Assembly (NCBI GenBank): GCA_034189385.1
Contig: JAXHVD010000004.1
Span: forward strand, 64,001-128,000
Source of the DNA: Thermodesulfobacteriota bacterium
Lineage (GTDB): Bacteria > Desulfobacterota > Desulfobacteria > Desulfobacterales > C00003060
Length of the DNA: 64,000 bases
Direction: 5' to 3'
The notes under the pieces were generated by a model. That model saw only the letters and a program-made list of their open reading frames with translations. It did not search any database and was not told the DNA's origin. How positions within the stretch are numbered: the first letter of the stretch is position 1; each line of letters begins with the position of its first letter. Both the position numbers and the translations under genes were made by a program. Below are positions 1-64,000 of the stretch, piece by piece.

Positions 1-282
1 AGCGGCAAATTGGCAAAACTTCCTAAATAGCGACTCAGAGGCTGCAATGTCTATTGCGAAGTCGTTGGTGTTGATAAGCGGAAACCCCTCCTTCTGCTTT
101 ATCGATAAGAGATCGGGTGGAATCTCAATGGCTTTCAAGTGGGTTTCTTCCATTGAGGCCTCTTGGGCCATAAGAAGCTTCTCGTAGAAATCGAGCAGTC
201 TCTCGTATTCAGGTCTTGCTTTCTTTGCAGCAGCCACCGCCTTTTTGATTTGACCAGAGCCCAATGATTTCCTTTCTATCAT
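1..282 (-). CDS. fdhE: Formate dehydrogenase accessory protein FdhE, N-terminal part (runs off the window)
   Basis: Manual translation MIERKSLGSGQIKKAVAAAKKARPEYERLLDFYEKLLMAQE...KQKEGFPLI; open to position 1; lies directly downstream of fdhAB. Confidence 0.7.
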   Translation of the reverse strand, partial: MIERKSLGSGQIKKAVAAAKKARPEYERLLDFYEKLLMAQEASMEETHLKAIEIPPDLLSIKQKEGFPLINTNDFAIDIAASESLFRKFCQFAA

Positions 283-310
283 GCGATAACAATTGTCACA
301 TATTGCCGTT

Positions 311-463
311 TGTCAAATTGGATGAAGTCGTAAAAAGTCGTAACCCCGGTGACAACCGGGGTCCAGAAACACTTTAAATATTTAAAATTACTGGATTTCG
401 GCGTCCACCGGGATGACGCGAAATGGCCATTTTGAACTTTTTACGAATCCATCAAATTTGACA
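311..463. repeat. MITE-like palindromic intergenic element
   Basis: Imperfect terminal inverted repeats TGTCAAATTGGATGAAGTCGTAAAAAGT / ACTTTTTACGAATCCATCAAATTTGACA; internal hairpin CCCCGGT-GACA-ACCGGGG and TCCAG/CTGGA arms. Confidence 0.7.
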
Positions 464-469
464 TAGCAT

Positions 470-506
470 AAAAAGGGGAGAAGATCAAAGGACCTTCTCC
501 CCTTTC
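470..506 (-). terminator. Intrinsic terminator after fdhB
   Basis: Stem AAAGGGGAGAAG / CTTCTCCCCTTT with a T-run on the minus strand. Confidence 0.7.
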
Positions 507-526
507 CGTTCAATTGCCCTTGTATC

Positions 527-1246
527 TTACAAGTTGGCTGTAAGCCTGGTAAGTGGACGAACGAGCCTCCTCAAGGCCACGGCCCTCGATACGTTGAAGG
601 CTGACGTGGAGGCCACTGCAAAGTTGTGGTACAGATTAGGTTCTTCAGTTACCAAATAGATAACTCGAATGTCATCTGGGTCTAAGAGCCTGGCTTTGGG
701 ATGGGTCTTCTTCACCACATCCAGACGCTTCTTGGCCAAAGCAAGCATCTCCTTTCGGTCCCCGAAATTCATTGCTCCCGTGGGACAGGTCTTCACACAG
801 GCAGGCAAGAGCCCATTTTCGACGCGATCAATACACATGTCGCACTTGGCCAGAGTCCCGTCCTCACAGGCCCGCGGAATGTTGTACGGGCAGGAGTCTA
901 TAACCGCCTGGGTATCCAGGTTCTTGGTTTTGGCTGTGTAGACCACTGCACCGGTTGCGGGGTCCCTGAAGATGGCCTCTGGGTCATCTGCCGTCATTTC
1001 ACAAGGTGGCTCCAGGCAATGACGACACTGATCCGGGAAGAAAAGCCACTTAAGCTTGCCGTCCACCACCACTTCGTTGAATCTCACAAGCTTGTAGGTC
1101 ACAAAGGAGAGATCCGCCGGGTTCTGATGGGTTCCACGGTTTACGGTTTTTTCCGCTGGCAGGTCATGCCACTGTTTACAGGCTACCTGACACCCCCTGC
1201 AGGCCGTACATATCGTCGTATCGATGAAAAATGATTTACCTGGCAT
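527..1246 (-). CDS. fdhB: Formate dehydrogenase Fe-S beta subunit
   Basis: CTACRGCQVAC, CRHCLEPPC and KCDMC...PACVKTCP cluster motifs; follows fdhA. Confidence 0.93.
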   Translation of the reverse strand: MPGKSFFIDTTICTACRGCQVACKQWHDLPAEKTVNRGTHQNPADLSFVTYKLVRFNEVVVDGKLKWLFFPDQCRHCLEPPCEMTADDPEAIFRDPATGAVVYTAKTKNLDTQAVIDSCPYNIPRACEDGTLAKCDMCIDRVENGLLPACVKTCPTGAMNFGDRKEMLALAKKRLDVVKKTHPKARLLDPDDIRVIYLVTEEPNLYHNFAVASTSAFNVSRAVALRRLVRPLTRLTANL

Positions 1247-1261
1247 TCAGATCACCTCCTT

Positions 1262-4200
1262 CTATATTTTGGATACATTGACCATAAAGGCCTTGGTTTC
1301 AGGGATTCTTGTATTCGGATCCCCAGTTGCAGGGGTAAGCAGATTGGCACTGTCTTCTTTACCCGTTTGGGGCCAGCGCCAGCCAAAACACCACGGGAAG
1401 CCTACCTGGTGCACCGTGTTTCCTCCAATCGTGAAAGGCTTGAATCTCTTGGTCACAATGGCAGTGCATTCCAGGGAGCCACGGGCCGATGAGGCCAATA
1501 CCCGCTCTCCGTTCTTGATACCCTTGAGCTGTGCCAACTCCTCACTCATCTCTACGAAGACCTGGGGCTCCAACTCCAGAAGCCAGGGCTGAGGCCGCGT
1601 CATGAGACCCGTCTGCCAGTGCTCGGACACACGGTAGGTGGTCCCCACAATCGGGTACTTGGGATCGCATGTCTCATAGGCATCTGCCTTGGTTCCGTAC
1701 ACCGGCGCCACAGGGTTCATCCTCTGCTCATTCATCAGGTTCTTTTCAATCGGACACTCCAGCGGTTCATAGTGCTCTGGGAAGGGACCGTCTGCGCGGC
1801 CCGGGCCGAAGATCTGGGCGTGGCCGTGGACGTGCATGATAAAGGCCCACTTGCTTTTGGGATTCGGCTTTTCCAGGCTCCCAAGGGGCGGCCAGCCGCC
1901 GTCGGGCACATCGCCGATCCATTTGCTCCCATTCCACTTGATGACCCACTGATCCTTATCCCATGGTTGGCCCTTCAGGTCCACCGAAGCTCGGTTATAA
2001 ATGATCCTGCGGTTCACGGGCCAGCACCAGGAAAACTTCGGATAGAGCCCGATCTTGTTTTCAGCATCCCCCTGGCCCCGCCGGGCGGCCATGTTTCCCT
2101 TTTCAGTATAACTGTTGCAATAGAGCCAGTTTGCCGAAGAGGTGGAGCCATCGTCTTTCAGGTAGGCAAAACTGGGGACAAGTTCCCCTTTCTTGAAGCT
2201 CTTCTTCTTAGCCGGAAAATCAACGTCTTTTAGAAAATAGCCGTTGATCTCCTTGGCCGCCTTATGAGCATCATACATGCCCTCTGTCACGTAGTCCCAC
2301 TTCAGGTTCAAGATCGGCTCTGGGAAGGCCCCCTTTTCTTTCTCATAGAGTTCCTTGATCTTGAAGCCAAGTTCCATGATGATGTCCCCGTCGGACCTGC
2401 TGTTTCCAAGGGGTTTTGGCCCCGGGTAACGCCACTGCATCCACCGGCCGCTATTGGTGATGCTCCCTTCCTTTTCCACGGATACACAGGCCGGCAAAGA
2501 GAAGACCTCGGTCTTGATCTTGGATGGCTTCATGCCCGGTCCTTTCCAGAAGGAAGCGGTCTCGTTGTCAAAGAGATTCACATTGACCATCCAGTCAAGC
2601 TTGGCCATGGCCTGCCGATTCTTGTTGGCATTGGCCAGCGAGCAGGCCAGATTCATCCCCCAGTTGAAAAAACCCTTGACCTTTCCCTTGTACATGTCGT
2701 CGAACATGTCAAGGAAGGCATAGGTCTTTCCGGCATCCAGTTTAGGCATCCAGTCATAGCCAAAGTCGTTTCTCTTTTTTGCCTTTTCGCCAAAAAATGA
2801 CTTTAACAAACTCACCATGTACTTGGGCTCATTCTGCCACCAGTTGGCGCTCAAGGGGTCATTGCTCTTGGCCCGCCTTTTGAGGTAATCGTCCAGTTTT
2901 GGCCATTTGGTGCTTGGCGTGGCCAGGTACCCCGGCCAGATGTGAAAGAGCAGGCAATGATCTGTGGAACCCTGCACATTAGACTCGCCGCGTAGGGCGT
3001 TCACGCCGCCGCCGGCCACGCCGATGTTCCCGAGAAGGAGCTGAATGATGGCCATGGTTCGGATATTCTGGGTCCCCACCGTGTGTTGGGTCCAGCCCAT
3101 AGCATACATGATGGTACCGGCCTTGCCGGTGGCACCGGTGGCAGTATAGGCCTTGTAGACTGCCATGAGATCGGCCTCCGGTGTCCCTGTGATCTTTGAA
3201 ACCAGCTTGGTGTTGTACCGGTCGTAATGTTTCTTCAACAACTGAAAAACACAGCGGGGATCTTCTAGGCCACGGTCCATCTTGGGAACCCCATTTTCGT
3301 CCATGGCAAAGGCCCATTTGCTCTTGTCATATTTTCGGGCCTTTTTGTCATAGCCGGAGAAGAGACCATCTTTGAAATCAAAGTCTTTTCCCACAACAAA
3401 GGGCGCATTGGTGTATGCGCGCACATAGTCCTTATTGTAAAGCTTGTTGTCGATAATGTACTTGATCATGCCGCCCAAGAAGGCGATGTCGGTCCCTGAT
3501 CGCAGGGCCGTGTAAATGTCAGCTTTTGAAGAGGTCCTGGTGAATCTGGGGTCCACATTCACGAGTTTGGCCCCCTTTTTCATGGCCTGGACCACGTACT
3601 TGAAGGAAATGGGATGGTTCTCGGCAGCATTGCTTCCCATGATCAGGACGCAATCGCTGTTGCCGATGTCTATCCAGTGGTTAGTCATGGCGCCTCGTCC
3701 GAACGACTCTGCCAGAGCCGCTACTGTGGCGCTGTGTCAGATACGGGCCTGATGCTCTATATAGACAAGGCCCAGAGCCCGCATGAGGGCCTGGTAGATC
3801 CAGCACTCCTCGTTATCCAGGGCGGAACTGCCCCCCGAGACGATGGCCGTTGTCCGGTTGACCATCTGCCCTTTCTCGTTCTTGCGGGTAAAGCTCTCAT
3901 CCCGGGTCTCCTTCACCCGCTTGGCAATCTCGGTAAGGGCCCAGTCCCATGAGACCTGCTTCCACTCCTTGGCACCAGGGGCTCGGTACATCGGTTCAAG
4001 GAGCCGGTTTTCGTTTTCTGCCAGCCCGGACAGCGCCGCCCCCTTACTGCAGAGCGAACCGCGGCTTATAACATGGTCCGGATCACCCTCGATGTTCATC
4101 ACGCGGCCGTCGCCTTTTTTGCTCGTATGCACGATAGCCCCACAACCTACTGCACAATAGGGGCAGATGGTGGTAGTCTCTTTGGCATACTTTGTCTTGA

Positions 4201-4312
4201 GCATTTGGGCATGTGACCTCACTGGTGAAAGGTCGAATCCCAGACCGCTCACTGCAAGCCCGGCAGCCGTGGCACCAGAAACCTGCATGAATTCTCTACG
4301 TGTTACTTTCAT
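1262..4312 (-). CDS. fdhA: Selenocysteine-containing Mo/W-bisPGD formate dehydrogenase alpha subunit, Tat-exported
   Basis: ORFs 3737-4393 and 1262-3688 are in frame across TGA 3737-3739: EHQARI-U-HSATVAALAESFGRGAMTNHW. Tat signal MKVTRREF; CPYCAVGC; TGA is codon 192 from the ATG at 4312. Confidence 0.95.
3690..3736 (-). promoter_or_regulatory. Putative bacterial SECIS element
   Basis: Directly 3' of the in-frame UGA: GCTCTGGCAGAGTCGTTCGGACGAGGC, containing the hairpin TCGT-TCGG-ACGA. Confidence 0.6.
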
Positions 4313-4579
4313 GGGTGTAATCACCTTCCTTCCCGATAAAGGTTTGGATACGATTGAGAAAAGCGCGCCTACTAGAAACCGCCTGGACGTCACCCCCTTT
4401 CGAGAAAAATAGACTCATTGCTTAAGAGAATTGTGTTGTGGCAAGTAACCTTCCAACACCAAAGATGGAAAACGCTTTTTGTTGGCCATTGATGCGTTAG
4501 ATATCCAGTCCGAACATGGAAAAAGAAAAAGGTTCAACTATGTCAGATATGACACAACTACCTTATTCTATTACAAAAA

Positions 4580-4608
4580 CTTTTATTCGAAAGGGGAAGG
4601 CCTGTCAA
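4580..4608 (-). promoter_or_regulatory. Putative sigma70 promoter for the fdh operon
   Basis: TTGACA-17 bp-TAAAAG on the minus strand upstream of fdhA. Confidence 0.45.
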
Positions 4609-4680
4609 CCGTCTATTTGCAGGATAGGGCAAGAAAAACTACGGATTAAACACGGGGATAATATCAGGTCCATACTGTTA

Positions 4681-5229
4681 TTATGGTAAGGATAACAGGG
4701 AACTTCTGAGGTTTGCTTTCTTGTTTTTTAAGCCGAGCTTGGCTCTGATGTTGTCTCTATGAAACTCGATCGCCCTCGTTGACACGTTGGACAACTCTGC
4801 GATCTCCTTTGATGTCTTGCCCTCCTTGATGAGGGCGGCCACCTGGATCTCTCTGGGCGTCAACCCCCAGTACTTTGAGGAGAGCTTGGCAGAGAAAGGA
4901 GAGACAATCCTGTTTAGATGTGACTCGATAATACCCAAATAGGTTTGCTGTTTGGGATCCAGTCGGGTGTTCCTCAGGGCGTCCACATAGGGCAATATCA
5001 GCCCCTTTACGTTAGATAGAACCTTTTCTTCAAGTTCAGCCTTGTCTTCCTCTCTTCGCTTCAGCAAAACTTTCAGCGCCATCTTTACTTCCTCAAGGTT
5101 GCGCACATGGTCTTTGACCGCTGCCTCGCTTTTTCGAAGAGCCGCTTCAACCCGTTTGCGCTCTTGGGATTCCTTCTCCAACTGCCGGACTATCTCTTCC
5201 AGATTCTCATAGCTAGGCCTTTTTCCCAT
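4681..5229 (-). CDS. LuxR-family HTH transcriptional regulator
   Basis: C-terminal LTPREIQVAALIKEGKTSKEIAELSNVSTRAIEFHRDNIRAKLG; start MGKRPSYENL after a GGAGG RBS. Confidence 0.85.
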   Translation of the reverse strand: MGKRPSYENLEEIVRQLEKESQERKRVEAALRKSEAAVKDHVRNLEEVKMALKVLLKRREEDKAELEEKVLSNVKGLILPYVDALRNTRLDPKQQTYLGIIESHLNRIVSPFSAKLSSKYWGLTPREIQVAALIKEGKTSKEIAELSNVSTRAIEFHRDNIRAKLGLKNKKANLRSSLLSLP

Positions 5230-5687
5230 TGAGGCATCCTCCCCTGGGAAACGGAACGGCCCAAGCCGCCCGCGTCTCTTTTGGTGTTGGGTACGCTGGA
5301 AGCCGGAGGCCACGAAAGACGTAGCGCCAGTTCTTCCCCCGGCCGTTACCCAAACCAGAATTCCTTTGAGCCGTTTTTTGTCCATGGACCTTCTCGAATC
5401 CGTCGGCTGACTGGGGTAAGCCCAAGATTCATCAAAAGACGGTTCGGGGAAGCCAAAAAGTGTTTGGGCAACAGCTCGTTTCCGTAGCAACGCCATTGTA
5501 TCACAAGGCCCTCGTTTTGTGGGAGCCCGTTTTCCCGATCGCGCGGGCAAAGGCTTGTCGAGTCATTGAAGGAGTCGGTATTTGTTAACGATTAGGCTGC
5601 TGGCAGGCAAAGCTTAAACGGTGTGCCTGAATCACTGGCGTTTCTAAGTCTACGGTCCCGCCATGCTTTTCAATTATCCCAACTTCC

Positions 5688-7475
5688 TTACCCTTTTAGG
5701 GGCCGCATTTTTAAGGACAGTTCCTCCAACTGGCCCGGGGAAGCCTCGCAGGGTGCCCCTGTGAGGAGACAGGCTGCTTTCTGCGTCTTTGGGAAGGCGA
5801 TCACATCACGGATAGACGCCTGCTTGGCCATGAGCATGACGAGTCTATCAAAACCAAAGGCAATCCCACCGTGGGGGGGTGCCCCAAGCTGAAGGGCCTC
5901 CAGGATAAAACCAAACTTCTTCTCGTAGGTCTCAGGATCCATGCCCAGGGCCTCGAAGACCCTCTGCTGAACATCGTACTGGTGGTTGCGGATACTTCCA
6001 CCGCCGATTTCAGATCCGTTCAGCACAAGGTCATAGGCCCGGGACCGGACTGAAAGAGGCTCTTCAGTCAGCCTTGCCATGTCCGCCTCAAGGGGAGCGG
6101 TAAAGGGATGGTGCACCGCCACGTAGCGTTTTTCATCCTCGTCATATTCTACCAGGGGGAACTCGGTCACCCACACGAAGTCGTATTCGTCATGATCCAC
6201 CAAACCAAGCTTGTGGCCCAAGTGATTGCGCAGATGACCTAGAGATTCATTCACCACTGCCGGTTGATCGGCCACAAAGAAGACGAGATCTCCGGGCTCT
6301 GCCCCAAGCCTTTGAGCAAGCGATGCCTTTTCAGCATCGGTGAAGAATTTGGCAATAGGCGATTGCCAAGCATCGGGCCGGATCTTGATCCAAGCAAGAC
6401 CCTTTGCCTTGTAGATGGCCACAAATTCGGTGAGATCGTCAATCTCCTTTCGAGAGAGATCTATACATCCTTTGGCGTTTAGGGCCTTGACTTGGCCCCC
6501 AGCCCTGACCACATCAGCAAAGGCCCTAAACTCGGCCTCTGCCACAATGTCAGAGACATCGATCAACTCCAGGCCAAACCGAAGATCAGGTTTGTCCAGG
6601 CCAAATCGCCCTGTGGCTTCATCGTAGGCCAAGCGTTTGAAGGGCCTTTTCAGGTCCATGTCAAGGAGCTCCTTGAACAGGGCCGCCATCATCCCCTCTG
6701 TGACCTCCATCAGGTCCTCTTCTGTCACAAAAGACATCTCAAGGTCGATCTGCGTAAACTCTGGTTGACGGTCAGCCCGAAGGTCTTCATCTCTAAAACA
6801 CCTGGCAATCTGATAGTATCTGTCAAACCCGGAGAGCATCAACAGCTGCTTGAAGAGCTGGGGCGATTGGGGAAGGGCATAGAACTGCCCTGGGTTGACC
6901 CGGCTGGGCACAAGGTAGTCCCGCGCCCCTTCCGGGGTGCTCTTTGTCAGAAAAGGCGTTTCAATATCCAGAAATCCCAGGCCATTGAGATAGGAACGGA
7001 TGGTGGCAGCCGCCCGATGTCGCAGGATGAGGTTCTTCTGCAGTGCAGGCCGACGCATGTCCAGGTATCGGTAACGAAGTCGGATATTTTCAGACACCTG
7101 TGTGTCATCTTCCAGTACAAAAGGCGGCGTCTTTGAATGATTCAGGATTTTCAGTTCCGAGGCCATCACATCAATTGCACCGGTCTTGAGATTGGGGTTG
7201 ACCATGCCTTCGGGCCTGGGGACCACAACCCCCCGAACGGCCAGGATAAACTCGTTTCGGATCACATGGGCCTTTGCATGGACGTCTTTGTTGAACTCCG
7301 GGTTAAAGACCACCTGCGTGAGCCCTTCTCGATCGCGAAGGTCTACAAAAATGACGCCACCATGATCTCGACGGCGCTGCACCCACCCCATGAGCACCAC
7401 TTCCTTGTCAACGTCTTTTGCCGTCAACGCACAGCAGTGGTGGGTTCGTTTCATGTTGCCAAGGGAATCAAACAA
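5688..7475 (-). CDS. aspS: Aspartate--tRNA ligase
   Basis: [64 protein letters not shown]. Confidence 0.97.
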
Positions 7476-7498
7476 AATCGGCTCCTTTCCGACATGTA

Positions 7499-8767
7499 TC
7501 AGCTCTCCGGGCCGGACCGGATTCTACCTGCAACAACCTCGACAAGGCCTTGCAAGGGGACCTGGTCCTGTTGCTTTGTCTCAAGGTCTCTTAAGACGGC
7601 AGCCCCGTCGTCCAGCTCGCGGTCGCCCACTATAAGGGCATAGGACGCTTCAAGCTTGTTGGCCCGCCGCATTTGGGCCTTCAGGCTTCGGTCCTCAAAA
7701 TCCATCTCTGCCCGGATCTTCTGCCCCCTCAACGCCTGGACCCATCTGAAGGCGCTCTCCTGGGCCCTCGCCCCCAATGCCGCGATGAAGAGATGGGGAC
7801 GCTTCTCAAAACGATCGGCCCTTTCCGCTAGTAGGTCGATCAACCGATCAAGACCAATGGCAAAACCAACGCCAGGCTGATCAGGTCCGCCAAGGGCCTT
7901 TACCAGGCCGTCATAGCGCCCCCCGCCTGCCACGGCATCCTGGGCCCCCAAAGACTGGCCAAGGACCTCAAAGGTCGTTCGTGTGTAGTAGTCCAATCCC
8001 CTGACCAGACGGTGATCGGCCTCAAAAGGGATCCCAAATCCTTCCAACGCCCTCTGGACCATGTCAAAATGGTTCCTACATTCCTCACAAAGGTGGTCCA
8101 CGATCGATGGGGCATCCACCATGGCCTCCTTGCAGGTGGCTACCTTACAGTCGAAGATGCGCAAAGGGTTTCTTCCCCGCCTCTTCAGACAATCTGAACA
8201 CAATTGCCCGGTGCGGCCCTCCAAAAAGGACCTCAGGGCCTCTTTGAAGCGTGGACGGCAGGCGTTGCAGCCCAGAGAGTTGATGTGGAGTGCCACGCCA
8301 GGAACTTCAAGGCGGTTCATCAAGGTCATCAGGAGAAAGACCAGTTCAGCATCTGCCTTGGGATCGTGGAGGCCGAAGACCTCGGCATTGATCTGATAGA
8401 ACTGACGATACCGGCCCTTCTGGGGACGCTCCCTCCGGAACATGGGTCCCAGGGTGTAAAGCTTCCGGACAGGGTCTTTGGCATACAGCTTGTGTTCGAT
8501 GTAGGCCCTCACCACAGAGGCCGTGGCCTCTGGCCGCATGGTCAGAGACTTGCCGCCTTGATCGGTGAAGGTGTACATCTCCTTTTCTACGATATCCGTG
8601 TCAGCCCCGATACTGCGGGCAAAAAGCTCTGTTTGCTCCAGCATGGGGGGCCTGACTTCGGCAAAGCCAAATTGGCCAAAGAGCTCCCGTGCAAGCTCTT
8701 CAACATGTTGCCAGAGTCCTGTTTCTCCCGGCAAGATGTCCTTAAAACCCCTGACCAGCCTTATCAT
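7499..8767 (-). CDS. hisS: Histidine--tRNA ligase
   Basis: [39 protein letters not shown]. Confidence 0.97.
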
Positions 8768-9004
8768 TGCGCCGTTCCTCATCATCCCACACGCCATGGG
8801 TGGATTCAAAAAACCGTTATGCTAGTGGACCCTTCCCGCTGAAGTCAATACAAATATGCGGCCGGAAAAAGGGACCGCGCCTTGGCGCCTCTGGCACGGG
8901 GAGCCGTCACGACCCCATGGACGGGCAAGGGACGGCACAGGTCCCCCCCTGCAGGCCATCCGTCGCCATCTCTTTTCAATGTCTTTTTGGGGCCACGGGA
9001 GGGC

Positions 9005-10459
9005 TTACTTGCGCCAGAATTCCGGTACAAACAAGATAACAACCGTGTAGATCTCCAATCGTCCCAGAAGCATGCAAAGGATCAACAGCCATTTTCCCAG
9101 CACTGGAATATGGGCATAATTGTCCGTTGGTCCTACCATTCCCAGCCCCGGGCCGATATTGCCTATGGTGGCCGCAACAGCGGCAAAGGAGGTCACCACA
9201 TCGACACCCATAGCAGCAAGGAGAAAGGAGCACAGGATAAAGAGACCCAAGTAGAGCATGAAGTAGCCCCATATGCTGTGAAGGACCTCATCTGAGATGG
9301 CACGACCTCCCAGCTTGACTTGGGTCACTGCATGGGGGTGTATGAGGGAAAAGAGCTGCTTGTAGGAGTGCTTCAACAGGAGCATGATGCGCATGCACTT
9401 CATCCCGCCGCCCGTCGAACCTGCTGACGCACCAAGAAACATGCAAAAGAGCAAGATGTTCTGGGAAAGGGACGGCCACATTTCATAATCTGCCGTAGCG
9501 TATCCTGTGGTTGTAATAATGGACATGACCTGAAAGCCCCCAAACCGCAAGGCCTCACCCATGGTTTCATAGATCTCGCCATAGATGTTGACCGTAACAG
9601 TGAGACAGAAGAGGGCAACGACCCCGACAAAGAAGCGGCATTCCGGATCCCGCCAGAAGGCCAGGGGATGGCCCTTTAGGAATTGATAATGGAGGGCAAA
9701 ATTGATCCCTGCAAAGAACATGAACACGATGATCACTGTGTCCACATAGGGACTCTCATAGGCGCCAATGGAGGCGTTTCGTGTGGAAAACCCCCCTGTG
9801 GCCATGGTCCCGAAGGTGTGGCAGAGGGCCTCAAAGAGGTCCACCCCCCCCAACATAAGCAGCAGCGTCTCAGCTGCGGAAAAAAGGAGATAGACCTTCC
9901 ACAGCACCATGGCCGTGTCTTTGATGCGGGGCTTAAGTTTGTCCGGCACTGGGCCCGGGACCTCTGCCTTGTAAAGCTGCATCCCGCCGATCCCCAGAAG
10001 GGGCAAGATGGCCAGGGAAAGGACAATGATCCCCATGCCACCCAGCCAGTGGGTCAAGCTCCTCCAGAAGAGCAGCCCACGGGGGATGCCCTCCAGCTGG
10101 GTCAGAACAGAGGCGCCGGTCGTGGTAAAGCCTGAAACAGACTCGAAAAAGGCATTGGAAAAGTCGGGAAAGAGACCACCCCAGTAGTAGGGAAGGGCTC
10201 CGAACAGGCCAGCGGCCGTCCATCCAATGGCCACCACACCCATCCCCTCGCGATGGGTCATCAACTCGTTTTGCGTACCCCTACCTTTGAAAAGAAGGTA
10301 GAGGGCCAGACCGCTGGCCAAGGTGACGAGCATGGATTTCAATAAAGGCCCCACACTATGGTCCTGGTAATAGAGGCCAAAAAGGAGGGGAAAGATCATG
10401 GTGAGGCCCAAAAAGAACGTCAAGATCCCCACCAGATGTAGCGTGTAGGAGACACGCAT
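9005..10459 (-). CDS. trkH: Trk K+ uptake membrane subunit
   Basis: FESVSGFTTTGAS, MATGGFS, TTTGYAT and GNIGPG pore motifs. Confidence 0.95.
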   Translation of the reverse strand: MRVSYTLHLVGILTFFLGLTMIFPLLFGLYYQDHSVGPLLKSMLVTLASGLALYLLFKGRGTQNELMTHREGMGVVAIGWTAAGLFGALPYYWGGLFPDFSNAFFESVSGFTTTGASVLTQLEGIPRGLLFWRSLTHWLGGMGIIVLSLAILPLLGIGGMQLYKAEVPGPVPDKLKPRIKDTAMVLWKVYLLFSAAETLLLMLGGVDLFEALCHTFGTMATGGFSTRNASIGAYESPYVDTVIIVFMFFAGINFALHYQFLKGHPLAFWRDPECRFFVGVVALFCLTVTVNIYGEIYETMGEALRFGGFQVMSIITTTGYATADYEMWPSLSQNILLFCMFLGASAGSTGGGMKCMRIMLLLKHSYKQLFSLIHPHAVTQVKLGGRAISDEVLHSIWGYFMLYLGLFILCSFLLAAMGVDVVTSFAAVAATIGNIGPGLGMVGPTDNYAHIPVLGKWLLILCMLLGRLEIYTVVILFVPEFWRK

Positions 10460-11833
10460 CTAGAAGTACTCCAGCTTCACCATGAGGGCCTTTTCAACTT
10501 GGGGAATGCCCTGACGCGTGGAAAGGATGACGATCTGATCTTTCGGCTGAATAACACTCTCGCCCGTGGGGATAATCACTTCCTCTTGCCGGATGATGGC
10601 GATGACCAAGGCCCCCTTTGGAAAAGGGATCTTTCGGATGGGTTTTCCAACGATATCAGATGTTTCTAGGGCAACAGCCTCGAGGACCTCTGCCTCTTCC
10701 CCTTTCAGCGTCATGGCCGACAGTACCTTGCCCCGGCGCACGTACTGCAATATGGTATTGATGGCAGCCAGACGGGAGCTCACAACGTGATCCAGGCCGA
10801 TGGCAGAAACCAAAGGAAAGTAGCTGAACCGGCTAATACGGGTCACAGTCTTCTGGGCCCCCATCCGTTTGGCCAGAAGAGAGGTAAGGACGTTTGTCTC
10901 TTCATCCCCTGTCAGGGTAGCCACCACATTCATATCCCGGATGTTCTCCTCTTGGAGAAGCCCTTGGTCGGACCCGTCGCCGTGGAGAACCACCACCTTG
11001 TCCAGGAGTTGGGCCAGTTCCCGGCAGCGTTCAGGTTCTTTTTCGATGAGTTTTGTATGAACGGAAAGGCCCTCAAGGGCCCTGGCCAGTTTAAGCCCCA
11101 GGTTGCCTCCTCCCACCAGGAGCACCCGTTTCAAGGGCTCGGCCTTCTTGCCGAAGATCTTCAGGGCCGCTTTCAGTTCGTTTTCTTCAGAGACAAAGTA
11201 GACAATGTCTCCTTCAAAGAGTTCGTCCTTTCCCGAGGGAACAATCAGTCTTTCGTTTCTCACAATGGCCGCGATCAGTATCTTCTTCTCACCGGTCTTC
11301 TTGTGGAGATCCACAAGCTTGGTACCAGCCACCGGGCTGTCTGGATCCAGGCGAACCCCAATGAGCTTAATGCGGCCATCGGCAAACTCACCAACGTCCA
11401 CGGCACCTGGCACTTTTAGAAGCCTTTCAACGGCCTTTACGGCCTCGGCCTCAGGATTGATGATCACATCTATACGATAGGGCTCGTTTCTGAGCGCATC
11501 TTCGTATTGCAGATAGTCTGCCCCTCTGATGCGGGCCAACTTGATCGTCGTGGGAGAAAGGAGACTGGCAAAAAGGCAGGCAACCAGATTGGTCTCATCG
11601 CTGTCTGTGACGGCCAGCAAGATGTCGGCCCCTCTCAGGCCTATTTCTTCCAGTATGGCCGGGCTGCTGCCACAGCCCTGGATAGCCTGAACATCGAGGC
11701 CCTCTTGAACCCGACGTAAGGCCTCGGCGTTGGTGTCAACCACCACCACGTCTTTGTGTTCAAGGGCCAGGCGGCTGGCAATATGGAAACCCACCTCCCC
11801 GGCCCCAACAATTACAATCTTCACGGTCGTCAC
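10460..11833 (-). CDS. trkA: Trk K+ uptake NAD-binding subunit
   Basis: Two RCK domains (GAGEVG, GGGNLG); adjacent to trkH. Confidence 0.95.
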   Translation of the reverse strand: MTTVKIVIVGAGEVGFHIASRLALEHKDVVVVDTNAEALRRVQEGLDVQAIQGCGSSPAILEEIGLRGADILLAVTDSDETNLVACLFASLLSPTTIKLARIRGADYLQYEDALRNEPYRIDVIINPEAEAVKAVERLLKVPGAVDVGEFADGRIKLIGVRLDPDSPVAGTKLVDLHKKTGEKKILIAAIVRNERLIVPSGKDELFEGDIVYFVSEENELKAALKIFGKKAEPLKRVLLVGGGNLGLKLARALEGLSVHTKLIEKEPERCRELAQLLDKVVVLHGDGSDQGLLQEENIRDMNVVATLTGDEETNVLTSLLAKRMGAQKTVTRISRFSYFPLVSAIGLDHVVSSRLAAINTILQYVRRGKVLSAMTLKGEEAEVLEAVALETSDIVGKPIRKIPFPKGALVIAIIRQEEVIIPTGESVIQPKDQIVILSTRQGIPQVEKALMVKLEYF

Positions 11834-12010
11834 TCCCGGTGCCAGAAGACACGTTACGCCACCTCACATACTATAACGGTCCTATCCAGTCAATCGCCCT
11901 TGCCCGTGCCTCGAAAAGCCTTTGCAGGGCGCAACCTCTCTATCCAGTTCTGAAATAAACGCTTTGGGATGGGCAAGGCCATGGGCAGGACAGGCCCCCT
12001 TGACATCTGT

Positions 12011-12337
12011 TCAGGCCATTGAGTAGTGCACTACCAGCCAGAGCGTCGCTCTTTCAGGGTCTGTCCATTCAACACGATGTCTCACATGGGCCCCTAGATG
12101 GATGTAGTCGCCTGGTTCCAAGATGATCATGTCCTCTCGTCCATGGACCCGTATGGCGGCTCTGCCCTGAACGAGCAGTACGAACTCATCGGTCTCCTGA
12201 TCGTACCAGAACCCTTTGGGTGAACTGTGCCCCCTGGATACGATTCGCTCAATCCTGACGCACTCTGAGGCACAAAGTACCTCTGTCAATTCTTCAGGCA
12301 ATTGTTCAGGAACTTGCTCCAGCAGGCTTCGCTTCAT
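12011..12337 (-). CDS. Small cupin-domain protein
   Basis: RIERIVSRGHSSPKGFWYDQETDEFVLL...HVRHRVEWT; the upstream part of the long ORF looks non-coding. Confidence 0.8.
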   Translation of the reverse strand: MKRSLLEQVPEQLPEELTEVLCASECVRIERIVSRGHSSPKGFWYDQETDEFVLLVQGRAAIRVHGREDMIILEPGDYIHLGAHVRHRVEWTDPERATLWLVVHYSMA

Positions 12338-13000
12338 GCCGGTCCTCTTGTCTTCCCAGTTGATCATGTCCCTGGTCATGATGTCTTTTTCCGCTGAGCA
12401 TTGAATCACGACCTTTCTCGTATTGAGTGAAAAGAGCATAAACAGGCTTTCTTTACAAGAACAACCCTGCCCGCAGAAAAAAACGGACCTTCTCTCCCAT
12501 ATTGAAGCCATCGTCTCTTCATGAAGACACACCGAATCAAGGGATCTTAGCCTCTTAACCATACGATGATGAGATTTAATCAATTCCTTCTCCCTTGGCC
12601 CATTATTGCCCATTTTCATATCTTCCCCTCGCACAGCTCCATATGGGGGCACAGAAAGGGCCCTTGCTCTCCATAGATTCACGCCCATGGCAATGGGTGA
12701 GGCCTCCCTCTTCACAAGCATTCTATTGAAGACCCTGCAGCAAGCTGCTTCGCAGCGACCGTAAGGAATATGTCTCATTTTATATACGCTCGCTAACCCC
12801 GCAGCCCGCGCCGCGCTAGCACTGCCAACGGGCAGAACCACTGCCGTCAGGCGGAACCTACGGGGGCTGCGCTCGCTTAATCGGTTCAACTTGATGAGAT
12901 GGCATAGCCAACCAACGATTGAAGGACCTCTTTTCTGTGTTGCACTAGACTTCAACCTGTGCTTATATCTATGGGAACCTGTAGCAGCCCGGTTTCCGAC

Positions 13001-13459
13001 ATGACAGACTCCTTCCAAGAATCCCGCACTTCCAGTGTCAAGTCTAAACTAGAAAAGCTTGCCCAAGGCATTTCGATGATCATAGAAGATGGATCTGAAG
13101 AGGAACGCCAAAGGCTCTTCATCTTGTTGCAGAGTCGCCGTGTATTGACCTTCCTCGAGACTTGGGAAAGAAGGGAACGGAGAAGAGACCCCAGGCACTC
13201 GTGCTCTATCTCAGTCACTTGTGCAACGGAGGATCATGTCTTCGAGGACTCCTTTGGAAACATAAGTACTGGTGGAGCCTTTGTCGAAACCTCCGAGGCC
13301 CTCTCACCTGGAGAGGACATGACATTGACCTTTTCGTCGCCAGACCTGGAAACGCCTATCAAGATCAAAGGAAAAGTCGTGTGGAGGACCTCACAAGGGA
13401 TCGGTGTCAAATTCACGACAGCAAGTAAGGACTTGCAGGCGATGATACTGTCGCTCTAG
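13001..13459 (+). CDS. PilZ-domain (c-di-GMP-binding) protein
   Basis: RRDPR (RxxxR) and NISTGG motifs; KVVW...GIGVKF. Confidence 0.8.
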   Translation: MTDSFQESRTSSVKSKLEKLAQGISMIIEDGSEEERQRLFILLQSRRVLTFLETWERRERRRDPRHSCSISVTCATEDHVFEDSFGNISTGGAFVETSEALSPGEDMTLTFSSPDLETPIKIKGKVVWRTSQGIGVKFTTASKDLQAMILSL

Positions 13460-13790
13460 CCCCCTCTTGGAGGCCGTTCTCAAAAGGCTTCTGCCTTTGC
13501 CACGGCTTTACCCTCTCTCCGTTCATTGGCAAGACGAAAGCCGCCACTTTGAAAGGTTCGGTCCCAACGCCCTTTGATTGGTCGTCGTATATTCCTATCC
13601 GCTCGTACGAGCTCAGTCCTTTCGAGGCACTGTGGCAACTCCTCCACCATGGCCTTGATTTTAGCTGTTATTTCGAGTATTCAAACGGCAATACTACAGG
13701 CAAGAGCACCCCTTGTTGGCCTGTCCAAAATGGGGTCCTCCTTTGACCCTGGAATCCTTTCAAGTGGGCTTGGTTGTCTCAATGTGACCT

Positions 13791-15317
13791 ATGAGTAGAT
13801 TCCTCTATACGGCACGGGCCGTCTTCCTGGGGCTATTGACCACACAGATCATAGCCACGCTTCATGTCTATCTCTCCAATGCAGACCTTTACCGCACCGT
13901 TTCGGCAATATCAGAGGCAGGCTATCTTCCAATTCCGAACCACCGTGTGGCATCCAGTCTCAACCAGTTTGGCCCTGCCCTCTGTGGGGGGCTGTTCTTC
14001 ACGCTGAGCATTGGTGCAGGTCTTTCCATCCTGTGGGTCTGCTGTGCCTGGATCTGGGATCGCCTTTTCGGCCGTAACTGTTCCCTTTTGATTCCCCTTG
14101 GACTTCTTTGGGTGGGCATGGCTGCGGCCATGAACAGCCAAGGCTTTTCGCCCATAGTGACCTCCTATTTCATAGTGACTCCCTTGGTGGTCTTTTGGGC
14201 TGCCTTGAAATGGATGCCCAATGAGGGGGAAAAGTGGGTATGGGTAAACAGGCTTACTCCCATCCTTCCTATTGTCCTCTTAACGCTCATATGGACAGCC
14301 CACACTATGTGGACGGCCCATAGGCATAAGTCATCCTTTGCGGATATTTTGTTTGAGGATATCAGGGATTACCTGTTGCTCTCAAACCCGGTGGGGGAAA
14401 AAGTGGATCACTTCTACTACCGCTACACCCTCTACCCGGCAGAGGTCTTTAAGTCCTTGGACCAGAAAACGCTCAAAACATGCCACGTAGCATCCATCAA
14501 GGACCAGGCAGTTGCCCGGAAGATAGAACACACGCTGATCCATTACGACTATCTCCCTGTGGCTGCAAGGGCGCCGATCGATTTGGATATCGCGGCATCG
14601 GCGGACGTGCTCTCGTTCAGGTACCGTGGCAAGACGATACTTCACACCTCGTACAAGGAATTTTTCTCTCAGCAGAAAAAGATGTTGACCTTTTTTTCTG
14701 CTGAAACAGACAGGCACGGGCCCTTTCGTCAGGCCACCATCCTGTGCCTTGTTCTAGGATTTCCAATCACTTTGTATGTGATGGTCTTTGCCTTGATCCA
14801 CTTTGTGTTTGGATTCCTGGTTGGTCCAAAACGCTATTCTTTGATCACAGGGGCTTTGTGTTTTCTTATAGGCCTGGCCCTATTGGCTCCCCTTCGCATC
14901 GGACGCTCAAAGACGACCGACGCCATGAACGTATCCAAAGCCCTTGCCTCTGAGTACTGGCAACAGAGGATACTGGCCTTGAGAAGGGTGGTAGAGAAGA
15001 GAATCGAGATCGGAGACCTTCCTGTCTATCACAAGATGATGACCAGCCCTCATGTGCCTGAGCGGTACTGGTTGGCCAAGGCCCTGGGAGAGAGTCGAGA
15101 TCCCGGGACCTATGAGGACCTTGTGACGCTCCTGGATGACCCTCATCCCAATGTGGTCTCCATGGCATTCTGTGGCCTGGGGCAACGAGGAGACAAAAAG
15201 GCTGTGCGCAACATCTTGGAAAGGATTGAGACCTCAGATCACTGGTACAATCAGTGGTATGCCTATAACGCTCTTCGAGATCTTGGCTGGGAACAACGGC
15301 CCGTCGCCTCGCAGTAA
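13791..15317 (+). CDS. Membrane protein with C-terminal HEAT-like repeats
   Basis: Multiple TM segments; ERYWLAKALG...LLDDPHPNVVSMAFCGLG. Confidence 0.7.
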   Translation: MSRFLYTARAVFLGLLTTQIIATLHVYLSNADLYRTVSAISEAGYLPIPNHRVASSLNQFGPALCGGLFFTLSIGAGLSILWVCCAWIWDRLFGRNCSLLIPLGLLWVGMAAAMNSQGFSPIVTSYFIVTPLVVFWAALKWMPNEGEKWVWVNRLTPILPIVLLTLIWTAHTMWTAHRHKSSFADILFEDIRDYLLLSNPVGEKVDHFYYRYTLYPAEVFKSLDQKTLKTCHVASIKDQAVARKIEHTLIHYDYLPVAARAPIDLDIAASADVLSFRYRGKTILHTSYKEFFSQQKKMLTFFSAETDRHGPFRQATILCLVLGFPITLYVMVFALIHFVFGFLVGPKRYSLITGALCFLIGLALLAPLRIGRSKTTDAMNVSKALASEYWQQRILALRRVVEKRIEIGDLPVYHKMMTSPHVPERYWLAKALGESRDPGTYEDLVTLLDDPHPNVVSMAFCGLGQRGDKKAVRNILERIETSDHWYNQWYAYNALRDLGWEQRPVASQ

Positions 15318-15451
15318 ATGTGAGGCCTTTGCTTAACTGTTTCGAACGTTCATTGTTGGCTTTTGGGGGACCCATCCGGCGGGGGTGAGCGGTCCGCCTT
15401 GGCGGATCAAAAAGTCCACACAACCAAGGGAGAAGGCGTTGCGCAAAGGTC

Positions 15452-17839
15452 TCAAGGTGTGTTTGTGTGGTCGTGGCTCATTAATACTAAAGAACACCCT
15501 AGGAGCACCCCCCAAACCAGAATCACCACAGGCATACCGTGACCATTGCCCATCCCGCCCGAGCCAGCCGCCGCAATAAAACAGGTGCCGCCACCGCCGC
15601 TGGTATCTTTCGGCAATCCCACCCCGCCGGTCTCCAAGATATACCCATTCACCATTCGGTCAGCATCGCCGTCGCCACCGTCGGTGAACTCCAAGGCAAC
15701 AGAGGTCCTGTCTCCACTGAAGGTGGCATGCTCGGAGTAGTCATACCAGCCCGTGATAGGGTCATATCTGTACCATTTTGAGCCCTTGGGAGCTGCGTCC
15801 GAGAGGTGCACGACCGCTGTGGCCGCGCCATCCTCGCTTGTGGCCTTTAACCTGAAACGAATAAGTCCAAATGGGAACCGGTCAGGCCTGTTGATCCGTT
15901 CTTCAACGTCCTCAGGATCAATTGATTCAAAATATTCCAAAAAGCTATGGGCGTCTCCAGGGCTCACACCGATGGCTTTGTCTCCTGTGACACCCAGAGC
16001 TTTCACTGCCAAGTCTCCTGCCACTTGGCCTTCTGGGGCTTCCTGCTCAGCCGGAACCCCAGTGGAGATGACACGCCAAATAGCGAGGCCGCCGATGACC
16101 CCAGTAGGTGTCTGCGTGGTCACATAGAGGGAACTGCCATCAAATGCGATGCCCTGCACATCGTGGGAGGTCGTGGCTAGCTCAGTCTTCGTGGGACCCT
16201 GAATCTGAAAAACCTTTTTTCCTGCACCAGTGGTCACATAGACAAGGTCATTATATCCGTACACGGCACCAACCAGGCCGTCTTCAAAAACGAGATAATC
16301 CAAATGGGTCATCTCGCCTGAAGCAGCATCAATAAGATGGAAATAGCCGCTGCCGCCCCACACCGATTCCCCATACACCAGGGTCGTCTCATCGCTAAAA
16401 ATGATCGGACCGTTTCCACCTTCATGGGGCTGGGGGAAACTGGCCCTTTCGATGGCAGCCGTGAACCCACTGTTGACCTGATACAGATACATGTTTCCCG
16501 GAGGAAAGTCCCCTGAGGCAAACCAGATGACGTCTGTCCAGGGATTCTGGGTAAAGGAAAAGATGCTACCCTGGGCGCCGGAAGGGAAAGAGGCTACGGA
16601 AGGCACAGAAGCCGTTAAGTCAATGCGATAGATCTTGTCCGTGTTGCCGTTGTCGTGGAAGTAGAGATAATGGTCGCGGCTAATCAGAAAACCAGAAGGG
16701 CCAAAGCCGAAATCAGGTTCCTCGCTCAGATCTAAGACCTCTTTCTTGTCCCCTGTGATGAGGTGATAGGCGTAGATTTTGCCATCATGGCCAGCGTAGA
16801 TCAACTGATGGTCATGATAGGCAAGGGCGCTGTTCCAGGCAAAGGCCGCAGGATCGGGCTCCCCCAGGTACCTGGCGCGATAGGGAGGTGTGGGCACCAC
16901 TTGAACGGCCACGTCTGGGTTCCACAGCCCATGGAAGCTGATCGCGCCATCGTCCTGTCCCCCTGAAAATGGTACCTGTGTACCGACATAAAAAGACATG
17001 CCATCAAAGGCCAGACCCTGGGCATCATCAACGGTCGTGGCTATTGGCGTCTTGGCGGTGCCCTGCACTTCATAGATGGTTTTGCCTCCACCGGAAGTGG
17101 CATAGACCACCTGGTTGTAGCCGTAGGCAGCGCTGGCCAGGCCGCCATCAAAGACTAGATAATCCTCAGCAGCCATGTCCCCTGTGATGGAATCGACCAG
17201 ATGGAAATAGCCATCACCTCCCCAGACGGACTCCCCGTAAAGGAGCGTGGTTGTTCCGTTGAAAATGATTGGGCCGCTGCCACCTTCATGGGGTTGCGGA
17301 AAGGTCGCCCGTTGGGTAGCCCTGGTAAAGGCCCGATCTACCTCGAATAGATACATGTCTCCAGGGGGAAAGTCTGCCGAGGCGAACCAGAGCACATCTG
17401 TCCAGGGGTTCTCGGCAAAGCTAAAGATGCTACCAGAGGCAGCCGTGTCAACGGTTTCAAGATCAGGAGGCCAAGTGGTCGTGAGATCAATACGGTATAT
17501 GTTCTTGGTCTTGCCGTTGTCATGGAAGTAAAGGTAGTTGTCATGGCTGAGCAAGAAGCCGGAAGGGCCAAAACCAAATTTGGGATCACTGCTCAGGTCC
17601 AGCACCTCACTAGACGTGGCATTGGTCAGATCATAGGCGTAGATCTTCTGATCGTTGGCCGGATAGATCAATTGACGCTCATAGTAGCAAATGGAGCTGT
17701 TCCAGGTGAAGGGAGTCGGATAAGGAGTTTCAAGTGGTGAGGACTGCCAAAAATCTGTGGGCGTAATAGCTGCCGATAAACTCTCTCCCAACACAAACGC
17801 AAAAGACACGGCAAAGGCCATGACCATGAATTTTTTCAT
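15452..17839 (-). CDS. Secreted/surface protein: two tandem beta-propeller-like repeats, choice-of-anchor-U-like domain, GGGG-CFI-type C-terminal anchor
   Basis: Signal peptide MKKFMVMAFAV; duplicated block (FGFGPSGFL...YLYFHDNG...YGESVWGG); FPFGLIRF...WYRYDPITGW...DGGDGDAD; GGGGGTCFIAAAG plus TM helix. Confidence 0.75.
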   Translation of the reverse strand: MKKFMVMAFAVSFAFVLGESLSAAITPTDFWQSSPLETPYPTPFTWNSSICYYERQLIYPANDQKIYAYDLTNATSSEVLDLSSDPKFGFGPSGFLLSHDNYLYFHDNGKTKNIYRIDLTTTWPPDLETVDTAASGSIFSFAENPWTDVLWFASADFPPGDMYLFEVDRAFTRATQRATFPQPHEGGSGPIIFNGTTTLLYGESVWGGDGYFHLVDSITGDMAAEDYLVFDGGLASAAYGYNQVVYATSGGGKTIYEVQGTAKTPIATTVDDAQGLAFDGMSFYVGTQVPFSGGQDDGAISFHGLWNPDVAVQVVPTPPYRARYLGEPDPAAFAWNSALAYHDHQLIYAGHDGKIYAYHLITGDKKEVLDLSEEPDFGFGPSGFLISRDHYLYFHDNGNTDKIYRIDLTASVPSVASFPSGAQGSIFSFTQNPWTDVIWFASGDFPPGNMYLYQVNSGFTAAIERASFPQPHEGGNGPIIFSDETTLVYGESVWGGSGYFHLIDAASGEMTHLDYLVFEDGLVGAVYGYNDLVYVTTGAGKKVFQIQGPTKTELATTSHDVQGIAFDGSSLYVTTQTPTGVIGGLAIWRVISTGVPAEQEAPEGQVAGDLAVKALGVTGDKAIGVSPGDAHSFLEYFESIDPEDVEERINRPDRFPFGLIRFRLKATSEDGAATAVVHLSDAAPKGSKWYRYDPITGWYDYSEHATFSGDRTSVALEFTDGGDGDADRMVNGYILETGGVGLPKDTSGGGGTCFIAAAGSGGMGNGHGMPVVILVWGVLLGCSLVLMSHDHTNTP

Positions 17840-17887
17840 GACATTACTCCCCTGCAATGAGGATTACTTCCCGCCATGTGCCGCGAT

Positions 17888-17942
17888 AAAGGGCAAAAAA
17901 ATCCCCAGACTGACCACGTCAGCCTGGGGATGTCCCTTTTTT
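17888..17942 (-). terminator. Riboswitch expression-platform terminator
   Basis: Minus strand ATCCCCAGGCTGAC-GTG-GTCAGTCTGGGGAT followed by a T-run. Confidence 0.7.
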
Positions 17943-18000
17943 ACCCACAAACTGCATCGCGTCCACAATCCAGCACCGTCGATTGTAACGCAATCTTCTC

Positions 18001-18168
18001 CTGCGGCAGGTCTTCTGGCTCTCGGATCACCCTACGGACCGCACCTTCCCATCCCCCTTCTGGAGAACAGTGGCATAGTTGCGGCCTTTGTCCCCGATCA
18101 CAGCGGCGGGCCCACTCCCGATTTGAACGGGATTCCCTATTAAGCCCTAACGGGCGCCACAAATTTGT
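18001..18168 (-). ncRNA. Cobalamin (AdoCbl) riboswitch
   Basis: Minus strand AATAGGGAATCCCGTTCAAATCGGGAG...CCCGCCGCTGTGA...GCCACTG...GGGAAGG...GAGCCAGAAGACCTGCC (B12 box); TTGACA-17-TATGTA promoter just upstream. Confidence 0.95.
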
Positions 18169-18257
18169 ACATAAACCAAAATGTCCCTAGTGTCAACTGT
18201 TGCCCAAACCGATAAGCATCGACCGCGTGCGACCGTGAGCGTCTCCTTGCTTCTACC

Positions 18258-18911
18258 TCATGGTGCGCCCCCTATATGAATGCTGATCCTGTGGGCCATC
18301 TTGGCATCCAAGTCTTCAAGTTCAATCCCCAAGGCGATCCTCTCCCCATTTTGATTCGTGTTTCTAACCTTTCCCTGAAAGTGCTGAATCCCCCCCATCC
18401 CCAACACTGTAAAAGAAAGCCTCACGTCATCCACCACGTAGACCTTTAAAGGCTTGAGCCCCGGGGGGACCTTGATGTTGAATTTACATCCTTCGCGACT
18501 GATGTCAGAGATCACCCCCTTCACCTCCTCCCCGTCGAATCGTGCAACAGCAGGAATGTAGCAACTTATCCTCCGACTCTTTCGCACATTGAGACTGACC
18601 ACTGTTCCGGGATAGGACAAGAAAATGAGTCGGAAGGGTTTAACAATGGAGGCCAACACTGTAGAGCGAAACTCGTACGCATTGTCCAGGCAAAAATAGC
18701 GCACCACAAACCGATTTCCCTCTTCAAAATGGCGCCCCACGTCGAAAATCAGGGGCATCTGGACAATGAGGTAGGCTGGAGGCTCCAATCCCACGAGGAT
18801 GCTTTCAAAGTGTTCTTCCATCCCTTCTATTTGAATAGATAACTCGCTTCCCAATTCAATATTGAGACGCATCCCCGCACAATTATGATTGGTTCGTTTC
18901 TCTTGGGACAT
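18258..18911 (-). CDS. YcgR-like flagellar-brake/PilZ protein
   Basis: PilZN-like N-terminus followed by RKSRR and DISREGC motifs. Confidence 0.8.
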   Translation of the reverse strand: MSQEKRTNHNCAGMRLNIELGSELSIQIEGMEEHFESILVGLEPPAYLIVQMPLIFDVGRHFEEGNRFVVRYFCLDNAYEFRSTVLASIVKPFRLIFLSYPGTVVSLNVRKSRRISCYIPAVARFDGEEVKGVISDISREGCKFNIKVPPGLKPLKVYVVDDVRLSFTVLGMGGIQHFQGKVRNTNQNGERIALGIELEDLDAKMAHRISIHIGGAP

Positions 18912-18961
18912 CTACCTCGCACCTCCCAATATCCATCGGGCCCAACAGAGCTCACATCCGG

Positions 18962-19798
18962 CTAAATCCGGCCAACGCCCCTGACCCTGGAGGGCCGCTC
19001 CACGCGGCCGGGCCCTCCGACACCCCCGATGCCATCGATCGCACTTCCACCTCTGGCCGGCCGTGTGGCAGTCCGCTGGCCCATGCCGTTGACACGGCTC
19101 ATGCGTTTTCCCTGCATCTCTCCTGGCTTCTCCCGTGGGGGCTTCCAAGCAGTTGCCTCCTTGTGGGCCTTGGAAGGGTCTTTTCCCTTCTCTCCTGCAC
19201 CCCCTGAGGCCCTGCAAAACGCCTCTGTCCATCGGTGCAAAAGGGCCTTCCCTTCTTTGACAACTAAGAACGACCTCTTTTTCATGAAATCAAAGAGATG
19301 TGGTATTGTCTCCCCCACAAGGGTCTGGACAAACCGTCTTGTCTTTTCCCAGGGGCCTTTTCCAACCTTGGCCAGCCTCTCAGCTCCCCATTGAATGATG
19401 GATTTGACTGATTTCAAAATGAAATGCCCGCCCCTTTTCACCGAATCAGGCAGGGGTAAACGGGCAAGTTCCTGCTGGATGTCAGTACGTGCTCTCAGCA
19501 AAAAGGTGGTGGCAGTTTCCAGACGATTCTCTCTGGACTTACGTGCAGCCGGTTGGACCCAGGGCCATAGCTTTTGCCAGGATATCCCCTTGTGTTTGGA
19601 CATCAAATAGGATCTTACCTGGGCATAAGCGATATTGACCCTTCTGATATTCTCTTCAGCCCTTGGCCTTAGGATGGAATCATGAGAGAATCGATCAGGA
19701 TGCCAGATTTTAACTTGAGCCTTATAGGCCCGTTTGGCCTCATCAAGCGTTGCATCCGGTTTCAGTCCAAGGATTTCAAGAGACTTTTCAATATCCAT
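18962..19798 (-). CDS. J-domain (DnaJ-like) protein
   Basis: LEILGL...AKRAYKAQVKIWHPDRF...INIAY-like J domain with HPD. Confidence 0.75.
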   Translation of the reverse strand: MDIEKSLEILGLKPDATLDEAKRAYKAQVKIWHPDRFSHDSILRPRAEENIRRVNIAYAQVRSYLMSKHKGISWQKLWPWVQPAARKSRENRLETATTFLLRARTDIQQELARLPLPDSVKRGGHFILKSVKSIIQWGAERLAKVGKGPWEKTRRFVQTLVGETIPHLFDFMKKRSFLVVKEGKALLHRWTEAFCRASGGAGEKGKDPSKAHKEATAWKPPREKPGEMQGKRMSRVNGMGQRTATRPARGGSAIDGIGGVGGPGRVERPSRVRGVGRI

Positions 19799-19988
19799 GA
19801 CAGTGGGTTCCGACCTCCAGAAAGCCTTTGGGGACGGGAATCATCCCGTGCACATGGCGCGCCTATTGAGTATAGAACTTTTTGTGGTTACAATCAAGTT
19901 GCCTTTTGGGTGCCTAATCTTATATTCGGTAATAGGCATACCTTGTTTCATGAGAGGGTAACAGGGACACCCGCAAGGAGGAATAACC

Positions 19989-20504
19989 ATGGAACTGAAC
20001 GGGAAAAAGGTGGTCATCCTGGTAGAGGAGCTCTTTAATGATCTCGAATTCTGGTACCCCTATTTCCGGCTCAAAGAGGCAGGGGCCGAGGTCATCGTTG
20101 TGGGCTCGGGAAGTGCTCAACTATTCACGGGAAAGTCCGGGTCCCAGACAAAGCCCGATGCCAGTGCTAACGAGATTTTAGGAGAGGATGTTGACGGAGT
20201 CATCATACCCGGGGGCTATGCACCCGATCACATGCGCCGGTATCCTGCCATGGTAAACCTCGTGAGAGATCTCTTTGAGGCGGGCAAGGTGGTGGCCGCC
20301 ATCTGTCATGGGGGCTGGATGCTGGCTTCAGCGAAGATCCTCAAAGGCCGCACCGTCACATCCTTTTTCTCCATCAAGGACGATCTTGTCCATGCCGGTG
20401 CAAACTTCGTGGACAAAGAGGTAGTCGTAGACGGCAAGTTGATCACCAGCCGGAAGCCGGATGATCTCCCTGCCTTTATGAAGGCCATCATGGCAGCACT
20501 TTAA
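19989..20504 (+). CDS. PfpI/DJ-1 family protein
   Basis: IIPGGYAPD, AAICHG, TSRKPDDLPAF. Confidence 0.92.
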   Translation: MELNGKKVVILVEELFNDLEFWYPYFRLKEAGAEVIVVGSGSAQLFTGKSGSQTKPDASANEILGEDVDGVIIPGGYAPDHMRRYPAMVNLVRDLFEAGKVVAAICHGGWMLASAKILKGRTVTSFFSIKDDLVHAGANFVDKEVVVDGKLITSRKPDDLPAFMKAIMAAL

Positions 20505-20524
20505 AGAAAAGGGAGGCCAGGAGC

Positions 20525-21472
20525 ATGAACTGGAATCATCCTATAACCAGAAGACAATCGTTAAAGAGACTCGCCCGCATATCGGCAGGCCTTACAGGGG
20601 TGGCCATTGGCGGGTATTCTTTTCTGTCCCCTGGAAGTGCCAAGGCGGAGACCGGAGACGGGAAATTGCTTGTCGAAGGTGTTGCCACGAAAAAGGGCTA
20701 CAAGACTAAAGAACTGATCGTGAAGATCCTTAAAGCCGCCGGCGGCATGGAACGATTTGTCTCAAGAGGAGACGTGGTCGTCATCAAGCCTAATGTCTCG
20801 TGGGCAAGATCTCCTGAACTGGCAGCGACGACAAACCCGGAGGTCATAGAAGCGGTCATTGAGCTTTGCCTGGACGCGGGAGCCAAAAAGGTCAGGATCG
20901 CCGACCACACCATTCATGATGCCCGGCGTTGTTTTGCCCTGACCGGCGTGGGAGAGGTGGCCAAGAAGACAGGGGCCGATCTTGTCTTTCCAAGGCCCGC
21001 CCTCATGAAGCAGATGAAACTCCATGGGCAACGCCTGGATGTCTGGCCGGTCTTTGTCCCTTTGGTAGAGGCCGACAAGGTCCTGAACGTGCCTGTGGCC
21101 AAGGACCATGGGCTCAGCACATTGACGCTGGGCATGAAGAACTGGATCGGGGCTGTGGGCGGAAGGAGGAGCGCCCTTCACCAGGACATCCATCAGACGA
21201 TTGTGGACCTAGCCCAGTTTTTCAAACCCACCCTGACCCTCATAGATGCCACGAGAATCATGACAAAAAACGGTCCTTCCGGCGGAAGCCCCACAGACGT
21301 GGCTGTGAAGAATACCGTTATCTTAAGCAATGATCAGGTGGCCGCAGATGCCAAGGCCTGTGGCCTCTTTGGCCTTGCCCCCGAGGAGATCGGTTTTGTC
21401 CGCCTCGGACAAAAATGGGGCCTGGGGACCTATGATCCACAAAAACTGATACAGCAAAAGGTCGTCTTGTGA
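20525..21472 (+). CDS. Tat-exported DUF362 protein
   Basis: TRRQSLK Tat-like signal; VVIKPN, PVAKDH, TLGMKN, DQVAAD. Confidence 0.85.
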   Translation: MNWNHPITRRQSLKRLARISAGLTGVAIGGYSFLSPGSAKAETGDGKLLVEGVATKKGYKTKELIVKILKAAGGMERFVSRGDVVVIKPNVSWARSPELAATTNPEVIEAVIELCLDAGAKKVRIADHTIHDARRCFALTGVGEVAKKTGADLVFPRPALMKQMKLHGQRLDVWPVFVPLVEADKVLNVPVAKDHGLSTLTLGMKNWIGAVGGRRSALHQDIHQTIVDLAQFFKPTLTLIDATRIMTKNGPSGGSPTDVAVKNTVILSNDQVAADAKACGLFGLAPEEIGFVRLGQKWGLGTYDPQKLIQQKVVL

Positions 21473-23103
21473 AGGCAAGGCATCTGATCTGGACACGCAG
21501 AATTAGCCAGGTCGTCTTCTTTTTCTTGTTCCTTGTTCTTCTGGTGGAAAGCCGACTTCCAGAAGACGTGTACTTGGAGTACTCACTCTATTTTTCCGGT
21601 GATGGAGATATCAGGCTGGACCAGCCGCTGACCTTTTTCTTTGACCTGGACCCCCTGGTCTGGCTCTCGAGCCTGCTCTCAGGCCACCGACTCATCCATG
21701 GATTTGGGTGGGCCGTGGCGGTCCTCGTCTTGACCCTTTTTCTTGGCAGAATCTTCTGTGGGTTCATCTGTCCCCTTGGCACTATCCACCACGCCGTAAG
21801 TTGGATTCGGCCTGCTCTAAAAGCCCAGTCCATGGTTCGGGCCAACCAAAAGACCCCAGCCCAGAGGATAAAATATTTCCTCCTCATTGCCGTCCTTGTG
21901 TCAGCCCTCATGGGTCTCAACCTGGCAGGGTTGATCGATCCCATAGCGCTGCTTTTCAGATCCCTGGCCCTGGCCGTGGTGCCGGCGGTGGGTGTAGGGA
22001 TCAAAGGGATTTTTGATGCTATGGCGGCAAGCGACATAAAGCTTCTAAACTATCTGAGCTATGGCGGCGAGGCTCTTGTGTCGCCTGTCTTCGGCTACGG
22101 GTACCCTGCCTACCAGACGGCCTGGTTTATCGGTCTGGTTTTTCTTGTTATTCTCTTCCTAAATAGAATCAGGCCCCGTTTCTGGTGCCGCGTGCTCTGT
22201 CCCCTGGGGGCCCTCCTAGGGATATGCTCAAGGTTCAGTGTCCTGAGGCTGGAAAAGGATCATGAAAAGTGCACGGACTGCAAGTTGTGCTCAAAAACCT
22301 GCCAGGGGGCGGCCTCACCTGCACCGGGCCAGGATTGGGAAAACGCCGAGTGCGTGCTTTGCTTTAATTGCTTCCATGCCTGTCCTGAGGAGGCCCTTTC
22401 TTTTCGATTCAGGTGGCGGCCGACCATGAACAAAAAGCCGGATATGGGCCGGCGCGCCGTGCTCACTGGCCTTGCGGCTGGCATGTCGCTGCCGCTTCTC
22501 ACAGGACTTGACAGCCAGGCACATCATGTTTCAGATCCCCGCTTGATCAGGCCGCCAGGGGCCCTGCCTGAAAAGGATTTTTTAAGACTCTGCCAGAGGT
22601 GCGGCCTGTGCATGAAGGTGTGCCCCACAAATGCCATCAACCCCACCCTTGGGGAGGCAGGATTGGCTGGTTTCTGGACTCCCCACCTCATCATGACCCA
22701 GGGGTACTGCGAATATACCTGCACCCTCTGTGGCAGTGTCTGCCCCACAGGGGCCATCACAGAGATATCTGCCAGGGAGAAGATTGACCGTCCCATTAGA
22801 ATCGGGTCTGCCTATGTGGACCGGGGACGGTGTCTCCCATGGTCCGGCAATGGCCCGTGTATTGTATGCCAGGAGCTCTGCCCTACGTCACCAAAGGCCA
22901 TTTACCTGAAGAAAGAAGCCGTATCAGGGGCAGGTAAGACCTGGCTGGTAGATGTGCCCCGTGTGGATTTGAAACGGTGTGTGGGATGCGGGATCTGTGA
23001 AACAAAATGCCCGGTGAAGGGAAAGCCGGCCATTACAGTCATTGCCGCAGGCGAATCCAGGTCTATTGAGAACCAGATACTACTGCCGGATTTGGTGCCT
23101 TGA
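21469..23103 (+). CDS. Membrane polyferredoxin (NapH/MauN plus NapG/MauM-like fusion)
   Basis: FCGFICPLG and WCRVLCPLG; IRPPGA...CQRCGLCMKVCP; several 4Fe-4S motifs. Confidence 0.85.
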   Translation: MKARHLIWTRRISQVVFFFLFLVLLVESRLPEDVYLEYSLYFSGDGDIRLDQPLTFFFDLDPLVWLSSLLSGHRLIHGFGWAVAVLVLTLFLGRIFCGFICPLGTIHHAVSWIRPALKAQSMVRANQKTPAQRIKYFLLIAVLVSALMGLNLAGLIDPIALLFRSLALAVVPAVGVGIKGIFDAMAASDIKLLNYLSYGGEALVSPVFGYGYPAYQTAWFIGLVFLVILFLNRIRPRFWCRVLCPLGALLGICSRFSVLRLEKDHEKCTDCKLCSKTCQGAASPAPGQDWENAECVLCFNCFHACPEEALSFRFRWRPTMNKKPDMGRRAVLTGLAAGMSLPLLTGLDSQAHHVSDPRLIRPPGALPEKDFLRLCQRCGLCMKVCPTNAINPTLGEAGLAGFWTPHLIMTQGYCEYTCTLCGSVCPTGAITEISAREKIDRPIRIGSAYVDRGRCLPWSGNGPCIVCQELCPTSPKAIYLKKEAVSGAGKTWLVDVPRVDLKRCVGCGICETKCPVKGKPAITVIAAGESRSIENQILLPDLVP

Positions 23104-23147
23104 CGCCCATCTTCAAGGACTCAGCTTCCCCTGGAACCTTTAAGAAA

Positions 23148-24011
23148 CTACTGGAGCAGATACCATGGGTCAGGCATCTGATATGCCGGGATGGTGGAGT
23201 GATAGTGCATGACCTTGTCGAACTTGTCAATAACACCGGAGGCCATGGTGTCCTCTGAGTAATTTGTCTCGCTCACGAGGTTAGGCGAGGTGCCACCTGG
23301 TGTATAAGCGGAGTCACCTTCCATCAACCTGACCAGCATGGAGGCAGATGCCGTGCCGATACCCTCTGCGGAGATCTGATGATTAAGAGACGGCGGGCCT
23401 GTGGCTGTCACATCTGAATCCGTGTGAGATACCATAATACTCGTGGTCAACGTATCACTCCCGGCTGCGATGAACTCATTGGTTGCTGGTATAGTCTCAG
23501 CGACTGCCCAGGGACAAAGTGAAGGCATGTCACCCAACCCTGCGCTGTCTCCATTGGCAATAATACTCAGACCCACCCTTTCCTTGTCCTGGGCCGTTGC
23601 GATGAGACTCGCCTGTGAAGCCACATATCCTATGTCCTTACTGACCTTTAGGTTCGGTTCATTGTCTGATGTAGCATCAAAGCTGTTCTTAAACTCAATG
23701 AGACCATCAATGGCATCCAGTTCATTGGAATAAACGATCTGGGCGGCCCGGCCGCCGGCATCAAGATATTGCTCTATATTGCCTTGACCTACGGTGCTAG
23801 ATCCATTCTCTTCTGTATCGTGCATCCACGTCCAGGTAATGGACTGAACTGCTTCTAAATCCCCCGCAACCTCCACATCGGTATTGAGACTAATGCCCAG
23901 GCCGGCTGGTGGCGGTGGCACCGGAGGACTTGCCAAGCCAAGGGTGCCCATGCAACAGACAAAGACGATGGTCAAGCAAAAAAGCAAAATATTATCAACA
24001 AGTTTTATCAT
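23148..24011 (-). CDS. Secreted beta-rich protein resembling the Methanomicrobiales sheath-protein-like family
   Basis: Signal peptide; motifs LCPW...PATNE..AAGS, LNHQI, GTASA, YSEDTMASGVIDKFDKVMHYHS; own promoter TTGACA-17-TAAAAA at 24079-24107. Confidence 0.55.
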   Translation of the reverse strand: MIKLVDNILLFCLTIVFVCCMGTLGLASPPVPPPPAGLGISLNTDVEVAGDLEAVQSITWTWMHDTEENGSSTVGQGNIEQYLDAGGRAAQIVYSNELDAIDGLIEFKNSFDATSDNEPNLKVSKDIGYVASQASLIATAQDKERVGLSIIANGDSAGLGDMPSLCPWAVAETIPATNEFIAAGSDTLTTSIMVSHTDSDVTATGPPSLNHQISAEGIGTASASMLVRLMEGDSAYTPGGTSPNLVSETNYSEDTMASGVIDKFDKVMHYHSTIPAYQMPDPWYLLQ

Positions 24012-24336
24012 TTTCTAACCTCTCTGTTTCTCTTTTCTAGCCACATCAGGCCATTTTCTGGTGCGTAAAAGGGATACTTTTTTACCATGTCCAGCGATGC
24101 CTGTCAATTCAAATGACGCGCATGACTGGTTCGGTTGCAATCTTCTAACGGCATCGCTTATTTTTTCACCGTTGTTTGTCCGACGCCTTCCCATCTGGTG
24201 GCCCTTGACCGGTTCACGCAAAGGGGGCCCTGGCAGGACGCAAGCCGAGGCGCCTTCAACGACCTACTGGTAATTCGACATCATATATAGTAAATTCGGA
24301 AGCATAGAGGCTAAAAGATCCGTAAGGCCCTGTGGT

Positions 24337-24915
24337 GTGCAGGGCCCATTTGTTGGGGGCATAGCAAGGTTACCTGTATGCAAAATAAGCCCCCCCATGA
24401 CGAATTGGAAAAGAGAGTCAGGGCCTTGGAGGAAGAGGCTACTTGGCCGCAGGAAGGCTGAGGCCGCGCTGAGGGAAAGCGAAGTTCGCCTGAAGACTGT
24501 GTTGGATACGATTCAGGCCGAAATCGCGGTTATCGACCCGAAAACCCACCTTATCGTCGGTTCCGATGCCGCGGCCGGAAACATGTTCGGCGCTCCCAGG
24601 GAAGAGATTCTCGGCAGAGTGTGCCACAAGAGTTTCTGTGGGGCAAAAAAGGGCCAATGCCCCGTCACGGACTTAAATGAGCGTTTGGACAATGCAGAAC
24701 AGACGCTACTCCCGGCAAAAGGTGAAAAGGTACCGATTCTAAAGACCGTGGTCTCTGTGACGCTGGCTGGCCGAGAGCATTCGCTTGAAAGCTTCGTGGA
24801 CATCACTGAAAGAAAGCGGGCCAAGGAAGAGCGGGGGAGACTGATTCGGGAACTCCAAGAGGCCTTGGCACCCAAGCGGCACGAAGGTTGCCGATCCTCT
24901 GTCATTATTAGCTGA
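24337..24915 (+). pseudogene. Decayed PAS-domain sensor fragment
   Basis: AEAALRESEVRLKTVLDTIQ...CPVTD...ESFVDITERKRA; N-terminus appears frameshifted and there is no output domain. Confidence 0.6.
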
Positions 24916-24947
24916 GATACGCCAAAACCGATGAAGAAGGGTGGCCC

Positions 24948-25388
24948 ATGATGAAGGTGAACCAAGGATCTGATCAGCCCACGGTTAAGGCTCAACTAAA
25001 CGAGTTGCTCAACGACATGCAGATGCTCATCGAATCGGCATCTGAAGACCAGCAACGAAGACTCCCCACGTCCCTTCAAGAGCTGGAAGCAGCGGAGCGG
25101 AGAAGGGCCCCGCGAAAAACCTGCTCCATTCCCGTATCAGTGGGGAGCTGACGTGTCGTCAGAGCGTTTGCCAAGAATATCAGCCGTGGAGGGATGTTTA
25201 TTGGAACATCTGCATACTTTTCGCCTGGAGAGCATGTGACAATCACCTTTTCCCCACCCAACCAGGATCAAGCCCTTAGGATCACTGGACGGGTCGTACG
25301 ACGGAACGCCAAGGCTATCGGCGTGGAATTCGCATCGCCGGCAAACGTAGCGTTGCAGAAAGCAATAGAATCCCTTTCATATGAATGA
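24948..25388 (+). pseudogene. PilZ-domain protein interrupted by an in-frame TGA (25149-25151)
   Basis: ERRRAPRKTCSIPVSVGS*RVVRAFAKNISRGGMFI in one frame; paralog of 13001-13459. Confidence 0.7.
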
Positions 25389-25428
25389 GTTCCCTGGGTC
25401 CTAGTCAAAGGAAGAGAGGGGCTCGGTC

Positions 25429-26847
25429 CTACACGTCGCATACCACTTTATAACATGGCTTGTACTCGCCCACGCGCCGCATACGCCCTTGATCCACAAA
25501 GGCAGCTAAAAGCGCCTCGATTTCGCCCATGATAGCCTCTTCACCGTGGATGGCAAAGGGGCCGTATTCCTCCACTGCCTTGATCCCTTCCGGCTTGACA
25601 TTTCCCGCAACAATGGCGGAAAAGACACGCCGTAAGGAAGCTGCAAGTTCATGGGTTGCGCTATCGCGTTCTACTTCTAGCTGACCTACGTTTTCGTGGG
25701 TAGGGACAAAGGGCTCCTGAAAGATAAAAGGGATATGAAGGTTTCTGTTGAAGTAGTAAGAATCGCCCGTCCTTTCCCTGTATTTCTTTACTTCTAATAA
25801 ACCCTGGTTCATTGCCTTGGCCACCTGCTCGGGATCATCCAATATCACTTCATACCGTTGGGCCACGGCCTCGCCCAGGGTGTTTTCCACAAATCGTTGC
25901 ACCATGTCAGTGTATCCCCTCTTCGACCGCGGACCCGTTAGAATCAGCGGGAAGGGGATGTCTCTGTTTTGGGGATGGGACAGAATGCCCAGGACATAAG
26001 TGAGCTCCTCTACCGTGCCCGCGCCCCCTGGAAATAGGATAATCCCGTGGCCAAGGCGCACAAAAGCCTCAAGACGTTTTTCAATGTCCGGCATGATCAC
26101 AAGTGGATCCACAATGGGATTGGGCGGTTCTGATGCGATAATGCCAGGCTCAGAGATCCCGATGTAGCGCCCGTTTTTGATCCGTTGTTTGCTATGGCCG
26201 ATGGTGGCGCCTTCCATAGGACCTCTCATGGCACCTGGGCCGCAACCGGTGATGATATCCATCATCCGCAAGCCGCACTGGTTGCCCACTTCTGCTGTGT
26301 AGTCGTATTCCTCTTTGCTGATGGCATGGCCGCCCCAGCACACAACGATCTTGTGGTGGCCCCTCTTTTCAAAGATATCGGCATTGCGCAGAATCAAGAA
26401 AATGGAGTCCGTAATCCCTTTGGATGTTGCGAGATCAAATTTCCCGGTACGCTCAATCTCACTCTTGATGAACACCAGATCACGCAATACAGCGAAAATA
26501 TGCTGTCTAATGCCCTCGATCATCTTGTGCCTTGCCGTGACGTGACCGTTTTCATAGGACTCATAGGTAACAAAGGCGCTTGCCGGGGCGTGGTGAAGCT
26601 CCAACTCAATGCCGCCAGCCGTTGGGATGATTTCTAGATCAAAAGCACGGTATTGATCCAAGATGGCCCTCACATCATCCGTCTCCGAGCCGCAGTTTAG
26701 TACGGCCAGCGCACAACGTCTCAAAAGGGGATGGATCTTGTCCCGGCTTTCCTCAAATATGCCTATGATCTCAAAGGGGGAAAGGGTCTCAAGACAGGTA
26801 CCTTCGGGGGTAAGGCGAAAAGTGTCGACCGTCTCGTGCATCTTCAT
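25429..26847 (-). CDS. ppnN: Nucleotide 5'-monophosphate nucleosidase PpnN (LOG family)
   Basis: VVCWGGH, ITGCGPGAMRGPM, IMPDIEKRLEAFVR, PGGAGTVEE, FSAIVAGNVK. Confidence 0.85.
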   Translation of the reverse strand: MKMHETVDTFRLTPEGTCLETLSPFEIIGIFEESRDKIHPLLRRCALAVLNCGSETDDVRAILDQYRAFDLEIIPTAGGIELELHHAPASAFVTYESYENGHVTARHKMIEGIRQHIFAVLRDLVFIKSEIERTGKFDLATSKGITDSIFLILRNADIFEKRGHHKIVVCWGGHAISKEEYDYTAEVGNQCGLRMMDIITGCGPGAMRGPMEGATIGHSKQRIKNGRYIGISEPGIIASEPPNPIVDPLVIMPDIEKRLEAFVRLGHGIILFPGGAGTVEELTYVLGILSHPQNRDIPFPLILTGPRSKRGYTDMVQRFVENTLGEAVAQRYEVILDDPEQVAKAMNQGLLEVKKYRERTGDSYYFNRNLHIPFIFQEPFVPTHENVGQLEVERDSATHELAASLRRVFSAIVAGNVKPEGIKAVEEYGPFAIHGEEAIMGEIEALLAAFVDQGRMRRVGEYKPCYKVVCDV

Positions 26848-26959
26848 CACCGTTGGCAGGGAGATCCAAACAAGATCGTACAAACCGACGTCCATCCCTG
26901 TCAAATGGAAATCGGCCTGTCCACCCACAGGGGTCTTTCCCCAGAGTGGGGGAGCAGCA

Positions 26960-27409
26960 CTACTTGCGCTCGGCCCTCATCTCTACCACCACATGTCCCC
27001 ACCCACCGCAGGCCGGCCCCACATCAAAACAGCCAGTGCGGTTGAACATGACCTCATTAGGGTCCCTGCCGTTCATCAGATTTTCAAAGAAGGCATTGAT
27101 GAGAACGGTGAGATGGGGCATGAGGAAGGCACAAACACAGGTAGGCGCCTCTCGTGTGAGCAGATTGCCAGCATAGTCAAAGATCAGTTTCTGGCCCTTC
27201 ACGTGACCTGAATTGCATCCCTTCGACTCAACCACCTCTGCCACAAGGCGGTACTTGCCTGCTTCAACGACATTTGCAAAGAGGCGCTGGAATTTAGGGT
27301 TCTCCTTTATGTCGGCAAATTCCTCATCATTGAGCCCTAAGCGTTTTTGAAGGATTTTCGTCAGTCTTTCCGTATCCACGTCTATTCTCTCCTTTTTGAG
27401 ATTTTCCAT
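26960..27409 (-). CDS. Cys-rich hypothetical protein (TIGR04076-like)
   Basis: AEVVESKGCNSGH...GCFDVGPACGGWG. Confidence 0.6.
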   Translation of the reverse strand: MENLKKERIDVDTERLTKILQKRLGLNDEEFADIKENPKFQRLFANVVEAGKYRLVAEVVESKGCNSGHVKGQKLIFDYAGNLLTREAPTCVCAFLMPHLTVLINAFFENLMNGRDPNEVMFNRTGCFDVGPACGGWGHVVVEMRAERK

Positions 27410-27733
27410 ATGACTTCATACCCGATCAGCCCGTCAGGATCCTCTATCTGCCTGATGGACCCGCGCCTCCAGTGGGGCCCCATATGGCACCTTTCACCCC
27501 TTTTTTCAACCCAATTGGAGAGGGACCTCTTTTCTTAGACACTTGAGCACGGAAGGTGTGACGGCGTCACGAAAAAGGAGAAACACGAGGCTGTAAAAGC
27601 GTACAGGTGAATGATCACCCTTCTTGCTTTGGACCGGAGGCTTCTTTCGGAGTCGGTCTGTGCAGGTGGTGGAATAGGGTTTGCGACACGGCAGGGCCTG
27701 AGGCCCCTGCCGGCGCGTTGTAAGATAGATTGA

Positions 27734-28420
27734 TTAGTGTTCCAACTTCAGACCCCATCCCTCAAACATGAACATAATGGCAAAGCCGTACCACAGGGTG
27801 TAGATCACATAAAAGATTAAGGAGAACGACACAAGGCCGATGCGGTCGCTTATCCTTTGAGGCTCCACCTTGTAGTAGTTGTACGACGTCTCCACGGCCT
27901 TTTTCCCCACAGTGGACACGATTTTAGCCTCTGCGAATTTCTTCTGGGTCTTCAAGGTGTTTTCCATGGCCTTACAGGCCATCCACCAGTTGAAAAGGAC
28001 CTGCCTTTCGTCGTAGCCATATTTGGCCAAGACCCCTTGCCCGTCATTTCTATACATGGCCTCTGCGTCGGCAAGACAGTTTGCCAGGACGGCACCCAGA
28101 TCGGCCGAGACCTTCAATGCCGTCCCTGAAGCGGTTACCGAGGCGCCGCCTTTTTCAAAAAGCAGTGCCGTCTGACTGGCCTGTGCCTCGTTGGCCATCT
28201 TCAGGGTCATGGCAACAGAGTTGCCCATGAACTGGTCGGTCTCTTGCTGGACCTTTGGAATATAATAGGCCGAGCCCTTTGAAATACTGTTATACAAGTC
28301 GTCTGAGTATTCTAGACCATTCTGCCCGCCAAAAATGGGCATAAAGAAGATGAACAGCACGATCAGAAAGGCCACCATCATCCCAGCACCACCGTAAAAC
28401 TCTTTCTTGTTCGCAATCAT
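27734..28420 (-). CDS. Membrane protein partnered with a TauE-family transporter
   Basis: N- and C-terminal TM helices, NSISKGSAYYIP; overlaps the upstream tauE-like gene (ATGA). Confidence 0.75.
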   Translation of the reverse strand: MIANKKEFYGGAGMMVAFLIVLFIFFMPIFGGQNGLEYSDDLYNSISKGSAYYIPKVQQETDQFMGNSVAMTLKMANEAQASQTALLFEKGGASVTASGTALKVSADLGAVLANCLADAEAMYRNDGQGVLAKYGYDERQVLFNWWMACKAMENTLKTQKKFAEAKIVSTVGKKAVETSYNYYKVEPQRISDRIGLVSFSLIFYVIYTLWYGFAIMFMFEGWGLKLEH

Positions 28421-29742
28421 GCTCTCGCCTCCTCTCCCTGCAGGATTCCTGGTGCAGTGAGCCGCTCTCCCTTTAGGACCTTGATGTTCTTAAAGAAGGT
28501 GGCGATCACCCATAGGGCGAATCCACCGATCACGACGAAGAAGGCCCAAACTCCGATAGTCGCCAAAAGGGCACCCGTCTCTTTAGATAGGGAAATGTAG
28601 CCCATATCCGCCAACTTGCCCGGCAAGGCAAAGGCGCGGTTGATAAAACCGGCTAAGATGGCCAAGGCATAAAAGCCGCGGATCATGATGCCTTTCACCA
28701 CTTTGGTGACCATGGCCCCGACCTGGATACCGACCAAGGACCCTAAAAGCATGCCCATGGCCAAGGTGTAGAAGATAAACCCGTAGATAGCGTATTGGCC
28801 TATGGCGGCATAGCTTGCCGTAAAGATGATCTGAAAGATGTCGGTTCCCACCGTGGTCATGGAGGAAACGCCCAGGACGTAGACAAAGATGGGAAAGGTC
28901 ACAAAGCCTCCGCCAACGCCCATAATGGCCGCCAGCAACCCCACCAGGAAACCGCTTAGGACGAGGAATAACCAGGAAATTCCGCGTCCACCAGGCACGA
29001 AGTCGTGATCGAATTTAATGGTAGGGGGAACCTTCAAGGACTGCAGCTTTCGAGGCAACGCCCCCATCTCAGCCCCTTCCTCTTTTCCACCATGGGCCCC
29101 TGTATCTGTTCCACTGGGTGCCTTCCTCGCCCTGAGGAAGTCCATCATGGCGTAGATGCCCAAGAACCCTAGCATGAGGACATAGACTGTGGTGATGAAC
29201 GCATCACTCAGTACGGGATTGATCTCGTAGATGACACGGTTAATGTGGCCGCCCACTGTGGCCCCTGTAATGGAGCCGATTAAGAAGACAACGGCCAAGC
29301 CCACACACACGTTTCCCAGCTTCCTGTGGATCACGCTTCCCATGATCGCCTTGGCAAAAATGTGAAACAGATCTGTACCCACCACCAAGATACCCTTGAT
29401 GCCCGCACTCATGAGGGCAGGCGTAATAATGAACCCGCCACCTGCGCCGATGCAGCCTGTGATCAGGCCGGCCATGGCGCCGATCAGGATGGATACGACA
29501 AAAATAAAGGTGCCGTAATAGGCTGGGCCGTAAGCCTTCTTGCCGCCCAACAAGTCCGGCAAGGCCCCGCCGATCTGATCAGCAAAGGCAATGCCCACGA
29601 TAAGTATGGGGGCAATCAACAAACCAAGTATGATCAGTCGCTTGCGGTCGCGAAGGATCCTGGTTGAATTGTCGATGTCCCACTGGGCAAAGGTCCTTGC
29701 CCCCATCATCATAAATTCACCCCATTGTCTGAAAAAATTCAT
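28417..29742 (-). CDS. TauE/SafE (TSUP) sulfite/sulfur-compound exporter
   Basis: GCIGAGGGFIITPAL and MGVGGGFVTFP repeats; VGTD motifs. Confidence 0.88.
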   Translation of the reverse strand: MNFFRQWGEFMMMGARTFAQWDIDNSTRILRDRKRLIILGLLIAPILIVGIAFADQIGGALPDLLGGKKAYGPAYYGTFIFVVSILIGAMAGLITGCIGAGGGFIITPALMSAGIKGILVVGTDLFHIFAKAIMGSVIHRKLGNVCVGLAVVFLIGSITGATVGGHINRVIYEINPVLSDAFITTVYVLMLGFLGIYAMMDFLRARKAPSGTDTGAHGGKEEGAEMGALPRKLQSLKVPPTIKFDHDFVPGGRGISWLFLVLSGFLVGLLAAIMGVGGGFVTFPIFVYVLGVSSMTTVGTDIFQIIFTASYAAIGQYAIYGFIFYTLAMGMLLGSLVGIQVGAMVTKVVKGIMIRGFYALAILAGFINRAFALPGKLADMGYISLSKETGALLATIGVWAFFVVIGGFALWVIATFFKNIKVLKGERLTAPGILQGEEARA

Positions 29743-30129
29743 GGCAATGTCTCTCCTTTTCTTTAAAGTCTTTTTTTCTCTAAGGGCCTGCTCCTGTAGA
29801 AAATCGTTATCTCCCTGGCCGTCACGTGGATGTACACCCCCTTTCTGTCTCCGTTGTGGCGTTCTTTGTTTCTGAGAAACGGCATTGACTTCTTCCGGAA
29901 CCGTCACTCCCTGCCTCCTGTAAGGTCACATGCCCATCCCCTTTTCCTGAGGACCGCCTGGACCGTGATCATAATCAAGCCCCCGGCCCTGGATGATCAT
30001 TGGGCATTACTCAACGGCCTTTGTGATGCCGCGTGAGGAACCGATGCGGGCTTCAGCCCAAGCCCTACCCGAATTAGGATGATCGCTCAAACAGGAGGCC
30101 TCTTTGGCAACTGCGTTCTATCTTATTAG

Positions 30130-30146
30130 AGCAACGGGTGTGCCAA
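30130..30146 (-). promoter_or_regulatory. Sigma54 (-24/-12) promoter for the TauE operon
   Basis: TTGGCACACCCGTTGCT; upstream TGT-N11-ACA (TGTAGGGATTCTTTACA, about 30242-30258) resembles an enhancer-binding-protein site. Confidence 0.75.
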
Positions 30147-30571
30147 CAGGTAGGATCAGCAGGAAGGGAGATAACATGCTGGAAATACGAAAGATGTAAA
30201 AATGCCTCGCGTGGCGGTGCGTCTTCGGTCAAAGGTGCGTGTGTAGGGATTCTTTACAGATCGTAAAAGATGGAAGCCATCGGGGTGGCAAAAGACGTTC
30301 ATGGCAGTGCGGGGAAAGAGGAGGGGCCAGTCCAAAAAGAGCCAGAGTAACAAGGCTTCCAAGAGAAAAAACACCGTCACACTAGAAGGTTGCAAGCCCA
30401 CCTGTTTGTCTGGCTAGGGGCCATTAGCGAAGGGCCCAAAAAGGGGGAGCGCTGACGTCAGTTTTCCAGGGCCGTCACGACTGGTTTGGATTGACAAGAT
30501 TAAGAAAATCAAGGTATTGCGCGCACTCCTGAGTGGTCGAGACGAAATTGCGGAAAAGGGCCGGATGGACA

Positions 30572-32248
30572 CTAGCCAGAGTATGGCTCTTTTGCATAGA
30601 TCCAGCTATTGGTGCCGCCAGTAAGGGTCTTTACATCTTTGAACCCTTTCATCAAAAGCAACCGGTTTCCCACATAGGATCGCAACCCCACAGCGCAGTA
30701 CAAAATGGTCTCCTTGTCTGGGTCCAGTTCCTTTAGGCGGCCCCTGAGATCATCAATCGGGATATGAATGGCCCCTGGGATCAGACCTGTTTCCTTTACT
30801 TCCTCTTCCGTTCGCGTATCAATGAGTTGCAATGTCTCATTGCTTTGCAATTTTTGCTGCAATGCAGCGGGAGTAATGGGATTCCAATCTCCCACAGAGA
30901 AATTCTGGCCCAAAGCACCAGCCACAATCACCGGATCTCTTGCCGCAGAGTAAGGCGGGGCATAGGCTAGGTCGAGTTGTAACAGATCCTCCAACGTCAT
31001 CCCGTTGAAGACGGCTGTTGCCATGACATCGATGCGCTTGTCCACACCCTTTTCCCCAATGATTTGAGCTCCCAAAAGGCGACCACTCTCTTGATGGGCA
31101 ATGGACTTGATTTGAAGGTCCTTTGCCTCAGGATAATAGCCTGCACGGTCTCCGGCAACCACGTAGGTCACCAAAGGAGAAAAGCCCTCGGACACGGCTT
31201 GGGCCTCAGAGAGACCCGTTTTGGCCACGGCCAGGTCAAATACCTTCACGATAACGGTCCCCGTAAATCCTTTGACGGCGATCTGCCTTCCCATCGCATT
31301 CGCACCGGCCGCCCGGCCTTCCTTGTTGGCTGCCGATCCCATGGGCACCAGGGTGGGCTTGCCTGTCACCAGATTCATGCTCTCTACACAGTCACCAGCG
31401 GCAAAGATATTGGGATCGTTGGTTTGCATATATTCATTGACCTGAATTCCCCCATTGGGCCCGATGACCAAACCACAACCCTTGGCCAGTTCCGTCTTGG
31501 GCCGAACGCCCACGGCCATGATCACCAAGTCGGCGGAGAGCTCTTTGCCCTTCGTGGTTAGAACCTTGCCCCGCCCGTCTTTTTGCTCAATGGATGTCAC
31601 CCCTTCTGAGAGTATGAGTTCCACGTCCTTTCCGTTCAAATGTTGATGAACCACTTCTGCCATTTCCCTGTCCAAAAAGGTAAGGACCTGGGGCATAAAC
31701 TCTACAACTGAGACCTTAACATCCTTGTGGGCCAGGTTTTCAACGGCCTCCATGCCGATGAGTCCCCCTCCAACGACGACAGCCCTTTCTGGTTTTTTTT
31801 CTTTCAGGTGGTCGTAAATGCGGTCCGTATCCTGCAAGGTCTTCAAGGTAAACACAAAGGGCAGATCTACTCCAGGAATAGGGGGGGTAATGGCATCGGC
31901 ACCCGTTGCCAAAATCAGTCGGTCATAGGATTCCTCAAACATCTCCCCGGTGGTAAGGTTTTCTACTGTTACCTTCTGTTCAGCACGATCAATGGCAAGG
32001 ACCTTGTGGCGGGTCTTCACCTCCACATTGAAACGGTTTTTGAAAAACTCCCCCGTGGTAATCAGCAGGCTGTCTCTTTTTTCAATCACGCCGGAAAGGT
32101 AGTAAGGAAGACCACAGGTTGCATACGAAATATCCTCACCCATCTCAAACATGACAATGTCTGCGTCTTCGTTGCACCGCCGGGCCTTAGCCGCCGCTGA
32201 CGCCCCTGCGGCCACACCGCCAACAATTACAAGCTTTGTTCGTTTCAT
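30572..32248 (-). CDS. CoA-disulfide/persulfide reductase with C-terminal rhodanese domain
   Basis: GGVAAGASAA, SYATCGLPY, GGGLIG, AYAPPYS; rhodanese YCAVGLRS. Confidence 0.9.
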   Translation of the reverse strand: MKRTKLVIVGGVAAGASAAAKARRCNEDADIVMFEMGEDISYATCGLPYYLSGVIEKRDSLLITTGEFFKNRFNVEVKTRHKVLAIDRAEQKVTVENLTTGEMFEESYDRLILATGADAITPPIPGVDLPFVFTLKTLQDTDRIYDHLKEKKPERAVVVGGGLIGMEAVENLAHKDVKVSVVEFMPQVLTFLDREMAEVVHQHLNGKDVELILSEGVTSIEQKDGRGKVLTTKGKELSADLVIMAVGVRPKTELAKGCGLVIGPNGGIQVNEYMQTNDPNIFAAGDCVESMNLVTGKPTLVPMGSAANKEGRAAGANAMGRQIAVKGFTGTVIVKVFDLAVAKTGLSEAQAVSEGFSPLVTYVVAGDRAGYYPEAKDLQIKSIAHQESGRLLGAQIIGEKGVDKRIDVMATAVFNGMTLEDLLQLDLAYAPPYSAARDPVIVAGALGQNFSVGDWNPITPAALQQKLQSNETLQLIDTRTEEEVKETGLIPGAIHIPIDDLRGRLKELDPDKETILYCAVGLRSYVGNRLLLMKGFKDVKTLTGGTNSWIYAKEPYSG

Positions 32249-32673
32249 CTGACTCCTGATCCCCCTCATACTGTTCTTTAAGTCGATTTTGTCGTTCTGG
32301 ATTGTAGCACCACCCACGTCTTCCCTAAAACCCATTATATCGTAAGGACAATAGTACCCATGTCAAGCCGTTCGCCCCAAATCTTGGTCCTTGTCCTGCA
32401 GTCGTGTCCCAGAAGTACCTGTGTCGTTCGTCACTATGTAGGCGAAAGCCTTTTCCGCGCGACATGGAGCATTTTCGGAATCCACTTCTCCTTCACCCAT
32501 GGGGCACCAAGGCTTTAAGGGTTTTCATGGATAACAGGGGCTCTAATAGCCCTTTCCTGGCGCCGATCTGACTTGACAAATGGGCACGGTGTTGTGAAAA
32601 ATGGCGGACTGACACGCCGCCCTTGGCGTACCAGCCCTTAGCACTACCATATGATGACCGGGGATGATGGAGC

Positions 32674-33117
32674 ATGCTGGACTACACCTTCAAGCTGGAC
32701 TTCCAGGTTCGTGATTACGAATGCGATATGCAGGGTATCGTCAATAACGCCGTCTATCAGAACTATTTGGAACACACGCGTCATGCCTTCCTGCAGACCC
32801 TTGGGATCGACTTTGCTGAAGTGACAAGGCGAAAGATCCATCTCGTGGTCATCCGGGCAGAACTCGACTACAGGCACCCCCTTAGTAGTGGCGATCGTTT
32901 TTGGGTTGGACTGAACCTGGAACGGGTATCACCCATCCGGTTTGCCTTCCTGCAGGACGTATACAGACACCCCGACCATCGACTTATCTTAAATGCCAGG
33001 ATCATTGGAACGGCCATGAACGAAAAAGGGCGGCCAGAACTGCCACCAGAGATTGAACGGATGCTGGCCGGAGGGGTATGGAAAAGGAGTCAGGGAGACC
33101 ACGATGAAAACGTTTAG
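32674..33117 (+). CDS. 4HBT/YbgC-like acyl-CoA thioesterase
   Basis: VRDYECDMQGIVNNAVYQNYLEHTR. Confidence 0.9.
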   Translation: MLDYTFKLDFQVRDYECDMQGIVNNAVYQNYLEHTRHAFLQTLGIDFAEVTRRKIHLVVIRAELDYRHPLSSGDRFWVGLNLERVSPIRFAFLQDVYRHPDHRLILNARIIGTAMNEKGRPELPPEIERMLAGGVWKRSQGDHDENV

Positions 33118-34522
33118 AACCAGTGTGCTGGGCACCCTTTTGAGCTTTGTTGCCATGGGCCTCTGTATGGCACCCGTGGGGATGGCCAGTGCTCCTGCAA
33201 AAAAAGAAGAGCCCAAGATTACCACCGAGATTACACACAAACCGATCCCCTATTTCGTGCCCGAAAGCAGAATCGGGCTCAAGGTCAGAATCATGGATAA
33301 GCATAGCATTAACCTTGTGCGATGCTATTTCCGTGCCGCCCAGGAGAGGGACTATGTTTTTGTCACCATGATGCCGATAGTCGATTTCTATGAGGGGATT
33401 CTTCCTTCACCCAGTAAAGAGACAGAAGCTATTCAATACCTCTTCTTGGTGGTGAACGGCCGCAACCAAGTGGTGAAAACACAAACATTCGAAGTGAAGA
33501 AGAAGGATAAAGACAAGATCCCACCGTGGCAGCGAATAAGCTCAAAGGGCGACATCCGAGTGATCACTGAATTGGCCCAGCCCCCCAAGACGCTAGCAGG
33601 TTTCTCACACGCCATTGCCGTGGAAGTGGCTGAATCGTATTCGCGTTTCGGCTTTGTTGTAGATGGCCTTTACACAACCACACAGCAGGCAAGGGCTGGG
33701 GGACCCATCGGCATTGCTGCAGCAGCTGAATACGCAGGCACCGTTTTGGCCAAGACAGGAGATCGATCAACACTGGCCTATGTTGGCATAGGTGCTGCCC
33801 TGTTGGCAGGAGGGGCAGCGGCCGCAGGTGGAGGGGGCGGTGGAGGGGGAAATGGCAACCCAGCGACATCGTCATCAACGACAACGATCCCCTTCACAAC
33901 CACGTCATCGACCACAACATCAACGACAGTGCCTTCTACCACTTCCTCCACCACGACAGTGCCGTCAACCACCACAGTGCTGACGACAACATCTACCACT
34001 TCGGTGCCTGTCATAACAACATCTACCACCTCGGTGCCTGTCATAACAACATCTACCACCTCGGTGCCTGTGACAACAACATCTACCACCTCCTCCACCA
34101 CGACTGTGACGGCTCCCACCACGTCCACTACGTCATTTGCTCCCTGCACAGAAAACCAGCCCCCAAAGATGATCAGTGTCACGCCATATGGCTATCCAAA
34201 CACCACGTCTCTATGTGTGGGGGATCGCATGGCCTTTACGGCGAGCGCCTATGACGCTGATACGAATTGTGACATCCAACGGATTCACGTAAGGATTGTA
34301 AACACCAGCACGGGCGAAGAACGGGCGCAAGACTTCACTCCCCAACCTGGAACAGCCACCACCCATTTTACTGTCTCGGGGATCACCAATTACACCATTG
34401 GATTCGAGCAGGTGCAGTATTGCCTCTATGTGAGCCTGCTCGACAGATGCGGAAATTGGAGCGATGAGTTGTCCCGTTGCGCCTACAGCACCCCTTGCCC
34501 TGGCCACAGGGAATATCCTTAA
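33104..34522 (+). CDS. Secreted protein with a Thr/Ser-rich linker
   Basis: Signal peptide, Ig-like N-domain, GAALLAGGAAAAGGGG segment, about 90-aa T/S/V/P tract, Cys-containing C-domain. Confidence 0.65.
   Translation: MKTFRTSVLGTLLSFVAMGLCMAPVGMASAPAKKEEPKITTEITHKPIPYFVPESRIGLKVRIMDKHSINLVRCYFRAAQERDYVFVTMMPIVDFYEGILPSPSKETEAIQYLFLVVNGRNQVVKTQTFEVKKKDKDKIPPWQRISSKGDIRVITELAQPPKTLAGFSHAIAVEVAESYSRFGFVVDGLYTTTQQARAGGPIGIAAAAEYAGTVLAKTGDRSTLAYVGIGAALLAGGAAAAGGGGGGGGNGNPATSSSTTTIPFTTTSSTTTSTTVPSTTSSTTTVPSTTTVLTTTSTTSVPVITTSTTSVPVITTSTTSVPVTTTSTTSSTTTVTAPTTSTTSFAPCTENQPPKMISVTPYGYPNTTSLCVGDRMAFTASAYDADTNCDIQRIHVRIVNTSTGEERAQDFTPQPGTATTHFTVSGITNYTIGFEQVQYCLYVSLLDRCGNWSDELSRCAYSTPCPGHREYP
33984..34092 (+). 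repeat. 30-bp coding tandem repeat (about 3.5 copies; TTSTTSVPVI)
   Basis: ACAACATCTACCACYTCGGTGCCTGTCATA repeated. Confidence 0.85.
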
Positions 34523-34687
34523 CAAAGATGCCAAGGGTTGATATGGTTCCGCTCACCTGGCAGAAATCCATCCCTTTTTGTGACAAAGGCCCTGAATGGT
34601 GAACCAAAGAGGCCGGCAGGTGAAAGGCAGCTTGTGGTTCACGGGCAAGCCTTGTGGACACCTAGAGCGTGAAAGGGGGAAGAGACG

Positions 34688-35257
34688 ATGGCAAAAGTAT
34701 TGATTCTATATGCCACTGACTGGGGAAGCACGAAGAAGATGGCTGAGGCCGTGGCCGCGGGAGTGGCCACCGTGGAAGGGGCAGAGGCTACAGTAAAGAC
34801 GGCAGAAGAGGCCACCGCCGATGACGTCTTAGCTGCCGACGCGCTGGTCCTCGGATCACCGGTTCACATGGGCTCCATGGACTGGCGGGTAAAGCAGTTC
34901 ATAGACAAGGTGTGTGGCGGGCTCTGGATGGGGGACAAGATCGTTGGCAAAGTGGGCGCCGTATTTACATCTGGTGGGGGCTTTGGAAACGCCGGTGGCG
35001 GCTGTGAGTTAACGATGCTATCCATGATGAACAACCTGGCGGAACTGGGGCTCCTGCTGGTGCCTCTACCAAAAAACACCCCGGGCTATCCAAAAGGAGG
35101 CCTCCATTGGGGACCCTACGGTCGCTCCATGACCGAGGACCTCCAACCCTTTGAGGGCGGCGTACCGGATGAGAGAACCGAGGCCGCCCTCCATCACGGG
35201 GCAAATGTGGCCAGGGTAGCTGCCGCAACCAAAGGCAGGACACTCTTTGCGGAATAG
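34688..35257 (+). CDS. WrbA-like flavodoxin-fold FMN reductase
   Basis: YATDWGSTKKMA, LGSPVHMG, GKVGAVFTSGG. Confidence 0.85.
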   Translation: MAKVLILYATDWGSTKKMAEAVAAGVATVEGAEATVKTAEEATADDVLAADALVLGSPVHMGSMDWRVKQFIDKVCGGLWMGDKIVGKVGAVFTSGGGFGNAGGGCELTMLSMMNNLAELGLLLVPLPKNTPGYPKGGLHWGPYGRSMTEDLQPFEGGVPDERTEAALHHGANVARVAAATKGRTLFAE

Positions 35258-35571
35258 TTGCACAGGGTAATTTAAAAGACTATGGAGACCCGTTCTCGCG
35301 GGCTGTTGCCCTTGGCAGGATGAATCTGACCCCTTCATCTGGCCCCGCCATATGGGGCAGGAGACTGCTGAAGCTATGCACTGACGAGGGATTGAGAAAT
35401 AAGTGGTCATTCGCCCTGTAGGAAATAGACTTGACCTTCGTGCAGACCAGTTGGCCTTTGCCTCGGACGGCAGCGATATTCCGCTCCTGTTCGAAAAAAG
35501 TCTGCAGCTCGTATAACCACCGTGGCTGGACTTGCCCTGCAGACCATGTGCGCCCTGCCACGCCATATAAA

Positions 35572-36057
35572 ATGGATACCAACGCCCTACTCTGGCTGCC
35601 AGCTGTCATCTTGGTCATAACCGGTCTCGCAGGGCTGGCCTTTCCCGCGCTCCCTGGCGTTTTGTTGTTGCTTGCCGGGCTCGTCGTAGCGGCTTGGGCC
35701 GAGCACTTCGTTTATGTAGGCTGGGGCACCATCTCTATTCTCGCCCTTTTTTCCGTTTTCGCCTACGGAGTGGACTTCCTTGCCGGCGCACTGGGTGCCA
35801 AGCGTTTCGGTGCCAGCAAGCGGGCCATCTTGGGGGCCGCCCTAGGCGGTTTCATTGGCATCTTCTTCGGCTTGCCTGGGATTTTTCTTGGGCCCTTTCT
35901 GGGTTCCGTCTTGGGAGAACTGTCTGTCCGACGGGATCTACACGCCGCAGGGCGCGCAGGAGTTGGCGCATGGCTCGGACTTGTGGTGGGAACGGCCGCC
36001 AAGATCGCCATTGCATTCACCATGCTCGGAATCTTTGTACTTGCTCGTTTCCTTTAG
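35572..36057 (+). CDS. DUF456 membrane protein
   Basis: FPALPG, GAKRFGAS, GPFLGSVLGEL. Confidence 0.85.
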   Translation: MDTNALLWLPAVILVITGLAGLAFPALPGVLLLLAGLVVAAWAEHFVYVGWGTISILALFSVFAYGVDFLAGALGAKRFGASKRAILGAALGGFIGIFFGLPGIFLGPFLGSVLGELSVRRDLHAAGRAGVGAWLGLVVGTAAKIAIAFTMLGIFVLARFL

Positions 36058-36218
36058 AGGGAAGGTGGAAACACAGGATACATGCATCGTTGGGCTAAAT
36101 GTGTCCACGGGGGTCCCATGAAGGACGGCAAAAAGCCCAAGAAGGGAAGAGATATCCAAAATAAAAGGGCACTCCATCTGAAACAATGAAGTGCCCTGGT
36201 TCGACTTGGGAAAACGCC

Positions 36219-36419
36219 CTACTCGACAGTCACGTTTACTGCAGCTGGACCTTTTGCGCCCTGCTGGATGTCAAAGGTCACGCTGTCGCCTTCGTTGAGA
36301 GACTTGAAGCCAGACCCGTTGATCCCAGAATGGTGAACGAATACATCCGGTCCATCTTCTTGCTCAATGAAGCCGTAGCCCTTTTGGTCATTAAACCATT
36401 TTACCGTTCCATTGGCCAT
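36219..36419 (-). CDS. csp: Cold-shock protein (CspA family)
   Basis: [28 protein letters not shown] promoter and long structured 5' UTR upstream. Confidence 0.95.
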
Positions 36420-36815
36420 AGTGACACCTCCCTTTCAAAGTAATTCTCATAGTTCCAAACTTCAGGCTGCCACTTTTGACAAATGGGTCTTCCTTCAGAA
36501 CGAAACCGGGTCGCCAATAAGGACGACCCTTTATTGATTACAGAAATTATAACACTTCCTTGAAAAAAATCAAATTATTTGTGTTTTTTTTGATAGACCT
36601 CGGATAAGGAAATCATGGCCAAGTGCAAGAAGGCCCCATGAGAATATTTTTCACATTATAGCTATCCTTTTTTATCCATGTTAAAACAATACCTTCTCGC
36701 TGATCCATCCATTCAGTCTCTTGGCCCTTTCAGTGTCCAGGCCAACCTCATGGGCGACCCCGGATGGGCCGTTTTTGAGAACACCGCGTGGGACAGCCTT
36801 TAGGGAGCTATATCC

Positions 36816-37712
36816 ATGATCTCCAAGACAGCCTTTAGGTCCGGATTTGTGGCCATTGTTGGTGCACCCAATGTGGGTAAATCTACCCTTCTAAACCAAT
36901 GTCTCGGGCAGAAGGTGGCCATCACATCGGAAAAACCCCAGACAACCCGCAACCGCATCCTCGGTGTGGCTCACCGTCCCCAGGCACAGCTCATCTTTCT
37001 GGATACCCCGGGCATCCATCGAGCCAAGGGGCCCCTGAATGCACGCATGGTAGAGGTGGCCCTAAAGGTGGTGGAAAGCGTTGATTTGGTCGTCCTCATG
37101 ACAGATGCCGCCGCTCCACACAAGGCCGCAGATGATATCATCCTGCGCGTCTTAAGAAAGAAGAACCTCCCGGTGGTCCTTGCCGTCAACAAGATCGACC
37201 TGGTGAATAAAGAGAGACTGCTTCCCCTTATCGATCAATGGCAAAAGGCCTACCCCTTTGAAACCATTGTCCCCCTATCGGCCCTTGAAGGCACCCAGGT
37301 GGACGAACTGGTGACAGAGATGCTGAAACTGCTTCCTGAAGGGCCCAAGTACTATCCGGACGACAGCCTCACCGATATGCCGGAACGCTTTATTGCAGGA
37401 GAAATGATTCGGGAAAAGGTCTTTCGCCTCACCGGTGAAGAGATCCCCTATGCCGTGGCCGTGACAGTGGAGTCTTTCAAGGAGCGTTTAGAAAAGGACC
37501 TTATTGACATACAGGCGACCATCCACGTGGAAAAGGAGACGCAGAAACCTATCATTATCGGAAAGGGGGCAAAGATGCTCAAACGGATCGGAACCCATGC
37601 CAGAAAAGACATTGAGCGTATGGTGGGGTGCAAGGTCTTCTTGAAGCTATTTGTCCGGGTACAGAAAAACTGGACCCGGGATAGCAGGGCCATCCGGAGA
37701 TTCGGCTACTGA
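36816..37712 (+). CDS. era: GTPase Era
   Basis: GAPNVGKSTL, PQTTR, DTPG, NKID; KH domain EEIPY...IIGKG. Confidence 0.96.
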   Translation: MISKTAFRSGFVAIVGAPNVGKSTLLNQCLGQKVAITSEKPQTTRNRILGVAHRPQAQLIFLDTPGIHRAKGPLNARMVEVALKVVESVDLVVLMTDAAAPHKAADDIILRVLRKKNLPVVLAVNKIDLVNKERLLPLIDQWQKAYPFETIVPLSALEGTQVDELVTEMLKLLPEGPKYYPDDSLTDMPERFIAGEMIREKVFRLTGEEIPYAVAVTVESFKERLEKDLIDIQATIHVEKETQKPIIIGKGAKMLKRIGTHARKDIERMVGCKVFLKLFVRVQKNWTRDSRAIRRFGY

Positions 37713-37713
37713 C

Positions 37714-38556
37714 ATGATCCTTTCCTTCCATCCAAACATTGTGGCCGAAAAGAACATCCTTTGTGCTGGCCGCCTGCCAAATGACGAAGATCGGGCTGCC
37801 ATTTGTCAGGCCCAGGCGGTGATCCTCTTTCAGGGCTGCACGGAGGCCCTTTACAAAATGTGCCGCCACCATTGCCCCCACGTCTTTCCCAACTATGACG
37901 TCCGCTTTGACTATCCAGGCAAAGTCGGCCAAGCCAGGCTGTTTCAAGAATTGGATGCCCCCTTCCCCCAGACGCACACCTTTGACCAGCTGTCTTCCTA
38001 CCAGGACCTTCGTGGCCATAAAGGGTGCCAGTTTCCTTTGGGCTTTCCTTGCGTCTTCAAGTTCGACTGGGGTGGCGAAGGGGAGGGGGTCTTTTTGCTC
38101 AAGACAGAGGCGGACCTGGCTGAAGCCCTAAAGAAAGCACAGCAGGTCGAACAAGGGGGCCTAAAGGGCTTTTTACTTCAGGAGTATATCCCTTGCAGCG
38201 CACGGAGCCTGCGGGTTGTCATGATTGGAGACAAGCTCATCAGCTATTGGCGCCAACAACAAAACAGTGCTGCCTTTCTCAGCAATCTTAAGTCCGGAGC
38301 GCTCATTGATCGCGGGTCAGACCCAGGACTCCAGGAGGAAGGAAAGGCCCTGGTCAAAGACTTTTCCTCGAAAACCGGCATCAACCTTGCTGCTTTTGAC
38401 CTTCTCTTTTCAGACACTGAACAGAAGCCAAACCCTTTTTTTCTGGAAATCAACTATTTCTTTGGAAGACAAGGACTGGGAGGGTCCTTGAAGTATTATG
38501 AAATGGTGGATGAAGCCGTGGCCCGGTGGCTCAGCAATATAGGGCTAAGTCTTTGA
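37714..38556 (+). CDS. RimK-like ATP-grasp protein
   Basis: PCVFKFDWGGEGEGVFL, LQEYI, AAFDLL, FLEIN. Confidence 0.75.
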   Translation: MILSFHPNIVAEKNILCAGRLPNDEDRAAICQAQAVILFQGCTEALYKMCRHHCPHVFPNYDVRFDYPGKVGQARLFQELDAPFPQTHTFDQLSSYQDLRGHKGCQFPLGFPCVFKFDWGGEGEGVFLLKTEADLAEALKKAQQVEQGGLKGFLLQEYIPCSARSLRVVMIGDKLISYWRQQQNSAAFLSNLKSGALIDRGSDPGLQEEGKALVKDFSSKTGINLAAFDLLFSDTEQKPNPFFLEINYFFGRQGLGGSLKYYEMVDEAVARWLSNIGLSL

Positions 38557-39846
38557 ACGTCTTGGCCTTTGGCGCTTTTTTCTCGGCGATCCCTTCTTTC
38601 CCCTTGTGGATGAAGCAAAGGGCCTGGAGCGGCGGGATGTGACCCTTTTTCGTCTCGGCCGAGGCGGCTTGGCAATGTCCTTTTCATACCAATCATCGTC
38701 CGCCCATTGAACTGGTATCTTCTCTTCTACTAGTTCTTCCACGGCCTCAAGAAAATAGACGTATTTCTCACAGGCAAGCGTAATGGCCCGGCCGGTCTTG
38801 CCGGCGCGCCCGGTTCGCCCGATTCTGTGGACGTAGTCTTCAGGGTCTTGGGGAATATCGTAATTGATGACAATATCAATGTCTTCCACGTGAATACCCC
38901 TTGAGGCCACATCCGTAGCCACTAGGATCTTGATCTCTCCTGCCTTGAATCGTTGCATGATCCTCAAGCGCTTCTTCTGAGGGACCGTGCCCGTGATGCC
39001 TACGGCTGCCAAACCGTTCCCTCTCAGCTTCTGGGCAAGCATCTCTACGCCTGTTCGGGTATTGGAGAAGACCAGTACGCTGTCCCATGTCTCTCGTTTC
39101 AGCAACCCGAGCAAAAGGTTCATTTTCACACTATTTCCCACATGGTACACGACCTGGTCAATGCCCTTGACGGTGATTTCACGCTGGGCAAAGACCTCTT
39201 TTGGGTTGTTCATGTAATTATAGGCCAGCTCCATCACCGCATACCCAAGGGTCGCGGAAAAGAGCATGGACTGCCTTCTACTGTAAGGCGGCATCTGCTT
39301 GAGGATATAGCGGAGGTCTTTCACAAAGCCCATATCAAAAAGCCGGTCTGCTTCATCAATGACCAAGATGCGGATATTCTTGGGCCGAAAGACCTTCTGT
39401 TTCATGTAGTCGATCAAACGCCCTGGCGTGGCCACCACGATATCAGGGCCGGCGGCAAGGGCTTTTTGTTGCTTTATGTAGTCAATACCGCCAAAGACCG
39501 GCAGCACCTGAATCCCGGTATGGCCGCCCAAGACCTTGGCCTCTTCGCAGATCTGAACCGTAAGCTCTCGGGTGGGGGCAATAATCAGGGCCCGGGGCCC
39601 CGGACCCTTTGATGCCTTTTCCTTAAGCAGGCGATCGAAGATCGTGATGAGAAAGGCAGCGGTCTTGCCTGTGCCGGTCTGGGCCTGGGCAGCAATGTCT
39701 TTGCCTTTGGTGGTAAGAGGGAGGGCCAGGGATTGAATGTGCGTGCAGCGTTTGAACCCAGCAGTATCGATGCCCTTTAGGACCTGCTCTGGAAGGTCGA
39801 ATTCGGTGAACAGACTGTCTTCAGTTTCTATATCAGATACGGTCAT
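38545..39846 (-). CDS. DEAD-box RNA helicase (RhlB-like)
   Basis: AQTGTGKT, PTREL, DEAD, SAT, HRIGRTGRAG. Confidence 0.95.
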   Translation of the reverse strand: MTVSDIETEDSLFTEFDLPEQVLKGIDTAGFKRCTHIQSLALPLTTKGKDIAAQAQTGTGKTAAFLITIFDRLLKEKASKGPGPRALIIAPTRELTVQICEEAKVLGGHTGIQVLPVFGGIDYIKQQKALAAGPDIVVATPGRLIDYMKQKVFRPKNIRILVIDEADRLFDMGFVKDLRYILKQMPPYSRRQSMLFSATLGYAVMELAYNYMNNPKEVFAQREITVKGIDQVVYHVGNSVKMNLLLGLLKRETWDSVLVFSNTRTGVEMLAQKLRGNGLAAVGITGTVPQKKRLRIMQRFKAGEIKILVATDVASRGIHVEDIDIVINYDIPQDPEDYVHRIGRTGRAGKTGRAITLACEKYVYFLEAVEELVEEKIPVQWADDDWYEKDIAKPPRPRRKRVTSRRSRPFASSTRGKKGSPRKKRQRPRRSKT

Positions 39847-40055
39847 AACGTAGCGAGAAGCGGTAAGGTTTGTGAGGGTGTAGGTCCATGGACATGGTCA
39901 ACTATAGAGCACCTGGCACCCCTTTGCAAGGACAAGACCACGGCAAATTCCCTTGAAATGAACAGACCGCTTTATTAGAGTCCAGGGTTACGGAGTTTTG
40001 TTCTCACACAAACAGTGATGCTACGAGGGAATAAGCGATCTGTCGGGGGATCTGG

Positions 40056-40361
40056 TTGGAGTCTTTTATTGTCGACATAGACGAAAGCGCCATGCACCGG
40101 GAGCGAGAAAAGGCCCGAAAATTGCGCCAATCCCAGTGGTGGAAGCGCCAGTTGGACCGGGGCCGTTGCCATTACTGCGGCCGGCCTTTCCCCCCCAGCG
40201 CCCTCACCATGGACCATATCGTGCCTGTGGTCCGGGGTGGCAAATCTAAAAAGGGAAATCTCGTTCCTTCCTGCAAGGACTGCAATAACAAGAAAAAGCA
40301 CATGCTTCCTATTGAGTGGGAGGCATACCGTCGCTCCCTTGCCGAAAATGATACCCAATAA
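40056..40361 (+). CDS. Small HNH endonuclease
   Basis: CHYC...TMDHIVP...GNLVPSCKDCNNKK. Confidence 0.85.
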   Translation: MESFIVDIDESAMHREREKARKLRQSQWWKRQLDRGRCHYCGRPFPPSALTMDHIVPVVRGGKSKKGNLVPSCKDCNNKKKHMLPIEWEAYRRSLAENDTQ

Positions 40362-41613
40362 GGCCCATGGGGATTTGGGATGAGTAGGGGAAAAAGGCGA
40401 GGCTGACCCGGCCCTGGGCATTGATCCTCTGGAAAATTTCATCTGCCTCAAAAGAGGGGATCTGTTTCTGCGTATCCCAATCAGACATCTGTATCTTCAT
40501 GAGGATTTTGTGCGAATCGTCAATAAGGTCAAGGAGCGTGGCCGTCATAAAAGAAATCTTGTCATAGACGGCCTCCTCGGTAAGAGAAAGCTCTTTTTGC
40601 ATCTGCCTGTGATAGGCCATGACAGAGTAGTAGTCGATGGGAAGCTTAGTCGCTTCGGTGAGACTCTGGGACAACCAGGCCAGGGCGTTTTTAGGATCTG
40701 ACACGGATTCGTACACGAAATTCACGGCAATCTCTGTCTCAGGGTCCACCCCCTTTGCCGCACCGATCAGTTTATCGGCAAGTGCCAGGAGTTTTTCATT
40801 CTTCCACCTGGCCCATAGCCAAAAGGTGTCTGAATAGTGAGATACAAGCCCGCGTCCCTCTCTGTCCAGGAAGACTTTTCTGTAAAGCCTCTCAGGATCG
40901 AGTACCTTTCCTGTTTCCTTTTCAAACAGTGCCGCTGCCCTCGCGCTAAAATCCTCGTACTGATACATGACAAGATCGTCTTGAAATAAAATGCCATCTA
41001 TTCCTGATCTCACCACGTCCTCAAAAAGGCCTATGAGCTTCTTTTGAACGGCCGCACTAAAGATGCTCCACATCTCCATAGGTTCCAGTGACCCTGTTTC
41101 AAAAGAGTACCTGCGCGCCTTAGAGGCTTTTGGGTCCGGCAGCTCAAGCGGCATGTTGCGCGTCTCCATCCAGGCGTAGACCTTCAGCCCCTGACGGTGG
41201 CCCATGGATACGATTTTTGCCATCACCGGGTCCACCACCGGGGCGTGGGATGTTTGAAAGTAGACCCCTGTCTGGTGTTGAGGTCGGGCAAAACCATAGA
41301 GCCTGTCCCCCTCATTTTGAAAGGCGCGGACGATGATGGTGTTGACCCCTGCCGCCTTGAGGCCCTGGAGGCACTGCTCTGCCTCTTCATAGTCTCTTGA
41401 TTCAAAGACAGCGATCTGAGCCGCCAGCAGGCGCCGGATAGAGGGGAGTTTCTTTTCTTCGACAAAAAGCCTTGCCTCAGCTACCGGTTCGAAAGTGGGG
41501 CGGGGAACCACACCAGGGGTGTCAAGGTAACAGAGGCCAAAGAAGAAACCTGCCACAGATGCCACCATGACAGATAAGATAGCGTACTTCCTTTTTCCCT
41601 TTAAATGGGCCAT
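40309..41613 (-). CDS. PgaB C-terminal-like glycoside hydrolase (GHL13/GH153-like)
   Basis: GVNTIIVRAF, GVYF, VYAWM, DGILFQDD, VMAYH. Confidence 0.7.
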   Translation of the reverse strand: MAHLKGKRKYAILSVMVASVAGFFFGLCYLDTPGVVPRPTFEPVAEARLFVEEKKLPSIRRLLAAQIAVFESRDYEEAEQCLQGLKAAGVNTIIVRAFQNEGDRLYGFARPQHQTGVYFQTSHAPVVDPVMAKIVSMGHRQGLKVYAWMETRNMPLELPDPKASKARRYSFETGSLEPMEMWSIFSAAVQKKLIGLFEDVVRSGIDGILFQDDLVMYQYEDFSARAAALFEKETGKVLDPERLYRKVFLDREGRGLVSHYSDTFWLWARWKNEKLLALADKLIGAAKGVDPETEIAVNFVYESVSDPKNALAWLSQSLTEATKLPIDYYSVMAYHRQMQKELSLTEEAVYDKISFMTATLLDLIDDSHKILMKIQMSDWDTQKQIPSFEADEIFQRINAQGRVSLAFFPYSSQIPMGLIGYHFRQGSDGMPPTQ

Positions 41614-42055
41614 CAAGACTCCTGGGGTCTGCATGCTCCACGCAGTCCCATGTTATGAGAAATTGCCTGCCCCCAGGAAACCGCCTGTTTACACCTGTCA
41701 GGGCTGCCCAACGGGTGGCCTGGAGACCAATTACCTTTTTTGGGAAGGGCGTCAAAGAGACGTCATGGGGAGAACGCGTACATCCGGGTGGGATAACTAC
41801 CTACTTTTATTTTATGTTCAAAAAGCCTTTTCTGTCAAGAAGTGTTGGCCGTCATCTCCACGCCGCAATGAGGGATTTCCTGCCCCCATCCTCCGTCTCC
41901 GGTCTTGTCACTCGTCACTGAGTGCCCTGCGCCCTATGCTTTACGCCTTTTGCCTCTTGCCTTCTGTCCTCCGTCGTCTCTCATCTGTTGTCTGTCTTTG
42001 CTCTCATCTCCGCTTCACCGGCTCCCCGCGTCTCCTCTCTCCCCCCTCGTCTCCG
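41571..42055. repeat. Copy 1 of duplicated segments (5' end of the pgaB-like gene plus a pyrimidine-rich 7/8-mer mosaic)
   Basis: GATAAGATAGCGTAC...CCTTTAAATGGGCCATCAAGACTCCTG, TCTCCGGTCTTGTCACTCGTCAC and CCTCCGTCGTCT...TCTGTTGTCTGTCTT recur at 43140-43430. Confidence 0.8.
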
Positions 42056-42217
42056 AGGCTGAAACTGCAAAACGAAAGAGCGTCCGTCAAATACTCTAGT
42101 GTGATACCGTGGTCGGAAGATGAATAGAACTCTTTACAGGGTGTACATATGAATAAGAGCTGATATCATTTTGACTTTTCGGACAACGAGGCCCCTTTAC
42201 CAAGAAATGGAGAAAAG

Positions 42218-42793
42218 ATGATGGAAAGACAGGATAAGTCGCTTTGTTCCGGCAATGAAACGTGTGGCATGGTTCTTCGGCCTGTAGGAATCATAAAGAG
42301 CAAGATTAAAGAACCTATCTTGGCAGCCGGAAACGATGGCATCAAAATGCAGGGGCAAATCGATGCCATGAGACGGAAAATGCGTGAAATGCGCCGGGAG
42401 ATTGCAGAAATCGTCATCAATGAACCCCTCACTGATGTTCTTGACGGCATAGAGGGGTATTCTCATCTTGTCGTGTTGTATTGGGGCCATAGAGTCCCTG
42501 AACAAAGCCGCTCCTTAACCAAGGTCCATCCCATGGGCAGAGAAGACTTCCCCCTGGTAGGTATTTTCTCTACCCACAGCCCTGCCCGGCCGAACCCAGT
42601 GCTCATGACTATTGTTCGGCTGTGCGAAAGAAAAGGAAACGTCCTGCAAGTCACCGGCCTGGACGCTGTAGATGGAAGCCCGGTTGTCGATATCAAGCCT
42701 TATGTCCAGCGCCTTTACCCCCGGGAAGAGGTGCTGACCCCTGAATGGATGGAGCGGATCGTGAAAGAAGTTGAAGAAGAAAACCTGAGATAA
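42218..42793 (+). CDS. trmO: tRNA m6t6A37 methyltransferase TrmO (TsaA)
   Basis: GIFSTHSPARPNP, GLDAVDGSPVVDIKPY. Confidence 0.88.
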   Translation: MMERQDKSLCSGNETCGMVLRPVGIIKSKIKEPILAAGNDGIKMQGQIDAMRRKMREMRREIAEIVINEPLTDVLDGIEGYSHLVVLYWGHRVPEQSRSLTKVHPMGREDFPLVGIFSTHSPARPNPVLMTIVRLCERKGNVLQVTGLDAVDGSPVVDIKPYVQRLYPREEVLTPEWMERIVKEVEEENLR

Positions 42794-43138
42794 GACCCCT
42801 TTTAGAGGAAGGTTACGGACTCAAGTTTGCGCCTGCGGCTTCAAAGGAGGCGCACCCCTCGTCTCCACTAATAGTACGTGTTTCAAGACTTGTAACCCCT
42901 GTGGATGTGCAACAAAGGGAGGGGGAAATTCGCTGAAAGAAGGCCTACAGCCATTGCCACCCACCATCTCCCCAACAGCTACTAAAGGCATTGGAGGCCG
43001 AAGAGAAGCGGATCCCCCCTCCCGAGGCTCCCATTGCATCAAAAAGGTCCAAACCAGCGCCCCGCCACTTCATAGAAGCCTTGGCACGTGTTTACTGGTC
43101 ATTTCAGGTGGTTGATAACGGTGCGAACCTTGAGTTAC

Positions 43139-43435
43139 GGATAAGATAGCGTACCCTTTTTTCCCCTTTAAATGGGCCATCAAGACTCCTGTGGGCCGCT
43201 TGCTCCATGCAGCCCCAAGCTATGAGTGACTGCCTGTCCCCATGTTCTGTCGTCCTTCCCCTCTCGTCACCGGTACCTGGTGCCTTACGCTTCTACCACT
43301 TGCCCTCCGCCCTCCGTCGTCTGTCGTCTGTTGTCTGTCTTCGCCCTCGTCTCCGCTTCACCGCACCCCCCGCTTCCCTTCCGTCCGCCCTCGTGCTTCT
43401 CCGGTCTTGTCACTCGTCACGCGTTACTGCCCTAC
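43139..43435. repeat. Copy 2 of duplicated segments (rearranged)
   Basis: Matches 41571-41660 and 41890-42050. Confidence 0.8.
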
Positions 43436-43653
43436 CAGCTAGTTTTTGCACCACATCTACGTAGTTCTACGATTTGTTACCAATTAGAATCCTTGACAAA
43501 AATGGGCTTCAGTGATATAGACCGTTCGGTTAGCTTTTGCCCCCGTCAACCCAAACCAAGAGGGTGCCATGAACAAATGAAAAGGCCCTGTTTCTCCTAG
43601 AGAGAGGCGGGGTTTTGTGTTTTTGGGATGGAGAAGTCACCCTCAGGGAAAAG

Positions 43654-43900
43654 ATGAAGAAGAGAACTGCAAAAGACAAAAACGCTTTGGTTCCTGCTGA
43701 GCGGATCGAAACAGCGATTTTGCTCATCGGCGGCCAGAAAGTCATGCTGGACCGGGACCTCGCTGAGCTCTATGGGGTGGAAACAAGAGTCCTTAAGCAA
43801 GCTGTGAGACGCAACATCAAGCGTTTTCCATCTGATTTATATGTTTGAGCTGACGAGACAGGAGAATGAGTCTTTAAGATCACAAAATGTGACCTTAAAA
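43654..43900 (+). pseudogene. ORF6N-domain gene, frameshifted and truncated
   Basis: [35 protein letters not shown], then a frameshift to MFELT. Confidence 0.8.
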
Positions 43901-43928
43901 AGTGTCCTTTTTGCCGAGGGCAAGGTTC

Positions 43929-44501
43929 ATGCCAGGTAAGCATGCAACAGTGCCTGCAGATCAGATTGAACGCAGCATTTACCTAATCCGTGGCGAGAGA
44001 ATCCTACTGGATAGTGACCTTGCCCAGCTTTATGGGGTCGAAACGGGCATATTGAATCGAGCGGTAAGACGAAATAGCGACCGATTTCCAGAAGACTTCA
44101 TGTTCCAGCTTACGGCTGACGAGGTGGAGGATTTGAGATGCCAAATTGGCACCTCAAAGAAGGGTCGTGGAGGCCGTCGTTACTTGCCTTATGCATTTAC
44201 AGAGCAAGGTGTGGCCATGCTTTCCAGTGTACTGAACAGTCCGCGTGCTATTCAGATGAATGTTGCCATAATGCGGACTTTTGTAAGACTTCGGCGGGAG
44301 CTGTCGACTCACAAAGAGTTAGCGGCAAAATTGAACGAACTAGAACGGAAGATCGAAAAGCATGACGAGAGTATTGAAACCATTTTCGAAGCCATCCGCC
44401 AGCTTATGACACCACCCGAGAAGCCCAGAAAGAAGATTGGGTTTGAAATCAAGGAAGGTCGCTCTTCTTATAACAAGAGCTCAAAGAGAAAAGGCAAATG
44501 A
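43929..44501 (+). CDS. ORF6N-domain DNA-binding protein
   Basis: LDSDLAQLYGVET, RFPEDFMFQL, PYAFTEQGVAMLSSVL, KKIGF. Confidence 0.9.
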   Translation: MPGKHATVPADQIERSIYLIRGERILLDSDLAQLYGVETGILNRAVRRNSDRFPEDFMFQLTADEVEDLRCQIGTSKKGRGGRRYLPYAFTEQGVAMLSSVLNSPRAIQMNVAIMRTFVRLRRELSTHKELAAKLNELERKIEKHDESIETIFEAIRQLMTPPEKPRKKIGFEIKEGRSSYNKSSKRKGK

Positions 44502-44624
44502 CTCCAGAGACTTTGGGAGCTCTGTGAGAGGATGAGACAGCCCGAAGGGCACGACAGTAATCGTGGCGACAAGTCGTCGCCATGATAGTCTGTGGCCGTC
44601 TGTGTGCTTCTGTGGCAGAAAATA

Positions 44625-44861
44625 TGCGTTCAAGCTTGTCCTTGAGGCCATTGCCGAGCTCATGGCACCGCCTGAAAAGCCCAAGAGGATTCACCCCGTT
44701 AAACGTCGGTTTGCCGTATGTTCTTCAAGAGCCATATGGCGCACAGCCGGAGCCGCATGTTAGCACTCAATTCTCCTGCCCTGTGTTTAACTGGGGAGAT
44801 AGGTTTTGAGGTGAAGGAAAAGCGTGCGGCCTGCGGTAAGCGTAAGAAAGTGAAAAACTGA
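44625..44861 (+). pseudogene. ORF6N C-terminal remnant interrupted by a palindromic MITE
   Basis: FKLVLEAIAELMAPPEKPKR | insert CACCCCGTTAAAC...GTTTAACTGGGG | IGFEVKEKRA. Confidence 0.65.
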
Positions 44862-45075
44862 GGCCCGGTGGACCGGTGAAGTGGTGTGGATATCTGAAAA
44901 ATGAGACAAGTCATGGCTTTGATTCAACCTATGATCAGTGACGGGACAGATCGTGAACATGATCGACAAGCCGAATAATTACTATTTAAGATCTGACCCT
45001 GGGCTCTCCCCTTGGCTCTCCCATGGGGGTGCCGGATGACCGGTATTCCTACCATGAGGGCAGAACAAAAGAAAT

Positions 45076-45825
45076 ATGAACAATTTCGATCGCTACAAAA
45101 TGCTTGAAGATGCCGTGCCGGCGAACATCACCTCTGTTCCGTCCGAGTTTGTCCTTCACAAAGATGGTGCGCTAAGAGTAGTGTGGGCGCCTTGCGATTA
45201 CATAAATACCGGTGCCCGTATTGCTATCGTCGGGATCACTCCAGGTTGGCAACAGGCCCAAATCGCCTATACAGAAGCCCAGCAAGCTCTGAAAGATGGC
45301 CTCAGCTATCCAGAAGCCTGTAACCGCGCGAAAGGGCAAGCAGCATTCGCCGGGACTATGCGAAAGAATCTCATTGCGATGCTTGATGATATCGGTGTCG
45401 GCCAAGCCTTAGGCATTCCCTCGACAGTTGAACTCTTTGGTAGATCGCATTCCGACCTTCATTCGACGTCGGCATTACGTTACCCGGTGTTTCGTGACAA
45501 CAAAAATTACACAGGTCACGTCCCAAATCCTCTGAAGCATCATTACCTTCTTTCGATGATAGAGACTTTACTCACGGAAGAGCTAACGGCTGTATCACCC
45601 GCTTTGGTTGTTCCTCTTGGAAAGGCTGCGAATGCGTGCGTTCAACACGCGATTTCAATTTGTCAGGCAAACGTTTCCATCTTGGACATGTTCCCACATC
45701 CCTCAGGAGCAAACGGACACCGCATGCGTCAGTTCAAAGAGCGGAAGAAGACTCTGTTGGGAATCGTCGAGAATTGGCAAGCTCAGGCTAATGCATCCGA
45801 CACAAAAAGCCGCCGGGCTCATTAG
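45076..45825 (+). CDS. Uracil-DNA glycosylase superfamily protein
   Basis: IVGITPG, VPLGK and PHPSGAN motifs. Confidence 0.75.
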   Translation: MNNFDRYKMLEDAVPANITSVPSEFVLHKDGALRVVWAPCDYINTGARIAIVGITPGWQQAQIAYTEAQQALKDGLSYPEACNRAKGQAAFAGTMRKNLIAMLDDIGVGQALGIPSTVELFGRSHSDLHSTSALRYPVFRDNKNYTGHVPNPLKHHYLLSMIETLLTEELTAVSPALVVPLGKAANACVQHAISICQANVSILDMFPHPSGANGHRMRQFKERKKTLLGIVENWQAQANASDTKSRRAH

Positions 45826-45959
45826 CGGTCTTGAATTTCAGGAGCATGAGGTTTCAAGAGGGGAAAAGAAGAGCGTCACATCTTGCTTATTAATTATTGG
45901 GCATGTGCAGCAAGTGCCGGTGGCGTGGGCAGTAGGCGGGCTTCGGAAATATTAGCGCA

Positions 45960-46255
45960 TGTCAGAAAATGGGCAGGCTCACCCTGCGCAGTAAGGTGCA
46001 GGTGAATATCCAAGGGATGCTTTACTGCCTGGTGTACAATATTGAAAAGAACATCGACTCCGGAAAGAGCTATACTATGGTGCGACCATCAGAGGAAATC
46101 CGGACGGAAGTCTACCCCAAAAGCACAATGAGGAGGGCGCGGCATCTGTTTTGGCTCCTCGAACATGGCGAACAGCCATTTTTCCGAAAAGCCATAGCTC
46201 ATCTGACAAGTTGCGGGGATGAAAGCCATCTCGCGAGGCGTTTTTCGACAGTCTC
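45960..46255 (+). mobile_element. IS1182-family transposase 3' remnant and right end
   Basis: RLTLRSKVQVNIQGMLYCLVYNIEK resembles the IS1182 C-terminus; ends TTTTTCGACAGTCTC. Confidence 0.6.
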
Positions 46256-46281
46256 GTTGGCTGGTGGGGAGGAAATTGAGA

Positions 46282-46665
46282 GTGAAATCGGTTTATCCAG
46301 AGATCTCAGCGGCATGTACCCGTGCAGATACCGGACTCTGGGGAGCATTCGAGCGTAATCAGCAAACTGATGCTAGAGTCTCTGACGGGGGGAAACTCAT
46401 TTTCCCCGAGTATCGCGGCGGCTCCCTACGAGTGAGTGAACAGGAAGCCCGCTTCGCTTTCGTTGAGGCGCTATGCATGGGGCCGCTTCTGTACTCAGTC
46501 GAGGCACCAACAAGTAAACTCTATCAGTTCACCGGCAAGTCATCGCTCTCGGCCCAAACCGATCTTGCAATACATAATGCGGCTGGGGCTCGTATCTGTA
46601 ATGTGGAATTCAAGGCTAAGGGGAGCCCGGGGAAGGGGAGCCCGGGGTCGCATCTTAATTATTAA
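46282..46665 (+). pseudogene. Truncated cassette gene, possibly PD-(D/E)XK nuclease-like
   Basis: RVSEQEARF...SVEAPT...TDLAI...NVEFKA, then cut by a GGGAGCCCGGGG repeat. Confidence 0.45.
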
Positions 46666-46805
46666 TTATTGACATTTTCTTCCGGCCAGATTATCCTGCC
46701 TTTCAAAGAAGCACTCAGCCATCGGGCCCAAGAACTGAAGTCACATCCCCGAAGCTGACCGGCTCCTTCAATTCATAGCATCTTCCATATCGAGGGGGTG
46801 GTTCC

Positions 46806-46915
46806 ATGGCCCGTCCGTTGCGCATAGAATATGCAGGTGCCTTTTATCATGTCATCCATCGAGGAAATGCCGGAGAAGCGATTTTTCGAACCAAGCGTGA
46901 CCGAAAATTTGCGGG
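46806..46915 (+). mobile_element. RAYT / IS200-like Y1 transposase N-terminal fragment
   Basis: MARPLRIEYAGAFYHVIHRGNAGEAIFRTKRDR. Confidence 0.8.
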
Positions 46916-47136
46916 ACGCCCTTTTCTTTTGCAGTTTCGGCATTTCACGCGAGCTATTCTGTGGGAATCTTCTTGACTGTTCCTTCCGACCAAACCGATC
47001 CTTTACAATACCGACAGATGTTGATAGCTTTGAATTAGTGGGATCTGTCCAACGATCTTCGTTTCTGTTCAATGATTGGAAGGGCCCGGAAATACAGCAA
47101 TCTTTGAAAGATGAGGGATTACCTTAGGAGGGTTTC

Positions 47137-47367
47137 ATGACCGATTTACTTAAGAAAATAGAAGATGAGGCCCTTTCGCTCCCTCGGCAGGAGCGCGCCT
47201 TTTTGGCTGACCGCCTGCTGAGCTCTCTTGATGAAGATGTGCTCACAGACGTAGATGCCGCCTGGATAGCCGAGGCCGAGCGTCGGTATGAGCAGTACAA
47301 GAAAGGAGAGAGGCCTGGCATTGCCGCACAGGAAGTGTTTGCCGAAGCTGATCGTCCGTTGAAATGA
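47137..47367 (+). CDS. Addiction-module antitoxin component (TIGR02574-like), orphan
   Basis: ALSLPRQERAFLADRLLSSL...AAWIAEAERR. Confidence 0.8.
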   Translation: MTDLLKKIEDEALSLPRQERAFLADRLLSSLDEDVLTDVDAAWIAEAERRYEQYKKGERPGIAAQEVFAEADRPLK

Positions 47368-47426
47368 CCCCAATCCCAGGTAGCTGTTAGGTCCAATTTG
47401 TAACCCATTGTAGGAAATTACGGAAA

Positions 47427-47663
47427 ATGACCAACTACACTGCAAAGTATACCAAGATTGACTCCGGTTACATGGGACAGTTGGTGGAATGGCCTGAGGT
47501 TGTCACCGAAGGCCAGGATCTCGAGGAGTGCCGTTCGATGCTACGCGATGCACTGAATGAGATGGTGCTCGCCTATCAACAGATGGGGAAGGAGATTCCT
47601 CCTGGAAACGCGCTTATAGAGCAACTGCCCATAGAGGTCCAACATGTCGGTCAGGCGACGTGA
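47427..47663 (+). CDS. hicB: HicB-family antitoxin
   Basis: EWPEVVTEGQDLEECRSMLRDAL. Confidence 0.85.
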   Translation: MTNYTAKYTKIDSGYMGQLVEWPEVVTEGQDLEECRSMLRDALNEMVLAYQQMGKEIPPGNALIEQLPIEVQHVGQAT

Positions 47664-47832
47664 TCTCGTCGGGCACTTGGAGAAGAACGGTTTCCATTTG
47701 CTGAGGGAAGGTGGCAACCATTCCATCTATACGAACGGAACCAAGGTCGTTCCCGTCAAACGCCACAGACACCTTGATCGGATCACTGCAAACGAAATCT
47801 GCAAGCAGGCCGGTCTCCACCCTAAGTTCTAA
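47644..47832 (+). CDS. hicA: HicA-family toxin
   Basis: LEKNGFHLLREGGNHSIY...PVKRH...ICKQAG. Confidence 0.88.
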   Translation: MSVRRRDLVGHLEKNGFHLLREGGNHSIYTNGTKVVPVKRHRHLDRITANEICKQAGLHPKF

Positions 47833-48162
47833 CCAACCCCCCAGCCTAATCTTCAGGACGAGTGAGAGAGAACCATGAGGGTCAGATCTTAAATCTTAAT
47901 TATCGGGACCTCCAAGAAAGCATTCTCGGGAGAGAGATTCGAGGACCAGTAGTACACTTTGGGGATGATCGGTGTTTTCTTTGCGGTCGGACCATGGCAA
48001 GTGGTTGAGATGCCGCGATGTGGTGCGGAAAATGGCCCTTAAAACAGCCTTAGAACGCAGTTTTTGATATTGGAATTGGACTTCTAAGGAAGAGACATTC
48101 GAAACGAACATCATGACCTAAGCCTTCGGCTCCATACCCAGCATGGGTGGTCTCTTCCTGGA

Positions 48163-48387
48163 CGGGGTCTCTTTTGCCTTGGCACAGCTGGCTTTCTTTG
48201 ATCATAATCGTGTCATCTTGGAAGACTTGGAACATAGTGATGATGAAAAACGATATTGCTGTCTTGGCAAAGTCTGCGGTGGGGTAATACCTGTAAGATT
48301 TACATACCGAAAAAAATCAGAATAATAGGCGCCGGATATTGGCGGAAAGGAAAGAAAATATATGAAAGGGAAAATAAAATACACTGA
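48163..48387 (+). pseudogene. brnT: BrnT toxin, 5'-truncated and frameshifted
   Basis: GVSFALAQLAFFD...HSDDEKRY...VRFTYR, then a frameshift in an A-run to IRIIGAGYWRKG. Confidence 0.75.
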
Positions 48388-48589
48388 TGAGCCCATTGGA
48401 AAGGTGAAGGTTATTCCTGACTTTCTTCCTTCACCTGAAGAACTAGCTCTAAAGGACGAAACCGTTAAGGTCACAATTGCTCTCAGCAAAACGAGCGTTG
48501 ATTTCTTTAAGAAAGAAGCAAAAAAATATAACACGCAGTATCAAAAAATGATTCGCAGGCTCTTGGATGAGTATGCGGCCCATCAATAA
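48362..48589 (+). CDS. BrnA/CopG-like antitoxin
   Basis: DFLPSPEEL...KVTIALSKTSVDFFK...YQKMIRRLLD. Confidence 0.8.
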   Translation: MKGKIKYTDEPIGKVKVIPDFLPSPEELALKDETVKVTIALSKTSVDFFKKEAKKYNTQYQKMIRRLLDEYAAHQ

Positions 48590-48649
48590 TACTATCCATT
48601 ACCTGCAAAAAGCCGCGCGGCTGATTAGCCCGTTCGACAGGAAAGCGGA

Positions 48650-49327
48650 ATGAAGAGAAAGGCTCTGCTGAGTTGGAGTAGCGGCAAAGACAGCGCATGG
48701 GCTCTACATGCCTTGCAACAGGACCGCCAGATTGACGTTGTGGGCCTCTTTACAGTCGTGAACGAGGCACATGATCGTGTCGCCATGCATGCAACCAGAT
48801 CGGATCTACTGCGGCGTCAATGTGATGCACTGGGTCTGACGCTTCAAGTCATCCATATACCGGATCCGTGCAGCAACGAAGAGTACGGTGCAGCCATGGG
48901 ATCCTTCGTTGACAATGCCAGGCAAGACGGAATCGAGTGCATGGCCTTTGGAGACCTCTTTCTTCAAGACATCAGGGACTATCGTGAGCAGCAACTCAAG
49001 GGGACGGGGCTCAAGCCCGTCTTTCCCATTTGGAATACTCCGACTGACTCCTTGGCGAAAGAGATGTGGGCATCCGGGGTTGAAGCATACATCAGCTGTC
49101 TTGATCCCCGGAAAATACCCAAAGCCCTGGCGGGCCGCCGATGGTCGGAAACTCTGCTGGGCGAGCTCCCGGAAGACGTTGACCCATGTGGCGAGAACGG
49201 AGAGTTTCACACGGTGGTCGTTGATGGCCCGATGTTCAGGGAATCGATTCCGGTCCGAATTGGCGAAACTGTTGAGCGACAGGGATTCGTTTTCACTGAC
49301 ATCATCCCTGTAGATGGAAGGGTGTAG
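48650..49327 (+). CDS. PP-loop ATPase (diphthamide-synthase/DUF71-like)
   Basis: SWSSGKDS, FGDLFL, DPCGENGEFHT. Confidence 0.88.
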   Translation: MKRKALLSWSSGKDSAWALHALQQDRQIDVVGLFTVVNEAHDRVAMHATRSDLLRRQCDALGLTLQVIHIPDPCSNEEYGAAMGSFVDNARQDGIECMAFGDLFLQDIRDYREQQLKGTGLKPVFPIWNTPTDSLAKEMWASGVEAYISCLDPRKIPKALAGRRWSETLLGELPEDVDPCGENGEFHTVVVDGPMFRESIPVRIGETVERQGFVFTDIIPVDGRV

Positions 49328-49724
49328 TTTCGGGATGTCCATGAAATTGTGCCTTTCTTATTACGCAACGTATTGAAGCCGTCAGCAAAGCATAGAATCA
49401 TGGATGTCCCACTCCCGTCCCCCTCGTATCTGCCATGCTCTGAGCCTTGCATAAAATCATAAAACGCACTTGGACCTTCGTGGAGTTCCCAGACCCCCAC
49501 AAACCTGATGACATCCAGTTCTAGAAAACTCAAACAGGAGCGGCCTTGCCGCCGCCCCGTCAAAATAAACTGAAAAACAGCCCATCCGTTGAAAATAATC
49601 AGCAAATCTCGGCCCATTCAATCTGAAATTCAACATATGGGACCTTTTCTTTTCCGCCCCTCCAACGCCCAAAATCTGTTTAACCAACTGATATCATGAT
49701 TGTCTTGCCGCCAGCCTCCTCGAA

Positions 49725-49740
49725 CGGCACGGTGCTTGCT
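49725..49740 (+). promoter_or_regulatory. Sigma54 promoter for the C25 peptidase
   Basis: CGGCACGGTGCTTGCT with GG-N10-GC spacing. Confidence 0.65.
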
Positions 49741-49873
49741 ACAGACAGCGTAGGTGATGGATATGACTAAGGGGAAAAGACTGCTCAAAAAAGGGCAGGC
49801 CTCGGAATAGGGTGGCCCGGAGAGGTCTCAGTGCGCCTGGAGCAGCCCCTGCGGAGTTTCAAAGGAGGCAAGA

Positions 49874-52300
49874 ATGAAAAGCAAAGCAACCGTTTGTTTC
49901 TCTCTGTTTCTATTGATCATCGTGACTCCTTGTTTTGTTTTTCAAAAACAGCCTGCTTCTGGACTTGCCCTGGCCGCAAGCCGAGATCCGGGGGACGTGG
50001 GATATGAATATCTGGAGGGTGAAGAAGAACAACGTTGCCCAAATTACAGCCATGTAGAGGTTCTGGATTCAACGGCTGAATCTGTCATGCTGCGATTTTC
50101 CCTCGGAGAAATGGACATTGGTTCCATGGAAATGGCAGATGGGAACCAATACCATACCATCATGGACCCGAGCCCCGAAGCTGGAACCTTTGAAGTGGGA
50201 AAACCGGCAGTTCCCGTATTCGGCTACTGGATTCTGATCCCAAATGGAACAGAACCGGAACTGGTCATTGATCCTGGGGGTTGCGCGATCATAGACGCTA
50301 TTCACCTGAAACCGGTACAACCCTCTGCCTACGCCCTGGACGATGAAAACATCATCCCCCCTTTTACCAAAGATGAAGAGGCATACGCTGCAGACAGGAG
50401 ATACCCCGGTGTATTGGCCGAACTGGGGCCCACGGAGATCGTTCGCGGCCAGCAATGCGCCCTTCTTTGGATCTATCCCTATCAATACAATCCGACACAA
50501 GAAAGGACCTATGCCTATCACTCCCTTGCAATAGCCATTCACTTCCATGGCCACATCATGCCAAAGCCCGACAATTTTTTTGATCCCCTTTTTCGCCGGG
50601 TGTCGCTTAATGGAGATGCCGTCATCTCGGCTGAAGACGAAGCAAAAGGACTGTTGGAGCCGCCTCCTCATGAGGTCTATCCCAAAGGCTCCTACGGCTG
50701 GGATTATATTATTGTGACACACCCTGACTTCAAGGCAGCGGCCCAGGACATGGCGGCCTGGAAAAAGCAATGTGGGTTCAAGACAGCCATCTATATGAAG
50801 CATCATCTAAAGGCCCAGGACATCAAGAATGTCCTCAAGGACGGGTTTGACCGCTGGGACATTAAGCCCAAGTATGTTCTTATTATCGGCGACGCAGAGT
50901 ATGTGCCCACCAACTATAAGACGGAACACGGCATGAACAAAGGAAAGATCGGGACGGATCTCTATTATACAACGTTGAATACAGGCCCCAGTCTGGATCA
51001 AACGGACTATCAGCCGGACATTTACATTGGAAGAATCTCTGTTGATACGGACGGCCAGGCCAAAAGGAGGGTAAAGGCCATCATCAACTATGAAGAAACC
51101 CCCACCATGAATAGCCACTTTTACAACAACGTGGCCCTGTGTACCTATTTTCAGGACGGGGGTAATTACTCCATGGACGGCGTTAAGAAGTATTTTCAGC
51201 CCAATGGTGTTGAAGATGGGATGTTCTGCAGGACAACGGAAAAACTGGCTGTATATCTGTCAGATGGAAAGCACAAGATCAAGAAATCCGTCAACAGAAT
51301 TTACTACACGGAAAACAATGTCACGCCAGCCAAGTGGGGTTTTTCTGAAAGCCCCAGCAGTACGCAGGGGACTCCGATCCCCGCCTATCTTCAAAGACCC
51401 CATTTCGGGTGGAGCGGATACCACGTGGACATAACCAATGCCGTCACTTCCGGCGCTTTTCTGGTGACACATTTTGATCATGGGGGCAGACAGGAGTGGG
51501 TCCATCCGGCCTATGAATGGTCAGACGCGTACCTCCTATTTAACTTCTCTTTGCTGCCTGTGGTCTGGAGCGCAAATTGCCAAACGGGCTGGTTTGATAA
51601 TGAGACAGATGACCCCAAGGCAAACACAAAGGCCTCGGAGGAGTGTTTCAGTGAATACTGGGAAAGACCTGCCTACAGTGTCTACGGGGATTGCGGCGCC
51701 GTAGGGATCATTGCAGGAACACGGATAACCTGGAACGAATACAATTCCTATCTGCTCCAGGGATGGACCGATGCCATCTGGCCCGGGCTCTTGCCCACAT
51801 CTTCTCCCGCAGACCTTCGCGTACTGGAAATGGGCCCTGTGCTCTGTGCCGGCAAATTCTATATGGCGACAAAAGTCAAGGAGGAGACCAAATATACGGG
51901 AGCGTCAAAAACAACCACAGAGAAGATAAGAAAGCACTATGAGATGTATCATTGGTTTGGCGATCCCTCCATGGAAATCCGAACGGAAAAGCCCAAATAC
52001 GTCTACGCCCAGATCCCCCAAGTGTTGTCCTTGAGTGACTACCTGAAGCAGTTCACTGTGAATGTGCATTTCATAAATGAGCATCACGAACACCTGGGTC
52101 CTGCGTCGGGCGCCAAGGTCACCATCTCCAAGATCGATGCCCCTCTTGACGATTATTCCAACTATTTCGTGGGCGTCACCGATGAAGAAGGCGCAGTCCA
52201 CTTTAATGAAGCCGCCATGAGCACACCAGGGCAATACACGGTGACCATCACCGCATCAAATGGTGTCCCCTTTCAGGACCTATTGACGATGGAGGAATAG
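49874..52300 (+). CDS. C25 (gingipain-like) cysteine peptidase with propeptide
   Basis: Signal peptide; propeptide GKPAVP; YVLIIGD, DIYIGRI; catalytic DHG and ANCQTG; FGDP. Confidence 0.85.
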   Translation: MKSKATVCFSLFLLIIVTPCFVFQKQPASGLALAASRDPGDVGYEYLEGEEEQRCPNYSHVEVLDSTAESVMLRFSLGEMDIGSMEMADGNQYHTIMDPSPEAGTFEVGKPAVPVFGYWILIPNGTEPELVIDPGGCAIIDAIHLKPVQPSAYALDDENIIPPFTKDEEAYAADRRYPGVLAELGPTEIVRGQQCALLWIYPYQYNPTQERTYAYHSLAIAIHFHGHIMPKPDNFFDPLFRRVSLNGDAVISAEDEAKGLLEPPPHEVYPKGSYGWDYIIVTHPDFKAAAQDMAAWKKQCGFKTAIYMKHHLKAQDIKNVLKDGFDRWDIKPKYVLIIGDAEYVPTNYKTEHGMNKGKIGTDLYYTTLNTGPSLDQTDYQPDIYIGRISVDTDGQAKRRVKAIINYEETPTMNSHFYNNVALCTYFQDGGNYSMDGVKKYFQPNGVEDGMFCRTTEKLAVYLSDGKHKIKKSVNRIYYTENNVTPAKWGFSESPSSTQGTPIPAYLQRPHFGWSGYHVDITNAVTSGAFLVTHFDHGGRQEWVHPAYEWSDAYLLFNFSLLPVVWSANCQTGWFDNETDDPKANTKASEECFSEYWERPAYSVYGDCGAVGIIAGTRITWNEYNSYLLQGWTDAIWPGLLPTSSPADLRVLEMGPVLCAGKFYMATKVKEETKYTGASKTTTEKIRKHYEMYHWFGDPSMEIRTEKPKYVYAQIPQVLSLSDYLKQFTVNVHFINEHHEHLGPASGAKVTISKIDAPLDDYSNYFVGVTDEEGAVHFNEAAMSTPGQYTVTITASNGVPFQDLLTMEE

Positions 52301-52319
52301 AGAACAAATAAAACAGGAA

Positions 52320-52537
52320 ATGACTGAGAGTCAGAGGCAGGCGATGGCTTTGGTCTTCTTGCGGACGTAGGGACAAAGAACCCAGATCTGCCCATTATCC
52401 TCTACAGCGCTTACGATTCCTACAGAGATGACGCAAGGTCCACCCCGGCGGACGACTACGTGGTGAAATCGCATGATCTAGCGGAGCTCAAGGTGTCCAT
52501 AGCCAAGGCCATGGCGCAGAATACTTCGACGTGCTGA
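52320..52537 (+). pseudogene. Response-regulator receiver remnant
   Basis: DGFGLL...PDLPIILYSAYDSY...ADDYVVKS; no intact N-terminus. Confidence 0.6.
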
Positions 52538-52860
52538 CAAATCTGCGAACCATTCCTGGCCCCTTCCTTAAACCCATAGCCTGACTACCTCTCCGTCCAC
52601 TCTCCACAGAGAAGACAGTCATAACGCTTTAAGAGGTGCTCCTCTCGACGATATGAACGTGGCGATCACGCCGTACGGGAAGAGAAGATACCGTTTGTGG
52701 TCAGGCATCCCCCGTTTCTCTTCATTCAGCAAGAGAGCCCAACCAGGAAGACTCCTGATTGCCATACGACATGTGGTATTGCCGACCCTAATCCTCTCCA
52801 ACATGTAGGAAGCAGGCCCTTTGGAGTTGAAATGTCCGACCAGGTGTCTTATCACGACCT

Positions 52861-53853
52861 ATGAAGATAGGAGGCCTTACCCTAGACAACCCTCTCATTC
52901 TTGCCCCCATGGCCGGCATCACCCAGCTTCCCTTGAGACTGCTGGCCAAGGAAGCGGGATGCGCCCTTGTCGTCACCGAGATGGTGAGCGCAAACGGTCT
53001 TATCCATCGTGGGAAAAAGACCTTGGAACTTCTAAGAAGCCATCCTGCGGAACGGCCTCTTTCTGCCCAGATATTCGGGGCCAACCCGGAGGTCATGGCC
53101 GAGGCGGCCCAGATCGTCCAGGCACAAGGGGCAGACCTCCTTGACATCAATATGGGCTGCTCTGTCCGCAAGGTGGTAAAGCAGGGGGCCGGAGCAGCTC
53201 TGATGGCCGAACCAGATCGGCTGGAAGCCATCTTAAAGGCCGTCCGCAGTGCTGTGAGACTCCCTTTAACCATCAAGCTCCGCTCAGGCTGGGATCCCTC
53301 AGGAGACCAAGCCGTTAAGGTTGCCCGCATGGCTGAAGACTGTGGAGTGGAGGCAGTGGCTATTCATCCCAGGACAGCCCTTCAAGGCTTTGGTGGAAGG
53401 GCTGATTGGTCTTTGATCGCCCGCGTCAAGGATGCTGTCTCCATGCCGGTGATCGGCAATGGAGATGTGTGCACACCAAATGATGTGATCAAGATACAAC
53501 AGCAAACCGGATGCGATGGCGTTATGATCGGACGGGCTGCCATTGGTAATCCTTGGATTTTCAGCCAGGCCCTCGACATGCTCCACGGACGCCCTGCCCA
53601 AATGCCAGATCTGTCCGCACGCCTTGGCGTCACCTTGCGTTACATTGAATCATCTGTCAGTCATTTTGGCGAATTCAGGGCCGTGCGCATGATGCGAAGC
53701 AAACTTGCATGGTTCGTCAAAGGGCTTCCAAGGGCCAGTGGTTTCCGCAGCGCTATCGTGCGCCTGCAATCTTTCCAGGAAATGACGGATGCCGTTCGTA
53801 CCTATTTTGAGGGGCTTCAGACCTCAACTGAACCATTCCGTCGCTATCCGTAA
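52861..53853 (+). CDS. dusB: tRNA-dihydrouridine synthase DusB
   Basis: LAPMAG, DINMGC, IHPRT, VIGNGD, MIGRAAIGNPWIF. Confidence 0.93.
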   Translation: MKIGGLTLDNPLILAPMAGITQLPLRLLAKEAGCALVVTEMVSANGLIHRGKKTLELLRSHPAERPLSAQIFGANPEVMAEAAQIVQAQGADLLDINMGCSVRKVVKQGAGAALMAEPDRLEAILKAVRSAVRLPLTIKLRSGWDPSGDQAVKVARMAEDCGVEAVAIHPRTALQGFGGRADWSLIARVKDAVSMPVIGNGDVCTPNDVIKIQQQTGCDGVMIGRAAIGNPWIFSQALDMLHGRPAQMPDLSARLGVTLRYIESSVSHFGEFRAVRMMRSKLAWFVKGLPRASGFRSAIVRLQSFQEMTDAVRTYFEGLQTSTEPFRRYP

Positions 53854-53862
53854 GGGGGAGAA

Positions 53863-54132
53863 ATGACGGGTCTTTTATTCATTGACGATGAGGAAGGGGT
53901 GCGCCGCTCAATCATTCGAGCGCTAAAAAGGGAACCATATACCGTCTATACAGCTGAAGAAGGGGAGACAGGAATCCGACTGGTTGAAAACGAACCCTCC
54001 AAGATCACCATTGTGGTTTCAGATTACAAGATGCCAGGGCTTGACGGCCTAGAGACGCTGGCACGCATTGCCGCTATCAACCCTGAAGTCACCCGCATCT
54101 TGCTCACCGGTTACGCCACCATGGAAAGATAA
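53863..54132 (+). pseudogene. Response-regulator (REC) gene truncated by element insertion
   Basis: FIDDE...SDYKMPGLDG...LLTGYATME then an immediate stop and a switch to AT-rich sequence; the REC fold is incomplete (no KP motif). Confidence 0.8.
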
Positions 54133-54207
54133 ATAAAAAAGACATGAATAATATAATAGTGCTCTCGCTGTAGCTGAATCAAATTATAAATAGTTTATAT
54201 TTAAAGC

Positions 54208-54248
54208 AAAGTCTGCCGTTAATTTTTCGGTGGGCTTTTGTATTTTTT
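54208..54248 (+). terminator. Terminator insulating the element from dusB read-through
   Basis: AAAGTCTGCCG...CGGTGGGCTTT followed by a T-rich tail. Confidence 0.65.
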
Positions 54249-54260
54249 GGGGGAAATTTT

Positions 54261-54288
54261 TTCGACTCTTCAAAAAGCATGTTATAAT
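54261..54288 (+). promoter_or_regulatory. Sigma70 early promoter with extended -10
   Basis: TTCGAC-16 bp-TATAAT preceded by TG. Confidence 0.7.
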
Positions 54289-54423
54289 ATTATGAGGAGC
54301 TGGAGATAACGTAAGAAGCTAAAAAAAACAATTCTGAAGGCCTCGTCGGGGAATCAAACTCCTAAGCGTTATCTCCTCCCGGCGGGGCCTTTTTTATTCT
54401 GTGATGAAAGGAGGTGAGAGAGG

Positions 54424-54582
54424 ATGGACGAAACTTTAGAAGAACGAGAACAGCTGGCCCACGAGGAAGCGAAACTCATAGCTCACGAGGAGGCTAAACA
54501 GGGCCAAGATTATGAGGAAGCCTATGAGGAAGCCTATGAGTCAGCATACAACGAGGCGTACCAAGAAGCTATGACGGACTAA
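54424..54582 (+). CDS. 52-aa highly acidic protein (not in the ORF track)
   Basis: MDETLEEREQLAHEEAKLIAHEEAKQGQDYEEAYEEAYESAYNEAYQEAMTD; RBS AAAGGAGGTG. Confidence 0.75.
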   Translation: MDETLEEREQLAHEEAKLIAHEEAKQGQDYEEAYEEAYESAYNEAYQEAMTD

Positions 54583-54600
54583 AGCAAAGGAGGAAATACA

Positions 54601-54966
54601 ATGAGTAACGAGGAAGAAGTAGAAAGAAGACATTGGTTGGAAGGGTATGTCAATGATGAAGATATGTCCGGTGAACCCACGTCACCGGCGGAGAAGCAGT
54701 ACGAAGATGCGCTTTGGAAAATGGGCTTCCAATATAGTCTTACAGATACAGGTTTAGTCTATAAAACTTGGGATGCTCAAGAGGCCACAGAAATCGTGGC
54801 TAAGGTGGCCGCGGTCGTTAGGGAATTGGAATTGGACGAAGATGCGTTTAGCCTGAGTCACACTATTCAACCCCAGTGCCCAAAGTGCGGAAGCCTTGGC
54901 CGTTTTTCTGATTTTCATTGTAGGGATTGTGGGGCTGAACTTTTGCCGAGTGAGTATTGTGACTGA
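54601..54966 (+). CDS. Acidic protein with C-terminal zinc ribbon
   Basis: CPKCG...CRDCG; RBS AAGGAGG. Confidence 0.75.
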   Translation: MSNEEEVERRHWLEGYVNDEDMSGEPTSPAEKQYEDALWKMGFQYSLTDTGLVYKTWDAQEATEIVAKVAAVVRELELDEDAFSLSHTIQPQCPKCGSLGRFSDFHCRDCGAELLPSEYCD

Positions 54967-55060
54967 ACTACTACAATAATTTTTGGGTGGGCGCTCCTGG
55001 AGGGTTTTGCCAGTCTCCTTCCCTTCGGGGGCGCTCCACCACACGATGAAAGGAGGTGAA

Positions 55061-56108
55061 ATGAGTTTTGAGTCAGTATTTCCACCAGACTATAAGCCGG
55101 GTTTGACTGTTCGGGGTGGCCCAGGAAAGCACAAAAGGATGGCTGAGAATCGCCAAGAAACGCTCACGAAGATTCGGGAGATCGACAGCCAAATTGACTT
55201 CAAGATGACGCTCCGTGGCTGGTGTTACATGTTAGAGCAAGAATGGGGCTTGGCCAAGTCCGACTTCAGCACTAAGGCAATGCGGTATTTCGGTGAGTAC
55301 CGAGAACGTGGGCAACTTCCCTTGGACTTCTGCCTCGAAGACGACAACCGAGCATTCAGCCAAGGAGAATCGCTTGTCGATGCCGTAGCACCTGATGACT
55401 TCGTGCAAGACGCTTTTGCTTCCTTGCGCGACATTCACACGTACTACAAGCCGCTATCCTTTTGGAACAACCAGAAATACTATATCGAGATGCTAGTTGA
55501 AAAGGCGGACCTCGTTTCACTATTCCGACCTATCTGCTCCAAGTTCAATATCCGAATTGCTAACACTCATGGAAATGCCAGCTATGGTCAGCGCTATGCC
55601 ATGATAAACCGCTTTCGGCAACATGAAGAAGAAGGTCGCAAGCCGGTGCTCTTGTATTGCGGCGACCATGACCCAAGTGGATTGATGATAAGCGATAGGC
55701 TAAAGCATAATTTCAAAAAACTGGAACTGGCAACAGGATGGAGCCCAGACAATCTGCTCATTGACAGGTTTGGGCTAAACTATGACTTCATTGAGAAGCA
55801 CAATCTTTCTTGGATTGACAGCTTGATAACGGCTTCTGGCGAGAATCTCGCTAGCTCGCGACACCATGACTATAAAAAAGCCTACGTGCAGAGCTACATC
55901 AATGAGTATGGTTGCAGAAAAGTTGAGGCAAATGCCATTGTAGTGAGACCGGAGATGGGGCGTAAACTTTGTTATTACAATTCTGCGCTACATCGACCTT
56001 CATGCCGTTGAGAATTTTAAATCTCAGATAAAGGATTCACAGCGAGTAGTTAGAACTTTAACTGAGGATATCCTTGAAGCTGTGGCGGTGGCGTTTATTC
56101 CATCATGA
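55061..56108 (+). CDS. Spo11/Top6A-like (WHD plus Toprim) protein; +1 frameshift near 55970
   Basis: MTLRGWCY WHD motif; Toprim MLVEK...G...YCGDHDPSG; VEANA; the +1 frame continues VITILRYIDLHAVENFK to TGA at 56108. Confidence 0.7.
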
Positions 56109-56223
56109 AGAGGCATTAGGAAAAAGGAGGCAAGAGAGATTTGGTACAAAAAAGTACCAAAGATAACCCCAAGAGAAAACACACAAAACCGGAGACAAAA
56201 AAACAGTTAGAGGAGGCAAGACA

Positions 56224-56790
56224 ATGACAAAAGACGGTAAAAAAGCGGTGGTCGTTTGGCTAGGAACAGATCCATTTCATGCTGAGAAATGCTGGCCTGC
56301 CGCCGCGAAGAGGCTTGGTTATGATGTTATCACTGAGAAAGACGTTAGGCAAGGTATTAGTCTGATGACAGCCGAACACCTTCAAGTACCACGTCGCAAT
56401 TACGAAGATCACGGTATAGACACACCTTACAACCATTGCAGGCAGTGCGGATGCTTTTTATGGGATGCACCGGGGCCATCACTGCTGGAAAGATGGAGCA
56501 AGCTATTTTTAAAAGCACATGAAATCGCTCAAAAGGTGGGCATGTCAATCGGCAAATACTACACTGCCCGAAATGGCTGGATAAGTGGTCGCACCTGGAC
56601 GGATGCTGAAGCGATAGAGGCAGTATGCCAAGACGAATATATAAGTGCACTGTGCGATTGGCTATTTATTATAAACGGTGAAGACATCCCCACTCTCGAA
56701 AAACCAGTCAAGGATGCCCGAATTACGCCTGATATTATTGAATGGCAAGATAGGGCGAATCAATACTTGGCAGATATTGGTCGGTGGTAA
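56224..56790 (+). CDS. Hypothetical protein
   Basis: 188-aa ORF with GAGGAGG RBS and CRQC motif; followed by a terminator-like hairpin at about 56833-56872. Confidence 0.7.
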   Translation: MTKDGKKAVVVWLGTDPFHAEKCWPAAAKRLGYDVITEKDVRQGISLMTAEHLQVPRRNYEDHGIDTPYNHCRQCGCFLWDAPGPSLLERWSKLFLKAHEIAQKVGMSIGKYYTARNGWISGRTWTDAEAIEAVCQDEYISALCDWLFIINGEDIPTLEKPVKDARITPDIIEWQDRANQYLADIGRW

Positions 56791-57045
56791 GGCTATTGGG
56801 TGAGATGATTAACACATCACACTCAACACACATGGGGCGGCGCTCAGAGTTCTGGTGCCGCCTCTGTTGTTTGGTGCTTTGTTGGGAACCGTGAAAAACG
56901 ACAAAAAACATGAAAGCTCTCTTTTTGGGCGCACTTTTTTTATAAGTATTTGTTTTTACTAGCTGTGAAATTAGCCTTGTCAATAATGCAATCTTCGAGA
57001 TCGCTTATTATATTAAAAATAAAAAGATTAAAGAGGTGTAGTCAA

Positions 57046-57243
57046 ATGAAGTCAAGGCTATGGGCAGTGTTACAAAACAGGAAACTGGAACAAAAGAAAG
57101 TCGCCGCCGAGCTGGGTCTGCACCATGTACGGTTGAACCAACTGTGCAACGGTAGGGAGCCGACCAGATTGGAGGCGAAAAAAATATGTGAGCATTTTAG
57201 TATGGATGAAAGCGACCTATTTTCACCAGTCCTATTTTTGTAA
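57046..57243 (+). CDS. XRE/Cro-like HTH regulator
   Basis: LEQKKVAAELGLHHVRLNQLCNGREP...KICEHF; RBS AAGAGGTG. Confidence 0.8.
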   Translation: MKSRLWAVLQNRKLEQKKVAAELGLHHVRLNQLCNGREPTRLEAKKICEHFSMDESDLFSPVLFL

Positions 57244-57255
57244 GGAGCACAATTT

Positions 57256-57417
57256 ATGAACACAGACTATCTTCAGGAGAAATACCCGCTTCAACGCGTT
57301 GCGGAAAACCCTGTAAGGAACGGCCCGGGGATTGTGTGGCTGCTCGCGAAGCAGATCGAGACCAACAGCCTATTGAAAGCGATTTTGAAAGAACTAAAAA
57401 AAGATACAGATGAGTAA
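57256..57417 (+). CDS. 53-aa hypothetical protein
   Basis: MNTDYLQEKYPLQRV...LLKAILKELKKDTDE; RBS TAAGGAG. Confidence 0.55.
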   Translation: MNTDYLQEKYPLQRVAENPVRNGPGIVWLLAKQIETNSLLKAILKELKKDTDE

Positions 57418-57551
57418 AACAGTTTTCACTGGACAAGGCTTTGCAAACCTTGCCCACAATCACCAACCGCCGCAGTCGGTAGGAATGACTTCTGACCTCC
57501 TAGTCTGGGTCCTTCCTCCGGCTGTGGTCACAATCAGACTAGGAGGAAGAT

Positions 57552-58166
57552 ATGCGAAGGAATGGGAAACAACCGAACGAGATCAACAAGGCCAAGATTG
57601 CTCAAGCTAGGAGCCAGCTTCTTAGGTGGCCAAAAGATGTGGTCAGCGCGGTTGTGGGTGACGTTTTCGAGATACTTGCACAAGAGGATGAGTTCTCCGC
57701 TGTCCGGGTTTCTGCTAAACCCTATAAATGGCCACAGTGGATTTACAGTACCAAAAAGCTTCGACACGTGATGAACAGGACTAGATTTCAAGACATGTAT
57801 AATTATCTTTGGCTCAACAAGTTCCCCTTCATCAAGAGGCATTCACACGTGTTCCTGAAGGTGGGGGCTGATGCAGCCGACATCCTGGTGAAGATACGAA
57901 CAAAGGACATGGCCAACAACCTGGACCCTCCTTGTTCGAAACAACTCGTGAATAAGTATTTGGCCTATTTCTCGCGTATCGGGATAATCGAAAAACGGGG
58001 CATCATTGCGTATCAGAACGTGTATTGCATCGCGAAACAGGGAAGCTTTCATGAGGTGATTTCAGACAATGGGACAAAACAGGTGGTGGAAAGGCCAAGA
58101 GTTCTGCCACTGCTTACGGCGAAGGCAAAGAGGGAGATCGAAGGTTTTGACACTATTTTCTCATAG
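57552..58166 (+). CDS. Putative replication initiator / wHTH DNA-binding protein
   Basis: Basic protein with wHTH-like SKQLVNKYLAYFSRIGIIEK; immediately followed by an origin-like palindrome cluster. Confidence 0.45.
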   Translation: MRRNGKQPNEINKAKIAQARSQLLRWPKDVVSAVVGDVFEILAQEDEFSAVRVSAKPYKWPQWIYSTKKLRHVMNRTRFQDMYNYLWLNKFPFIKRHSHVFLKVGADAADILVKIRTKDMANNLDPPCSKQLVNKYLAYFSRIGIIEKRGIIAYQNVYCIAKQGSFHEVISDNGTKQVVERPRVLPLLTAKAKREIEGFDTIFS

Positions 58167-58169
58167 CTC

Positions 58170-58400
58170 TCATTATTCAGTACTGAATAATGAAATTATT
58201 CAGTGTGAAGTCACTGAATAATGGGAATCTTTGGGATATATTATAATAACTAGGGCTTAAGCAATGGCGGACCTTAATGTAATATATAATCTAATTCAAG
58301 TACCCTGTATATATATCAGCTTTTCCTTATACACTTTTCTCCTTCCAAGTATTCAGGAAGAAAAGTGTATAGGAAGTGGCGCTAAAGCGCCACCTCCTTT
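58170..58400. repeat. Origin-like cluster of palindromes
   Basis: Perfect 24-bp palindrome TCATTATTCAGTACTGAATAATGA; ATTATTCAGTG-6-CACTGAATAAT; TATACACTTTTCT/AGAAAAGTGTATA; GTGGCGC-TAAA-GCGCCAC; AT-rich spacer. Confidence 0.75.
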
Positions 58401-58529
58401 TATTTATTCGTTCTGCTTAAATAGAGGGAGTGGTCCTGAATGAAACACAACCCGGTCCTGAAGAACACTAATCGACAAGGTGTCGCGCGCCGCTGCTGCT
58501 GGTGGTGGCAAAGGAGGAACTAGCAGACA

Positions 58530-58685
58530 TTGAAGACTACAGATCCCACTGAAAAGATATGCTGGCGCTGCCGCAGGGAGCATGAAGGACCATGCCCCTA
58601 TGCCGCCCATGCAACCGTTGACGACAAACACACCGGCGCTGATTGCTACATTGCGCCGGGCACAGAGGAGGACAAGAAGGAGTGA
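58530..58685 (+). CDS. 51-aa Cys/His-rich small protein (TTG start)
   Basis: KICWRCRREHEGPCPY...ADCY; AAGGAGG upstream; GTGA overlap with the next gene. Confidence 0.45.
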   Translation: MKTTDPTEKICWRCRREHEGPCPYAAHATVDDKHTGADCYIAPGTEEDKKE

Positions 58686-58831
58686 ATAAAAGTACGGGAC
58701 GATGGATCGAGCCCATTGTAAAACCGGACCCCGAAGTGCAAGAGCTTCAGAAACGCTCGGGCAACTTTGACCCCCCGGTCAAGAGAAGACCAGGAAGACC
58801 AAAGGGGTCAAAGACCAAGAAGAAGAAATGA
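58682..58831 (+). CDS. Small basic AT-hook protein
   Basis: KRRPGRPKGSK; ATGA overlap with terL. Confidence 0.55.
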   Translation: MNKSTGRWIEPIVKPDPEVQELQKRSGNFDPPVKRRPGRPKGSKTKKKK

Positions 58832-60558
58832 TTGTACCCAAGATAGACAGACCAACCACACAAAGACTCCTGAAGATCCTGCGGGCTTTTATCACAAATG
58901 AGCAGGAGCAGAGCATGTGGCCCGTTTTGGATTTGACAGTGGACATGCTTCTTGATGACCCAGAGTTTCACTATTACTACACTGACACGTTTGAGTTTTA
59001 TTTGGAAAATGGCATTCACAACCGGATGGCACTCCATGCTTTCATTCGCCTTTTCTGTGGGTTCGACATTACAAGGCGGGGGGGCGTCGGAAAAGAGCCG
59101 TTTTGCAGTCCCTTTGATTTTGTGGCTGTCTTATTCTTTCAGGAGTGCCGGGATGCGCTGGCCATGGGATCACGAGCCAGCGGCAAGACTCTTGCTCTGG
59201 CCGTTTTGATTTACTTGTGGGCACTTTTCTACCCCGAGTGCGAAACGACAACCTGCGCTGCGACTAAGGATCAGTCATCGCGGGCTTTTTTGTATTTGCG
59301 AAAACTATGTACGAGCAGCAATGCAAGCAACAAACTTCTTAGTTCAAAGCCGACCGCTAAAGCTATCAAATGGGGAAACGGCTCTAGCGTGGAAATGACT
59401 ACTTCAAGTTTGGAGGGAGCGAATGCGCTTCATCCCAGCAAACTCCTTGCCGACGAATCGGAACTTTTGGACTGGAGGGTGGTAGAGGAAATGCTCTCGT
59501 GTGCTATATCACAAGGGGACATACAGGCGAGCACGGTCTTTCTGTCAAGTAGGAAGTTTCTGGACGGACCATTTCAAAGGCTGCTTGAGATGGCAAAAGA
59601 AAATCCCAAGACATACAAAATCTTCAATTGGAGTGCGTGGCAGGCCGTTGAAAGGTGTATGCGGAAATGTGACGACAAGGTTCATGGCAGGTGCGAACTG
59701 CAAGAGCTATGCAAGGGGCGGCTCCGAAAGAGTGACGGCCACTTGGACCTAGAAGACTTCAAGGCGAAGGTACGCCTTCTTTCCGATGAAGTTCTAAAAA
59801 GTCAATGGTTGAATCTCAAGCCGGTTATCACTTCGACGGTGTTCAATAACTATTATGAACCGGAAGTCAGTCTGATTTCACAGCCCGAAGATTTTCATTA
59901 TGATTTCACAGTCTGCGGTATTGACTGGGGGTCAACCAAGGCCAGCAATCTTGTTTTTCAACGATGGCTCGTGGATGTGAGCGACCTTCGTGACGATGCC
60001 ACGGGCCATGTGGATGTTGATAGTTATAAGAAGCCGACACTGTATCTTGCCTATGAATACCGGTCCGCCACTTCGGACATGGCTAGGCTGGCCAGGGCTA
60101 TACTTGAAAGCCCCTATAGAGAGGACTATGAATTGATCTTTGTGGACCCTTCTGGCAAGAGCCTGCGAAATGAACTGGCGCGTTTTGGGATAGAAACAGA
60201 GACGCCACTGGTCACGGGAGTGCAAGAAGGAATTGAGGTTCTGAAGGGGTATCTGAAACCCTATTGGTCAGGCAGGAAGCGCAAGTCGTGCCTATACATT
60301 TTAGACGGTTATTATCACGGTGAGCCAGACCTGGAGCCCACGCACAAAGAGCTTCAACTGATGCGTCACGTCACAAAGCCAGACGGCACCTTGTCACAGA
60401 ATATAGTGAAGGCGCATGACCACGGTGTTGACGCGGCACGATACGCCATAACTGCCGTGCGAAGCGTCATTGAGAGCCTTTATGCCCAGGACTTTGACGA
60501 GGATTTGGGACAGCTTGAACAGTTTGCCGAGACTTTTGGGATTGAAATCTTGGCCTAG
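58828..60558 (+). CDS. terL: Phage terminase large subunit
   Basis: Walker A GSRASGKT, AATKDQS, Walker B LLADESE; RNase H-like nuclease GIDWG, FVDPS, DHGVDAARY. Confidence 0.85.
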   Translation: MIVPKIDRPTTQRLLKILRAFITNEQEQSMWPVLDLTVDMLLDDPEFHYYYTDTFEFYLENGIHNRMALHAFIRLFCGFDITRRGGVGKEPFCSPFDFVAVLFFQECRDALAMGSRASGKTLALAVLIYLWALFYPECETTTCAATKDQSSRAFLYLRKLCTSSNASNKLLSSKPTAKAIKWGNGSSVEMTTSSLEGANALHPSKLLADESELLDWRVVEEMLSCAISQGDIQASTVFLSSRKFLDGPFQRLLEMAKENPKTYKIFNWSAWQAVERCMRKCDDKVHGRCELQELCKGRLRKSDGHLDLEDFKAKVRLLSDEVLKSQWLNLKPVITSTVFNNYYEPEVSLISQPEDFHYDFTVCGIDWGSTKASNLVFQRWLVDVSDLRDDATGHVDVDSYKKPTLYLAYEYRSATSDMARLARAILESPYREDYELIFVDPSGKSLRNELARFGIETETPLVTGVQEGIEVLKGYLKPYWSGRKRKSCLYILDGYYHGEPDLEPTHKELQLMRHVTKPDGTLSQNIVKAHDHGVDAARYAITAVRSVIESLYAQDFDEDLGQLEQFAETFGIEILA

Positions 60559-60570
60559 GAAATAGAATCA

Positions 60571-61341
60571 ATGGCAGATTATGACGAGAGAAAATTTGAA
60601 GAGGTTCTGAGCCTAGTAGGCAAAGGCAACACCCTGGACACGGCATGTTACAGCTCTGGAATCGAACCGAGGCGAGTGAGAAGTTGGATCAAAGCCAACA
60701 GAGGAACCTGCGGGTTGAAATATAAGCAAGCCAAGGCACGATTCATAACGGAGCTAAGAAGTCAGATGTTGGCAGCGCCGCCCGGAGACAAAAGAAACGC
60801 GCTTGCCAGGGAATTGGCTGCACATGATCCCAGCTTTGCGAGGAGCGTGGCACAACAGCACAAGCGGTTGATCGAGCAGGAAGACAAGGAAAGGGACAAG
60901 GCACTTGAGCAAACACTTGGCAGGGTTGATTATGGCTTCGCGGGATGGAAGCTGAAGAAGCGGGACGGTGTAAGGAAGCTAAAGGCGGGCAATCTTGACG
61001 AGAAGGCACTTAAAACAATCTGGTCTTGGAGTCTGGCCGGAGAAGACAAGAAGGACATCAAAGAGAGATACGACTTCGAGCAGAGGATTCTTGGAAATGC
61101 TACCAAGCAGAGCATGAAACAAGTAGCAGAAAAAATAAAGGCGCTGATGGTGGGAAGGAACAAGATGAGCAAGGACGAGGAGCGACTTCTCACTGAAAAG
61201 ATAGTCACAGCAAAAAAGACCAAGAGTCCTTATAAACTGAAGGATTCAAATGGAGGGGTGATAGAGCTTCCAGCGATTGAGCTAGAGTGGAAACAGGAAA
61301 AGAAAAAGACAGTCAGGAGAAAGAAGAAAACAAGAAGATAA
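60571..61341 (+). CDS. TerS-like N-terminal HTH protein with basic tail
   Basis: FEEVLSLVGKGNTLDTACYSSGIEPRRVRSW resembles small-terminase HTH; adjacent to terL. Confidence 0.5.
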   Translation: MADYDERKFEEVLSLVGKGNTLDTACYSSGIEPRRVRSWIKANRGTCGLKYKQAKARFITELRSQMLAAPPGDKRNALARELAAHDPSFARSVAQQHKRLIEQEDKERDKALEQTLGRVDYGFAGWKLKKRDGVRKLKAGNLDEKALKTIWSWSLAGEDKKDIKERYDFEQRILGNATKQSMKQVAEKIKALMVGRNKMSKDEERLLTEKIVTAKKTKSPYKLKDSNGGVIELPAIELEWKQEKKKTVRRKKKTRR

Positions 61342-61416
61342 AGAGAGAATAGCGTGATTCGAAACGCTGGCAGGGATGTGCCTCCTTTTTCGGAAGTGGC
61401 CTCCTTTTTGGGTTGG

Positions 61417-61482
61417 CTAAACAATTCTCAATAGGATTACAAATCCAATAAGAACGTTTAATGCAATTATGTAATTAAACAT
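61417..61482 (-). CDS. 21-aa hydrophobic peptide, candidate type I toxin
   Basis: MFNYIIALNVLIGFVILLRIV; RBS AAAGAGGTG; promoter TTGACA-17-TATCTT at 61525-61553; 13-bp 5'/3' complementarity of the transcript. Confidence 0.7.
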   Translation of the reverse strand: MFNYIIALNVLIGFVILLRIV

Positions 61483-61951
61483 AAGCATCACCTCTTTGAA
61501 AAGGATTTCCCTGCCAGCGTGCATAAGATACCAAAGGTAGGAAGTTTTGTCAAGGAGGGGGAAGAATAAGAAAGGATGATATAGTGATTGAAGATGGGGG
61601 GTATATGATAGTGGTCAAGAAGCAGGCACTAGAAAAATGCCTATATACCACACAAATAGAAAGCTTTTCTGAGTGCTCTATTTGCTACATAGGGACTGAG
61701 AGGGAAACCACATAAGAACATGGAAGCAGAGACAGGTTATAAGCACTTAAAATATATTAGAAAACAGGAGGAACAGCTTTCAAGTCTACATATTGGGGTG
61801 TGGCTACTCAGCAAGTCCACGCCCAGCTTGTATTTGAGAGCGACACCATCGGCAAACATAAGCTACAAAAGGCTTTACAAATGACATCGGAACATATTAA
61901 AATATGGCTGTTTCAGAGCCTAAAACACGCAACAGGAAAGGGGCAAATCGG

Positions 61952-62638
61952 ATGAAAACAGCCGTCGGTTATGTCAGGGTTTCAACCATCGAACAGGCCC
62001 AACAGGGTGTTAGCCTAAAGAACCAGCAGGCGAAGATCAAGGCATGGGCGAAGCTCAACGGATATGCTTTGAAAGACGTATATCGTGACGAGGGAATCAG
62101 CGGAAAAGCTATGGACAACCGGGACGGACTACAGAGTGCGCTCAAGAGTGTGGGCAAAGGCGATGCGCTGGTTGTTTACAGCCTGTCGAGGATGGCCCGG
62201 TCAACCAGGGATGCCCTGGCTATCGCGGAGGCGCTACAACACAAGGGCGCAGATCTGGTGAGCGTCACTGAGCACATAGATACGACAACTGCGGCGGGGA
62301 AAATGGTGTTCCGAATGCTGGCCGTGCTCAATGAGTTCGAAAGGGACCAGGTGTCTGAGCGCGTCACACAGGCGCTGGCCTACAAGCGCGGCAAGAATGA
62401 ATGGGTGGGCCGTGTACCGTACGGTTTCAGGGTACATGCTGGAAAGCTGGTGGAGGACACAGAACAGATTGAAAGCATCAAGAAGATGAAACGGCTTCGG
62501 AAAAGGGGCAAGACTCTGCGCGACATTTCAAAGACGTTTGGGGTATCACCCGCGTATGTTTTAAGGGCTGTAAATGTCAACCTGAGGACGCTGAAAGCTA
62601 AGTATCTCAACGGATCACGGCTTCAGCCTGTTTATTAA
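61952..62638 (+). CDS. Serine recombinase (resolvase/invertase catalytic domain with a short C-terminal region)
   Basis: GYVRVST.EQ, DEGISG, VYSLSRMAR, EFERD, GRVPYGF. Confidence 0.92.
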   Translation: MKTAVGYVRVSTIEQAQQGVSLKNQQAKIKAWAKLNGYALKDVYRDEGISGKAMDNRDGLQSALKSVGKGDALVVYSLSRMARSTRDALAIAEALQHKGADLVSVTEHIDTTTAAGKMVFRMLAVLNEFERDQVSERVTQALAYKRGKNEWVGRVPYGFRVHAGKLVEDTEQIESIKKMKRLRKRGKTLRDISKTFGVSPAYVLRAVNVNLRTLKAKYLNGSRLQPVY

Positions 62639-62902
62639 ACAAATGGTTTTTAAACAAAAAGGGTTTGAAATGGACTTAAACAGATTAAATGTGAAACGGT
62701 CACAGTGATATGACAACCGGTCAAACTGCCCCAGGCAACCAGCTCTTCCCACTCCGCAGGGCGAGGGACGGGGGCGCCGTCTTACATCACCACCGAAAAT
62801 CAAACGGGCGATGGACGGGGCACTCCGCAGAAAATTAAATTATATTAGCTGTCCCCGAAGCACAAGGAAAGGAGAAATACTACAAGAGGAGCGTGAAGCA
62901 CA

Positions 62903-63235
62903 ATAGCCAGTAAAGACACGTATTGCATATTCTGCAACAGACCCGAGCCACAGTACACCCCGCCAAACGCAGACACAGAAATCGTCTGTAGCCGGTGCGT
63001 TCAGCGCCTAGTAAACGCCACCCAGGAACAACTCTTGACCCTGTACAAGGTAGCACTGGCACGGGACTAAGCAGGTAGCCGACGAGCTGGCCGGAAGCTG
63101 GCTGCTACCGGAAACGCTAGAACAAATAGAAGAGGAGGAAGGAGACTGTGAGCAAGAAACCGGAGAGACTAGACCAGATCTGGAGCGAGCGAGACCTTTG
63201 CCGTCGTCTAGACCTGCCCGTCACCAAGAACGGTA
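62903..63235 (+). pseudogene. Decayed C4 zinc-finger gene
   Basis: ATA in place of a start after GAGGAG; YCIFC...VCSRCVQ; apparent frameshift near 63066. Confidence 0.5.
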
Positions 63236-63363
63236 AAAGCGCGAGGCTGGGGTATTGGATCAGGGGCGGCCTGAACTACGTCGAGAAGTCAGGCAAGCGG
63301 TATTTCTTTGAATCTGATGTCATTGACTACCTGTGGAGCCGATATGAGAACCGAGACGAATAA
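63148..63363 (+). CDS. Excisionase/MerR-like HTH protein
   Basis: SERDLCRRL...LGYWIRGGLNYVEKSGKRYFFESDVIDYL. Confidence 0.65.
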   Translation: MSKKPERLDQIWSERDLCRRLDLPVTKNGKSARLGYWIRGGLNYVEKSGKRYFFESDVIDYLWSRYENRDE

Positions 63364-63521
63364 GGGCTGTAAGTTGCAAACCACACACACGGTTGGGGGT
63401 AGGTTTTGACTAGCTTTTATATAACTTTAAGGGGGTATTTTTCCGGGTTAATAGGGTTACATGCCTTTTCCTGAAAACCCCCGTTAAACAGCGGATAAGA
63501 AGCTTTTACGGCGTATTTACA

Positions 63522-63758
63522 ATGACTCAACAACAGACAGACAGGATCATTCTCAACGGCAGAATCACGGAGAACCAGGCCTTCGGCAAGTGGGCAGTGG
63601 AGCTGAACCACCGCTCCGGCTGCACGACCTTGGCGTCGTGTTACGCATCCGGAAGACTGCGGCTTGCGTCAATCCGCATGCTGCCCGGTGATTGGGTGAA
63701 AGTGGAGCTTTCGCCCTATGACCTGAGTCGAGGCCGGATTCTATATCGTTTCAAATAA
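63522..63758 (+). CDS. infA: Divergent translation initiation factor IF-1 homolog
   Basis: [36 protein letters not shown] matches the IF-1 C-terminal signature. Confidence 0.8.
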
Positions 63759-63958
63759 CTACTCTACCCAGCGCAGCATTATCGTGGTGGCTTCCTCGCT
63801 GTGTCTGGTCCGGCAGAACCTAAGTCAGCTGTCGGAGGATTCATAAGGAAGCCACTAACACGCACGGTCGCAACCTCCAAAACCGGGGCGGCCCGTGCCA
63901 CCGCAGTTAGAATCGGGCCGCCCCATACTTTTAAACTGACAAAAGGAGTGAAAGAAAA

Positions 63959-64000
63959 ATGACAACAGAATATTGGCAGATACCGGCGGATCAGGATTTC
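63959..64000 (+). CDS. Start of a further element gene (partial)
   Basis: AAGGAGTG RBS, then MTTEYWQIPADQDF to the window end. Confidence 0.5.
   Translation, partial: MTTEYWQIPADQDF

Follow-up and report, generated by a model that had tools for sequence, protein, structure and literature searches.

Extracellular proteins that capture vitamin B12 have been characterised almost only in gut Bacteroidota, according to PMC6143338 and PMC13616437. The Bacteroides protein BtuG (DUF5074/PF16819) is an exported beta-propeller under a cobalamin riboswitch and adjoins a TonB-dependent receptor in btuFCD-type loci (PMC6143338, PMC13616437); the binding face of BtuG2 is described as negative in PMC6143338. 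BtuG has seven blades and an N-terminal lipoprotein anchor. BtuH and BtuJ (the latter DUF4465/PF14717) are riboswitch-controlled exported accessories of B12 loci, modular and with spacer domains; BtuJ is a jelly roll and BtuH has a globular fold of its own (PMC13616437), and DUF4465 proteins are reported to bind B12 (PMC13398666, PMC13616437).

The window analysed here (the whole stretch of DNA, 64,000 nucleotides) contains the gene for an exported protein, P0001, which belongs to a small family, so far without a name, of propeller-shaped proteins found in sulfate reducers and related bacteria. This family probably helps the cell to catch vitamin B12, as a putative binder. The features of the locus are the following.

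18168..18196, minus strand: candidate promoter at the 5' end of the aptamer, with a perfect TTGACA, a 17-nt spacer and a weak -10 (TATGTA); weak, found by eye
17988..18176, minus strand: cobalamin riboswitch aptamer, Rfam RF00174 (94.8 bits, E 2.5e-22, model positions 1-189)
17891..17931, minus strand: intrinsic-terminator-like hairpin and U run (14 pairs, 8 of them G-C), present in the predicted folds
17847..17852, minus strand: ribosome-binding site GGGGAG, 7 nt before the ATG, paired in a small predicted hairpin
15452..17839, minus strand: gene for the 795-aa double-propeller protein P0001 (ATG at 17839, stop at 15452)
17771..17839, minus strand: Sec-type signal peptide, about residues 1-23, without a lipobox cysteine (sequence pattern and hydrophobicity)
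16925..17770, minus strand: propeller repeat 1, about residues 24-305, a predicted six-bladed beta-propeller (AlphaFold2, fold matches, family HMM)
16079..16903, minus strand: propeller repeat 2, about residues 313-587 (identity to repeat 1, full-length model, fold matches, family HMM)
15617..15880, minus strand: choice-of-anchor U domain NF041766, residues 654-741 (69.2 bits, cut-off 32)
15452..15598, minus strand: tail with a Gly run, Cys753-Phe-Ile, a spacer, a hydrophobic helix at about 769-787 and a short non-basic end (sequence and hydrophobicity)

A sequence-only reading of this DNA had proposed a cobalamin riboswitch with a terminator in front of a single gene of about 795 aa, with no btuB, btuFCD or cob gene adjacent, and our results agreed with each of these points. 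The aptamer match covers the whole model, scores well above the RF00174 gathering score of 31.5 and is the sole Rfam match within the window. The terminator hairpin proper spans 17931-17901 and is followed by the U run, and the 181-nt expression region folds at z = -5.3 versus shuffled sequences, while the terminator scan was non-discriminating by itself (5 found versus 4.2 expected). No antiterminator was identified in the expression platform, and translational control may act through the GGGGAG site that is paired in the predicted fold. The candidate promoter was missed by a consensus promoter scan. The gene is flanked upstream by a PilZ-domain gene and downstream by a convergent HEAT-repeat gene, so that no btu or cob gene adjoins it; this stand-alone layout is an exception among the homologous loci.

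Comparison of the two repeats of P0001 showed that 157 of 266 residues (59%) are identical (E 5e-120; DNA identity 67%) and that YLYFHDNG, FPQPHEGG and YGESVWGG are present in both, as the high similarity and shared motifs read earlier had indicated. Both repeats are acidic, with 34 D+E versus 11 K+R in one and 30 versus 13 in the other. The anchor-U-like domain proposed at that time was also recovered, as the NF041766 match given above, within a beta domain that spans about 610-742 in the full-length model (pLDDT 92.3). The predicted structure agrees with the proposed beta-propeller repeats: repeat 1 was modelled by AlphaFold2 with a pLDDT of 95.7 (pTM 0.92), and the single-repeat model (282 residues) has 23 strands in fours which, with an N-terminal closing strand, make six blades.

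The repeat matched no known family. Its overall fold is common to the six-bladed propellers of SMP-30/gluconolactonase, DFPase, NHL and EupfF/PycR1 (Z 22-25, rmsd 2.6-3.3 A over about 245-270 residues), whereas identity to these is only 6-17%; for repeat 1, a match at Z 25 is 12% identical. Since none of these matches stands out above the rest, they give no function. No BtuG, BtuH or BtuJ entry was among the best 50 matches listed for each fold search, and the Foldseek matches listed were dominated by G-beta chains and were uninformative. Neither P0001 nor the repeat alignment yielded an informative match in PDB sequence searches, and the same held for the DUF5074-like protein described below and for the receptor-partner protein, alone or as an alignment. 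The clusters that the Atlas search gave were all either unnamed or DUF4394/DUF6923/NHL propellers, with few shared features.

Several polar residues of the repeat are invariant or nearly so (His83-Asp84-Asn85, Ser131, Asp133, Glu180 and His190 in repeat-1 numbering). Such residues would suit an enzyme that is exported to work on cobamides or on what carries them, perhaps a hydrolase that shortens the nucleotide loop or releases the cofactor ahead of import, and lactonases, DFPase and other six-bladed enzymes are among the top fold matches. These matches are generic, however (Z 20-25, 6-16% identity), and are tied with non-enzymes (NHL domains and the designed Pizza6). In SMP-30 and DFPase the conserved acidic/Asn metal ligands lie at the central tunnel, where the inner strands begin; going by topology, no conserved acidic residues were found at these positions of the repeat. 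Tandem doubling, which has occurred repeatedly, also suits a binder better, and we consider an enzyme quite unlikely.

The fold also bears on the proposed analogy to BtuG. The propeller and the B12-locus context stood. P0001 had no PF16819 match at E <= 0.1, a scan of 46 members at E <= 0.01 gave matches to 20 families of which PF16819 was not one, and six blades rather than seven make P0001 an analogue of BtuG and not a member of its family. Like BtuG, the proteins described here are exported propellers under a cobalamin riboswitch, and they adjoin a TonB-dependent receptor in most of the loci with sufficient downstream sequence, but not in the window. They differ from BtuG in having one to three propellers per chain, in occurring in Desulfobacterota and not Bacteroidota, in often lacking an adjacent receptor, and in ending in a C-terminal Cys/transmembrane tail instead of starting with a lipoprotein anchor (a simple lipobox pattern was found in 0 of 58 family proteins, and the P0001 signal region has no Cys). 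With BtuH and BtuJ they share riboswitch control, export and modularity with spacer domains, while the folds of those two are unrelated to the six-bladed propeller; the repeat alignment had no PDB sequence match to either.

Across the family, 52 proteins have a single propeller, 56 have two and 1 has three. The tandem doubling arose repeatedly on a quick-version tree and is optional. The 'single' gene and the 'double' propeller are features of the window copy and not of the family. The C-terminal module is swapped among members (anchor U, FG-GAP, DUF4214, Ig-like or none), with anchor U NF041766 matched in 34 of the 46 members aligned. When longer fused forms were sought, the DUF4214 fusion P0016 was the sole one found, which argues weakly that others are absent. 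Some homologues are assigned by their sources to cultured Desulfatibacillum species. The literature searched, main texts only, contained no description of the propeller family; regulon tables of comparative-genomics papers (e.g. PMC3766115) might list members as hypothetical genes.

We then compared the tail with known sorting signals. In P0001 it reads GGGG-T-CFI followed by a hydrophobic stretch, so that the motif and the membrane segment of the proposed GGGG-CFI-TM sorting tail are present, while the CFI_box_CTERM model (NF041770, 69 positions) did not match P0001 at E <= 0.1. It also matched none of the 46 members searched at E <= 0.05, where the sequence used for the window protein ended before its transmembrane part. 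The motif C[FV][IVL] was found in 51 of 58 proteins, followed in all 51 by a hydrophobic stretch and in 46 by a basic C-terminal end, which P0001 lacks (0 Lys/Arg in the last 12 residues). A Gly-rich run, an invariant Cys and a transmembrane helix are shared with MYXO-CTERM, JDVT-CTERM, Synerg-CTERM and CFI_box_CTERM, but no curated model matches the tail, and the Asp-Pro nine residues after the single Cys that defines JDVT-CTERM in 10.1101/2023.06.07.544157 is absent from P0001. Six of the 10 proteins with the Cys motif in this genome have no transmembrane helix after it. All 4 genomes examined for CPBP/Rce1-family proteases have them, this one with two PF02517 genes, which says little because 11 of 14 control genomes have them too. 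For GspD, the secretin of type II secretion, the best score in this genome, which is 90% complete, is 162 versus a cut-off of 351, while GspD is above the cut-off in the host genomes G040, G366 and G231 (3 of 4 genomes). Surface anchoring is plausible, as first proposed, but the tail matches no curated sorting signal and ends without basic residues in P0001, and no GspD above cut-off was found in this genome. No Gly-Cys-Phe-Ile tail is described in the literature searched.

Comparison of the homologous loci showed a stronger link to B12 riboswitches than had been expected when this check was suggested. In 29 of 42 loci a cobalamin riboswitch is found upstream on the same strand, a count in which kin loci are not independent, and 13 of 15 clusters at 70% identity have a locus with a riboswitch. 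In 25 of the 29 it is 205-435 nt from the first repeat, and in the other four it is 2.9-3.4 kb away, across btuF/C/D-like genes. The 13 loci without a riboswitch are on contigs that are cut short, ten with at most 257 nt upstream and three starting inside a btuC- or btuD-like gene. Most homologues either immediately precede a TonB-dependent receptor gene or follow btuF/C/D-like genes: the next gene is such a receptor in 24 of the 31 loci having at least 400 nt downstream (the other 7 have no adjoining receptor), and at least one of riboswitch, receptor and ABC genes is found in 40 of 42 loci. ExbB and ExbD recur in four loci each, and MeaB and BtuR are neighbours in one pair of near-identical loci. 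Two more genomes, G040 and G366, which are divergent, have the order riboswitch-btuF-btuD-btuC-propeller and contain no close relative of the usual receptor. The propeller gene stands alone, yet with its own riboswitch, in the window and in L017-L021, L042 and L046.

The substrate assigned to the receptors and the BtuF-like protein also rests on the riboswitch, since the receptors score far below the cut-off of the BtuB equivalog (best 200 bits versus 599.7) and the BtuF-like protein below that of BtuF (111 versus 234). Cobalamin riboswitches also control cobalt uptake, and the receptor scores, the conserved His/Asp/Glu residues of the repeat and the ability of some host genomes to make their own corrin ring would all allow the capture of cobalt or another metal. 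The ABC genes are nevertheless of the Peripla_BP_2/FecCD type, with BtuF as the best NCBIfam match of the binding protein, and no cobalt transporter was found among the recurrent neighbours annotated. CbiF above cut-off was not found in this genome, at 90% completeness, so that free cobalt would be of little value to it for making the corrin ring, and metal capture is very improbable. CbiF is present in G040, G366 and G231, and the family is thus not confined to auxotrophs.

Location in a B12 operon does not in itself prove binding, since BtuL and BtuK2 are reported in PMC12751083 to lie in B12 operons and not to bind cobalamin. The P0001 family could likewise be a non-binding accessory co-regulated with the transporters, such as a scaffold, a spacer or a vesicle or assembly factor.

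Propellers are common platforms for protein interaction, which would fit such a role. Loop conservation was the same on both propeller faces (0.55 versus 0.53, p = 0.67, 82 repeats) in a crude test with loops assigned from secondary structure and not from coordinates; this counts against a ligand site, which should show on one face. The complex predicted for repeat 1 with the TonB-dependent receptor of the same genome scored 0.00, its controls not having been folded, and weighs in neither direction. On the other hand, the propeller is kept at B12 loci while its C-terminal module and neighbours change, and where it stands alone it comes with a riboswitch of its own. Such a pattern is easier to reconcile with a role that depends on the ligand than with one that depends on a single partner. 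We regard a non-binding role as unlikely, though the least so of the three alternatives.

The reading that we consider likely, with binding inferred from context, is that P0001 is exported, tethered to the membrane and captures cobamides for TonB/BtuFCD-type uptake, as an accessory of a B12 uptake system of Desulfobacterota. It would act in the manner of the Bacteroides proteins BtuG, BtuH and BtuJ while belonging to none of their families. At low cellular B12 the riboswitch would let transcription pass the terminator, as expected of its class. The protein would be exported by Sec and retained by its Cys-Phe-Ile/transmembrane tail, possibly with cleavage and lipidation at the Cys and movement to the outer surface as for MYXO-CTERM, the surface being favoured over the periplasm. 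Each six-bladed propeller would bind a single cobamide at a face of the disc, making more of it locally available to the receptor and the BtuF/C/D-type ABC transporter that are under the same control. A second propeller may add capacity or avidity and would not be required, single forms being common; the bivalency first proposed is weakened, about half of the family having one propeller.

Other B12-related genes occur in this genome and in G366. This genome carries AcsC/D corrinoid proteins, has the receptor and BtuF/C/D-type transport genes on other contigs under their own riboswitches, and has no PF16819 match. It also contains a broken DUF4465 gene (BtuJ family) with a different cobalamin riboswitch on one side and a choice-of-anchor U reading frame on the other, which links this remnant to the same anchor domain as P0001. 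In G366, the gene after a riboswitch-receptor pair encodes a protein that matches DUF5074 (BtuG family) weakly (23.3 bits versus a cut-off of 27.2) and ends in an anchor-U-like region, seen by eye, and a Cys-Phe-Ile motif. A profile comparison of the repeat family with this protein gave a probability of 7.7%, and a remote relation of the receptor-partner domain to BtuH was unsupported by PDB sequence searches or the Atlas. A broader and more tentative proposal, which we hold to be possible but doubtful, is that Desulfobacterota independently built a multi-protein extracellular cobamide relay, in which the six-bladed propeller, DUF4465/BtuJ, the DUF5074-like propeller and the unnamed post-receptor domain would be displayed by one undescribed Gly-rich Cys-Phe-Ile sorting system with anchor U as a stalk, the six-bladed propeller being a new B12-binding fold tandem-doubled several times for avidity.

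The tail of these proteins points to an uncatalogued C-terminal sorting signal, and the single propeller, a domain of 280 residues with a confident model, is directly testable. The propeller family bears on how corrinoid-dependent sediment bacteria obtain their cofactor; some of these bacteria are predicted B12 auxotrophs in methane-oxidising consortia (PMC10553843). If cobamide capture is true, this non-homologous counterpart of BtuG in sulfate reducers would be a new cobamide-binding fold, and capture before import would have evolved more than once.

All the elements that the sequence-only reading had described were found on the minus strand of the window, where the cobalamin aptamer was the sole Rfam match:

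17988-18176, minus strand: cobalamin aptamer, full-length Rfam match, 94.8 bits
17931-17891, minus strand: 14-pair hairpin and U run, 3' of the aptamer
17839-15452, minus strand: open reading frame for the 795-aa protein

Folding of the region from aptamer to start codon gave a z of -5.3 against shuffles, and in the same predicted fold the ribosome site GGGGAG is paired within a small hairpin; no antiterminator was found in the leader folds. The protein has a signal peptide without a lipobox, two repeats sharing 59% identity, a choice-of-anchor U domain (anchor U) scoring above cut-off, and a Gly4-Thr-Cys-Phe-Ile motif with a hydrophobic helix after it. The gene is flanked by one for a PilZ protein and by a convergent one for a HEAT-repeat membrane protein (13791-15317, plus strand). 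A 49% relative of the latter (L031:12212-12787, minus strand) lies just 3' of an operon complete with riboswitch, btuF/D/C, propeller, receptor and partner, which hints that the middle genes were lost from the window's locus or never entered it. Elsewhere in the window, 23148-24011 (minus strand) encodes an exported-looking 287-aa protein for which neither Pfam nor NCBIfam gave a match at E <= 0.1.

Pfam matches of the repeat were propeller-like and all sub-threshold (among them DUF5050, matched at E <= 0.01 by 26 of 46 family members), and PDB sequence searches with the protein and with the repeat alignment gave no useful match. The AlphaFold2 model of one repeat (22-row alignment, pLDDT 95.7) contained 23 strands, arranged in fours with an additional closing strand from the N-terminus, and thus bore out the predicted propeller, with six blades; the model of the mature protein (pLDDT 92.3, pTM 0.90) showed two of these propellers, with a beta domain set apart from them. 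Among the best structural matches listed, unrelated propellers were tied at Z 20-25 with 6-17% identity, so that the fold is fixed and the function is not.

The gene context of the family was sampled in nine genome and 33 metagenome loci, all 42 of which were scanned with Rfam; genome G231 added no separate locus, being on the same contig as L010. A same-strand cobalamin riboswitch was located upstream in 29 loci, at 205-435 nt from the first repeat in 25 and at 2.9-3.4 kb, with btuF/C/D-like genes between, in four. Ten of the 13 loci without a riboswitch have at most 257 nt upstream and three begin inside a btuC- or btuD-like gene; none of the 42 showed a fully visible upstream region lacking one. 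Five loci carry genes closely related to that of the window (80-96%), and riboswitch loci were present in 13 of the 15 clusters at 70% identity; the other two clusters come from truncated contigs. This genome holds five cobalamin switches in 4.13 Mb, which by arithmetic gives a chance of about 0.03% for a given gene to lie within 450 nt of one. Homologues therefore also follow B12 riboswitches, a question that the sequence-only reading had raised, and the family is near-universally linked to cobalamin switches and uptake genes. The order in two other genomes of the phylum (G040 and G366) was riboswitch-btuF-btuD-btuC-propeller-radical SAM (BioB-like)-second propeller; the BioB-like gene between two propeller genes (L079:9927-10913 and L078:10144-11136, both minus strand, riboswitch upstream) may have been inserted there or may serve some function related to cobamides.

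A TonB-dependent receptor was the next gene in 24 of the 31 loci whose downstream DNA reaches 400 nt or more (one protein cluster, identity checked on seven proteins), usually followed by a conserved unnamed partner protein with its own anchor U and then by btuF/C or exbB/exbD. The family thus mostly holds the place of btuG in Bacteroides, and the lone B12-switched gene, correctly described for the window, is a minority layout. The seven receptor-less loci were those of the window's clade (three), stand-alone single-propeller genes (two) and loci with btuFCD upstream (two). Large uncharacterised genes lie directly 3' of the propeller in riboswitch-btuFCD loci without receptor (L014:5541-9317, whose product carries anchor U, and L015:9119-10669). 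The receptors score below the BtuB equivalog cut-off, and their proposed B12 role follows from the riboswitch. G040 and G366 have other riboswitch-linked receptors and no close relative of the usual one, and this speaks against a strictly one-to-one lid on the receptor, as described for Bacteroidota in the available part of 10.1101/2023.03.17.533168.

The window's protein is probably an exported cobamide-capture accessory. B12 would repress its expression, the protein would follow a presumed export route, and the propeller would bind cobamide and then hand it over to the receptor. It would work like BtuG, BtuH and BtuJ, yet it is a member of none of them. The BtuG-analogous scavenger proposed earlier fits the family's usual place beside riboswitch and receptor; the protein is an analogue and not a BtuG family member, since BtuG is described as seven-bladed (PMC6143338, PMC13616437, in the parts available) whereas six blades are predicted here, and binding stays putative. 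Conservation of the loops on the two propeller faces was equal (0.55 vs 0.53, p 0.67, 82 non-redundant of 120 repeats), so a binding pocket is without sequence support. A non-binding accessory of uptake is unlikely; BtuL and BtuK2 are examples, in the portion of PMC12751083 available, of B12-operon genes whose products need not bind B12. The conserved polar residues of the repeat (Asp40, Asp58, Asp77, His83, Asp84, Asn85, Arg93, Thr109, Asn121, Ser131, Asp133, Glu180 and His190) could be structural, ligand-binding or catalytic. A cobamide-processing enzyme is about as unlikely as a non-binding accessory, and a metal binder is still less probable.

Other loci carry genes for known, possible or candidate B12-binding domains:

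L006:3208-4480 (contig C32), minus strand: frameshifted DUF4465 (BtuJ family) gene, its surviving frame scoring 45.5 bits against a cut-off of 25; switch at C32:4793
L082:1438-5285 (G366:C9): riboswitch, TonB-dependent receptor and gene for a 555-aa DUF5074-like protein
L007:6728-8398 (G000:C56:86727-88397; paralogue L006:317-1846): unnamed partner domain of about 220 aa, encoded right after the TonB-dependent receptor

A strong cobalamin riboswitch precedes the DUF4465 gene, an anchor U frame and a Gly-rich Cys tail follow it, and its middle is apparently interrupted by unrelated sequence; DUF4465 proteins bind B12 across divergent members, according to the available parts of PMC13398666 and PMC13616437. 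The 555-aa protein has a sub-threshold DUF5074 (BtuG family) match, an anchor-U-like region by eye and a Cys-Phe-Ile end without helix, and is possibly a BtuG-like protein outside Bacteroidota. The display module is thus used for known or likely B12-binding domains. Anchor U is not B12-specific, because three of its six genes in this genome lie away from any switch and it also accompanies Ig-like, carbohydrate-binding or cohesin-like domains in further proteins; the B12 signal is that of the propeller domain. The partner domain is 67-74% identical across loci and precedes an Ig-like part, anchor U and a Cys-Phe tail. It matched no named Atlas family and nothing in Pfam or the PDB, its nearest Atlas clusters being mostly Myxococcota "cell surface" proteins, and it is a candidate second cobamide-binding family.

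In this genome, the switch at C56:84306 precedes a receptor and an anchor-U partner, and those at C56:91392 and C32:7894 precede two btuF/D/C-like operons. There are two copies of the uptake cluster, which comprises receptor, partner, btuC/D/F-like genes, riboswitch and adenine deaminase: one at C32:1-9858, which begins at the contig end, and one at C56:84306-93456; assembly contamination is 4.2%, and either duplication or mixed strains would account for the two. In G366, L083:1915-7656 (contig C12, minus strand) has a cobalamin riboswitch ahead of a TonB-dependent receptor, a CobN-family chelatase and an ECF-type ATPase.

The Cys motif and hydrophobic helix were present in 51 of 58 family proteins, 46 of these 51 having a basic end, which the window's protein lacks. 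This plan is common to the tripartite MYXO-CTERM-type signals, which are cleaved by a CPBP protease for surface display according to the available text of 10.1101/2023.06.07.544157 and PMC11980579; no curated sorting-signal model matched the family tails. The Cys motif gave 19 pattern hits in this genome and 10 plausible proteins, exported-looking and with a Gly- or Asp-rich run and Cys-Phe-Ile/Val near the C-terminus, six of which end within about 15 residues, without a following helix:

Tail-motif proteins, G000: C1:301044, C1:302057, C8:61976, C16:56951, C20:29785, C20:33357, C32:278, C56:86679, C64:97108

From its sequence, this tail looks like an uncatalogued sorting signal with an optional helix. 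PF02517 genes were found in this genome and in 11 of 14 control genomes, and GspD scored above cut-off in G040, G366 and G231. Surface display is likely for the family and putative for the window's copy, with no basic end and no GspD above cut-off in this genome.

Sequence search gave 57 relatives of the window's protein and a profile 121; the 39 clusters at 50% identity among 1.84 billion, the last an unrelated chance-level match, show a small and closed family. The taxon names in the sources were Thermodesulfobacteriota, Desulfobacterales, Desulfosarcina, Desulfatibacillum/Desulfatibacillaceae and Deltaproteobacteria, most entries being unnamed. Among 400 evenly sampled genomes of the phylum, three besides this one (G040, G366 and G231) carried the propeller, and the other 11 matches covered the anchor part alone. 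No description of the family was found in the open-access literature searched. Among the 109 of 146 stored proteins with an intact first repeat, 52 had one propeller, 56 two and one three; 44 of the 52 singles are complete, as their terminal Cys-Phe-Ile-type tail shows. A quick tree of 83 repeats, where several "single" rows are fragments, did not unite the first repeats in one group (13 changes, eight forced by strongly supported branches) and made the two repeats of three proteins mutual closest rows, a pattern that points to repeated doubling or gene conversion. Anchor U was present in 34 of 46 members, the others having FG-GAP, DUF4214, Ig-like domains or the tail alone; the C-terminal modules are exchangeable.

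AcsC/D are present in this genome (90% complete), where neither CbiF nor PF16819 gave a match above cut-off; this combination is consistent with a scavenger. CbiF is present in G040, G366 and G231, and the family is thus not limited to auxotrophs.

Follow-up and report, generated by a model that had tools for sequence, protein, structure and literature searches.

Sequence comparison supports the view that the archaeal sheath (SH/MspA) family has a bacterial branch whose genes are tied to a curli-type pore, so joining two systems already known. The member studied here is the product (P0001) of a single gene in the window, i.e., the 64,000-nucleotide stretch of a Thermodesulfobacteriota contig that was analysed. 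Judged by profile comparison, P0001 is a genuine homologue of the archaeal family; the preliminary description of this DNA had likened it to Methanospirillum-type sheath proteins, and the profile similarity that such a likeness calls for was found, the HHalign probability being 99.93% for Methanomicrobiales-type proteins (E 8.4e-36) and 96.4% for a set of 37 Methanospirillum-type proteins (E 1.3e-9), and the predicted topology matches as well. At the level of sequence, this bacterial family contradicts the archaea-only view of a 2024 survey, which reports no structural SH homologue in Bacteria and considers the sheath likely to be unique to archaea (PMC11576556). The survey began with a Foldseek search of UniProt50 and went on to archaeal genomes alone, a scope that may explain why bacterial members confined to metagenome-assembled genomes (MAGs) were missed. 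Among titles and the opening lines of abstracts, with most subscription journals outside coverage, we found no paper on a bacterial sheath homologue or on a link between SH and CsgG.

On comparative grounds the open reading frame is a real gene: at E<=0.001, 118 of 4467 candidate sequences are its relatives, and a narrow profile (A1) built from 106 close relatives recovers 268 proteins from 1.84 billion representatives; a second homologue search with a broad profile (A2) gave 105 matches and added almost nothing. The gene is monocistronic, as had been proposed, lying alone between a convergent 4Fe-4S gene, from which 44 bases separate it, and a PAS gene that points away from it and starts at 24337 (Table 1). 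The convergent pair at 20525-23103 (+), a DUF362 gene followed by one for a membrane 4Fe-4S polyferredoxin, gives no hint of linkage to it, and the neighbours scanned in the window offered no phage context. A promoter of its own, also proposed, can be made out by eye, but a consensus scan of the upstream region returned 0 sites against a shuffle mean of 1.5; the scan missed the sequence because its rule demands T at the last position, and we regard it as a plausible candidate only. Upstream of the SH paralogues there is no sigma-54 site and no convincing common motif. In one metatranscriptome, two 151-base contigs of depth 2 are near-matches to the gene (1 and 2 differences), while its flanks are without near-identical cover; this is too little to prove transcription, and the source could be DNA.

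Table 1. Features of the P0001 gene and its upstream region, in window coordinates.
Feature	Position	Strand	Remarks and basis
SH-family gene P0001, secreted product	23148..24011	(-)	287 aa, ATG start; stand-alone paralogue
Signal peptide, residues 1-27	23931..24011	(-)	putative cleavage after GLA; by eye and model
Pro-rich N-terminus SPPVPPPP, residues 28-35	23907..23930	(-)	also in ANME-1 homologues
Core, residues 39-271, six long beta segments	23199..23897	(-)	AlphaFold
Linker loop, residues 153-176, holding C166 (LCPW)	23484..23555	(-)	alignments and model
Pro-rich C-terminal tail past last strand	23151..23198	(-)	alignments
Ribosome-binding site AGAGG	24019..24023	(-)	by eye
Possible sigma-70 promoter TTGACA-17-TAAAAA with TG extension	24079..24107	(-)	by eye; not in consensus scan

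The protein features first read from the letters were all recovered. The signal peptide, called by eye and from an AlphaFold helix at residues 7-21, ends in A27, which is nearly invariant in alignments A1 and A2; the proline-rich N-terminus follows, and the body is acidic and rich in beta-strand, its mature chain having 35 D+E against 9 K+R, 49 S+T, a single Cys and six long predicted beta segments. The motif series (LCPW.., LNHQI, GTASA.. and the terminal motif) is complete, all five elements being present at residues 165-185, 209-213, 219-232 and 258-272. C166, the sole Cys of the mature chain, is invariant in A1 and nearly so in A2, and is aligned with the invariant Cys of alignment A3; model pLDDT is low around it, at residues 164-170. 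With 287 residues, a signal peptide and no Ig domains, P0001 fits the SH-family range of 150-350 aa. Its proline-rich C-terminal tail has similar counterparts in ANME-1 homologues and is absent from most of the Methanomicrobiales-type ones shown. The same kind of tail is also seen in otherwise unrelated reading frames of the host genome, here called G000 (G000:C6:4125-4643 (-) and C20:48044-48217 (+)), and in protein P0237. The window encodes two further large secreted proteins: an 801-aa product at 15452-17857 (-), with two repeated beta-rich halves, a Gly-rich CFI tail that is presumably a CFI-box sorting tag, and no Pfam match above cut-off; and a 489-aa product at 33053-34522 (+), which has a long Thr/Ser-rich stalk and matches no Pfam family.

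The kinship with Methanomicrobiales proteins that was first suggested holds as profile homology, but the nearest archaeal relatives belong to ANME-1 (Methanophagales). The A1 profile matches the ANME-1 proteins P0134 and P0144 at E 1.2e-54 and 5.2e-49, and P0001 is 29% identical to P0134 over 309 columns. In BLAST searches with P0001, ANME-1/Halobacteriota proteins scored 82-110 bits against a maximum of 22.3 bits among 300 shuffles, and Methanospirillum proteins only 15-38.5 bits. Of ten matches checked on the archaeal side of the tree described below, five fell in named clusters, two from Methanophagaceae, one from Halobacteriota and two from Methanomicrobiales, and so without exception archaeal; ten proteins checked on the bacterial side led to clusters without organism names. 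The Methanospirillum members fall below E 0.001 in 120 of 120 cases with A2 and in 21 of 120 with A1, and the connection to MspA itself (WP_011449234.1) is made by way of homologues from M. lacunae and other Methanospirillum and a single viral protein on the published list. None of the proteins gathered has the N-terminal motif of the first M. hungatei row, which is taken as MspA. The Methanospirillum set was reached via viral protein P0308 (IMG/VR locus L022), which by eye reads as vir387_00084 of PMC11576556; it gave E 3.3e-10 with A2 (as P0309), and a comparison of A1 with that single protein only 58%. Two of eight loci on this route were confirmed, and no viral relative of the bacterial SH clade was confirmed with A1 among 105 pattern matches. 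Against 13 viral Methanothrix-type proteins HHalign gave 18.6%, aligned over the signal peptide only, and these proteins, not being alignable, were left out as an outgroup. The survey needed structure-based alignment to join SH groups (PMC11576556). Neither Pfam nor NCBIfam has a family that covers P0001 or the scanned archaeal members, and a PDB sequence search with P0001 gave one chance match (E 0.87).

The AlphaFold model of P0001 (pLDDT 83.4, pTM 0.76) places its beta segments at residues 39-65, 87-114, 121-152, 177-202, 208-232 and 245-271, with the C166 loop between the third and fourth. A model of the M. lacunae homologue (pLDDT 75.0) has the same six-segment layout, the two being compared by order of segments. 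In the M. hungatei subunit described by Wang et al. (PMC10593813), six beta-arches make up a pair of six-stranded sheets and the tip of the linker carries a Cys; read against it, each segment of the P0001 model would be one beta-arch, and together they would form two six-stranded sheets. Foldseek with the P0001 model found nothing at E<=0.001 among viral models and a single match in the PDB, a perforin at TM 0.13, and the best VIA-align results (Z 6.2, rmsd 11.1 over 127 residues) were beta-barrels and pore proteins. These blanks are uninformative, since fold searches with an archaeal control model were equally blank and found no SH match in the PDB. The ESM Atlas gave no usable match for P0001, for which its own model had a pLDDT of 0.30, or for the CsgF-like protein introduced below. 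A homodimer model of residues 34-278 (ends trimmed) scored 0.60 against 0.00 for the best of three controls; in reference sets, 20 of the 30 known homodimers and 1 of the 23 monomers attained the mark. Partner pLDDT was at least 69; of the three runs one gave just 0.28, and agreement between runs is at least 0% of contacts. The model predicts that P0001 binds itself edge strand to edge strand, the first segment pairing with itself (residues 36-65 of both copies), and the arrangement is head to head, not head to tail. In the M. hungatei ring the last strand is joined to the first (PMC10593813).

G000 is a metagenome bin of 4.13 Mb that is 90% complete and has no 16S gene in its assembly; it belongs to a sulfate reducer and carries DsrB above cut-off, as does a second genome of the genus, G013. 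A third, G001 (75% complete), has no DsrB match above cut-off. The SH repertoire of G000 comprises six full copies on six contigs, 51-71% identical, along with two short secreted forms, divergent types B and C, and one type B core fused to Ig domains. The short forms (G000:C2:104607-105248 (-) and C2:7240-7713 (-)) retain just the final two to three long strands, and it is possible that they act as caps or terminators of a growing sheet. The Ig-fused form, in which a type B SH core is joined to Ig-like repeats (G000:C14:44902-47373 (-), L193; an N run lies near its end), parallels the 'sheath adhesins' of archaea. Elsewhere SH cores stand behind other domains, as in P0137, which has an N-terminal domain of unknown type (554 aa), and P0259, with DUF11/DUF7507 Ig-like repeats (639 aa). 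The genome also contains 27 reading frames with at least three CxxCH motifs, up to 14 in the 1300-aa proteins on contig C1, which may bear on extracellular electron transfer.

Another contig of G000 connects these proteins with a pore. On one strand of G000:C18:21180-27655 (L127:5181-11656) lie genes for CsgG, type B, an SH protein, type C, a small acidic protein, a CsgF-like protein and a secreted Hsp20-domain protein, types C and B being divergent SH-family members that match the family with HHalign probabilities of 98.3% and 95.8%. This cluster is likely to be the assembly locus for the SH gene of the window, which has no adjoining CsgG of its own. A tRNA-like stretch apparently lies near the cluster, by eye. 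Linkage of SH and CsgG recurs in two other Desulfobacterota genomes and on two metagenome contigs: the gene order of C18 is repeated in L002, which spans the same stretch as the locus of G013 and is counted once with it, and rearranged clusters occur in G256 (L128), a genome of another class, and on contigs L042 and L087, which come from one assembly yet carry distinct SH clades. On a further contig, L054, genes for SH, C, B and the CsgF-like protein continue to where the contig stops. Also in G256, an SH gene at G256:C186:2411-3209 (L129) has a short stretch of N within it, probably a gap in the assembly, and adjoins a PilS/PilR-like pair.

All five SH-linked CsgG copies (L127, L002, L128, L042 and L087) exceed the Pfam cut-off, and SH-linked CsgG matches E. 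coli CsgG at E 2e-10, is full-length and has a lipobox by eye. The best NCBIfam match is curli CsgG in four of four SH-linked copies tested, at scores below the NCBIfam cut-off (505), and two unlinked family members match LpoB best. Because the Pfam model is unspecific, with 26% correct hits (PMC3521004), the weight rests on linkage and on co-occurrence, SH genes and this CsgG being found in the same 2 of 37 genomes of the genus (G000 and G013). No curlin repeats of CsgA/CsgB were found in G000, G013 or G256 (89-93% complete), E. coli serving as positive control, which means that this is not a curli system, though export may resemble that of curli. The CsgF-like neighbour is a conserved small secreted protein; Pfam CsgF matched one of six copies at E 0.022, under the cut-off, and searches of the PDB and the Atlas and a genome search gave no CsgF match, so that its sequence points only weakly to CsgF. 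CsgE, CsgC and CsgD had no match among the cluster proteins scanned.

Metagenomes add breadth: 48 of 97 pattern loci were confirmed, on 47 contigs, many as tandem arrays. CsgG is present on 2 of the 47 and the CsgF-like gene on 3, most contigs being under 2.5 kb and too short to tell. No CsgG was found on the archaeal-looking contigs L057, L058 and L099 (2.5-4.7 kb), where SH adjoins type C in each case, with type B also on two and an HTH_45 gene on two. The archaeal-looking type C is 34% identical to that of G000 (E 6e-31); for type B the G000 and archaeal-looking proteins match weakly by BLAST (E 0.015). By sequence, what the two domains have in common is a small cassette and not one gene, since the archaeal-looking contigs carry SH beside a type C so similar to that of G000.

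The distribution of the family is patchy. It occurs in 1 of 36 other genomes of the genus (G013) and, G013 apart, in 1 of 400 genomes sampled across the phylum (G256), in whose class it is found in 1 of 7 genomes; 400 genomes sampled from the order contained no convincing member. These phylum, order and class counts describe samples and are not proof of absence. Two of the order genomes gave weak matches to the first 50 profile positions (E 5.4e-4 and 8.5e-4), which were not counted; one of them, at the end of its contig, may be a truncated gene. G256 itself has 2.2 Mb, about 40% GC at its SH loci and a class of 7 genomes, which would fit relatives of HotSeep-1. In a quick tree of 73 rows, all archaeal rows identified by name or context fall on one side and all rows of bacterial context on the other (SH-aLRT 94), 24 of the 43 rows on the bacterial side being unlabelled and some placed by kinship only. 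A careful tree of 43 rows, rooted on type C, sets the archaeal type A clade (97/91) within an unresolved base of bacterial and unlabelled rows, and archaeal type C beside that of G000 (96/81); rooting the tree between the two domains is not significantly worse (p-AU 0.445 and 0.464). Inter-domain transfer of SH genes is likely from these comparisons, being the simplest account of the patchy spread; the transfer first suggested is thus retained, and the tests of the root are compatible with either direction. A wider scenario would have several anaerobic bacterial lineages building an archaeal-type amyloid sheath via CsgG (type VIII secretion with a non-curlin cargo), with the ANME-1/Methanospirillum branch descending from the bacterial system, through ANME-1 in methane-oxidising consortia and then Methanomicrobiales; taken whole, we think this unlikely.

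In proposing what P0001 does, our contention, to which we give an even chance, is that it serves as a building block in a bacterial surface coat of archaeal sheath type, exported through CsgG and polymerising edge to edge; export, polymerisation and the sheath shape of such a cross-beta coat are what we infer from the comparisons above. P0001 would be exported by Sec and its signal peptide cleaved, and the unfolded chain would be held in the periplasm, perhaps aided by the secreted Hsp20-domain protein of the cluster. It would cross the outer membrane via the curli-type CsgG encoded on C18 with the CsgF-like protein, the window copy acting as a stand-alone paralogue that uses the pore in trans. 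Once outside, the chain would fold to its six predicted beta-arches and join edge to edge into two continuous cross-beta sheets, and the linker Cys, by analogy with M. hungatei, would cross-link neighbouring rings into a hoop-like layer round cells or cell chains. The C18 copy, which has TTGACA boxes upstream, may be the major subunit, the divergent types and the Ig-fused form would supply minor and adhesive subunits, and the proline-rich C-terminal tail may be a targeting or docking tag. The paralogue repertoire, which resembles that of sheathed archaea, speaks for a coat, as do the homology and predicted topology, the linkage and co-occurrence with CsgG, the missing curlin repeats and the score of the dimer model; the head-to-head arrangement and divergent runs of that model, the single mature Cys, where the M. 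hungatei model uses two, the sub-threshold CsgF and NCBIfam CsgG matches and the isolated position of the window copy speak against it.

The same export and cross-beta assembly could instead yield an open ribbon or fibre in a biofilm matrix, with a curli-like role and no closed hoop. This we consider less likely than a coat. In its favour, CsgG normally nucleates fibres at the cell surface (PMC12520557), the dimer model is head to head, and P0001 has no large cap, whereas in M. hungatei ring curvature is ascribed to cap contacts and a strand break (PMC10593813). The cap is, however, also missing in many archaeal SH proteins (PMC11576556), and the linker Cys and mix of paralogues are retained here as in sheathed archaea. 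A rather improbable alternative is that the subunits are exported to attach to, or polymerise together with, sheaths made by archaeal partners, for instance ANME-1, the closest archaeal relatives, with which both proline-rich ends and a neighbouring type C gene are shared. The survey proposes that SH-like proteins of viruses become part of the host sheath and pictures bacteria inside ANME-1 sheaths (PMC11576556), and the CxxCH-rich reading frames of G000 would suit such a partnership; yet identity to the ANME-1 subunits is only about 30%, and the bacterial proteins have radiated deeply by themselves and include tandem arrays, as would suit a structure that the bacterium makes for its own use.

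If the fold alone were shared and P0001 were not an extracellular polymer, it might act as a scaffold in the periplasm or form a small closed oligomer, with CsgG serving another cargo. CsgG-family genes are indeed common without curli, and the weak fold matches are to beta-barrels and pore proteins, but such matches do not rise above background and are also obtained with the archaeal control model, the chain, being acidic and polar, does not look like that of a membrane protein, and the CsgG link recurs across distant bacterial clades; we hold this reading to be rather improbable as well. That archaeal DNA was mis-binned or mis-assembled into a bacterial genome is largely refuted and now extremely improbable, even though G000 is a metagenome bin with 4.19% contamination and the family is missing from 35 of the 36 other genomes of the genus. 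The window contig is 195 kb long and has a tetranucleotide correlation of 0.995 to G000, and the other SH contigs C6, C64, C18 and C20 lie at 0.973-0.994, the 3.8-kb C49 at only 0.805; GC3 of the P0001 gene (0.547) is within one standard deviation of the value for 814 long open reading frames of G000 (0.596 +/- 0.052). Neighbouring genes look bacterial (UvrC, Lon and CysRS by eye, PilS and a sigma-54 regulator by Pfam), two Thermodesulfobacteriota MAGs at NCBI carry six named SH copies each, and CsgG is an outer-membrane lipoprotein.

The CsgG link suggests an export route for an SH protein in a bacterium with an outer membrane, and a sulfate-reducing host may build a protein coat similar to that of the archaea. 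If the proposed reading is true, the cargo of CsgG is not confined to curlin but includes another class, and sediment anaerobes have passed a structure of the cell envelope from one domain to the other, its nearest archaeal relatives being in ANME-1. To our knowledge no assembly factors have been found for the archaeal sheath, because archaeal SH genes are without conserved neighbours; the bacterial cluster offers candidates in types B and C and in the CsgF-like, small acidic and Hsp20-domain proteins.

Set beside known systems, the bacterial SH proteins come closest to those of ANME-1 (Alkanophagales/Methanophagales; e.g., KAF5417779.1 and KAF5431402.1), which have about 30% identity to P0001 over the full length and have in common with them the proline-rich start and tail, the linker Cys, a neighbouring type C gene, many copies and Ig-fused forms. 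Unlike ANME-1, the bacterial host has an outer membrane, and genes for CsgG, the CsgF-like protein and the Hsp20-domain protein are linked. P0001 resembles M. hungatei MspA (WP_011449234.1, Mhun_2271) and its Methanospirillum homologues in six long beta segments, a signal peptide, a linker Cys and a gene outside any operon, but identity to that group is only about 20-25%, and P0001 differs in having no large helical cap, one Cys and a proline-rich C-terminal tail. As to the SH-like proteins of archaeal viruses (vir387_00084, PMC11576556), the L022 member scores with A2, and no viral relative of the bacterial clade was confirmed among the 105 pattern matches. With curli and type VIII secretion the cluster shares a full-length CsgG lipoprotein, a small secreted neighbour with a CsgF-like start and, as proposed, an amyloid subunit exported unfolded; unlike curli, it has no curlin repeats, and the proposed cargo would be a 260-residue beta-arch protein rather than a beta-solenoid.

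Follow-up and report, generated by a model that had tools for sequence, protein, structure and literature searches.

What does an integrated element do with a phage terminase module that has neither portal nor capsid genes beside it? This question is raised by the right end of the window, the whole 64,000-nucleotide stretch analysed here, where the initial annotation had proposed either a packaging-only parasite of helper phages or a rearranged or decaying prophage. Its left boundary at 54128 proves exact. The element measures 15,176 bp (54129-69304) and extends beyond the window; coordinates in its right arm continue the window numbering, and adding 64000 to a number gives the contig position. 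Genes lie on the forward strand unless marked as reverse. The insertion interrupts a gene for a response-regulator adenylate/guanylate cyclase, whose 5′ piece (53863..54128) encodes the receiver domain (PF00072, E 6e-15) and whose 3′ piece lies to the right of attR and runs to 70049 (PF00211, E 1.9e-29). The crossover core AAAG of attL (54125..54128) recurs at the right end as attR (69301-69304), the two host-gene pieces join in frame at this core, and the joined protein agrees with that of congeners. In both congeneric genomes searched the target is intact (335/336 aa) with the same neighbours, and represents the empty site. Integration disrupts a two-component cyclase, and excision would restore its gene. 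A single 15,799-bp contig covers both ends, so the absence of a head module is not due to an assembly gap.

Every gene named in the initial annotation is present at its position and in the order given. The left arm opens with two acidic early ORFs of 52 and 121 aa (54424..54966, starts at 54424 and 54601), the longer with a C-terminal zinc ribbon under the cut-off (PF13248, E 3e-4). A phage-type Top6A/toprim-like gene follows (55061..56108; phrog_6247, E 2.7e-48). Its main frame ends at 56011, and from about 55971 the +1 frame seems to carry on the family's C-terminal helix: of a three-sequence profile, positions 15-293 align to the main frame and positions 295-325 to the +1 frame (E 0.026), and the tail alone has no match by pairwise BLAST. 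The gene looks frameshifted near 55968. Next come a 188-aa orphan ORF (56224..56790; no family, no phage match, singleton cluster) and an XRE/Cro-type HTH regulator (57043..57243; PF13443, E 1.1e-7; phrog_3). To the right of the terminase genes, a CxxC...CxxC zinc-finger frame (62903..63070) has no canonical start codon, is possibly broken and yielded no homolog when searched; an IF-1 homolog (63522..63758; TIGR00008, 69.3 bits with a cut-off of 61.15; phrog_30201, E 1.8e-13) shares 46.6% identity with the host's copy, which lies on another contig. The 5.3 kb from the window end to the right end of the element hold a 226-aa orphan (63959..64639, running past the window end at 64000), small ORFs, a PEP-CTERM cargo gene (65928-66770, reverse; PF07589/TIGR02595), an Arc-like RHH repressor (67104-67259, reverse; phrog_3180, E 6e-9) and a large serine recombinase. 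Promoter and terminator scans gave results near chance.

This 604-aa large serine recombinase (LSR; 67511-69325; PF00239, PF07508 and PF13408; phrog_95, E 3e-90) is the integrase of the element, rather than the small serine resolvase/invertase within the window (61955..62638; PF00239, E 4.9e-41; phrog_125). The recombinases and the att ends appear intact. A Xis-like HTH protein (63148..63363), weakly matched by PF12728 (E 0.043) and by nothing in 400 other genomes of the phylum, is a candidate recombination directionality factor. Replication is likely initiated by a 204-aa winged-helix (wHTH) protein of the RepL or phage O-like kind (57552..58166), with an atlas feature score of 0.93; the clusters scoring 0.93 have RepL on 17-25% of their members, structure matches stay under TM 0.5 by query, and the 400 other phylum genomes hold no match. 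Directly 3′ of its gene, a 10-bp repeat occurs four times within 51 bp, without mismatch and in alternating orientation (58172..58222); the whole 4.1-Mb genome has six exact copies, these four included. With one mismatch allowed, the count of 4 compares with 1.04 expected, and 5/200 shuffles reach 4; the repeats are likely origin iterons or an operator. On the reverse strand, a candidate type I toxin-antitoxin-like locus (61355..61545) places a 21-aa hydrophobic ORF (61417-61482) in a strongly folded RNA with pairing ends (fold z -5.03, matched by 0/200 shuffles), the combination of short hydrophobic peptide and highly structured mRNA that marks type I toxins. Rfam holds no matching family for this locus; the single Rfam hit, mir-2068 (27.7 bits against 99), is ascribed to chance. 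Integration, replication and maintenance modules are all present, and the Rep-like gene, the origin-like repeats and the toxin-like locus fit an autonomous element.

The terminase large subunit (TerL, 576 aa; 58828..60558; phrog_2, E 3.7e-10; PDB large terminase 5oe8, E 2.3e-5) is, by its sequence, genuine. Our TerL profile matches it at E 5e-149 across positions 13-502 of 523, and an N-terminal ATPase with Walker A (K120) and Walker B (D209-E210) motifs is joined to a C-terminal RNase H-like nuclease with three acidic residues (D366, D440 and D535), all invariant in the alignment. The structure model is too poor to use (pLDDT 47). Together with P0003, a protein 46% identical to it, this TerL forms a separate lineage apart from phage TerLs (support 100/100, stem 1.13). 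Searched with a two-sequence TerL alignment, neither metagenomes nor IMG/VR yielded a close locus. Its terminal branch of 1.44 compares with 0.39 for P0003, and it keeps 66 of 96 near-invariant columns, against 80 in P0003 and 98% on average in phages. The 17 changes private to it are not conservative beyond random expectation (726/2000).

Relatives of this TerL usually stand before a portal gene, in 71 of the 80 loci with at least 3 kb of downstream DNA, a partly circular count over redundant loci, as the profile was built from downstream ORFs of 47 of them. For those 47, PHROGs independently assigned portal families (phrog_21 in 24/47, phrog_113 in 12, and others). In the nearest clade the portal comes next in 22 of 28 loci, the remaining six being truncated. 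It had been anticipated that homologs always embedded in ordinary prophages would speak against a satellite; this holds for the portals downstream, but not for kinship, since homologs other than P0003 are at most 37% identical and the element's TerL sits in its own lineage. The 18 other query proteins of the locus have no BLASTP match at E 0.01 among 2,267 ORFs around TerL relatives (best phmmer E 0.008), and no ORF like the one behind the element's TerL lies upstream of TerL in the 15 nearest-clade loci inspected; those phages therefore did not give rise to the element by mere trimming. A phrog_2 match on another contig, in host-like surroundings and unmatched by our TerL profile, was rejected as a TerL and is presumably, by its sequence, a RecD-type helicase.

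The small subunit had been placed behind TerL, in reverse of the usual order. A 256-aa orphan, ORF256 (60571..61341), does lie directly there, 12 bp away and ahead of the toxin-like locus, and weak, converging signals make it likely TerS-like: an N-terminal HTH with a long helix, phrog_1482 at E 0.015, atlas TerS clusters at 0.88-0.89, and top Foldseek matches to TerS in BFVD (E 0.01) and to Sf6 TerS in the PDB (E 0.43). It clusters only with itself, and no homolog was found among 5.8 billion proteins. In the nearest phages, TerL is followed by a conserved ORF of 190-230 aa; this ORF is unmatched in the present genome, so ORF256 was rejected as its homolog. The usual terS slot holds a 49-aa basic ORF (58682..58831) that overlaps the TerL start codon and has no PHROG match; from its GRP motif we take it to be an AT-hook protein.

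Between the ends of the element, PHROG, family and own-profile searches detected neither a gene for portal, protease, capsid or tail nor a fragment of a portal, capsid or tail gene. The annotated lack of an adjacent portal or capsid gene is thus upheld, and no portal-capsid-tail module lies in the 5.3 kb beyond the window. The element does not hold within its att sites the portal, capsid, tail and lysis genes of a complete temperate prophage. Portal and tape-measure searches of the whole genome (90% complete) were empty as well, with no match to PF04860, phrog_21, phrog_12, PF05133 or PF10145, nor to our profile of the nearest clade's post-TerL proteins; blanks from phrog_113 and PF12236 are uninformative, as these profiles matched no control genome.

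The best reading, to which we give an even chance, is that the element is a headless, packaging-only phage satellite, now ageing, which spread in the particles of another phage. It favours the parasite of the two original proposals, on the basis of a single copy. In the cycle that we infer, infection by a helper phage would prompt the LSR, together with the Xis-like protein, to cut the element out as a circle and so restore the host gene. The wHTH Rep would then fire at the four repeats behind its gene, the small resolvase would resolve multimers, and the type I toxin locus would guard the circle against loss. The TerS-like protein would recognise element DNA, which the element's own TerL would cut and pump into helper proheads, probably as concatemers, because the nearest phage relatives of TerL include contigs of 95-112 kb. 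Possession of both subunits would free the element from the helper terminase and leave a compatible portal as its only need. In the cf-PICI work, as excerpted, satellite and phage DNA enter mutually exclusive capsids (bioRxiv 2022.09.08.507074), so the docking of a diverged TerL on a foreign portal would be a demanding step. Against this reading count its single copy, the portals behind TerL relatives, the long TerL branch and non-conservative TerL changes, the apparent Top6A-like frameshift, the absence of an excised form from the contigs, the weak TerS signals and the failure to identify a helper phage.

No second element with this gene set was found in 400 genomes of the phylum, 150 of the order, IMG/VR, JGI metagenomes, GenBank phages or PLSDB, and searches for relatives of Rep, Xis, the zinc finger, the LSR and ORF256 returned only the queries themselves. 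Seven of eight element proteins looked up form singleton clusters; the eighth is absent from the collection. Read depth over the element equals that of the flanks, and the proposed circular junction did not appear in the assembled contigs of three runs, contigs being prone to drop rare forms. A joint skipping the element (depth 6.5, 25-base side) was set aside as probably derived from a related organism.

It is possible, if on the unlikely side, that the element is instead the remnant of a temperate phage, an LSR-integrated prophage that lost its head, tail and lysis block by one or more deletions, possibly aided by the internal resolvase, so that the terminase genes are decaying leftovers. 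The descent of TerL from a phage lineage with the portal next door agrees with this, as do its long branch and non-conservative changes, the likely Top6A-like frameshift, the start-less zinc-finger frame, and the lack of an excision signal or second copy in the searches above. Signs of decay are present, in line with the decaying prophage of the initial annotation, yet the remnant ranks below the satellite. No portal, capsid or tail fragment was found between the ends, and TerL and ORF256 are closely spaced and followed by an ordered toxin-like locus rather than a broken gene. The TerL frame is still open over 576 codons despite its divergence, an outcome seen in 4/2000 runs of neutral point mutation to an equal loss of conserved sites. 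The other genes are unmatched around related phage TerLs, and the recombinases and att ends look intact. Were the element such a remnant, it would be ordinary.

An improbable alternative is that the terminase has been repurposed, with TerL (and ORF256) serving as a decoy or dominant-negative inhibitor of phage packaging, or in processing of the element's DNA; movement would then be by other means or by hitch-hiking. Fast, non-conservative change in an intact frame suggests altered function, and related TerLs without a detected portal occur elsewhere, split into ATPase and nuclease halves in three genomes and alone in four chromosome-like loci. Gpi of the PLEs offers a precedent for a satellite inhibitor of phage TerL, in the excerpted source (PMC11417361). 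A pure decoy, however, would have no need of the two catalytic centres, both of which are kept; no conjugation genes occur among the ORFs, and a defence-system search of the element gave only partial JetD toprim matches, to the Top6A-like gene.

The same genome carries, on contig C17, a second portal-less serine-recombinase element of 8.8 kb with TerL, protease and HK97-type capsid genes. That the two cooperate by sharing packaging functions in one cell is highly improbable: each has a terminase, an RHH repressor and a serine recombinase accompanied by a small resolvase, and both stand at host depth, but the genome searches yielded a portal for neither, the C17 TerL belongs to a different family (phrog_9), the elements share no DNA similarity, and their Rep-like proteins align at E 0.063 only. 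Five other genomes of the order have a phrog_9-type TerL; by their ORFs, these comprise two small tyrosine-integrase elements with portal-like genes, one prophage and two loci too short to judge, and none resembles the element.

In size and layout the element matches described satellites (PMC10085698, PMC4936722), judged, like all comparisons here, against excerpts of the cited papers. Like PICIs, including SaPIs, it is about 15 kb long, integrates site-specifically, carries a regulator, a replication gene, a TerS-like gene and cargo, and has no head, tail or lysis genes (PMC10085698). The site-specific integrase and att-bounded length of ~10-20 kb expected of PICIs are seen in the LSR, the 4-bp core, the 15,176 bp and the empty site of congeners. 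Unlike PICIs, which carry TerS at most and use the helper's TerL, it encodes a full TerL; its LSR lies at the far end and reads into attR, its target is a protein-coding gene, and its TerS-like gene stands behind TerL. It also differs in its wHTH Rep: Pfam, PHROGs and NCBIfam gave no match to an AlpA or primase (primase-helicase) family, the regulators are XRE and Arc-like, and the PICI arrangement of an AlpA/MerR/Stl regulator beside the integrase plus a primase-replicase is absent. The cf-PICIs are likewise satellite-sized and have their own TerL in a lineage apart from phage homologs (bioRxiv 2022.09.08.507074, PMC10085698). Of their pairing of own TerL and TerS, the element has TerL and, on weak signals, a candidate TerS; unlike them it has no capsid, protease, portal, head-tail connector or HNH gene between its ends. 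Its TerL resembles phrog_2, and phrog_9 is what the small elements with a capsid gene match in this analysis.

The PLEs of Vibrio cholerae also combine a large serine recombinase and a Rep initiator with manipulated packaging and no head module of their own (PMC11417361, PMC6002521), a likeness of analogous parts rather than one drawn from homology comparison with PLE genes. With an inhibitor and specifiers they exploit the TerL of the helper (PMC11417361), whereas here TerL is self-encoded. Family scans of the element gave no annotation as a PLE marker (capR, nickase, gpi/gps). Marine VEIMEs and PICI-like tycheposons are, like the element, marine and small, some have serine recombinases, and among the gene labels of tycheposons are small serine recombinase, topoisomerase and xis; VEIMEs are carried as concatemers, seemingly inside unmodified helper capsids. 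In contrast to the element, they carry a terS or capsid gene, and their TerL is presumed to be the helper's (PMC9618062; bioRxiv 2020.12.28.424599). The literature searched contained no description of similar headless terminase islands.

The satellites described so far divide into those that redirect helper TerL and those that make a head of their own, complete with a fitting portal. Tentatively, the element may represent a class that carries the whole motor (TerL and TerS) and no head, docks on the portal of a ~100-kb helper and fills unmodified heads with concatemers. It would be the missing state between PICIs with TerS only and cf-PICIs with a whole head, and would have arisen repeatedly from one TerL superfamily (the element, the split-terminase islands and the lone chromosomal TerLs), with the C17 element, bearing TerL and capsid, as a further intermediate. 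If so, a TerL without a portal would imply that hijacking of the interface between motor and portal is possible across genomes, which bears on terminase specificity. As such elements do not satisfy the definitions of PICIs and cf-PICIs applied here, they would likely escape model-based surveys. Relatives of the Top6A-like protein occur in 42 phage records and one genome of the order; this lone cellular homolog has a regulator gene, an HTH gene and primase-like genes as neighbours, an arrangement that, as read from the ORFs, resembles that of PICIs and counts for the satellite.

The terminase-bearing element is a 15,176-bp insertion (54129-69304, numbered past 64000 beyond the right edge of the window) on a contig of a 4.13-Mb genome that is 90% complete. 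A receiver-domain ORF starting at 53863 ends right after 54128, and the remainder of the split host gene, carrying cyclase domain PF00211, picks up 15 kb further on. Both junctions have an AAAG core (54125-54128 and 69301-69304), the first of which, with the end of the host ORF, bears out the left boundary proposed in the initial annotation. The host gene is unbroken in two genomes of the same genus (335 and 336 aa, same neighbours). A 604-aa large serine recombinase (67511-69325) with Resolvase, Recombinase and zinc-ribbon domains spans the right end, and G+C is 48.4% in the element versus about 51% in the contig. A single 15,799-bp Logan contig bridges the two junctions, identical to the assembly and at depth 37, the same as the flanks; the run it comes from may be the one that was assembled, which makes it a proof of continuity rather than independent support. 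The run that best contains the sequence is a marine metagenome, and no circle junction occurs among the contigs of the runs examined. Left of the element (43902-48589) lie what we take to be small mobile-looking genes: ORF6N-like, transposase fragments, and HicAB-like and BrnT/BrnA-like pairs.

Family scans recovered every gene initially listed, and past the window the right arm adds a 226-aa orphan, several small ORFs, a PEP-CTERM gene, an Arc-like repressor and the recombinase. No portal, protease, capsid, connector, tail or lysis family matches the ORFs scanned between the element ends. Genome-wide, five portal or tape-measure profiles (controls working) and our own profile of proteins following this TerL clade give zero matches, and the sole PF05065 capsid match sits in another element. 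The downstream contig, annotated to the right end of the element, is likewise without portal, capsid or tail genes, which extends the absence past the window. The original observation of a terminase element without head genes was right: the insertion has clear-cut ends and no head module. Behind its wHTH Rep-like gene (57552..58166), a 10-mer occurs in four exact copies of alternating orientation, from six in the whole genome. Past the terminase genes, the minus strand carries a hydrophobic ORF of 21 aa within an RNA that folds 5 standard deviations better than shuffles; the locus presumably resembles type I toxin loci, and no Rfam family matches it. The IF-1 homolog (63522-63758) scores above the NCBIfam infA cut-off, yet is just 46.6% identical to the host copy, and it also matches the unnamed phage family phrog_30201. 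A 23-bp tandem repeat and AT-rich stretch after the 226-aa orphan, just past the window (L001:12647-12740 in locus numbering), may be a candidate second origin-like or regulatory site.

The 576-aa TerL (58828..60558, plus strand) matches PHROG terminase profiles (best E 3.7e-10), a PDB large terminase (E 2.3e-5) and 797 of 1.84 billion representative proteins; across a 7-sequence alignment, neither the Walker A and Walker B motifs nor three nuclease aspartates vary. These matches confirm a genuine terminase large subunit. Its nearest relative, P0003 (46% identical), is encoded on a 2,568-bp contig. The two pair with 100/100 support on a stem of 1.13 (IQ-TREE, 28 of 84 sequences), the end branch being 1.44 for the window TerL versus 0.39 for P0003. 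FastTree on all 84 sequences makes the pair sister to 33 phage-type TerLs, the midpoint-rooted IQ-TREE drawing sets it apart from all other TerLs, and its exact position is therefore not fixed. In the nearest phage-type clade, a portal-profile match lies downstream in 22 of 28 locus-derived members, the other six ending within 1.3 kb. Several related phage contigs span 95-112 kb, and the sole relative in the phylum matching over the full length belongs to a prophage whose ORFs, as read, include portal-like and capsid-like ones. That homologs always reside in ordinary prophages holds for most (portal match in 71 of 80 TerL loci with at least 3 kb downstream, a count from a partly circular profile and redundant loci, although PHROG profiles also called portals on these loci), but the window TerL and P0003 form their separate pair.

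The window TerL keeps 66 of 96 near-invariant columns and P0003 80, whereas phage members keep 98% on average. Its 17 private changes are no better than random by BLOSUM62 (726 of 2000 runs as good). Under random point mutation to an equal degree, in a rough model without indels, the frame stayed open in just 4 of 2000 runs; together these results argue that TerL was kept open under changed constraint. Its history thus reads as co-option or partial relaxation.

Directly after TerL, ORF256 (60571..61341, plus strand) has no homologs in 5.8 billion proteins. Four signals, all below threshold, converge weakly on a possible TerS identity: phrog_1482 (E 0.015), atlas TerS clusters (0.88-0.89), TerS as the top Foldseek matches among viral models (E 0.01) and Sf6 TerS as the top PDB match (E 0.43), the structure model being confident over about residues 1-110 only. 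The order TerL then TerS was not observed among the nearest phages, in which the gene after TerL is either the portal or an unrelated ORF of 200 aa, and no TerS is evident upstream of TerL in 15 nearest-clade loci inspected. In 12 loci of that clade (L021-L027, L029, L040, L047, L052, L086), a conserved ORF of 190-240 aa, assigned to no known family, lies directly after TerL and before the portal.

As far as the available text of the cited reports goes, PICI and cfPICI core genes are defined and terL is a cfPICI marker (PMC10085698); the element falls outside both groups. Full-text searches of a mostly non-subscription literature listed no description of a satellite with TerL and without a head; the gene tables of the VEIME and tycheposon papers could include TerL-bearing elements. 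The satellite literature compared comprised bioRxiv 2022.09.08.507074, PMC11417361, PMC9618062, bioRxiv 2020.12.28.424599, PMC4936722 and bioRxiv 2025.02.15.638363. The element most likely works in the manner of a PICI equipped with a motor of its own, a reading to which we would give an even chance. The packaging-only parasite first proposed stands in its headlessness and own TerL, and is weakened by the single copy, the ageing and the lack of PICI or cf-PICI membership. The rival, a prophage remnant, is less likely. The element is likely ageing: similarity in the Top6A-like frame (55061..56108) is lost about 40 residues short of the end of three homologs, the profile carrying on at the next position in the +1 frame (E 0.026; comparing the tail pairwise by itself gave no match), and a zinc-finger frame at 62903 is without a canonical start. 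Both recombinases, the Rep-like gene, TerL and ORF256 are open. The same gene set did not reappear: no second copy was found by TerL, Rep or Xis in 400 phylum genomes, by zinc finger, Top6A or the serine recombinase in 150 order genomes, or in IMG/VR, JGI metagenomes, GTDB contigs, phages and plasmids, searches that are samples and pattern searches and do not prove absence elsewhere. With one copy known, the remnant explanation stays a less likely alternative as long as no further TerL of this lineage turns up with its genomic surroundings.

Another serine-recombinase element, unrelated to the first and 8,769 bp long, sits within a comM/YifB-like gene of this genome (contig C17, 52773-61542, minus strand; L019:5773-14542). 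It encodes a resolvase, an 85-aa ORF, TerL (phrog_9, E 3e-62), an RHH protein, an HK97-type protease, a major capsid protein, a 264-aa Rep-like ORF and a large serine recombinase. It has no portal and none was found in the genome, no relatives were found, and its depth is at host level. Outside it on C17, a repeat (L019:2479-2627) common to many contigs of other organisms is present in all three runs, at a summed depth of up to about 1,300. More distant TerL relatives without a detected portal occur at five loci in three genomes that belong to one family (L012-L016; three in G009, one each in G300 and G397), with an HTH/TerS-like gene, a 300-320-aa ATPase-only TerL and ParB-like genes nearby; L013 and L016 encode the nuclease half separately, in an upstream gene of 170 aa (E 1e-13 with our own profile). 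Full-length TerL homologs also lie in chromosome-like loci where no head genes were seen (L163:9002-10579 and L166-L168, including L168:9746-11338), and upstream of TerL in L168 lie a ParB-like ORF and a gene resembling terS (phrog_2538, E 3e-6). Finally, two tyrosine-integrase elements of about 10 kb (L196:5145-15900 in G457, L197:5689-15197 in G489) carry HNH-, TerL-, protease/capsid- and portal-like ORFs with no evident head-tail connectors, and their ORFs mark them as putative minimal cf-PICI-like elements.

Follow-up and report, generated by a model that had tools for sequence, protein, structure and literature searches.

The question raised by the DNA between a TerS-like gene and a small serine recombinase gene in the window (the whole stretch of 64,000 nucleotides that was analysed) is whether the short minus-strand unit lying there encodes a type I toxin, as the initial annotation had proposed. 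All the features that this annotation had listed over 61364..61553 (-) were recovered in place (Table 1), and the reading that we prefer, with a rough probability of 0.6, is that of a new type I toxin locus, as yet the only member of its kind, on a phage-satellite-like element. Computation supports the mRNA half of this interpretation, namely the 5'-3' pairing, the occlusion of the Shine-Dalgarno (SD) sequence and the frame-specific hydrophobic ORF; judging from the sequence, and with transcript ends that are predicted, the locked mRNA for a membrane peptide is real and carefully built. Being a singleton, the locus stays a candidate.

Table 1. Features of the minus-strand locus and of its surroundings (positions in the window).
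Feature	Position	Strand	Basis or remark
Integrated element, part inside the window	54129..64000		Continues to ~69304 window-equivalent
Terminase large subunit gene (TerL)	58828..60558	+	PHROG E 3.7e-10
TerS-like gene	60571..61341	+	PHROG terminase small subunit E 0.015 (weak assignment)
Weak 5-bp hairpin resembling a terminator, followed by a pyrimidine run	61351..61368	-	Overlaps the 3' arm
Predicted mRNA, 157 nt	61364..61520	-	Ends inferred from sequence; fold z and pair probabilities
3' arm of the 13-bp stem	61364..61376	-	Perfect complement of the 5' arm
3' UTR repeat 2, 10 nt	61380..61389	-	Predicted partner is the U-rich box
Anti-SD	61393..61398	-	Between both 3' repeats; predicted 6 bp with the SD, one G-U
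3' UTR repeat 1, 10 nt	61399..61408	-	Weakly paired in the full-length fold; no stable partner
Hydrophobic ORF, 21 aa	61417..61482	-	GRAVY 2.21; best stretch 12/15 hydrophobic; one charged residue
Long hairpin within the ORF	61418..61460	-	Predicted; two G-U pairs
Start-codon-hiding hairpin	61461..61488	-	Predicted; appears once ~62 nt are transcribed
Candidate antisense RNA, ~84 nt	61477..61560	+	Ends guessed; predicted fold
SD sequence	61489..61497	-	6 nt upstream of the ATG
U-rich box	61499..61505	-	Predicted partners: repeat 2 (full-length RNA); SD or 5' arm locally (nascent RNA)
5' arm of the 13-bp 5'-3' stem	61508..61520	-	Perfect inverted repeat
-10 hexamer with extended TG	61525..61530	-	4/6 consensus; spacer to the -35 of 17 nt
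-35 hexamer	61548..61553	-	6/6 consensus
Small serine resolvase/invertase gene	61904..62638	+	Pfam Resolvase E 4.9e-41

As for the borders of the transcript, the promoter pair agrees with the consensus at 10 of 12 positions and is among four sites with this score in the 17 promoter-like sites of 54000-64000; since shuffles give 10.2 +/- 3.4 such sites, the promoter by itself is not rare. The terminator-like hairpin at 61351..61368 is at chance level, with 1 found vs 1.9 expected.

The RNA between these borders has a strong predicted fold: the 157-nt minus-strand molecule reaches -62.5 kcal/mol (z -6.48, matched by none of 200 shuffles), and this value, together with the perfect 13-bp stem, upholds the long-distance 5'-3' pairing claimed at the outset. 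The plus strand of the same 157 nt folds with -59.1 kcal/mol (z -4.70), and the minus strand is favoured over it by three G-U pairs and a lead of 3.4 kcal/mol; once the arms are removed, the inner 131 nt have z -3.36 on the minus strand (matched by 1 of 200 shuffles) and z -2.60 on the plus strand. The fold, which like all those given here is a prediction on a single sequence, is nested and consists, from the outside in, of the end stem, a helix between the U-rich box and repeat 2, the SD/anti-SD helix, a hairpin over the AUG and the long hairpin within the ORF, which is fully paired. The SD/anti-SD pairs have mostly a predicted probability of 0.9. In this fold the SD is held by a separate anti-SD at 61398-61393, absent from the initial feature list; the U-rich box noted there upstream of the ribosome-binding site is present, and instead of being the main partner of the SD it pairs with repeat 2 in the full-length fold. 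When the ORF was recoded synonymously 500 times, only 3 of the variants matched the folding energy of the native mRNA (native -61.5 vs -52.6 +/- 2.6).

Sequestration of the ribosome-binding site, the other structural claim, is borne out by a predicted SD-opening cost of 5.8 kcal/mol in the full-length RNA; the cost is 1.5 kcal/mol with 35-45 nt cut from the 3' end, and 1.2 kcal/mol with the anti-SD changed in silico. For the ribosome footprint, the predicted opening cost goes from 13.0 to 8.7 kcal/mol on trimming. In prefix folding the earliest structures are weak local hairpins at the SD, and the AUG hairpin appears at ~62 nt; this second hairpin is closed in every trimmed form folded, so that trimming does not fully explain the activating step.

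These elements can be arranged into a putative mechanism. The sequence itself contains the first layer, that is a promoter-like site, an SD, an ORF and complementary ends. During transcription, local hairpins are predicted to cover the SD and the AUG, and in the finished RNA three nested long-range helices (the 13-bp end stem, U-box/repeat 2 and SD/anti-SD) would produce a stable, untranslated reservoir. By analogy with aapA and hok, slow 3' trimming of ~35 nt would then take away the anti-SD and loosen the 5' end; in the weakest step of the scheme, a short-lived plus-strand RNA, with 61477-61560 as the best candidate, would cover the 5' UTR, the SD and the start codon of the trimmed form. Finally, in cells that lose the excised 15-kb element the antisense RNA would go first and the cell would be poisoned, the 21-residue hydrophobic peptide, if made, damaging the membrane; the element would be stabilised because element-free cells would meet this fate. 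Prophages are indeed stabilised by type I pairs (excerpt of PMC7699646). In type I systems the mRNA is of 150-400 nt, the peptide of 20-60 aa and the antisense RNA of 60-200 nt, and two kinds of anti-SD occur (excerpt of PMC8594479); the predicted mRNA, with 157 nt, its own promoter and an SD held by an anti-SD, has the layout of the class, as a prediction only. Counting against the type I reading are the lack of a homolog, of a charged C-terminal cluster in the peptide and of a second copy, along with the AUG hairpin that is kept shut.

Regarding the antitoxin, support for the plus-strand candidate is modest. Its predicted fold begins with 14 unpaired nt that face the AUG and the SD and continues as a long hairpin at 61491-61558. 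Sok, too, consists of an unpaired 5' tail and a hairpin. Over 61488-61560 the plus strand has z -3.29 vs -0.45 for the minus strand, a plus-only hairpin that stems from partial complementarity between the sequence around the -35 box and the 5' UTR with its SD; the interval was picked after the fact, and an equal z was obtained for 8 of 500 73-nt windows drawn at random from the genome. The one sign of an antisense promoter is an extended -10 at 61462-61470, read by eye; a consensus scan of the plus strand near the candidate gave no passing promoter, and no U-tract follows the hairpin. Pairing with the mRNA is predicted to gain -47.8 kcal/mol for the trimmed form vs -23.6 kcal/mol for the full-length one, a difference that follows automatically from the loss of structure. 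A search for a trans antitoxin in the element gave -31.4 kcal/mol as the best of 5048 24-nt windows, which equals the host background (-31.3, best of 5126).

The alternative source of antisense RNA is read-through from terL-terS. The TerS-like gene is convergent with the peptide gene and leaves 22 nt to the 3' arm. Between its end (61341) and the locus, no terminator was called on the plus strand, which has two U-runs, each after a weak hairpin (-5.7 and -6.7 kcal/mol). This arrangement also suits an explanation which we regard as unlikely, in which the locked mRNA and its peptide are real and serve the life cycle of the element, not addiction: the peptide would be a small membrane regulator or a lysis/exclusion peptide set by the convergent read-through, which would silence it when crossing the ORF and unlock it when crossing the 3' lock only. 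The short distance between the genes, the U-runs, the lack of a dedicated antitoxin promoter passing the scan and the fall of the SD-opening cost on loss of the last 35-45 nt all agree with such a role. Weighing on the other side, the plus strand of 61342-61412 has z 0.38, no better than shuffles, so that termination inside the 3' UTR is unsupported, and layered silencing is typical of lethal peptides (PMC8594479, in the excerpted part). In a related version, which we consider a long shot, the packaging-gene (terL-terS) transcript would run into the 3' lock, strip the end stem and the anti-SD and turn translation on, the membrane peptide being made when packaging starts; such an antisense-activated killer would be the reverse of antitoxin logic.

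The type I reading also depends on the peptide. Of its 20 codons, 14 have T as the second base (hypergeometric P 0.011), and in 200,000 nucleotide shuffles of the ORF 0.2% were open and equally hydrophobic, or 1.2% of the open ones; from this excess and this rarity, the frame set by the SD is the hydrophobic one. A single Arg is the charged residue, and the peptide is without a polar tail or a charged C-terminal cluster. On a membrane-insertion scale, a 19-residue window has a score of +1.75 and the 15-residue core of -1.96, so that the peptide is shorter than a full membrane span would call for. The hydrophobicity criterion for the class is at least 10 hydrophobic residues per 15-residue stretch (excerpt of PMC2887945), and the peptide has 12 of 15 and, with 21 aa, is within the 20-60 aa of the class; a charged C-terminal cluster is found in many type I toxins and is common, not universal (PMC2887945, same excerpt). 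No family was found for it in Pfam at E 0.1 or in NCBIfam at E 1, and PHROGs gave nothing beyond one family listed as unknown (E 0.77), a 21-aa query having little power in family-model searches. The tblastn of the peptide, proposed as a check in the initial annotation, was run against phages and plasmids and gave no meaningful match, and the same held for blastn. In its own genome the unit is single, by BLAST, by motifs and by a covariance model built from this one sequence.

The absence of peptide relatives in phages, plasmids, Pfam, NCBIfam and PHROGs is what would be expected if the RNA were a structured non-coding one and the ORF were incidental to a U-rich stem, and the complete pairing of the ORF, with the AUG hidden in every form folded, points the same way. 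We find this quite improbable: 6 nt upstream of the ATG there is a strong SD, with a separate anti-SD directed at it, the hydrophobicity is frame-specific (P ~0.01), and Rfam had no match over 61300-61600 up to E 5.

The arms may be considered as DNA as well as RNA. The small serine recombinase is divergent from the peptide gene, 380 nt away; it matches the PHROG DNA invertase (E 1.8e-52), and the NCBIfam Mpi invertase with E 1.4e-16, far below the family cut-off. With the promoter just outside one arm, and with no SD-like word on the flipped strand, the arms could be recombination sites at which this enzyme inverts the 157-bp segment, so that the peptide gene behind a fixed promoter would be turned on or off. 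This is very unlikely, for several reasons: the identity extends over 13 bp only, whereas serine invertases use quasi-palindromic sites of ~26 bp that share a crossover; half-site symmetry reaches at best 7/12 per arm, in different registers; the inner helices, nested and with G-U pairs, speak for RNA; and the single contig shows no inverted joint in the one locus-covering run, a marine metagenome that is probably the source sample, contigs being prone to drop rare forms. In the region between the two divergent genes, 61760-61880 (+) has a plus-specific structure (z -3.1 vs 0.16), flanked by the resolvase promoter and by a weak promoter-like site; its complementarity to the peptide mRNA is not above background.

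As for how common such arms are, the 4.13-Mb genome contains 629 perfect inverted repeats of at least 11 bp, 60-400 nt apart, and 199 of at least 13 bp, so that a 13-bp arm alone is common. A promoter-like site just upstream is present for 6 of the 629 and an SD-led hydrophobic ORF is enclosed by 4, and both occur only at 61364..61520; the thresholds of this screen were chosen after the locus had been seen. A chance assembly of common motifs in the AT-rich intergenic DNA of a mobile element is the least credible explanation, since the conjunction is unique among the 629 repeats, z is -6.5 and codon choice favours the fold (the 3 in 500 recodings above), even if the parts are individually common (the 199 repeats, promoter-like sites near chance level) and no conservation was found.

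The element that carries the locus measures 15.2 kb (G000:C34:118129-133304) and has a large serine integrase at its end. It splits a response-regulator/adenylate-guanylate cyclase gene at a 4-bp core, and the same gene is uninterrupted in related-strain contigs (runs X1 and X3). It appears to be an integrated, phage-satellite-like element; the ORFs that were scanned (17 + 6 against Pfam, and 7 window proteins against PHROGs) included none recognisable as a capsid gene. The terminase genes stand in the order large, then small-like; TerL has one relative at 27% and none in viral contigs, and the TerS-like protein matches only itself, so that by its terminase genes the element is nearly an orphan. 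The resolvase has no confirmed relative in viral contigs and was found in 0 of 300 genomes at E 1e-40; a relative of the integrase occurs in 1 of 150 genomes, on a 4.5-kb contig.

Other parts of the element have features of their own. Just before its first ORF, 54338-54395 (+) forms a long hairpin with a U-tract (z -4.25), attenuator- or small-RNA-like; at 54983-56011 (+) a lone toprim-like gene encodes a 342-aa protein that matches the PHROG DNA topoisomerase (E 3.6e-48) and no Pfam or NCBIfam family. A 204-aa replication-like ORF is followed at 58165-58222 (+) by palindromes of a repeated 9-mer and at 58310-58410 (+) by a long near-perfect hairpin with a terminator (z -7.5), and the region 58165-58405 (+) is possibly an origin or a small RNA; two 9-nt words of this terminator are also present in the plus strand of the 3' UTR of the peptide mRNA. 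A 13-nt copy of 3' UTR repeat 2 lies at 56122-56134 (+), placed like an SD ahead of a putative 28-codon ORF; any plus-strand RNA made at the peptide locus would have complementarity to this copy, which may be due to chance. Beyond the window, the element encodes a 280-aa secreted PEP-CTERM protein (L140:2928-3770, minus strand; E 0.00024).

Compared with known type I systems, the locus would work like them, by prediction, and by similarity it is a member of no named family: Pfam, NCBIfam, PHROGs and Rfam gave no similarity to AapA, Hok, Ibs, Fst/Ldr, TxpA, TisB and others. The Ibs peptides of E. coli have 18-19 aa. From Ibs/Sib the locus differs in having no tandem repeats and no Rfam or protein-family match, and a Sib-like promoter and terminator were not seen; like Ibs, its peptide is very short and almost wholly hydrophobic, and, as for Sib, plus-strand transcription entering from terS would span the entire ORF (excerpt of PMC4147584). 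Unlike ibs and ldr, it is present in a single copy (PMC2887945, same excerpt).

The closest parallel in design is AapA/IsoA of Helicobacter, in which the aapA3 mRNA is inert at full length by 5'-3' pairing, has metastable co-transcriptional hairpins, is activated by 35-nt 3' trimming and is met in its trimmed form by an antisense RNA of ~80 nt (excerpt of PMC6733600). The locus has in common with it the short hydrophobic peptide and an SD that 5'-3' pairing ties up with a remote anti-SD, and in addition predicted co-transcriptional hairpins, a predicted unlocking by 3' trimming and a candidate antisense RNA of ~80 nt opposite the 5' part. Compared with what that excerpt of PMC6733600 gives for AapA, no sequence similarity was found, the peptide has 21 aa vs 30 aa and the mRNA 157 nt vs 225 nt; the locus is single and on a mobile element, whereas aapA has several chromosomal copies, and here the antisense RNA is a candidate. 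With Hok/Sok of plasmid R1 it shares the 5'-3' fold-back and the proposed maintenance of a mobile element; unlike hok, its 38-nt 5' UTR has no mok-like leader ORF, its peptide is far shorter, and it has no Rfam or Pfam match (PMC4147584, same excerpt). As in TxpA/RatA and Fst/RNAII, which overlap convergently at the 3' end, it is convergent with another transcript, and the direct repeats of its RNA recall DRa/DRb (PMC4147584); unlike these two systems, it has no strong shared terminator, both of its repeats are tandem in the 3' UTR and its peptide is without a charged C-terminal tail. Finally, it is sited on an integrated element, like the prophage-stabilising pairs of C. difficile (PMC7699646, in excerpt).

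The initial annotation had spoken of a new type I toxin-antitoxin family; the toxin-mRNA half of that proposal is backed by the fold, the SD lock and the ORF frame, and the family part is unsupported, with no second member in the genome, viral, plasmid and metagenome searches. The role given there, stabilisation of the element or abortive infection, is putative. BLAST of 271 nt in 60 relatives gave only matches of 15-37 nt, and those that were opened lay in unrelated contexts. The covariance model had 0 matches in 150 order genomes; in 36 genus genomes it had one that was weak and partial (E 0.057), AU-rich and rejected on inspection. The arm pattern occurred in 10 of 400 phylum genomes vs 2 for a reversed control, never with the inner layout (80 nt from each end), and the 3' motif in 0 of 300 genomes. 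In viral contigs, six patterns gave 4, 6, 8, 2, 15 and 1 stretches, with no homolog among those inspected (2 of 4 for the first pattern); in genome contigs there were 11 pattern matches, all chance; in metagenomes the strict pattern gave 0 and the loose one 53 stretches, none with a comparable hydrophobic ORF. The pattern searches required exact arm letters, and the locus is near the upper edge of the gap range of one viral-contig pattern and of the genome-contig pattern, so that longer relatives would be missed there.

In the part of the open literature that was searched, no type I systems from sulfate reducers are described, and the excerpted main text of PMC2887945 does not mention Desulfo-, Geobacter or Deltaproteobacteria. 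If the type I reading is true, this would be a type I toxin family without similarity to the curated ones, found from RNA architecture alone; the toxin, on the satellite-like element carried by a marine anaerobe, would be among the shortest, with a compact three-helix lock that is easily tested in vitro. It would be a known mechanism in a new setting, the mechanism itself being unchanged, and it suggests that loci of this kind go unnoticed when peptide homology is the means of finding them.

One of the metagenome stretches, L057 (contig Ga0265297_10022651, 1499-1670), has the arm letters used in the search and an anti-SD/SD hairpin motif in common with the locus, but its peptide is basic, has 30 aa and belongs to a different family. 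Its inner similarity, although the top of 68 pattern matches, was matched by 88 of 1000 shuffles (covariance model E 0.17); since this is not significant, L057 is not counted as a homolog and is treated as an analogous design. The unit, with 13-bp complementary ends, lies on a tRNA-integrated element and adjoins an AbiEi/AbiEii-like pair, named by reading the ORFs. Its peptide has no Pfam, NCBIfam or PHROG family and 17 representatives at E 0.001, with a relative behind a strong SD on a Parabacteroides plasmid (L131), and possibly stands for a family of locked small-protein mRNAs that is widespread and has escaped annotation.

What the first reader, a model, noticed from the sequence alone, without database searches (positions are those of the whole stretch)
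63522..63758. Mobile-element-encoded, divergent IF-1
Seen: the C-terminal half matches IF-1 closely ([23 protein letters not shown]), while the N-terminal half diverges ([25 protein letters not shown] versus the canonical ExLPNxxFRVxLENG) and there is no obvious RBS. It lies among element genes, not in a ribosomal-protein context. Established: IF-1 is an OB-fold factor that binds the 30S A-site and also has RNA-chaperone/antitermination activity in E. coli. Inference: it may bias translation, or melt the element's RBS-sequestering hairpins and attenuators, forming a self-contained regulatory circuit.
Basis: partly seen in the sequence, partly recalled or inferred. Interest (0 to 1): 0.7.

Follow-up and report, generated by a model that had tools for sequence, protein, structure and literature searches.

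The report
Ribosome factor IF-1 in integrated element
A 15-kb mobile DNA element inserted in a signalling gene of a marine bacterium carries its own intact, remodelled copy of the translation-start factor IF-1, which likely still docks on the host ribosome; giant phages are already known to carry such copies, so mainly the small carrier is unusual.

Summary
The 78-aa ORF (63522-63758, +) is an IF-1 homologue: TIGR00008 69.3 bits against a cut-off of 61.15, with a predicted IF-1 fold. It lies in a 15,176-bp serine-integrase element that splits a host response-regulator/cyclase gene at an AAAG core. The host (Desulfobacterales) has its own infA after rpsI, so this is an extra copy. The C-half is under purifying selection and keeps the uS12, 530-loop and h44 contacts G38, R41, R46, Y60, D61. 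The N-half is homologous but has lost K2, P18, R23 and gained 4 residues. Phage IF-1s and the host's own genus-specific IF-1 show the same N-biased drift; ordinary IF-1s do not. It has no Shine-Dalgarno site, no close relative in any collection searched, and its origin is unresolved by trees. Best reading: an accessory initiation factor acting at the 30S A site (0.55), as proposed for huge-phage IF1. The proposed RNA-melting circuit has little support: only one of the three leaders (57.5 kb) has a clear anti-SD switch, and nothing links it to IF-1. Decay, or inhibition of initiation, are not excluded. The scan had not noted this protein on other DNA.

The parts
63522..63758 (+). IF-1 homologue, 78 aa (P0001); remodelled N-half with 4-residue insertion, conserved C-half; no SD
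54129..64000 (.). Part of the 15,176-bp integrated element inside the window; it continues to window-equivalent 69304 on G000:C34 (serine integrase at 67511-69325, Arc/RHH regulators, PEP-CTERM gene, small ORFs)
54125..54128 (+). Left attachment core AAAG; the second copy lies at window-equivalent 69301-69304
   Evidence: intact gene in 7 of 7 relatives examined; contig joint skipping 15176 bp with 4 shared letters
53863..54132 (+). 5' half of the interrupted host response-regulator/adenylate-guanylate cyclase gene; the 3' half resumes at window-equivalent 69305
54335..54400 (+).
   Evidence: z -1.29
54986..55041 (+).
   Evidence: z -2.97
55061..56011 (+). Topoisomerase-like protein (phrog_6247)
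   Evidence: E 3.6e-48, scored on the longer ORF from 54983
57046..57243 (+). Cro/CI-type HTH regulator
57496..57546 (+). 12-bp perfect anti-SD (57496-57507) against the SD region (57535-57546), competing with a long hairpin
   Evidence: -34.0 vs -36.8 kcal/mol; 5 of 1439 genome-wide GGAGG-ATG sites reach 12 bp
57552..58166 (+). 204-aa protein, RepL-like by language-model features (lead only)
   Evidence: score 0.93; RepL on 17-25% of members of the hit clusters
58828..60558 (+). Terminase large subunit-like protein
   Evidence: phrog_2, E 3.7e-10
60571..61341 (+). 256-aa protein with a weak terminase small subunit match
   Evidence: phrog_1482, E 0.015
61904..62638 (+). Small serine resolvase/invertase
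63148..63363 (+). 71-aa HTH-like ORF with a strong SD, directly upstream of IF-1
   Evidence: HTH_17, E 0.043, weak
63959..64000 (+). Start of a 226-aa orphan ORF downstream of IF-1 (ends at window-equivalent 64639)
   Evidence: no family and no homologue found

Best explanation
The ORF is an intact, element-borne second IF-1 that likely binds the host 30S A site through its conserved uS12, 530-loop and h44 contacts and is predicted to act as an accessory initiation factor that tops up or retunes initiation when the element is active. Shown: homology, predicted fold, element location, separate host infA, purifying selection on the C-half. Inferred: expression, ribosome binding, and that the remodelled h44 loop (P18, N19, R23 lost) changes affinity or start-site fidelity rather than abolishing function. 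Low, SD-independent expression would suit a modulator better than a replacement.
For: Above the infA equivalog cut-off. AlphaFold pLDDT 83.8 with IF-1 topology; best PDB matches are all IF-1, TM up to 0.81, rmsd about 1.5 A (the model was built from an IF-1 alignment, so this is not independent). C-half against 47 IF-1 genes: pS 0.56-0.94, pN 0.21-0.44; against host infA, 18 of 32 identical residues use different codons. Uniform neutral decay gave an open frame with this N/C pattern in 1 of 36,000 simulations. GC3 is 0.84 in the N-half. Of the eight residues that bioRxiv 10.1101/2023.10.27.564398 calls the most conserved 30S contacts, five are kept (G38, R41, R46, Y60, D61), as are Y35, R64, R66. 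Y60/D61 contact uS12, a protein, which free-RNA melting would not need (inference). A changed loop is compatible with function: the host's only other IF-1 has S18/H19/G20, and that variant is the only copy found in 28 of 37 genus genomes. Among 56 distinct viral-contig IF-1s without ribosomal-operon markers, only 17 keep P18 and 24 have insertions in the same hairpin. Phage IF1 is proposed in print to redirect host translation.
Against: No SD and no expression data. Three of the eight key contacts are lost (K2, P18, R23), all on the N-terminal side, and the N-half is more divergent than in 54 of 56 viral copies. N-half pN (0.51-0.61) approaches pS. No close relative exists in any collection searched, so current selection cannot be measured. 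Related Toprim and terminase loci carry no IF-1 in the DNA held. C-half conservation in the viral set is inflated because those loci were picked by C-half patterns; the five phage copies not picked that way show a smaller asymmetry (0.47 vs 0.63).
Confidence: 0.55

Rival explanations
1. A dominant-negative IF-1 mimic: it docks at the A site through the conserved C-half but, lacking the h44 loop and N-terminal lysine, does not promote or release initiation properly, and so dampens translation during helper-phage infection (satellite interference or abortive defence).
For: Binding residues kept while loop residues are lost. The element has terminase-like genes, but no capsid or portal match appeared among the ORFs scanned, which is satellite-like. 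Weak translation signals would limit toxicity. IF1 retained on the ribosome blocks subunit bridges (passages of bioRxiv 10.64898/2026.06.26.734871).
Against: The host's sole other IF-1 also lacks P18/N19 and must work. Loop changes are common in viral copies. No helper phage was identified, and the defence-family library was not searched.
Confidence: 0.15
2. A once-functional captured IF-1 that is now silent or under relaxed selection: a passenger in the element.
For: No SD, while most neighbours have strong ones. N-half nearly saturated. Singleton in all searches. End branch 2.2-2.7 changes per column.
Against: Frame, stop position and core hydrophobic pattern are intact; neutral decay is rejected as the cause of the pattern. 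Both halves of the target gene still join to the relatives' reading frame, which suggests a recent or active element. The start region is predicted to be unpaired. Very recent silencing cannot be excluded.
Confidence: 0.17
3. One reading: the protein acts mainly as an RNA chaperone or antiterminator that opens the element's own leaders.
For: E. coli IF1 has RNA-chaperone and antitermination activity (review PMC3017892, passages). A real 12-bp anti-SD switch lies at 57.5 kb and a terminator-like hairpin at 54.3 kb. The protein is basic (12 K+R vs 6 D+E).
Against: Selection is concentrated on ribosome-contact residues, including the uS12 contacts. The 55.0-kb SD is not sequestered, and the 54.3-kb fold is not significant. 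The protein has one His, not at either E. coli His position; that those histidines are needed for melting is recalled from Phadtare et al. 2007, which could not be read. No evidence links IF-1 to the leaders.
Confidence: 0.12

Closest known systems
IF1 genes of huge phages (Al-Shayeb et al. 2020, PMC7162821; Lak megaphages, bioRxiv 10.1101/356790; Jug phages, PMC12880540)
   Same: Extra IF-1 on a mobile genome, outside the ribosomal-protein operon, with a conserved C-half and a variable N-half; proposed to redirect or augment host translation.
   Different: The carrier here is a 15-kb integrated element with no other translation gene or tRNA found, not a 170-600 kb phage. It is more divergent than nearly all viral copies examined and has no detectable close kinship to them.
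Bacterial IF-1 (infA; TIGR00008, PF01176; PDB 1HR0, 9FCO, 4QL5)
   Same: Passes the family cut-offs; same predicted OB fold; keeps G38, R41, R46, Y60, D61, R64, R66 equivalents and Tyr at 35.
   Different: K2/3, P18, N19, R23 lost; 4-residue insertion around the beta2-beta3 hairpin; Y44 to S; no SD; not the genome's housekeeping copy.
The host genus's rpsI-linked IF-1 variant (G000:C15:21331-21555)
   Same: Also remodels the h44 loop; shares G20 and S44 with the element copy; 26 of 36 C-half residues identical.
   Different: The element copy keeps E15 and S37 like canonical IF-1, where the variant does not; synonymous sites are saturated; trees do not join them, though joining is not rejected.
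Phage satellites and PICI-like integrated elements
   Same: About 15 kb, integrase at one end, several small regulators, terminase-like genes, a possible Rep, no capsid match.
   Different: Large serine rather than tyrosine integrase (the PICI norm is recalled); no primase found; no helper known; carries IF-1. Membership not established.

Membership tests
Bacterial IF-1 (infA) | Score above the curated family cut-off | tested here: met
   TIGR00008 69.3 > 61.15; PF01176 43.2 > 30.2
Bacterial IF-1 (infA) | Five-stranded OB barrel with a short helix | tested here: met
   pLDDT 83.8; TM 0.79-0.81 to 4QL5/9FCO; model built with an IF-1 alignment
Bacterial IF-1 (infA) | uS12 and 530-loop contacts (Y60, D61, G38, K39, Y/H35, R66) | tested here: met
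   Y66, D67, G44, R45, Y41, R72; contact list from passages of bioRxiv 10.1101/2023.10.27.564398
Bacterial IF-1 (infA) | h44 contacts R41, R46, R64 | tested here: met
   R47, R52, R70
Bacterial IF-1 (infA) | Conserved h44 loop (P18, N19, R23) and N-terminal Lys | tested here: not met
   A20, F21, A25; no Lys before residue 23. The host's own IF-1 also lacks P18/N19
Bacterial IF-1 (infA) | Housekeeping copy of the genome | tested here: not met
   Separate host infA after rplM-rpsI on C15
Bacterial IF-1 (infA) | Binds the 30S A site and supports initiation | not testable with these tools
   needs biochemistry or complementation
Mobile-element/phage-encoded IF-1 | Located inside a mobile element with defined ends | tested here: met
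   att cores, split host gene, serine integrase, empty site in relatives
Mobile-element/phage-encoded IF-1 | Belongs to a known phage IF-1 lineage | tested here: inconclusive
   long branch, unresolved among 96 rows including 5 phage copies; the viral-contig set was aligned but not treed
Huge-phage translation toolkit | Large genome with tRNAs and several translation factors | tested here: not met
   15 kb; no tRNA; no other translation gene among the ORFs scanned
RNA chaperone/antiterminator (Csp-like role) | Melts RNA structure or reads through terminators | not testable with these tools
   only the leaders could be examined: one of three has a clear anti-SD switch
PICI/phage satellite | Helper-dependent packaging with own integrase, regulators and replication genes, no structural genes | tested here: inconclusive
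   integrase, regulators and terminase-like genes present; no capsid/portal hit; Rep is a lead only; helper unknown

The most novel reading that the evidence does not exclude
A satellite-sized element uses a loop-remodelled IF-1 as a ribosome-level switch: it occupies the 30S A site through the conserved uS12/530-loop face but changes decoding-centre remodelling, and so favours or blocks particular mRNAs during helper-phage infection. With the host genus's own wholesale swap of canonical IF-1 for a loop-altered paralog, this would show that the supposedly invariant h44 loop of IF-1 is an evolvable tuning site contested by hosts and mobile elements.
Probability: 0.15. Interest if true: 0.7.

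Novelty: new variant of a known kind. Interest (0 to 1): 0.32.

Why it matters
Phage IF1 genes are reported from huge phages, but the passages I read give only predicted roles, and my ten literature searches surfaced no functional test of a mobile-element IF-1 and no report of one in a small integrated element; subscription journals are mostly outside that library. A 78-aa, single-gene case is easy to test and would show whether such copies help, retune or block initiation. The natural loop variants (element copy and host-genus paralog) also test which IF-1 contacts are dispensable. As it stands this is a single sequence with no relatives and no expression data, so its weight is modest.

Tried and rejected
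Close relatives: none found. Word-indexed search gave 55 other proteins at 41-58% identity, ordinary IF-1s where named or inspected. The unindexed search of 1.84 billion representatives gave top hits that are duplicated-segment artefacts or ordinary IF-1s (30 of 149 hits inspected). Viral contigs gave none. Metagenome (13 loci) and genome (4 loci) scans gave ribosomal-operon IF-1s, two phage-like copies and chance matches (15 of 17 loci inspected). In 300 genomes of the order nothing exceeded 52% identity in the rows listed. Frameshift or chimera in the N-half: rejected. Descent from the host variant: two shared states for, two against; AU p 0.18; unresolved. Plasmid hits (155 records): the one I opened was a ribosomal-operon fragment, so they were not counted as mobile IF-1s. 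Several 'phage' hits (Listeria, Enterococcus, Staphylococcus, Acinetobacter, unnamed faecal records) were not checked and may be host DNA. Sister elements: terminase in 0 of 36 other genus genomes; Toprim in 1 of 400 other order genomes, on a 6.2-kb contig without IF-1; no IF-1 near 10 viral loci fetched through a distant terminase relative; no viral hits for the terminase or Toprim themselves. Rfam: nothing at gathering score, one sub-threshold miRNA match. Promoter and terminator scans were at chance level. The IF-1 leader fold is not significant (z -0.27). No RNA holder was listed; this says nothing on expression. Whether a second sample varies within the IF-1 gene is open. Phadtare 2007 was not held. 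No complex prediction was run, since the relevant partner is rRNA plus uS12 in the 30S.

Full report
1. Observation. It scores above the curated cut-offs for infA (TIGR00008, 69.3 vs 61.15 bits) and PF01176 (43.2 vs 30.2), matches solved IF-1s by sequence (best E 3.8e-12) and an unnamed phage family (phrog_30201, E 1.8e-13). AlphaFold with a 51-sequence IF-1 alignment gives pLDDT 83.8 and IF-1 topology; the first eleven PDB matches are bacterial IF-1. There is no SD: -1.7 kcal/mol against -8 or better for 12 of 22 element ORFs and -10.8 for host infA (the anti-SD motif is recalled, not read from this genome's 16S). The start codon and first codons are predicted unpaired.

2. The carrier. The window is G000:C34:64001-128000. 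A host gene for a response regulator fused to an adenylate/guanylate cyclase is split: its 5' half stops at 54132 and its 3' half resumes at window-equivalent 69305. In 7 of 7 genus relatives examined the gene reads through this point. Both ends carry an AAAG core, and a contig in run X1 (277 bp, 23 differences, so a related organism) joins across exactly 15,176 bp with 4 shared letters; loose ends in X3 show the same empty site. X1 may be the source of this genome. Element depth (37) equals flank depth, so there is no sign of induction; contig depth is only a rough guide. The element encodes a 604-aa serine integrase, a resolvase, terminase large- and weakly small-subunit-like proteins, a topoisomerase-like protein, several HTH/Arc/RHH regulators, a PEP-CTERM protein and orphans. 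No capsid, portal, tRNA or Rfam RNA was found. It looks satellite-like, but no helper is known. Names on the host IF-1's cluster place the host in Desulfobacterales.

3. Host IF-1. The genome has a second IF-1 at C15, after rplM-rpsI with a strong SD; secY runs directly into rpmJ without map or infA. So the element copy is extra. The host copy is itself unusual: its h44 loop has S18/H19/G20. By score, 31 of 37 genus genomes have this variant, 5 have a canonical copy, 3 have both and 4 (65-83% complete) show none. The rpsI context was checked for 23 variants. G007 keeps only an internally deleted canonical remnant, and G225 has a further variant copy elsewhere. The variants form one clade (100/100). 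A loop-altered IF-1 can therefore serve as a genome's only detected IF-1.

4. Selection and residues. Against 47 IF-1 genes, the C-half shows saturated synonymous sites and low non-synonymous change (pS 0.56-0.94, pN 0.21-0.44); the N-half has pN 0.51-0.61. A uniform neutral-decay model without indels reproduced an open frame with this pattern in 1 of 36,000 runs. The N-half is homologous in frame (0 of 20000 shuffles) and has GC3 0.84. Using the contact list in bioRxiv 10.1101/2023.10.27.564398 (passages read; Thermus numbering, which I mapped to E. coli numbering, with Lys2 to K3 inferred), five of the eight most conserved contacts are kept (G38, R41, R46, Y60, D61) and three lost (K2, P18, R23); Y35, R64 and R66 are kept and K39 is R. 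There is a 4-residue insertion between V24 and G38; its exact place differs between alignments. This shows past purifying selection on the ribosome-facing C-half. It cannot show present selection, because no close relative was found.

5. Comparison with other mobile IF-1s. tblastn of phage records gave 36 hits, including 15 Lak records, 6 Bacteroides phages, Sinorhizobium phage Phosso and two uncultured phages of 484 and 595 kb. Five were fetched and showed no ribosomal-operon marker nearby. An alignment-based scan of viral contigs found 167 IF-1 stretches; 80 were kept, giving 57 distinct proteins, 56 without operon markers within 6 kb (some may be host DNA). Among the 56, P18 is kept in 17, R23 in 23, and 24 have insertions in the same hairpin. 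Identity to E. coli (N/C) is 0.67/0.70 for canonical cellular copies, 0.40/0.70 for the host variant, 0.47/0.63 for five phage copies not picked by pattern, 0.42/0.65 for the pattern-picked viral set (biased towards conserved C-halves) and 0.25/0.62 for the element. In print, IF1 is listed among huge-phage genes that intercept host translation (PMC7162821, passages), in Lak phages (10.1101/356790, one passage) and as a core Jug phage gene (PMC12880540, one passage). I read no supplements; those of PMC7162821 may list IF1 in smaller genomes.

6. Origin. In a 96-row, 72-column tree the element copy is an unresolved long branch (2.7; bootstrap not settled). In a 28-row tree it has no supported sister. 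Forcing it with the host variants is not rejected (p-AU 0.182). It shares G20 and S44 with the variant but E15 and S37 with canonical copies. The origin is open.

7. The proposed RNA circuit. E. coli IF1 has chaperone and antitermination activity (review PMC3017892, passages); the primary paper was not held, and the role of its two histidines is recalled only. Of the three leaders, 54.3 kb is a terminator-like hairpin with only weak SD pairing (z -1.29; mean P unpaired 0.22 in a longer window), 55.0 kb is a stable hairpin (z -2.97) that leaves the SD free, and 57.5 kb has a perfect 12-bp anti-SD competing with a long hairpin, 2.8 kcal/mol apart; 5 of 1439 genome-wide SD sites reach that length. 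The 57.5-kb gene is RepL-like by features only. Translational switches before replication genes are common in plasmids (own knowledge) and need no IF-1. Nothing found links IF-1 to these leaders.

8. Mechanism and verdict. Most likely (0.55) the protein binds the 30S A site and works as an accessory or retuned initiation factor. IF1 is described as a modulator of initiation efficiency and fidelity that blocks subunit bridges until it leaves (bioRxiv 10.64898/2026.06.26.734871, abstract and passages), so a loop-altered copy could shift either. Rivals: silent passenger (0.17), dominant-negative mimic (0.15), RNA chaperone circuit (0.12). It is a true IF-1 homologue that fails the canonical loop and housekeeping tests, and a new variant of the known phage-borne IF-1s, unusual for its small carrier. 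Earlier scan notes hold this same stretch from an overlapping window (report withheld) and no look-alike on other DNA. Interest 0.32.

Noticed in passing
L001:1483-1707 (G000:C15:21331-21555); L008; L028-L048; L077, L078, L081: The host genus has largely replaced canonical operon-linked IF-1 with a loop-altered paralog after rplM-rpsI: by score 31 of 37 genomes have the variant, 5 the canonical copy, 3 both; G007 keeps a deleted canonical remnant and G225 has a third copy elsewhere. This may be more interesting than the element copy.
   Followed up: partly
window 57450-57560: Two-state leader with a perfect 12-bp anti-SD before a RepL-like gene; candidate translational switch controlling element replication.
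   Followed up: partly
window 54125-54132 and L005:17301-18049: The element splits a conserved response-regulator/adenylate-guanylate cyclase gene cleanly, and precise excision would restore it. The integrase stop codon lies outside the right core, so its C-terminus would differ in the circular form.
   Followed up: partly
window 54400-54423 and 55043-55063: The 54424 and 55061 genes share the same 15-nt stretch containing the SD, each just after a long hairpin.
   Followed up: no
L005:13928-14770 and about 14820-15070: A PEP-CTERM protein gene inside the element has a 42% identical relative on C22, and its upstream DNA recurs on C25, C22, C6, C36 and C3; likely host-type cargo with a repeated upstream element.
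   Followed up: no
L183 (G126:C140:1-6167): The only relative of the topoisomerase-like gene among 400 other order genomes (49%) lies beside a phage-type primase and small regulators in another element-like contig.
   Followed up: partly
L106, L120-L122, L126, L130, L134, L138, L140, L142-L144, L159: A tight group of viral-contig IF-1 variants lacks R41 and R46 and has a 2-residue hairpin insertion; whether these are phage genes or host second copies was not checked.
   Followed up: no
L005:12647-12692: Two tandem 23-nt repeats and several small hairpins between the 226-aa ORF and the 64814 ORF.
   Followed up: no
window 49874-52300: Host gingipain-family (peptidase C25) gene of 808 aa upstream of dusB.
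   Followed up: no
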